Assembly (NCBI GenBank): GCA_043805855.1 | Contig: JAZDHP010000066.1 | Span: forward strand, 1-18,677 | From: Candidatus Micrarchaeota archaeon | GTDB lineage: Archaea; Micrarchaeota; Micrarchaeia; Norongarragalinales; UBA8480 | Direction: 5' to 3' | DNA length: 18,677 nt | Shown: in pieces, positions 1-18,677 of the stretch | How the letters are laid out: each line of letters begins with the position of its first letter | How positions within the stretch are numbered: the stretch's first letter is position 1 | Program-made: the position numbers and the translations under genes | Notes under the pieces: generated by a model | What the model was told of the DNA's origin: nothing | Database searches by the model: none | Seen by the model: only the letters and a program-made list of their open reading frames with translations

Positions 1-204
1 ACGCTAGTTGCGGGAATCGCGCAGTTTTATAATTGTGAAGAAATCGTTGGAAAGAAGATAATCGTCGTCGCTAACCTCGAGCCACGCAAGTTAAAGGGAA
101 TTGAATCCCAGGGAATGTTACTAGCTGCAAGCGACGAAGGTAAAGATAATTTAGTGTTGTTAACTGTTGACCGAGAAATTGTCGATGGTTGTAAGGTTGG
201 TTGA
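1..204 (+). CDS. 3' end of a tRNA-binding OB domain (methionyl-tRNA synthetase C-terminal domain or stand-alone Trbp111/CsaA-like protein); 5'-truncated by the window edge
   Basis: Frame +1 translated by hand: TLVAGIAQFYNCEEIVGKKIIVVANLEPRKLKGIESQGMLLAASDEGKDNLVLLTVDREIVDGCKVG*, with TGA at 202-204. VANLEPRKxxGIESQGMLLAA is the MetRS-C/Trbp signature. Not in the ORF track. Confidence 0.92.
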   Translation, partial: TLVAGIAQFYNCEEIVGKKIIVVANLEPRKLKGIESQGMLLAASDEGKDNLVLLTVDREIVDGCKVG

Positions 205-206
205 AA

Positions 207-314
207 ATGAAGTGGAAATGTGGCCAGTGTGGGAATATTGTAACTAGCGTCCCGCAATTTTGCCCAGTGTGCAGCGCGACGCCAGAACGCTTTGTAATGC
301 AGCCTGGTAACTAG
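207..314 (+). CDS. 35-aa rubredoxin-like (rubrerythrin C-terminal type) CxxC...CPxC microprotein
   Basis: Hand translation: MKWKCGQCGNIVTSVPQFCPVCSATPERFVMQPGN*. ATG lies 2 nt after the upstream stop. Matches the WxCxxCG...P..CPxC.A....F pattern. Confidence 0.78.
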   Translation: MKWKCGQCGNIVTSVPQFCPVCSATPERFVMQPGN

Positions 315-391
315 CTTAGGTAATGCTTTAAATTACTGTGCGGCACAATAAACTAGCTTAATTATACGTTTAGAGAGTGAATTGTAAAAAT

Positions 392-610
392 ATGGTTTCA
401 AAAACAGTTTCAAAATGTCAACGTTGCTCGAAAGAAACGCACTACTTAGAAGTTTGTAATTATTGCGACAAGCCAATTTGCAGATCGTGCCAGAAAAGCG
501 CCAGAACTGCTACAAGTGCATCTGGTAAAAAAGAACGCTTAGTAATTTGCAAAACCTGCTGGGGTAAGATGCCAGTTCGCAAAACTTTCCTAAGGCCACT
601 ACGCGCCTAG
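392..610 (+). CDS. Small basic zinc-finger protein with four CxxC pairs
   Basis: CQRC, CNYC, CRSC, CKTC in 72 aa. ATG392 is preferred over GTG377 because an AT-rich TATA-like TTAATTATA lies at 358-366. Confidence 0.8.
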   Translation: MVSKTVSKCQRCSKETHYLEVCNYCDKPICRSCQKSARTATSASGKKERLVICKTCWGKMPVRKTFLRPLRA

Positions 611-1027
611 TCTTCTAGACGCTACTATTGCTAACCCGTGCTTTGCTCTTAGTTGTTCAGCTTTTTCAAAAAGTTTAATTAATCTGCGGCGATGCGTGTC
701 CATTGCTCGTGAAACTAATTTTGGTAATTTTTCGTGTAGGTTAACTTTTTGCCTACGAGCTAGAGTTTCAAGTTCTTTTGCCATGTTATTTGGCAATACG
801 GCCTTTCCGCGTAACTGGGTGTGTTTTGTAGCATAGCGGTCAATTATTCTCAATAAATTTCCAATTTCAATTGCGTGTGTTCTTGATTCCTTGGAAACTT
901 GCATGTGGGTAACGTTAATAATTCTTCCAGCGCTTAGGTTTCTCAAAGTTACAGATGGACGGCGTCTAGTAGCTGCTCTTGTAAATTCCCGTTCTATCCG
1001 TTGTAATTCAAGCTCTGGATTTGCCAT
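599..1027 (-). CDS. Hypothetical Arg/Lys-rich protein
   Basis: 142-aa ATG ORF filling the gap. TATA-like TTTAAA about 25 nt upstream on the minus strand. No family motif recognised. Confidence 0.65.
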   Translation of the reverse strand: MANPELELQRIEREFTRAATRRRPSVTLRNLSAGRIINVTHMQVSKESRTHAIEIGNLLRIIDRYATKHTQLRGKAVLPNNMAKELETLARRQKVNLHEKLPKLVSRAMDTHRRRLIKLFEKAEQLRAKHGLAIVASRRLGA

Positions 1028-1118
1028 ATTATCTCTTTTTAATAAACTTGTTTAAAAACCCGCCACTAGCGAAAAGGCATTGAAATGGTTTAAAATAATT
1101 AACGTGCTTATTCTTCTC
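1028..1118. promoter_or_regulatory. Divergent promoter region with two TATA-like boxes
   Basis: TTTAAA at about 1050-1056, read on the minus strand, lies about 25 nt before ATG1027. TTTAAAA at 1089-1095 lies about 25-30 nt before ATG1119. Both spacings fit leaderless archaeal transcripts. Confidence 0.55.
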
Positions 1119-2081
1119 ATGTCTAATTCTATAGTTCCATGGGTTGAAAAGTACAGGCCGTTTTCACTCGACCAAGTCATAGGCCACGACAATTTAGTTG
1201 CACGGCTAAAATCGTACGTTCAAACGCGCAACTTGCCCAACCTTTTATTCAGCGGGCCAGCCGGATGTGGCAAAACTACTTGTGCGTTGGCAATTAGCCG
1301 CGATTTATTCGGCGACGACTACCAATCTTCTTTCTTTGAGTTAAACGCAAGCGATGATAGGGGAATAGATACCGTGCGCGGCAAGATTAAAGATTTTGCG
1401 CGTTCAATGCCAGTGAACAACGTTCCGTTTAAAATCCTCCTCCTCGACGAAGCTGACGCGCTTACGGCAGATGCACAGCAAGCTCTACGTAGGACAATGG
1501 AAAAATATTCGTCAAACACCCGTTTCATTTTATCGTGTAACTATTCCTCGCGTATAATTGAACCAATTCAAAGCCGATGTGCATTAATGCGCTTTAGCTC
1601 GCTAACTCCAGAAGATTTCAAGAAACTTTTCAATTCAATTGCAGAGAAAGAAGGGCTTTCAATTGAACCAGACGCTTTCGACGCGCTGTTATATGTTGCA
1701 GAGGGTGACGGCCGCAAAGCAGTAAACTGTTTACAAAGCTGTGCTTCTTTCTCAACGAAAATTACTGCAGACGCTATTTACTCAGTTAGCGCCCGCGCTC
1801 GTCCAAAAGAAATAAATGAACTACTTCAGCTAGCGCTCGCTGGAAAGTTCATCGAAGCCCGCAAAACACTTGATAAGTTATTATTTGAATATGGAATTAG
1901 CGGCGAAGACGTTGTGCTGCAATTATTCCACGAAGTTAACCGCGCGGAAATGGACGACAAACTACGGCTAAAAATTATAGAGCGCATCGGCGAATGTGAC
2001 TACCGGTTAAACGAAGGCGCAAATGACCGGATACAAATCGAAACGCTACTTGCCAGCTTTGCACTTTTAAATTCCAGCTAA
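1119..2081 (+). CDS. rfcS: Replication factor C small subunit (clamp loader AAA+)
   Basis: PWVEKYRP, Walker A GPAGCGKT, ELNASDDRGID, Walker B DEADAL and the SRC arginine finger. Start moved from TTG1080 to ATG1119. No intein. Confidence 0.97.
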   Translation: MSNSIVPWVEKYRPFSLDQVIGHDNLVARLKSYVQTRNLPNLLFSGPAGCGKTTCALAISRDLFGDDYQSSFFELNASDDRGIDTVRGKIKDFARSMPVNNVPFKILLLDEADALTADAQQALRRTMEKYSSNTRFILSCNYSSRIIEPIQSRCALMRFSSLTPEDFKKLFNSIAEKEGLSIEPDAFDALLYVAEGDGRKAVNCLQSCASFSTKITADAIYSVSARARPKEINELLQLALAGKFIEARKTLDKLLFEYGISGEDVVLQLFHEVNRAEMDDKLRLKIIERIGECDYRLNEGANDRIQIETLLASFALLNSS

Positions 2082-2546
2082 ATGCTTTTCCCACCAGTTC
2101 CAAATACCGTGAACGGTTCTGCCATAGCCGTCAGCGTATAAGCCCGCTGCTTGAACTCGTATAATTTGTGCAAATTTTCCCCTTAATTTTGACGTGTTTC
2201 CCGGTAGTTTTTCTTCCGGAATTGCCAACGTTGCCCGGTGTACTTTTGCACCCGCGTGTGCCAATACCTTTGCAACTTCTTCTAATCGCTTGCTACTTAT
2301 TCTATAGCCGTGTCGGTTTTCCGCAGCTGCAAGTAATGCTCTGCCGTGAAGCCCATGGAAAACTTTTTCGCCAAGAGCAGCTTGTAATACTAGGCGGTTA
2401 ACGTTTACTTGATGCGCGCGTAGTTCGCGAGTCGTAGTTTCAGCTGAATGAAACGGCGCAATTGCGGTTTGAATCGTAAGTTGATGCTCTGGGCGCATTA
2501 GAAATTCTTGAATTTGCCTTTCGCTTCTTAATTTTAAACTAGCCAT
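2067..2546 (-). CDS. Hypothetical basic protein
   Basis: 159-aa ATG ORF whose 3' end overlaps rfcS tail-to-tail by 15 nt. No motif recognised. Confidence 0.62.
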   Translation of the reverse strand: MASLKLRSERQIQEFLMRPEHQLTIQTAIAPFHSAETTTRELRAHQVNVNRLVLQAALGEKVFHGLHGRALLAAAENRHGYRISSKRLEEVAKVLAHAGAKVHRATLAIPEEKLPGNTSKLRGKFAQIIRVQAAGLYADGYGRTVHGIWNWWEKHLAGI

Positions 2547-2626
2547 TGTTTTTCAACTCGTTATTGTAATTGTATTATCGCCGGTGAAATATATAGCCTT
2601 TTTTACTTGTTGTTGCTAATTTTATT

Positions 2627-3853
2627 ATGCCGACTCGTGAACTTTGGAAAAGAATTGGTACTGTTCCGCTTGACGAAGCGATTGGAATTATTCTTGACCA
2701 GCGCACGCGTTATGGTGCTGCGGTTTCAACTCAATCTGTATCTGCAGCTGCTAAGCGCAATCCAGCTAATGCGGAAGTACTTGCAGAGGCACTTAGAGTA
2801 ATTTCGCCAAGGATAGTGCATTTGAGCCGAAGTAAGCGAAGCTGCGGGGCGCGTTTAGCGCTTTTGGAAAAACAACGTGAGATTTTAACTGCAATGCAAA
2901 AGTATGGCGACAGGCGGTTACATGCTTCTGAGTTAGTTGCAGCGCTTGTTTTGACGCACGGGCTAGGCAAGGAGCAGTTACGGCCACATTTAAACGCGGC
3001 AATTAGGTTACAAAAACAATTAACTCATCCGCCTTTTGACGGTAGTGTAAATTCTTTTTCTCAAGCAATTACTAATGATGGTTTAAAAAGAATTTACCAG
3101 AAGCTCCATGCTGATCCAACTTATTATGCGTCTGCCCTTGAATTAGCTGAAAAATTAAAGTTAGAAAAGAGGGAAATGGTTCCAGCAACTGCTATTTTAG
3201 ACTTGGCAGGTGCCGTGCACAAACTGCCATTTGATTCAGCTTCACGTTCATATATATGGATGCACGCTAGCGGAAAGCCGCCCGCGCCAATTTGGCACCA
3301 TAATTACAATGCATTAGTTGCAGCTATCACTGCCGGGCAGCCAGTTAATGGCCCTTATCTTGTACAAGCTGCTGGTTTAGATAGTTTAGGAGTTGTAATT
3401 CGTTTAGAAAAGCAAGGATTACTTACCGCAGTTTCTGGCCGGCAGTCAAACATGCCCCTGTTTAAAGTTAATCCCTTAATTGAAGATTCAGTCAGGGAAA
3501 CGCACCGCTCTGGAGTTTTGCACAGAGATTTAAACCGAGTGTTGTTAGGCTCTTTTGAAGTAGATAGGCCGTTGCTTTCGCCACACCAGGAAGAAGCTTT
3601 GTTAAAAGAAATTCGCTTTCGCTTAGCTTTTCAGGAACGCACTGACCGGCCCATTGCTGCATTAGCATTACTGCACGGTTTAAATAGAGATACTGCCAGT
3701 TGCTATGCCCGGGGGGTTAGAACTGGCTTGCGTAATTTTTCAGTTAAAAAAGTTCTGGGAGTTGCAGACCAATGGACGAAAAAAGGATGGATGCACGAAG
3801 CGGATTTCCTGCGCATTGCAGCTAGTTTAAACCGCGAAAAAATAATTAAGTGA
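2627..3853 (+). CDS. Hypothetical protein, probably with several HTH/wHTH modules
   Basis: 408-aa ORF. HTH-like segments include SALELAEKLKLEKREMVPATAILDLAGAV and IAALALLHGLNRDTASCYARG. TATATAG at 2592-2598 upstream. Confidence 0.75.
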   Translation: MPTRELWKRIGTVPLDEAIGIILDQRTRYGAAVSTQSVSAAAKRNPANAEVLAEALRVISPRIVHLSRSKRSCGARLALLEKQREILTAMQKYGDRRLHASELVAALVLTHGLGKEQLRPHLNAAIRLQKQLTHPPFDGSVNSFSQAITNDGLKRIYQKLHADPTYYASALELAEKLKLEKREMVPATAILDLAGAVHKLPFDSASRSYIWMHASGKPPAPIWHHNYNALVAAITAGQPVNGPYLVQAAGLDSLGVVIRLEKQGLLTAVSGRQSNMPLFKVNPLIEDSVRETHRSGVLHRDLNRVLLGSFEVDRPLLSPHQEEALLKEIRFRLAFQERTDRPIAALALLHGLNRDTASCYARGVRTGLRNFSVKKVLGVADQWTKKGWMHEADFLRIAASLNREKIIK

Positions 3854-3874
3854 TTTTGTTTCTAATGGCTATGT

Positions 3875-4927
3875 TTATTCCCAGTCAACTCTATATCTCA
3901 ACAGCACTGCAACTTTGAAACTTTTGAATTCCATTCCAGCTTCGTCTTCGCTGTTAAAAATTGTGATCTTCGCGCCCATTTTCTTTGCAGTTGTTAATTC
4001 AGCTTGTACTATTTTGTCCTTGCGTAGCTTTTCATCCAGCACTAGAAATTCAGAAACTGCGCCTGTGTTAATTACTTTTGAAACGTTCTCACCGTAAACG
4101 CTTAACCCATCGTTGCGCCCCAAACTAGTTTTGAACTTTTCAAGCGCTTCAAATTCATCTTGCAACTTTTGCTCAGTCATTAAACGCTGTAATAGCCCGC
4201 GTTTTAGCAGCTCTACAACTGCAGTTGTCTCTGCACTGCCAGCGTGTTCATAAACAACTCGCTTTGCCAACTCGCGGTAATTCGCGTCAATTAATTTCTT
4301 CAAGTTATCCTTTGCAAAGCCAGGGCCAGCAACGAGAACTTTTCCGGTTTTTGCCCGCTTGTCTAATTCGCTTGCAGTTGTTTCAAAATACTTCTTGTTC
4401 CTCTCGTCGAACGACTTCGGATCGCGCTTGTTCGCGTTGTTGTGAATTTCAACGCCAAAAACAATTCCCTTTGTTTCCAGCTCTGCAAATAAACCTTTTT
4501 CCTCATCAATTACAAGTACGATTACTTTCAAGTGTTTTGAACGCTTCTTCGCTTCTTCAAGCATCGCTTCGTGGTACGGGTTGAACTCTTTTTTCACTTC
4601 AATAGTTTCTCCAATGCCTGTGTCGAGGGTATGGTGTTCTCCCCGCGGGCAGAAATCTTCAGGCTCTCCAGCGAGAATCGTTCCAGTAAGACGCAGTTTG
4701 TTGGCAGCTTGTGCGAATTCCACTTTTTCAACTCTAATTTCAATCTTCACTGGCTTTCGCTCAGCTGCACCTGGCCGTAGCGCGTCTTGCGGTTTCCACA
4801 ATCTAAAGCTGTGCCCCTTTGCCTTGTCGCCGGGTTCCACTATCTTCATCAAGTACCACAAATCTTCCAACGACTGCGGCTCGACTTTCAGCTCGCCTTC
4901 TCCTTTGTCAAAATGCCTTATTTTCAT
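3875..4927 (-). CDS. pelA: mRNA surveillance/ribosome rescue protein pelota (Dom34)
   Basis: N-terminal P.SLEDLWYL..IV..GD, LRLTG.I, G.HHTLD, AGPGFAKD (PGF motif) and C-terminal A.LLRY; 350 aa. Confidence 0.96.
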   Translation of the reverse strand: MKIRHFDKGEGELKVEPQSLEDLWYLMKIVEPGDKAKGHSFRLWKPQDALRPGAAERKPVKIEIRVEKVEFAQAANKLRLTGTILAGEPEDFCPRGEHHTLDTGIGETIEVKKEFNPYHEAMLEEAKKRSKHLKVIVLVIDEEKGLFAELETKGIVFGVEIHNNANKRDPKSFDERNKKYFETTASELDKRAKTGKVLVAGPGFAKDNLKKLIDANYRELAKRVVYEHAGSAETTAVVELLKRGLLQRLMTEQKLQDEFEALEKFKTSLGRNDGLSVYGENVSKVINTGAVSEFLVLDEKLRKDKIVQAELTTAKKMGAKITIFNSEDEAGMEFKSFKVAVLLRYRVDWE

Positions 4928-4937
4928 TTTTTATCAC

Positions 4938-5726
4938 TTATAGCGAGTGTTCTTCCACTTGCCATTTACTTTCTCGCTTATTATAAATGCAGCGGTACAT
5001 TTTCAATGCATCGGGACCGCGCTTTGCAATTTCAGCCCGCGCTTCTGGCGTTAGTTGAATGTTTTGCTTTAACAAATCTTCCATTCCTACGTGCCCGCCA
5101 CCAATATTTATCCCAATATTGTGGTGCCCTGTTTTTTCAGCTAGCGCTTGAATTTTATGTGCCATTATGATATTTCTTGCGGTTACGCCTGGATTAACTG
5201 AAGCAGTTGTTTTGGTTATAGCTTTTGAAATCGTTCTCCTTGAAGCATCGCCTTTTCTACTTAGCCAAAACCCGGGACCAACTGTAAGTGTAGCGCCAGC
5301 CGCTAGTCCAGCTATTCTTAAGAATGTCCTTCGCGATGGTTTTACGTGTAACGCTCGGTTTGCGCCTTCACCGAGTGCGCCGCCAGCTAGTATAAATGCC
5401 GGGCCATATAGTGAATTTAACACATTTTCGATATTAGTTAGTCGGACGTCTCCAAGCCAAAGTTCAGTTCCGCTTTCCCGAGCTCGTTGAATTATTTCAG
5501 TTACGCGATTAGCTGCACCTTCTTTAACTCGTTTATTTTGCCAAAATTGGTCTAACTTGTTTAAATTGCGCTGAATTTCGCTTGAATTATTTGGGTGTAA
5601 ATCGCTGCTTTCAATAAATATTGCATCGAGCTTTTCAACTGGCAGCTCAGTTGGGGTTCGGGCTAGATGATATTCTAGTTCCATCGAGTATTTCCTGTTT
5701 CCACTTTGAAAAGGCAGTAACCCCAT
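4938..5726 (-). CDS. Putative TraB/TIKI/ChaN-like fold protein with internal hydrophobic segments
   Basis: Motifs EYH, DAIFIE, ARESGTELWLGD and RNIIMAHKI...NIGGGHVGMEDLL. Internal SRRTFLRIAGLAAGA. Start is ATG5726 or GTG5735. Confidence 0.6.
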   Translation of the reverse strand: MGLLPFQSGNRKYSMELEYHLARTPTELPVEKLDAIFIESSDLHPNNSSEIQRNLNKLDQFWQNKRVKEGAANRVTEIIQRARESGTELWLGDVRLTNIENVLNSLYGPAFILAGGALGEGANRALHVKPSRRTFLRIAGLAAGATLTVGPGFWLSRKGDASRRTISKAITKTTASVNPGVTARNIIMAHKIQALAEKTGHHNIGINIGGGHVGMEDLLKQNIQLTPEARAEIAKRGPDALKMYRCIYNKRESKWQVEEHSL

Positions 5727-5757
5727 ATTTTTCACTTTGACTGTAGTGAAATAATTA

Positions 5758-5835
5758 GTTGCTTTGCGTTTTATAGCAATATGCTAAGGTCTTTCAGTGT
5801 GCTTTTACGCATATTGCAACTAGCACGCAAACAAC
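5758..5835. repeat. Long imperfect inverted repeat (hairpin)
   Basis: Nested pairs: GTTG/CAAC, TTTGCGT (5763-5769)/ACGCAAA (5825-5831), GCAATATGC (5776-5784)/GCATATTGC (5809-5817). Confidence 0.65.
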
Positions 5836-5869
5836 GTCTTTCTACCTTTTTGTTTGGCGCGCTATAAAA

Positions 5870-6199
5870 TTAGCTACACGTGCCTAGTGTGGTGTTTGAC
5901 TCTGGCCTGCAGTACATTCCCTCTGGGCCTTCCCAGTAGCATTTGCCAACTTTGCAATTTACACCCGTGCCTTGCTGGTAAGTGACGGTTATTTTCCACT
6001 TGCTGTTTTCATTTGAGGTCACAAGTGCGCTTGTGATTTGTGAATTTGGAAACTGCGTTTCAACGTAGTTCTGTGCAATTTGCACAACTTCGCTTTCACT
6101 AAGTGTAGTGGAAGGCGTTTGCACCGGCACTAAATAGCGAGGTAAAACTATAACCGCAAGTAGTACTATAATTGCGACTATGACAAACCAGTAACGCAT
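5870..6199 (-). CDS. Small membrane-anchored or secreted protein with a PepSY-like segment and 4 Cys
   Basis: From ATG6199: MRYWFVIVAIIVLLAVIVLP (signal/anchor), a T/S linker, then LSESEVVQIAQNYV...WKITV (PepSY-like). TTAAA lies about 25-30 nt upstream, favouring this start over 6262. Confidence 0.75.
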   Translation of the reverse strand: MRYWFVIVAIIVLLAVIVLPRYLVPVQTPSTTLSESEVVQIAQNYVETQFPNSQITSALVTSNENSKWKITVTYQQGTGVNCKVGKCYWEGPEGMYCRPESNTTLGTCS

Positions 6200-6225
6200 G
6201 TATTTGTTAGCATTCGTTATTCTCT

Positions 6226-6387
6226 TTAACTTTTTGGTTGAAAGGCCGCAGGCCTTCAGCACAATTCCGCGGAATTATGACTGCGATCATCGCTAAGGGC
6301 GATGTCGCGTCAGAAGTCACAAAGACTTCTGCCAGAGTCACAACGCGAAGCGTTGTGCTCATTCAGACCTCTGGCCGAGGTGGTTAA
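6226..6387. repeat. Composite multi-hairpin intergenic element (structured ncRNA or REP/MITE-like element)
   Basis: Five adjacent stems at 6242-6256, 6263-6276, 6278-6312, 6311-6331 and 6339-6357, plus GCCAGAG (6331-6337)/CTCTGGC (6369-6375). Confidence 0.75.
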
Positions 6388-6394
6388 GAATCTA

Positions 6395-6435
6395 AAATAA
6401 ACAAAAGAAGAAAAAAAGCAAAAAATACAAAAACA
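6395..6435 (-). terminator. Oligo-U terminator-like tract after the NPVG-repeat gene
   Basis: Several T4-T7 runs on the minus strand immediately after the stop at 6436. Confidence 0.6.
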
Positions 6436-6699
6436 CTAGCCAAGAACTCTAATTCCAACGTTTGCTGCCTTTGTCGGCTTCCACAGTTTTTCACCAATTG
6501 GGTTTGTCGGTAAACTAGTGCATATTAAGCCAACTGGGTTGCCAGTCTGGTGAATAAAACCAACTGGGTTACTGGCTTGTGGCTTTATTACTGTTGCCAA
6601 AGCAACAGATTGCGGCTTTAGCATAAGTAGCGCACTTGCTTGTGTTGCCATTCCGATTACTAGTAGCATTATAAACGCTGCTAAAATTGTCTTTTTCAT
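6436..6699 (-). CDS. Small secreted protein with three NP[VI]G repeats
   Basis: Signal peptide MKKTILAAFIMLLVIGMATQASA. GAGGTG RBS just upstream, TTTTATATA at about 6731-6739 on the minus strand, and a downstream U-tract. Confidence 0.8.
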   Translation of the reverse strand: MKKTILAAFIMLLVIGMATQASALLMLKPQSVALATVIKPQASNPVGFIHQTGNPVGLICTSLPTNPIGEKLWKPTKAANVGIRVLG

Positions 6700-6755
6700 A
6701 AACGCACCTCTTTAGCTATTATGCTGTGGGTATATAAAAGCCGCTTTGTGGGCTT

Positions 6756-7643
6756 TTATTTAGCGTAATTTTTGTATTCTTTTATATATCTCTTGAAGAG
6801 CCACTGTACAAAGATGGAGTTGTTTTTCTTTACTTGGCTGCGTTCCAGTGCAGTGTAATAACTGTTCCTGTTCTCGTAGGGAATGTTCAAAAGCGGGAAG
6901 CCATGCTTGTGAAGGACGAAGTTCATCAAAAGCCGACTTATTCTACCGTTTCCATCGCCGAACGGGTGAATTGTTACAAACTTCAAATGCGCCAACGCCG
7001 CAAGTTCAACTGGGTGAAGTTTATCCTTGCTTTTGTTGTACCACTTGAAAAAGTCATTGAACAAAATTGGCACTTCGATTGGGCTAGGGGGCATGAATTT
7101 ACTACCCGAAATCGCAATTTGGTAACCGCGTAGCTTGCCAGCTAAGTCTAGCTTAGTTGCTTCAAAGAGCTTCTTGTGCCAGTAAAGCACAATTTGGCGG
7201 GTCAGTTCCTTTTTATAACCGAGCATTTCGTAGAACAGTTTCTCATGCGCTTCTGCCTCTTTAATGTCTTTAACTGGCTTGGCGCTCGGCGTAAGGCCCC
7301 GTTCAAGCAAATCTGCCGTTTCTCGGTAGGTAAGCCTAGAGCCCTCTATTCGATTAGTGTCGTAGGTGAACTTGACTGAAAAAGAGCGAACTTGCTTTTC
7401 CAATACACTTTTTGGAGTCTTCTGTTCTTCTCTAGAGTAGTTTTGTTTTATTCTATTAAGTGTAGGGTGCCAGCGTTCCTTGTAAATTTCAGAAAGAAAC
7501 TTGGTTTTGATCTCTTCAATTTTGCCGGGAATTTGTGTGCCTAGGTATTTCTCCTTTTTTGTAACGCCGTGCGCCGTGCGAATTGAGTGCTCAAGGTAAT
7601 AGTATTCTTTAGCTGCGACGGTTCTTTTCTTTACACTAACCAT
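6756..7643 (-). CDS. Fic family protein (AMPylase-type, class II autoinhibited) with an N-terminal extension
   Basis: Canonical HPFGDGNGRISR motif. Inhibitory (S/T)xxxE(G/N) motif TNRIEG lies N-terminal to the core. Confidence 0.95.
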   Translation of the reverse strand: MVSVKKRTVAAKEYYYLEHSIRTAHGVTKKEKYLGTQIPGKIEEIKTKFLSEIYKERWHPTLNRIKQNYSREEQKTPKSVLEKQVRSFSVKFTYDTNRIEGSRLTYRETADLLERGLTPSAKPVKDIKEAEAHEKLFYEMLGYKKELTRQIVLYWHKKLFEATKLDLAGKLRGYQIAISGSKFMPPSPIEVPILFNDFFKWYNKSKDKLHPVELAALAHLKFVTIHPFGDGNGRISRLLMNFVLHKHGFPLLNIPYENRNSYYTALERSQVKKNNSIFVQWLFKRYIKEYKNYAK

Positions 7644-7650
7644 ACTAAGT

Positions 7651-7706
7651 TTATACCCCTACATCTTTATAATGTTTTCGATTTTCCTTTAAATGTAGGG
7701 GTATAA
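7651..7706 (-). promoter_or_regulatory. Fic promoter bracketed by a perfect 14-bp inverted repeat
   Basis: TTATACCCCTACAT (7651-7664) and ATGTAGGGGTATAA (7693-7706). The 28-nt spacer carries minus-strand CGAAAA (BRE-like) and TTATAAAG (TATA, 22-29 nt before the ATG). Confidence 0.8.
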
Positions 7707-7721
7707 TATTGTTTGTAGTTA

Positions 7722-8807
7722 TTAAAACGCGTGCAGAAGCGCTGGGAAAAGCACAGCCGCTCCCAACGCTCCTTTGTTAACACTATTTGAGATGCAGGTT
7801 AAGCCAACTAAGCTACAAACTGCAAGGCAGGCTATTCCCACGACGCCGCTTGTTGCGAAAATGTAAGCGGTAACTAGTGCAAGTGCTCCGCCGAGAAACA
7901 GTTTATTCTCGTGAATTTTTGGCATTTTGTGTTCAAATTTAATTATGACAAACGCGGCAACCGCAGCGCAAACTAGACCAATTAGCAATAGTGTGGCTAT
8001 TTCTGTGAATGTAAAGAAATTGTTTTCAAGCATCTTTGCAGTTGCGCCTGAGCGTCCCTTGCGTATGAATTCAACTGCGGCAAAATCCGAGACCAGCCGA
8101 CTTCCGACAACTGCCGCGTTCAACGTTAGGAAATCTTCTTTTTTTCCAATTACGCCAAATGCGATGCTAGTGAGAAAAGCAGGGGTCATTGCTGGTAAAA
8201 AAGCAGAAGACATGCCAATGACGCTTCCAATTACTGTGTGTTTCCAAGAAATGTTTTTGTTTGTTAGCTCTAGCGCAGTTTTTTCTTGTTTTTCAAACAA
8301 CATTGGCACAGCGAATAATCCCGTCAACAAAATGAATAGACTATTTGAAATGTTTTTTTCCAACGTTATTACCCCGACTGCACCTGCAAGAAGTGAAATT
8401 GTAAGTGTTGAAAATTTATTCTCTTGCGTTACAATGAAACAAGTGAAAACCACCACTAGCAAAAAACCCGCAATTGGTTTTAAAATTGGTGCAATGAATC
8501 CAGCAGTCAGGGAATAAAATGGAAAAAACAAAATAGAAACAACCATGGCGGCTAGGCAGCTGTACAAAATTGGCTTTACGTTGTAATTTCCAATTGAAAG
8601 CACAGTGTTTTCACTTGCTAAGCCAAACGAGTTCGCAGCGAGTTCAAACGGTAGTCGGGTAAAGACAAGCGCTGCTGCAAATAGTCCAAAATTCGCGAAA
8701 TCAACGTTTTTGGTTAGTTCAACAATTGTATTCGCGTGTAAAAATGGAAGCAGTCCAGTTGGTCCCAGTAGAAAACCTAAGGCAGCGTCACTCAATTCGC
8801 CGTACAA
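7722..8807 (-). CDS. Polytopic membrane protein, archaeal DUF112/TctA-like (tripartite tricarboxylate transporter permease family)
   Basis: About 10-11 hydrophobic segments. Motifs TGLLPFLHANT, LLTGLFAVP, SAFLPAMTP and GRSGA. The TTG start is uncertain. Confidence 0.72.
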   Translation of the reverse strand: MYGELSDAALGFLLGPTGLLPFLHANTIVELTKNVDFANFGLFAAALVFTRLPFELAANSFGLASENTVLSIGNYNVKPILYSCLAAMVVSILFFPFYSLTAGFIAPILKPIAGFLLVVVFTCFIVTQENKFSTLTISLLAGAVGVITLEKNISNSLFILLTGLFAVPMLFEKQEKTALELTNKNISWKHTVIGSVIGMSSAFLPAMTPAFLTSIAFGVIGKKEDFLTLNAAVVGSRLVSDFAAVEFIRKGRSGATAKMLENNFFTFTEIATLLLIGLVCAAVAAFVIIKFEHKMPKIHENKLFLGGALALVTAYIFATSGVVGIACLAVCSLVGLTCISNSVNKGALGAAVLFPALLHAF

Positions 8808-9057
8808 TTATTCTTGTTTCGCCTCCTTTTTTTTCAATTGTTCCTGTAACTGTAACTTGGCCAATTACGCGCAAATTGTAAGTTTTTATGCAAACTTTTT
8901 TATCGCATAGTTGTGACCAAGTGCTGAAGCCATTTGTAGTTACTTGTTCGCCGACGTGTTGAACTGCAGTTTCCAACGGGTAAAATGGAGTTGTTGTTGG
9001 TAAAAAGTAAAGTGCAACCAATCCAGCTAGGCAAATTACAATCGTGAGCCAATTCAT
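8788..9057 (-). CDS. Small membrane-anchored protein with an OB-fold-like C-terminus
   Basis: N-terminal TM helix, then VGEQVTTNG and C-terminal VTVTGTIEKKGGETRIIVRRIE, typical of OB beta4-beta5. Overlaps the next gene by 20 nt. Confidence 0.65.
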   Translation of the reverse strand: MNWLTIVICLAGLVALYFLPTTTPFYPLETAVQHVGEQVTTNGFSTWSQLCDKKVCIKTYNLRVIGQVTVTGTIEKKGGETRIIVRRIE

Positions 9058-9170
9058 ATCCGAATTGTTGGTTTTGCGGGGTTATTTTAGAAATAGTGTA
9101 AAAAAGTGGACGTTTTTCCCACGGATAGTTTCATCTGGGTTAAAAAAACTTGCAGCTTTAATCTATATTC

Positions 9171-10166
9171 ATGTACTGGTCTTCAGCGTCAATTACGCGC
9201 ATTGTAGCGAATATGAACGAGTTGAAACAACGCTGTGCGATAAATTGCACGGAAGTGCAAAAAGCTTATGCTGATAAGAAAAAACCAATAATTTATGACA
9301 TTGCTCCAGTTAGTTTCGATGGCGTCGTCGCTGCGGTTGACTCTGGGTTTTCAACAAAGCAATTTGTCTCTCTCGACGTGATGCTTCTGCGTAGCACAGC
9401 GGCGGTTTTTACTTACAAGCAAAACGCCCTCGTGGCTAACGAGTATTTTCCAAGCAGGGTTCCAGGTGTTTCAGTTCACTGTGGTGTGTTTTCAGAACCA
9501 AGCGACTCACTATGCTTTCGCTCTCTCCTTCGGTTAAGTGCCGAGTTAAACTGCGCGCTGCAAACCGTAAAAATGTACTCGCCGCAAATGCTGCTAATTG
9601 ACGGCAGCTTGTTGCCATTGCCTAATGATAAACCGTCAAAGGAAAGCTCGCTTCACGAAATGTACGCCGAAGTTTTACAAGCGTATAACAACTTATTCGC
9701 AACTTGCAGCGAAATGAACTGTGCGCTTGTCGGAGTTGTAAAAGACTCCCGTAGCCAGCGTTTGTGCAATTTAATTGAACAAGAATTAAAACAAACGCTT
9801 CCAGTTAACAGCGACGAGTTTGTAACTGATTTACTTCTATCACGCAACCAGCGCTCGCTAGCGTTTCAAATAAATGAAGAAAACGCGGCGAATGTAAAAC
9901 TCAGCGACAAAATAAACGCGTTTTACATGAAAGCAGGCGACGCGCTGCCGTACCGCGTTGAATTTATAGGCGGTGAAGAAAAAGCCGATGAAATTGCAGC
10001 TAATTTATGTGCGTTGGGTTCTTCGCAGTTTGCCTATCCTTCAATTTTAATCGAAGTTGACATGCGTGCGGCGCTTACGCCCGGCGAAATTACAAGTGTG
10101 TTCAATTCTCTTGAAAGTGTAAACCGCGATTTAGTTTTACGTTCCAATTCTCGTCCATTCAGGTGA
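9171..10166 (+). CDS. nurA: NurA nuclease (DNA double-strand break resection)
   Basis: AAVDSG, AEL, LLIDGSL, GVVKDSRS, PYRVEF and YPSILIEVD; directly upstream of herA. Confidence 0.9.
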   Translation: MYWSSASITRIVANMNELKQRCAINCTEVQKAYADKKKPIIYDIAPVSFDGVVAAVDSGFSTKQFVSLDVMLLRSTAAVFTYKQNALVANEYFPSRVPGVSVHCGVFSEPSDSLCFRSLLRLSAELNCALQTVKMYSPQMLLIDGSLLPLPNDKPSKESSLHEMYAEVLQAYNNLFATCSEMNCALVGVVKDSRSQRLCNLIEQELKQTLPVNSDEFVTDLLLSRNQRSLAFQINEENAANVKLSDKINAFYMKAGDALPYRVEFIGGEEKADEIAANLCALGSSQFAYPSILIEVDMRAALTPGEITSVFNSLESVNRDLVLRSNSRPFR

Positions 10167-10174
10167 AAAATAAA

Positions 10175-11671
10175 ATGCAAGTTATGTTAGGCACAATTAT
10201 TTCCAACGAAGAAGGTCCTTCAACTCACGAGTTTAGTTTTGTGTTGAGCCCCGGGCAAGTTGCTGCAATTGGTCAACTTGTAAAAGTTCCAACACAAAGC
10301 GGTGAAATAATTGCGCTAGCGAAGAAAATCACGCGTCAAAACCGCTACTATCAATTCGCCGAGTCAATTTCTCAATATGCCAAGGAGTCCAAAACTTTTG
10401 ACGCTAGTTTTCCCGCGCGTGACTGGGAGTATATTGTAGTTTCGTGTTCAATTCTCGGCGTTTTCCAAAACCACCTTCTCCGCTGTTCTTTCCCTCCGTC
10501 GCCTGGAGATAGCGTTGCAGTTGTCGAAGATGAAACTGCAGCTAAAGTGCTCGGCGTTTCCCCAAACGGGCTCAATATTGGAACACTACTCGCCTCTAAC
10601 CTCCAGTGCAAAGTTGACCTCTCGCGATTATTGCAAAAGCACCTTGCTGTTTTGGGAATGAGCGGAAGCGGCAAGAGTCACCTAATGGCGGTTATAATTG
10701 AAGAACTCCTTTCGCGCGATAAAGAAAACGGCAGGCTAAGTGTCATAGTGCTTGACCCGCACGGCGACTACGCTTCTTTTGCCCATCCGGGAAACGCGTT
10801 TCACGATCGAACTCAAGTTATCAAAGGGGAAAACGTGAAAATATCAGTAACGCACTTATCGTCAATGTTGTTGAGTGAACTTGTTCCGTCGATTACTTCT
10901 CCAGCACGGCGCGAGTATAGTAAAATACTCGCTAAAGTTAAACGCGCTTGTGAGGCTGAGGGGAAACTTCTCACTCTTGATGAGTTGATTGTCGCAGCTG
11001 AAGAGAACACTCGCTCTAACTTGGCGGATGTGTTAAACGAAGTGAAGCACATTGGGCTGTTCGACGCGTTTGACGAACCGTCAATGAACTTCGCAAAACC
11101 CGGCCGTCTCACAATTTTTGACTTATCTAACACCAGTGCAAAAGTCAAGCAAGTAATTGCAGCGTTTTACGGCCGCAATTTATTCTCAATGCGTAAGCAA
11201 GGCAAAGTTCCCCCGTTTGTTTTAATTGCAGAAGAAGCACACGTGTTCGCGCGGGAAAAAGCAAAGAGCGAAAACGCAATTTCAAAACCAGTGATTGAAA
11301 GCATTGCCCGCGAGGGAAGAAAATTCGGCGCGTGTTTGTGTCTAGTTTCCCAGCGGCCAGTACAGCTAAGTACAACTGCGCTTTCTCAGTGTAATAGTTT
11401 CATCGTAATGCGCGTCACTAATCCTTATGATTTGCAGCATATTGGCGAGAGTTGTGAAGGTATCGACAAGAATACCCTCGACGCCATAACCTCGCTGCGC
11501 ACCGGCGAAGGGATTGTAATCGGTGAAGCGTTGAACTTCCCAGCGTTTGTCAAAGTGCGGCCTCGGGAGTTCAAAGGCGCAGCTTCAGCTAAGCTAGAGG
11601 ATATAGCAAAGGATTTTGAAACCCGCAGCGTAGCGATTAGCGAAAAAGACGCAGGGGCAGCTTTTCTATGA
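10175..11671 (+). CDS. herA: HerA helicase/ATPase (HAS barrel plus RecA-like domain)
   Basis: HLAVLGMSGSGKS (Walker A), DPHGDY, EEAH (Walker B), REGRKFG and SQRP. AGGTGA RBS at 10161-10166 favours ATG10175 over GTG10163. Confidence 0.95.
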   Translation: MQVMLGTIISNEEGPSTHEFSFVLSPGQVAAIGQLVKVPTQSGEIIALAKKITRQNRYYQFAESISQYAKESKTFDASFPARDWEYIVVSCSILGVFQNHLLRCSFPPSPGDSVAVVEDETAAKVLGVSPNGLNIGTLLASNLQCKVDLSRLLQKHLAVLGMSGSGKSHLMAVIIEELLSRDKENGRLSVIVLDPHGDYASFAHPGNAFHDRTQVIKGENVKISVTHLSSMLLSELVPSITSPARREYSKILAKVKRACEAEGKLLTLDELIVAAEENTRSNLADVLNEVKHIGLFDAFDEPSMNFAKPGRLTIFDLSNTSAKVKQVIAAFYGRNLFSMRKQGKVPPFVLIAEEAHVFAREKAKSENAISKPVIESIAREGRKFGACLCLVSQRPVQLSTTALSQCNSFIVMRVTNPYDLQHIGESCEGIDKNTLDAITSLRTGEGIVIGEALNFPAFVKVRPREFKGAASAKLEDIAKDFETRSVAISEKDAGAAFL

Positions 11672-12033
11672 ACTGGAATGCAAACGTCAGCGATAGTAGG
11701 CGCGGCAGCAGTAATAGTATAATGGAAGCGCCCACTCTAGAGCCGAGCTTTGAAACCTTTAACACTGCAACTGAAATTCTTATAATTGCGCATTTGCCGG
11801 GAGTTGTAAAAGAAGAAGTTAAACTCTCTGGCGACGAGAAATCACTCACTGTAAAAATCGTCGGGCCCAATGACAAAGAACAGCTTAGTAGGATGGGCTA
11901 CTACTCTCACGAAATAACGCGACTCTACGGCTTCTCAAAAACAATAGTATTCCCAGCGAAGGTAGACTTCTCACGGTGCAAAGCAACTTTCAAACACGGG
12001 GCACTCGAAGTAAGAATGCCGAAAATAAAGTAG
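11668..12033 (+). CDS. Hsp20/alpha-crystallin family small heat-shock protein
   Basis: IAHLPGVVKEEVKL, YGFSKTIVFP and KATFKHGALEVRMPK. ATGA overlap with the herA stop. Confidence 0.9.
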   Translation: MNWNANVSDSRRGSSNSIMEAPTLEPSFETFNTATEILIIAHLPGVVKEEVKLSGDEKSLTVKIVGPNDKEQLSRMGYYSHEITRLYGFSKTIVFPAKVDFSRCKATFKHGALEVRMPKIK

Positions 12034-12047
12034 ATAAAATTAGAAGC

Positions 12048-12536
12048 TCAAGAAAGACGCCACTCTGCGTCGCTGTACTTCTTAGTTTTGAATAACCGTT
12101 CTATTTCTTTTCTAATTTCCGCCACGTCGCCGTCGTTCAGTGGTTTGAACGTTGTGTAAAATTCCGGCTGTTCCTTTCGATCTGGTAAATACATTGATTG
12201 ATTGTAGCGTTGTACTTTTGCACTTTTAGCCCGGCCGTAAATGTGAATGTGAAAATAAGGGCCGTCTGGCTTGTTGACACTCCAGTTGCCCATATCTTGG
12301 TAGTTAACCCGGCCGACGTCAACTCCGCGTTTATTCATTGCCGTCGCCATAGCTTCACCAACAACTAACGTGAGCCGCATACACTCTATTGCTAATTTTG
12401 GACTCAGCGCCTGGCGGTTAACGATTCTTACTTTTGGGCAAATCTTGATATGCCCTCCTTCGTTTCGGTCAATATGTGGAGTTGGTTTTTCAAACGATTC
12501 AACAATGAAGTTTTCAGTTTCGTAAATAAATGCCAT
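12048..12536 (-). CDS. HIT-family protein with a variant triad (YFHIHIY)
   Basis: IYETENF...PH...GGHIKICPK N-terminus and PYFHIHIYGR. TATA-like TATAA about 25-30 nt upstream. Confidence 0.82.
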   Translation of the reverse strand: MAFIYETENFIVESFEKPTPHIDRNEGGHIKICPKVRIVNRQALSPKLAIECMRLTLVVGEAMATAMNKRGVDVGRVNYQDMGNWSVNKPDGPYFHIHIYGRAKSAKVQRYNQSMYLPDRKEQPEFYTTFKPLNDGDVAEIRKEIERLFKTKKYSDAEWRLS

Positions 12537-12578
12537 GAAAAAATTAAGCAGTTAAAATATTATATGCTTCGCTAATGG

Positions 12579-12650
12579 AAAATAAAACAAAAGAAGAAGA
12601 GAAAAAAGAAATAAAAAAATAAAAAGAAAAAAGGGAAGAACAAACATTTT
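12579..12650 (-). terminator. Long U-rich terminator-like tract after the DUF4870-like gene
   Basis: About 70 nt of repeated T runs on the minus strand (A-rich on +). Confidence 0.6.
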
Positions 12651-13049
12651 CTATTTGTTTGCTTGTTCTTCTGCGAAGTTTCCAATTACTGGAAGTTTGA
12701 ACTTCTCGCCACTGTAAGCCTTCCATATACAGAACGCCCAGATTACAAGTTCAATTAATATCCATACTCCGCTGACCAATATGCTAATAATGGTACCAAC
12801 GATTGGTATAGCCAAACCGAGCACAGAAGAAATTATTCCTAAAAGTATTCCAATTACAAAAAGCACTATGCCTAGTATAATAGATTGCCACGCGTGGAAC
12901 TTTGCGTATTTGTCTTCTGGCTTCATTAATAGAACTGCTATACCTGTTAAGGTAAACAGAACATAAGCCAGTGCTCCATACGTGTTGCTGTCGCTTGAGC
13001 CCGAAGCTGCCATTTTATTACTACCACCTTTTTTGTTTTGTACTGCCAT
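12651..13049 (-). CDS. DUF4870/Tic20-like small membrane protein
   Basis: GALAYVL...FHAWQSI...WKAYSGEKFKLPVIG.FAE; 3 TM segments. Alternative start ATG13013, preceded by AGGTGG. Confidence 0.88.
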   Translation of the reverse strand: MAVQNKKGGSNKMAASGSSDSNTYGALAYVLFTLTGIAVLLMKPEDKYAKFHAWQSIILGIVLFVIGILLGIISSVLGLAIPIVGTIISILVSGVWILIELVIWAFCIWKAYSGEKFKLPVIGNFAEEQANK

Positions 13050-13128
13050 ATTTTATTTCACACACCCTCTTTACACAAGAGGTGAAATAGTCACACTTGC
13101 GACATTTTTATACCTGCCGGCGAGCTAG

Positions 13129-13160
13129 AAAAAAAGTAGCGACGATAGCTGGGGGGCTAT
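13129..13160 (-). terminator. Probable terminator of the copper cluster
   Basis: On the minus strand, a short ATAGC..GCTAT stem followed by a T8 run about 45 nt after the stop at 13181. Confidence 0.45.
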
Positions 13161-13180
13161 GGGTGATTTGGCAAAAAGGA

Positions 13181-13717
13181 TTAGCCGCCACATCCACAAC
13201 CGCCGCTTGAACCGCAACTGTTAGCAATTGGTGGCGATGCGATGTTCGTAGGGACGTTGCCGTTCGCGTCTTCGACTTCAATTTTTCCATTTCCCATTCC
13301 CATGGGGCACGAAATGCGGAACGTTCCAGCTTTATCTGCGGTGAATTCAATTACGTTGTCTCCTGGGGAAATGCGTTTTCTCACTCCAAAGTCAGGAGCA
13401 ACTATTGTAGTCATACAGCCGCGAAGTGTATTTGTGTCAGCTTCAATGCGCACCTTGTCTCCAAGTTTCACGCGGAGAACTTGCGGGGAGTATGCGGCGC
13501 CATCGAAACTCAACTGGAATGTTTTCACGTTGCCAGTTGCTGAACTAGCTTGCGGTTTAATTTCTGAACTTAATTTAGAACCAGCTCCAACCACTGCGCC
13601 TGTTAGACTTTGAGTCGTCGTTGTTGATGTAGGAGATCCGGATGTGAATTGCATAGCCAGCATGCCAAATATTGCTATTACTGCAATGGCAAGCGCCGCG
13701 AACACTTTATTTTTCAT
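13181..13717 (-). CDS. Membrane-anchored or secreted CupA-like cupredoxin with a Cys/Gly tail
   Basis: Signal/anchor, S/T linker, YSPQVLRVKLGDKV, GC, FTADKAGTFRISCPMGM, and tail SCGSSGGCGCGG. AGGTGA RBS. Confidence 0.88.
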   Translation of the reverse strand: MKNKVFAALAIAVIAIFGMLAMQFTSGSPTSTTTTQSLTGAVVGAGSKLSSEIKPQASSATGNVKTFQLSFDGAAYSPQVLRVKLGDKVRIEADTNTLRGCMTTIVAPDFGVRKRISPGDNVIEFTADKAGTFRISCPMGMGNGKIEVEDANGNVPTNIASPPIANSCGSSGGCGCGG

Positions 13718-13761
13718 TTTTTCACCTTTTCATTTTGCCTTTACTTTTTTATTTCATTCTT

Positions 13762-14556
13762 TCATTTCATTTGGGATTCTTGCAATGGAATAAACTGCAT
13801 TATGTCCATACTTGAGTTAGTTTGCTTGAGCACGCCTACCACGATAAAATTCTTATCTAGGTAATTTCTCATTAAATCTCCAATCGCAACAAATTCTTTC
13901 TCTTCGCGCATTTTCTGAGCTTCTTGTGATCCAATAACAATTGGATAATACGTGCCATTTCCTAAGTTGTGTAACGAGTAGCCATTCATGTTGCCTTCCT
14001 CGAGTTTAAACTGAGGCGGAAGCTCGTCTCCTGGGTTCAAAACATATAACAATTCGGGCAATCCCTTGAATGTTTTTGCGAATACGCGGTCAGATGACGC
14101 GTTCACTGCTTCGAATGCATTTTTTCCAAGAAAGTGAATTTCATCAACTGGGCTTGACGTCTTTTCCAACACGCCAGCAATGGTGGTGCGGTTTAATCCG
14201 AAGAAATTGTTAAGTGAATCGCCAGGTTTTGTAAATAACTTCTCTCTTTGCATTTCTTTCGCTTCGTTGAAGCCAATTACTATTGCATCGTCTTCTGTAA
14301 AGGTGCTTCCTTCAAGTGCAGTAAGTTTTGCAAGTGCGCTATTCTTCACGTAGGCGAAGAGCTTCATGGAGTCATTGGAGGAAAACGCCACTTTGAATTG
14401 CGCTCCGTCAAAGAATGACGAATCTAACTGGTTAGATTCCATTGTGTTCTTTGGGCCAAATGCCAAGTAGGCTGCGGAAACGCCTATCATAAAAAGCAAC
14501 GCAAATAGTATTGCTTTTTTGTTTTCATTTATAAAATTGTTTAATACTTTCATCAT
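13762..14556 (-). CDS. Membrane-anchored protein with two internal MacB-periplasmic-core-like repeats
   Basis: One TM helix, then two copies of IVIG.xEA..M.xEK.F...GD...N.......GVL..T.S..D...F. Confidence 0.75.
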   Translation of the reverse strand: MMKVLNNFINENKKAILFALLFMIGVSAAYLAFGPKNTMESNQLDSSFFDGAQFKVAFSSNDSMKLFAYVKNSALAKLTALEGSTFTEDDAIVIGFNEAKEMQREKLFTKPGDSLNNFFGLNRTTIAGVLEKTSSPVDEIHFLGKNAFEAVNASSDRVFAKTFKGLPELLYVLNPGDELPPQFKLEEGNMNGYSLHNLGNGTYYPIVIGSQEAQKMREEKEFVAIGDLMRNYLDKNFIVVGVLKQTNSSMDIMQFIPLQESQMK

Positions 14557-14577
14557 TATTCATCTCCTTAAATTTAC

Positions 14578-16734
14578 TTAGTGAAGTTTAACCCACTTTA
14601 GTGTAAGTGCGTTTAATACGACGGAGACGCTTGAGAGCGCCATTGCTCCTCCGGCTAAAATTGGAGAAAGGAGAATGCCGTAAGTTGGGTACAAGAGTCC
14701 AGCGGCAATTGGAATGCCAAGCGCGTTGTATACGAGAGCCCAGAACATGTTTTGTTTAATTTTGCTAATTGTTGCGCGTCCTAGTTTAATCGCTCTTGGA
14801 ACGTCCATTGGGTCGCTTCGCATTAACACTACAGATCCAGTTTCCATTGCAACGTCGGTTCCTGAACCCATGGCAATACCTATATCCGCTTGGGCAAGTG
14901 CAGGTGCGTCGTTGATGCCGTCGCCCACCATGACTACTTTGTATCCTTTCTCCTGTAGTTGCTTGACGTATGTTGCCTTATCCTCTGGGAGAACCTCTGA
15001 AAACACATTTGGAATACCTGCTTGTTTAGCAATCGCCTTTGCTGTGCACTCGTTATCGCCGGTAATCATCCACGTTTCAATACCTAGCTTCGCAAGCTCT
15101 TGTACCGCCTCCACGCTTGATTCGCGAATAGTATCCGCAACTCCAATAATTGCAAGAAGCTTGCCATTGACCTTGAGAATCATTGTGGTCTTTCCCTCTT
15201 CTTGCAAACGTACAATAATAGGAGAAATATTTTCATTTGATTTTGACGAGAAGTCCGGTTTACCTAAACTCACCTTTTTTCCCTCGATAGACGCTTCTAC
15301 TCCAAATCCAGGAACAGCTTTGAAATTCTTGACTTTCTTAAGCGCCGCGTTTTTCGATTTTGCGTATTCGACAATGGAATCAGCAAGAGGATGTTCAGAA
15401 CTTTTTTCAATTGCGTAAGCGTATTCAAGCAACTGCTTAGCTTTTCCGGAAATTACAATAAAGTCCGTTACTTTTGGCTTTCCTTCTGTAATTGTGCCAG
15501 TTTTGTCGAATACAACTGCGCGTACTTTATGCATCATTTCAAGACTTTCTGCATTTTTGATTAGAATGCCACGCTGTGCACCGATGCCGGTTCCAACCAT
15601 AATTGCAGTTGGCGTTGCAAGTCCAAGCGCACAAGGACAGGCAATGACTAGCACGGCTACTGCTACCATTAATGCAAATGAGAACGATTGCCCGAGAACA
15701 AAGAACCACGCTAGGAATGTGATAACTGCAATTCCGATGACTATTGGTACAAATATCGAGCTAATGTAATCCGCGAAACGCTGTATATCTGCTTTACTTC
15801 CCTGCGCTTCTTCAACAAGGCGCACAATTTGAGAAAGTACTGTGTCCTTGCCAACTTTTGTTGCTTTGAACGTGAGCGTTCCGTGTTTGTTAATTGTGCC
15901 GCCAATAACTGAAGCGCCCTTAAACTTTTCAATGGGAATACTTTCTCCAGTTATCATACTTTCATCAACTGAAGAGCGTCCATCCACTACGACGCCGTCA
16001 ACTGGAATTTTTTCGCCAGGCTTAACGAGAATAAAATCTCCTGCAATCACTTGCTCTAGCGGTATTTCTATTTCCTTGCCTTTGCGAATAACTAGCGCAG
16101 TCTTAGGCGCGAGGCCCATTAGCTTTCGGATAGCATCGCTTGTGCGTCCCTTTGCAACTGCTTCAAGATATTTTCCAACTATTACTAAGGTAATCAACAC
16201 CGCTGCTGTTTCAAAATATTGTTCTTGAACTAGTCCGAACATTGCGGCGACACTGTAAAAGTAAGCTGCGCTTGTTCCAACTGCGATGAGCGTGTCCATA
16301 TTTGCGCTTTTGTTTTTCAACGCGCTCCATGCGCCGAGGTAAAAGTTCTTCCCTATTATAAATTGAACTGGAGTAGCGAGGAGAAAGAGTAACAGCATGC
16401 GGTAAGGAATGTCCATGAAAACCATTCCAATAAGTAGCGCGGGAATTGACAAAGCTGCGCCAGCAATAATGAGTATTTTGAGTGTTGTGATTTCCTTTGC
16501 TCTTATTTCCTTTTCAGCGTTAGCGTCCACACCAACGCGTGCGCTATACCCTGCTCTTTTCACTGCTGCGAGAAGTGCTTCTTCTTTTACAGAATCATCA
16601 CTTTCGACTAATCCCTTTCCCGAAGCGTAGTTCACATTCGCGTTTTTTACTCCTGGAACCTTTTGCAGCGAACGTGCAATGAGTACAGAGCACGAGGCAC
16701 AGTGCATTCCTCCAATAGTTAATTCAGTTTTCAT
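14578..16734 (-). CDS. copA: Cu(I)-translocating P1B-1 ATPase
   Basis: N-terminal metal-binding [43 protein letters not shown] in TM7 and MALSS in TM8. Confidence 0.97.
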
Positions 16735-16771
16735 GTTTTCAACCCTCTAATCGTTAATTTGGCGTTCATGT

Positions 16772-17719
16772 TTACAGCCCCAATACCACTCCTGCCTTGG
16801 GAGCGAATACGTAAATGAGTGTTAGCACAGCCGCGAGTGCAACTGCGTACGTCGCAAAATCAACAAGTTCTACTTCGACAGCTTCCTTGCCTAACGGTCC
16901 ATTCTCTTTGTACAGCATGTAAGAAAAGGCAAGCATAATTGCCATTTCTATCCCAGTGAGAATAAAGAGAAACGGAATCAAATTGTCATAGATAAGCATA
17001 ACTGAGAGCATCGCGCCCATTGTCCCGGCCATCAAGCCGCCCATGAGGCCCTCCATGACGCCCATAACGCCACAACACTTGCCTGTGTAATAGCCTAAGC
17101 CCATTCCAATTGCTACTCCAACAAGGCTTCCAATGAACATTCCATTTGTTGCGCCGGCAAACGCGCCGAAGAGAAACCCAGCAGCCATTCCAAACGTCAT
17201 GCCGATCATCATTCCAGTCATGCACGTTGCCTTCTTGCGAAACGCCTCTGAGTGGAATACTCCGTTGAGAATAACTGGAATTGAAATCGCAGTCAATAAA
17301 AGAACGCTCCAATAAGATGAAATAAAGTTTGGAATATTTTTAAAAATAAGAAAGTAAAGTCCTATTTCCATGGCGATGATGAGAAAGAAAGAAATTATAG
17401 AATAGCCGAGAAGTCGGTGCTCTCCGCCGAATCCAGGTTTTCCTTGAATAACATTAGAAAGAAACGAGATCCCGCGAGCTAGTTTTCCTCCTTCAAATCC
17501 CTCTTCTGCAACTTGACCTGGAAGTAGGAGTTGATATCCCCTTTCCTTCAACTGAGATTGAATGATGGAAAGTTGCTCGGGGTTGCAATTCAACGTTACC
17601 GTGTTCGCAGTTGTATCAAGCGCTTTCACTTGCGCGCCATCGTTCTTTGAAACAATACGCTCAATCATTTTAGCGCATGAGTCGCAGTGCATTCCTTCAA
17701 CTGTTAATTGATATTCCAC
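16772..17719 (-). CDS. HMA domain fused to a ~7-TM Met/Gly/Cys-rich membrane domain
   Basis: VEGMHCDSC at the N-terminus. TM segments include CMTGMMIGMTFGM and CCGVMGVMEGLMGGLMAGTMGAM. GTG start with an AGGTGG RBS. Confidence 0.88.
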   Translation of the reverse strand: MEYQLTVEGMHCDSCAKMIERIVSKNDGAQVKALDTTANTVTLNCNPEQLSIIQSQLKERGYQLLLPGQVAEEGFEGGKLARGISFLSNVIQGKPGFGGEHRLLGYSIISFFLIIAMEIGLYFLIFKNIPNFISSYWSVLLLTAISIPVILNGVFHSEAFRKKATCMTGMMIGMTFGMAAGFLFGAFAGATNGMFIGSLVGVAIGMGLGYYTGKCCGVMGVMEGLMGGLMAGTMGAMLSVMLIYDNLIPFLFILTGIEMAIMLAFSYMLYKENGPLGKEAVEVELVDFATYAVALAAVLTLIYVFAPKAGVVLGL

Positions 17720-17759
17720 AACATTTCCACCTTTTTCAATAATTCTACTTTTCTATTCA

Positions 17760-17954
17760 TTATGCAATTTTATATCCTTCTGCGGTTACTGCTTTTTGTA
17801 CTGCTGAAAGTGCAGTTGCAGGCGCGTCGACGTCGATTGTTCCCTTTTTGTAATCGGCTTTTTTCACCTTGGCTCCAGGCACTGCATCTTCGATAGCTAT
17901 AGCTAGCAGCTTTTCACACGATTCGCAGTGCATTCCCTTTACTTTTATTATCAT
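17760..17954 (-). CDS. copZ: Copper chaperone (stand-alone HMA domain)
   Basis: 64 aa, VKGMHCESC...AEGYK; GAGGCG RBS. Confidence 0.9.
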   Translation of the reverse strand: MIIKVKGMHCESCEKLLAIAIEDAVPGAKVKKADYKKGTIDVDAPATALSAVQKAVTAEGYKIA

Positions 17955-17991
17955 ATTTGACGCCTCATTTCATTTTGTTTCATTTTTTGAT

Positions 17992-18396
17992 TCACTGAAC
18001 GATTAAAGTTCCTGGACCCCACATGCCCATACCGCACGTGTAAGTGTACGAACCTTTTTGAGTTGGAGTAAATTCAACTATCTGTTCGTTACCCGGAGAA
18101 GCATTCACCCGAACATTTAATCCCTGAATTACGAGCAGTTGTCCACAACCCACGCCTGGTTCTGTTGAAAAATGTAATCTCACTAGCGAACCAGATGAAA
18201 CGGTGATTAAATTTTTATCGTATGTTCCGTCAGCCTTTGCTTTAATGTAAATATCTTGCACACCTTGCCCCTGCTGGCCAGTAAGTGCGGTTCCCGAGTC
18301 GGGATTCTGGACTACATTTGACGTCGTCGCAAATGCAATCGCAATAAATCCAAATGCGATTGCGCTTACGAGTATCAAAAAAGTCAATGCTTTCAT
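17992..18396 (-). CDS. Secreted or anchored CupA-like cupredoxin
   Basis: Signal/anchor, GVGCG and VEFTPTQKGSYTYTCGMGM. Confidence 0.88.
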   Translation of the reverse strand: MKALTFLILVSAIAFGFIAIAFATTSNVVQNPDSGTALTGQQGQGVQDIYIKAKADGTYDKNLITVSSGSLVRLHFSTEPGVGCGQLLVIQGLNVRVNASPGNEQIVEFTPTQKGSYTYTCGMGMWGPGTLIVQ

Positions 18397-18472
18397 ATTA
18401 TTACTATATCTCTTTTTTGCCGTGTTTCTAATTTTCGCGGTAACAAGCCACTTGACTTGCAGTTATTGTGGT

Positions 18473-18574
18473 TGAAACAATATATATCGCTTCATGAAAC
18501 AATCAAGTAAATGTGTATCAATAAATGAAACGAACCAATAATTTCAAGAAACATCAAAATCAAAAATAGAAACA
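18473..18574. promoter_or_regulatory. Putative operator array (phased GAAAC motifs and TGAA..TTCA palindromes) over the copper-cluster TATA box
   Basis: GAAAC starts at 18474, 18496, 18527, 18548 and 18569. TGAA-N14-TTCA (18473-18494) encloses TATATAT. TGAAA-N11-TTTCA at 18526-18546. Confidence 0.6.
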
Positions 18575-18624
18575 TGCGATTCAATATAGGGTAAATTAAT
18601 AAAGGCCGGTTCCAACAAGCTTAT

Positions 18625-18677
18625 ATGAAAAAAATAGTTGACATTCCGCTTAAGAAAAGAGTTTTACTTTCCATATC
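18625..18677 (+). CDS. Possible 5' end of a divergent gene (truncated by the window edge)
   Basis: ATG18625 is open to the window end (MKKIVDIPLKKRVLLSI...). TTAATAAA at 18596-18603 is at leaderless-promoter distance. Confidence 0.4.
   Translation, partial: MKKIVDIPLKKRVLLSI

Follow-up and report, generated by a model that had tools for sequence, protein, structure and literature searches.

In the MerP-MerT(-MerA) systems and the MerTP fusions, an HMA domain works with a polytopic membrane protein of small size that has Cys ligands at a helix start, and soluble binders on either side of the membrane hand the metal to each other. In the CopC-CopD and YcnJ systems of copper operons, a beta-barrel protein that binds copper outside the cytoplasm has a polytopic membrane protein as its partner, at times within one fused chain, and the RND protein CusA of E. 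coli hands Cu(I) or Ag(I) over stepwise along Met sites, with proton coupling via acidic residues. To our knowledge, the routes of ATP-free copper movement in prokaryotes are poorly defined, and little work has gone into archaeal handling of copper outside CopA, CopZ and the regulators of both. The accessible text of PMC6437178 describes Ctr1 as an importer in which an MX3M motif in TM2 gives rise to the two Met triads of the Cu+ filter, where two Cu+ ions are bound. According to the accessible part of the review PMC7558416, CupA has two kinds of Cu(I) site, one bis-thiolate and one Met-rich, and the CupA of S. pneumoniae faces the cytoplasm and pairs with the cupredoxin-type N-terminus of CopA.

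The window analysed here, a stretch of 18,677 nucleotides from a Candidatus Micrarchaeota archaeon, encodes a protein that recalls each of these systems at certain points and departs from each at others. Ctr1 (SLC31) and the target protein both carry Met at i, i+4 in TM helices and neither has an ATPase; in Ctr1 these Met are the Cu(I) ligands, and the MxxxM chemistry that an initial annotation had cited for it is indeed in print for TM2 (PMC6437178, accessible text). However, Ctr1 has three TM helices, a homotrimeric central pore and an extracellular N-terminus, whereas the target has seven TM helices in one confidently modelled chain, a predicted cytoplasmic HMA domain and seven Met down one helix rather than two. 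A Ctr1-like architecture therefore does not hold, the resemblance to Ctr through MX3M is at the motif level only, and the target is not a Ctr1 homologue. MerT differs in having three TM helices, a CC pair, no Met ladder and inward movement of Hg(II), and CusA forms an RND trimer with 12 TM helices, has a large domain in the periplasm and works with CusB, CusC and CusF; no sequence or fold similarity between CusA and the target was found. Unlike CopC-CopD, the target has a CupA-like partner (C...CxMxM) and carries an HMA domain, predicted to be cytoplasmic. The cupredoxins of the window share with CupA an N-terminal membrane anchor and the Cys plus CxMxM ligands, but the arrangement differs from the pneumococcal pair in that CopA carries an HMA domain and the CupA-like domains are probably outside the cell.

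The target protein and its operon

The target ORF (Table 1) starts with GTG and encodes 315 residues, whereas the plus-strand frame at the same positions is riddled with stops, and the protein's N-terminus lines up with those of its homologues (MEYxLxLxGMHC). Residues 5-62 match Pfam HMA (PF00403; E 4.4e-08, 33.8 bits, cut-off 24.8) with the metal motif M-H-C12-x-x-C15, of which both Cys are unchanged in 47 of 47 sequences. The strands (E) and helices (H) of this domain in the AF2 model follow the order E2-8, H13-24, E30-35, E40-44, H47-59 and E63-65, and VIA-align places it on GolB (4y2i) with a Z of 10.2 and an rmsd of 1.5 Å over 64 residues. Seven long helices follow the HMA domain in the same model (98-124, 132-159, 166-192, 194-216, 218-241, 247-273 and 285-305), in agreement with hydropathy, and the single-chain 7-TM model is confident (pTM 0.92; pLDDT 96.4 for the TM domain). 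Thus Pfam, AF2 and hydropathy all bear out the MHCxxC domain and about seven TM helices that had been read from the DNA alone. The linker behind the HMA domain is rich in K+R (mean 3.98), consistent with a cytoplasmic location. Mean K+R counts are 3.98, 2.11, 0.96 and 2.64 for the predicted inside segments and 0.83, 0, 0.23 and 1.11 for the predicted outside segments, and an N-in, C-out topology is predicted. In this topology C166 would mark the cytoplasmic end of the TM3-TM4 hairpin, C215 and C216 would lie in a cytoplasmic loop, the A190-T-N-G193-M194 turn would form the outer end of the hairpin, and the putative external tail would hold the invariant P307 followed by K308. TM1 and TM2 are presumably peripheral helices.

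Table 1. Positions of the operon genes and of the parts of the target gene in the window
Feature	Position	Strand	Basis
CupA-like cupredoxin 2, 178 aa, signal anchor	13181..13717	-	Pfam Cupredoxin_1, E 5.8e-09
Membrane-anchored protein, 264 aa, same operon, no assigned role	13762..14556	-	sub-threshold MacB_PCD
CopA, Cu(I)-type P1B ATPase, 718 aa, 37 nt downstream of target	14578..16734	-	Pfam, TIGR01511
Whole target gene, HMA + 7-TM Met/Gly protein	16772..17719	-	ORF listing, homologue alignment
TM6, cytoplasmic loop (Y267, E272), TM7, short external tail (predicted topology)	16775..16981	-	alignment, AF2, charge
TM5, residues 217-241	16997..17071	-	entropy 0.52
TM3-TM4 hairpin, residues 166-216	17072..17224	-	entropy, alignment
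TM1-TM2, residues 98-159; variable, H156 retained in at least 90%	17243..17428	-	column entropy, alignment
Linker with short helix, residues 80-92; E100 follows at TM1 start	17429..17515	-	AF2 secondary structure
HMA domain (predicted cytoplasmic), residues 1-68; C12 and C15 at 17675-17686	17516..17719	-	Pfam, VIA-align
CopZ-like chaperone, 64 aa, 40 nt upstream of target	17760..17954	-	Pfam HMA, E 1.1e-05
CupA-like cupredoxin 1, 134 aa, N-terminal signal anchor	17992..18396	-	Pfam Cupredoxin_1, E 2.9e-10

The position between copZ and copA, both on the strand of the target, agrees with the initial annotation, which had this part of the operon right but missed the probably extracytoplasmic CupA-like partner. 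The window CopA matches E1-E2_ATPase (E 6e-62), Hydrolase and HMA in Pfam, scores 665 bits against TIGR01511, over the cut-off, and shows CPC, YN and MxxSS strings in its translation. CupA-like cupredoxin 1 carries a C84...C121-G-M-G-M motif and matches S. pneumoniae CupA (2mry/4f2e) with a phmmer E of 8e-09 and with the Cys and CxMxM residues aligned; its C84, C121, M123 and M125 are invariant in 25 relatives. The second CupA-like protein has an S/T-rich linker, a C...C-P-M-G-M motif and a Cys/Gly C-terminal tail, and matches the same CupA entries (E 4.8e-09), again with the ligands aligned. Signal-anchor charge, S/T-rich linkers and the topology of fused relatives suggest that the archaeal CupA-like proteins lie outside the cell. 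The description of S. pneumoniae CupA as cytoplasm-facing counts against an external acceptor of this type. A complex prediction for the full-length target with CupA-like protein 1 gave ipSAE values of 0.01 and 0.01 (mark 0.32), which speak neither for nor against binding. The 264-residue protein of the operon scores 24.8 bits against MacB_PCD, below the cut-off of 27, and has a homologue in 11 of 80 related loci. Among these 80 loci, 77 hold a CupA-like gene, oriented like the target-family gene, and 74 a strong CopA match, 73 of the latter on the strand of the target-family gene; the family gene sits in a cop operon almost everywhere it is found. The target is best explained as the membrane part of a cop module that is conserved and consists of a CupA-like cupredoxin, CopZ, the target and CopA.

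Family spread, conservation and co-occurrence

The family comprises 730 clusters at 50% identity and was confirmed in 452 of the stretches that a pattern scan of 185,579 species genomes had picked out. It occurs mostly in DPANN archaea and Methanomicrobia and has a number of members in bacteria; matches in the ESM Atlas fall into unnamed clusters only, one of them about half bacterial (Bacillota). Among 256 family proteins the N-terminus is of CxxC/HMA type in 165, carries other Cys/His motifs in 17, is short in 69 and is long without a motif in 5, so that 182 have an HMA or other Cys/His N-terminus. At the C-terminus, 221 of the 256 have a short tail, 8 a Cys+Met tail and 3 a CupA-like fusion, and 24 are truncated. 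The three CupA-like fusions follow the predicted external tail, in one case after a Pro/Ser/Thr linker and a SurA_N domain, and metal-binding modules thus recur on both membrane faces of the predicted topology across the family. A search for longer fused forms returned four proteins, all with HMA and none of them fused to CopA. One member (P0164) has two HMA-like CxxC repeats by sequence, of which Pfam scored one.

Residues 166-241 of the target contain 14 Met and 20 Gly in 76 positions, as compared with 2.0% Met and 6.8% Gly in the other 19 ORFs of the window (binomial P 4e-10 and 1e-7, respectively), and 13 consecutive Gly are spaced at i+4 from residue 169 to 217 without a gap. The Met at every fourth residue and the GxxxG motifs first noticed in the sequence are real features of this region. 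Conservation is stronger evidence for the Met/Gly stripes than composition. In 47 homologues at 34-64% identity, 29 columns are invariant, namely 14 Gly, 9 Met, C12, C15, E100, E223, A190 and P307. TM1 and TM2 have mean column entropies of 2.32 and 2.25 with about 2% Met each, and TM7 is variable with 5.5% Met. In TM3 (entropy 0.84; 20% Met and 24% Gly family-wide) the ladder G169, M170, M171, G173, M174, G177, M178 has invariant G and M positions, and the i+2 and i+3 positions vary (I172 36%, F176 30%). TM5 is the most conserved helix, on all its sides, with 30% Met family-wide; a Met stripe (M219, M222, M226, M230, M234, M237, M241) runs over its full length apart from a separate Gly stripe, and the mid-membrane E223 is invariant here and exchanged for His or Gln in a divergent subfamily. 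The MX3M series M170/M174/M178 and M226/M230/M234 are mostly invariant (M226 98%). Far from being poorly conserved, the Met are thus invariant and occupy the conserved face of TM3 and the all-round conserved TM5. Of the two Cys-led pseudo-repeats proposed initially, both strings are present (at C166 and at C215-C216), but their likeness is at the motif level only; an internal duplication of TM3-4 as TM5-6 is unsupported (hhalign E 0.034 over 17 columns, probability 1.5%).

Helices are commonly packed by Gly zippers, and such a conserved pattern might in principle belong to a membrane protein unrelated to metals, in which Gly and Met serve helix packing only and the HMA fusion and operon position are incidental. 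Sub-threshold matches to Gly-zipper_YMGG (PF13441 and kin) in 23 of 77 members, with a best E of 0.0048, would fit this explanation. However, Met is specifically invariant, the Cys at the C166 position is exchanged for His in some relatives, HMA or other Cys/His N-termini prevail (182/256, as above) and the linkage to copA and CupA-like genes is near-obligate, so we consider this explanation extremely improbable.

No known family or fold could be assigned to the TM domain, in line with the initial annotation, which had recognised no characterised family. Besides HMA, Pfam gave no family at E ≤ 0.1 and NCBIfam none for this domain; MerTP_fusion scored 21.4 bits (cut-off 180) over HMA residues 3-63 only. 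Ctr, CopD and CopC gave no Pfam match to the target, and none of these or DsbD is among the 25 families listed, out of 68, that 77 members match at E ≤ 1; for CopD, a distant relationship lies beyond the reach of hmmscan alone. The family profile found only noise among PDB sequences (best E 0.028, pyridoxal kinase). Because fold searches with the full-length model returned HMA matches only, the TM domain was folded alone. This model gave a best Foldseek E of 0.45 with TM-scores of at most 0.29, and VIA-align found 0 of 48,161 chains with Z ≥ 8, the best being a designed helical filament (Z 7.9, rmsd 6.5 Å over 129 residues). Neither method places the domain above the helical-bundle background, and a missing match is no proof of a new fold. 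No publication describing this TM family was evident in the titles and abstract openings searched, which covered papers readable without a subscription.

In a sample of 201 genomes of the phylum, which are related, so that counts are not independent, the family occurs in 38, and CopA exceeds its cut-off in 37 of these 38 as compared with 123 of all 201. Among these related genomes a CupA-like match is present in 38 of 38 with the family and in 18 of 163 without it. The family is lacking in 86 of the 123 CopA-bearing genomes of this related set; CopA works there without the target family, which counts against the relay proposed below. Another 14 of the 201 genomes hold ORFs in which HMA, DsbD_2 and cupredoxin domains are fused (domain make-up checked on 3). 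These ORFs adjoin CupA-like and CopA genes in the operon slot otherwise filled by the target family, which is absent from all 14, and the two are mutually exclusive in the sample. Both proteins (the former COG2836-like) combine an HMA domain, seven TM helices and a CupA-like domain, the HMA being cytoplasmic and the CupA-like domain external in the predicted topology. They differ in that the TM domain of the fusion proteins is DsbD_2/DsbD_TM with HCxxMC and CGP motifs, hit by DsbD models at E 1e-43 to 5e-46 in the loci L084-L086, and has no sequence relationship with the Met/Gly domain. We regard the fusion proteins as an analogous displacement of the target family. No functional characterisation of them was found in the literature; for COG2836 proteins of gut Firmicutes, the accessible text of PMC4938975 reports regulation by CsoR as inferred.

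Since the superfamily of DsbD_2 consists of thiol-disulfide electron carriers, these fusion proteins keep alive a redox reading of the target as well, in which, as in DsbD/CcdA/ScsB, reducing equivalents from the cytoplasm would keep the Cys of the external CupA-like protein reduced or would reduce Cu(II). Its support includes the shared operon slot in sister genomes, the conserved Cys at the starts of TM3 and TM5, and a thioredoxin-like gene beside CopA in L084 and L046. However, membership of the DsbD/CcdA/DsbD_2 group (PF02683, PF13386) was defined by a profile match together with paired redox Cys in TM1 and TM4, and the window protein has no match to these profiles. The conserved Cys of its TM domain stand at the cytoplasmic boundary only, with none near the outer face, and invariant Met play no part in thiol-disulfide exchange. 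C166 is retained in 98% of sequences and C215 in 60% only; of the 256 family proteins, 214 have Cys at the C166 position, 21 have His and 21 another residue, and exchange of Cys for His would keep metal ligation while losing thiol-disulfide chemistry. Moreover, WCxxC-type ORFs occur in only 2 of the 80 loci. A redox role is therefore quite improbable in our judgement.

A tentative Cu(I) relay and its alternatives

A role of the target in Cu(I) handling within the cop system is highly probable, and we lean slightly toward the view that it moves Cu(I) across the membrane. Since the target has no ATPase domain, any such transport would be ATP-independent. We tentatively propose an ATP-independent Cu(I) relay between the cytoplasmic HMA domain or CopZ and an external CupA-like acceptor, working as net export in parallel to CopA. 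For the TM domain we infer copper binding, translocation, a direction and a coupling in the following way. Cu(I) on CopZ or on the protein's own HMA domain (C12/C15) would pass to the ligands of the cytoplasmic mouth, which are thiolate or imidazole groups provided by C166 at the start of TM3 and by C215/C216 at the start of TM5. Ligand exchange along thioethers would then lead it over the half-ladder M170, M171, M174, M178 of TM3, and the bilayer-spanning ladder from M219 to M241 in TM5 would carry it onward past the mid-membrane E223, a possible site of proton coupling. The ion might leave near M194, M241 and D245 for the membrane-anchored external CupA-like cupredoxin with its Cys/Cys and CxMxM ligands, and the Gly stripes may permit close packing of the core helices. 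Net outward movement is the weakest step and remains doubtful. A passive cation path would run inward under an inside-negative potential, so that export would need coupling or an external sink.

Alternatively, as an importer or retrieval route with the logic of CopC-CopD/YcnJ or MerP-MerT, the target would receive Cu(I) captured, or made from Cu(II), by the external CupA-like protein, and the Met ladder would conduct it inward, driven by the membrane potential, to the Cys and the HMA domain and on to CopZ, for re-export by CopA or for sensing. An inward cation flow has no need of energy coupling, and the order of ligands, with Met outside and in the membrane and Cys inside, corresponds to an affinity rising toward the cytoplasm. 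The two-sided architecture, in which an external beta-barrel binder of copper goes with a polytopic membrane protein and in some relatives shares one chain with it, has a parallel in YcnJ, a CopC-CopD fusion. Ctr1, itself a solved MX3M conductor, imports copper according to the accessible text of PMC6437178, an analogy that may also point inward. However, the family is tied to the operon of a Cu(I) exporter (74/80 loci), and bringing in a toxic ion beside its exporter seems futile unless it serves sensing. The host genome (1.03 Mb, 92% complete) gave no match to COX1, Cu-oxidase_3 (multicopper oxidase) or Copper-bind (plastocyanin type), and the lack of matches to these three cuproenzyme families argues for export over nutritional import. 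The importer and the store suggested by the initial annotation are thus not favoured, and we consider import unlikely.

It is likewise unlikely, in our estimate, that the target is not a transporter at all and works as a membrane-embedded Cu(I) binder, be it a sensor, buffer, sink or accessory subunit that, for example, passes Cu(I) from the bilayer or the CopA exit to the CupA-like protein or reports copper load. The abundance of Met and Cys ligands would leave room for several Cu(I) ions, and the gene is accessory to CopA, occurring in 37 of the 123 CopA-bearing genomes. A sensor-kinase layout is seen in P0262 (499 aa), in which HMA and TM helices 1-5 or so are joined to HisKA_3 and HATPase_c, but it is the only such sequence and lies on a contig of 2 kb. 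Further, the family is single-copy, with no sign of storage-type multiplicity, and metal modules on two faces together with a Met stripe over the full length of TM5 exceed the needs of a one-sided sensor or sink.

Returning to the relay, the target might, as one possible reading, represent a new class of single-chain, 7-TM, ATP-independent Cu(I) translocator with a continuous Met 'wire', gated by Cys/His and possibly proton-coupled at E223, that links HMA/CopZ inside with CupA-like proteins outside, the HMA-DsbD_2-cupredoxin proteins being convergent.

Implications for copper homeostasis

The family described here has a very confident structural model, and we found for it no curated family, solved structure or publication. 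If it is a Met-ladder Cu(I) relay, it would offer a minimal and tractable system in which to follow the passage of a soft metal ion through the bilayer via ligand exchange. The proposal, if true, would also take CupA-type cupredoxins beyond a few streptococci and give them a role outside the cytoplasm in archaea, and would provide a task for the HMA-DsbD_2-cupredoxin proteins, which are just as uncharacterised. It would help explain how DPANN and CPR organisms with tiny genomes cope with copper, and the two kinds of protein together would reveal, in DPANN archaea, methanogens, CPR bacteria and Chloroflexota, a 'two-sided chaperone relay' as a layer of copper homeostasis.

A membrane protein family within a copper operon

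The gene under study, identified from the ORF listing, encodes a protein of 315 residues from a GTG start and lies third among six genes that run in the same direction with gaps of 21-44 nt between them, while the plus strand of its interval is closed by stops. The remaining genes of the window are archaeal housekeeping genes, including those for RFC, an eRF1-domain (Pelota/aRF1-like) protein, NurA-HerA and Hsp20, and the genome is 1.03 Mb in size and 92% complete. The 264-aa product of the fifth gene matches only MacB_PCD, below threshold, and has a homologue at 11 of the 80 related cop loci.

Coordinates of the features discussed (window positions unless a locus, L, or genome, G, with contig, C, is named)
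Feature	Position	Strand	Remark
CupA-like cupredoxin 1	17992-18396	-	first in operon order
CopZ-like HMA protein	17760-17954	-	second
HMA and seven-TM protein	16772-17719	-	third
CopA	14578-16734	-	fourth
264-aa membrane-anchored protein	13762-14556	-	fifth
CupA-like cupredoxin 2	13181-13717	-	sixth
NurA-HerA pair	9171-11671	+	
Fic-domain protein	6756-7643	-	
Second P-type ATPase	G000:C67:11072-11605		other contig of own genome
DsbD_2 fusion	L084:2719-4311	-	next to copA
DsbD_2 fusion	L085:1511-2902	+	next to copA
DsbD_2 fusion	L086:2703-4121	-	next to copA
Thioredoxin-like protein (WCSHC)	L084:77-505	-	membrane-anchored, beside copA
Thioredoxin-like protein (WCSHC)	L046:3486-3731	-	membrane-anchored, beside copA
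Short profile match	G077:C3:5646-6158		
Short profile match	G196:C29:8928-9449		
Short profile match	G146:C11:99317-99832		in-frame TGA
Short profile match	G148:C1:71227-71706		in-frame TAA
Short profile match	G137:C106:1458-1940		

The initial annotation had read the protein as an HMA domain followed by about seven TM helices with two Cys-initiated Met/Gly strings, and this is confirmed by the Pfam HMA match (residues 5-62, E 4.4e-08), by the seven long helices that AF2 predicts after it, by hydropathy and by the finding of both strings. Met accounts for 14 and Gly for 20 of the 76 residues of the 166-241 segment (P 4e-10 and 1e-7 against window backgrounds of 2.0% and 6.8%, respectively), with Gly at every fourth position between residues 169 and 217. 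The strings had been called pseudo-repeats; their likeness stands at the motif level, but nothing deeper was found (hhalign E 0.034 over 17 columns).

Searches with the full-length protein retrieve 1265 proteins at E<=1e-3 and searches with the TM part alone 1304, and a TM-only profile matches 730 representatives (50% clustering) among 1.84 billion, 462 of them at E<=1e-10 and 163 at E<=1e-30. Members carry generic database names ('cation transporter', 'HMA domain-containing', 'copper chaperone CopZ', 'hypothetical'), and forms without an HMA domain exist. A genome scan matched at least 593 stretches, 452 of which encode a relative; the best 80 of these loci come from DPANN archaea and Methanomicrobia (Methanoregula, Methanosphaerula, Methanoculleus), MAGs labelled Methanosarcinales, a few unclassified archaea (one labelled Thaumarchaeota) and one source labelled 'bacterium'. 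Some divergent members occur in Magasanikbacteria (CPR), Chloroflexota and one Pseudomonadota MAG. Within the phylum, 38 of 201 sampled genomes are carriers, with one match apiece. Five short or partial matches (82-106 bits) span profile positions ~40-56 to ~195-227 and could represent a truncated subfamily or copies that are decaying. In the ESM Atlas, the nearest cluster to window 16775-17434 (score 0.97, 57 members, 226 aa) is 54% Bacteria, with Bacillota commonest, which hints at stand-alone bacterial members.

Neither Pfam nor NCBIfam has a model that covers the TM domain, and among the Pfam families listed for 77 members the sole recurring TM-domain matches are sub-threshold Gly-zipper matches (23/77). 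The family profile found nothing among PDB sequences. AF2 modelled the TM domain alone with very high confidence (pLDDT 96.4, pTM 0.92); Foldseek gave this model no structural counterpart (best E 0.45), and none of the 48,161 chains compared by VIA-align reached Z>=8, the best being a designed helical filament (Z 7.9). The fold is matched by nothing in the libraries searched, and such absence does not prove a new fold. Our literature search also found no description of the TM family. The family is real, conserved and without a name.

A conserved Met/Gly core and its two faces

An alignment of 47 sequences (34-64% identity) shows no variation at C12, C15, E100, A190, E223, P307, nine Met columns and fourteen Gly columns. 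Mean column entropy from TM1 to TM7 is 2.32, 2.25, 0.84, 1.29, 0.52, 1.58 and 2.40, and family-wide Met content is about 2%, about 2%, 20%, 11%, 30%, 7% and 5.5%, a pattern that points to TM3 to TM5 as the conserved core, with the variable helices wrapped around it. Every G-M pair of TM3 is invariant while the following two positions vary, and Met therefore lies on a conserved, presumably buried, face. By helical-wheel arithmetic, Met 219, 222, 226, 230, 234, 237 and 241 of TM5 form one arc of ~120 degrees along the full helix length, with the invariant E223 among them and Gly on another face.

Cysteines mark the cytoplasmic starts of TM3 (C166, kept in 98%) and TM5 (C216, 87%; C215, 60%). Of 256 proteins of the family, 214 have Cys at the C166 position, 21 have His and 21 have another residue; a divergent subfamily (P0263, P0266, P0267, P0273, P0294) has His there and either His or Gln in place of E223, substitutions that would exchange one metal ligand for another. 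This subfamily, with one member from a Pseudomonadota MAG, has Cys/His-rich N-termini instead of HMA and a C-terminal tail ending in a conserved Cys/Met motif. A redox relay of the DsbD kind is disfavoured by the Cys-to-His exchange, by the restriction of Cys to the inner boundary and by the presence of WCxxC ORFs in only 2 of 80 loci.

Mean K+R is 3.98 (N-linker), 2.11, 0.96 and 2.64 in the HMA-side segments and 0.83, 0, 0.23 and 1.11 in the opposite ones, and this bias therefore predicts an N-in, C-out, seven-TM topology. The N-termini of the 256 proteins comprise CxxC/HMA (165), other Cys/His motifs (17), short forms (69) and long forms without a motif (5). At the other end, a CupA-like domain is fused directly after TM7 in three members, one of them via a Pro/Ser/Thr linker and a SurA_N domain, and eight others carry a Cys/Met tail. 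Thus, metal-binding modules are found repeatedly on either face of a single membrane domain. A non-transporting role as sensor, sink or accessory is a rival to which P0262 points: this 499-aa protein on a 2-kb JGI contig joins HMA and the family TM helices to HisKA_3 and HATPase_c and is possibly a copper-sensing histidine kinase built on the family domain, although, as a single sequence, it is perhaps an assembly chimera.

Copper partners and the putative relay

A strong CopA match is present in 74 of the 80 loci, on the same strand in 73, and a CupA-like cupredoxin in 77; the usual orders are (Cup)-CopZ-(HMA)TM-CopA and CopZ-TM-Cup-CopA. In the phylum sample, CopA exceeds the TIGR01511 cut-off in 37 of 38 carriers against 123 of all 201 genomes, and a CupA-like match occurs in 38 of 38 carriers against 18 of 163 non-carriers, counts that are descriptive because related genomes are not independent. 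S. pneumoniae CupA is a homologue of both window cupredoxins (E 8e-09 and 4.8e-09), whose Cys and C-x-M-x-M ligands align with its own, and the four ligand residues are invariant in 25 relatives. According to a review (PMC7558416), CupA binds Cu(I) at two sites, one bis-thiolate and one rich in Met, and the pneumococcal protein is described as facing the cytoplasm. The archaeal proteins have an N-terminal signal anchor, with Lys ahead of the helix, and Ser/Thr/Gly-rich linkers; these features, together with the fusions after TM7 and the Cys/Met tails, suggest that the CupA-like domains, including both in the window, are apparently extracytoplasmic. Cupredoxin 2 also ends in a Cys/Gly-rich tail, and GGCGCGG-like stretches occur in linkers of relatives.

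The most economical reading is that the protein relays Cu(I) across the membrane. Cu(I) from HMA or CopZ would pass to the Cys (or His) at the cytoplasmic mouth, then to Met sites between TM3 and TM5, past E223, and from the outer end (M194, M241, D245) to a CupA-like acceptor. As an ATPase domain is lacking, any transport would be ATP-independent. The proposal of an uncharacterised Cu(I) conduit is strengthened and sharpened into a putative two-sided relay with an external CupA-like partner, while the comparison with Ctr1 survives in chemistry but not in structure. Export is favoured because the module is tied to an exporter operon and the genome, at 92% completeness, has no COX1, Cu-oxidase_3 or plastocyanin-type match. 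Import or retrieval by CopCD/MerT logic is a rival, and the importer and store of the initial annotation are less likely. Export against the membrane potential would need coupling, perhaps of E223 with protons, or an external sink.

A different membrane domain in the same operon slot

A CupA-like match in the absence of the family is seen in 18 genomes, and in 14 of them an ORF of 390-532 aa adjoining CopA matches DsbD_2 strongly (E 1.6e-50 to 3.2e-38); none of the 38 carriers has a strong match of this type. The three loci examined encode proteins of 464-531 aa composed of HMA, one extra TM helix, DsbD_2 and a CupA-like domain. The layout resembles that of the Met/Gly family, with seven hydrophobic segments and the cupredoxin last, but the membrane domain is unrelated. 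These fusions seem to be an uncharacterised analogue at the same operon position; COG2836 proteins (HMA and DsbD-type domains) were inferred to be CsoR-regulated in gut Firmicutes (PMC4938975). The two loci with a WCSHC thioredoxin-like gene are one of the DsbD_2 type (L084) and one of the Met/Gly type (L046). The complementary distribution of both membrane domains argues that the pair of end domains sets the task and that either membrane domain may be able to perform it.
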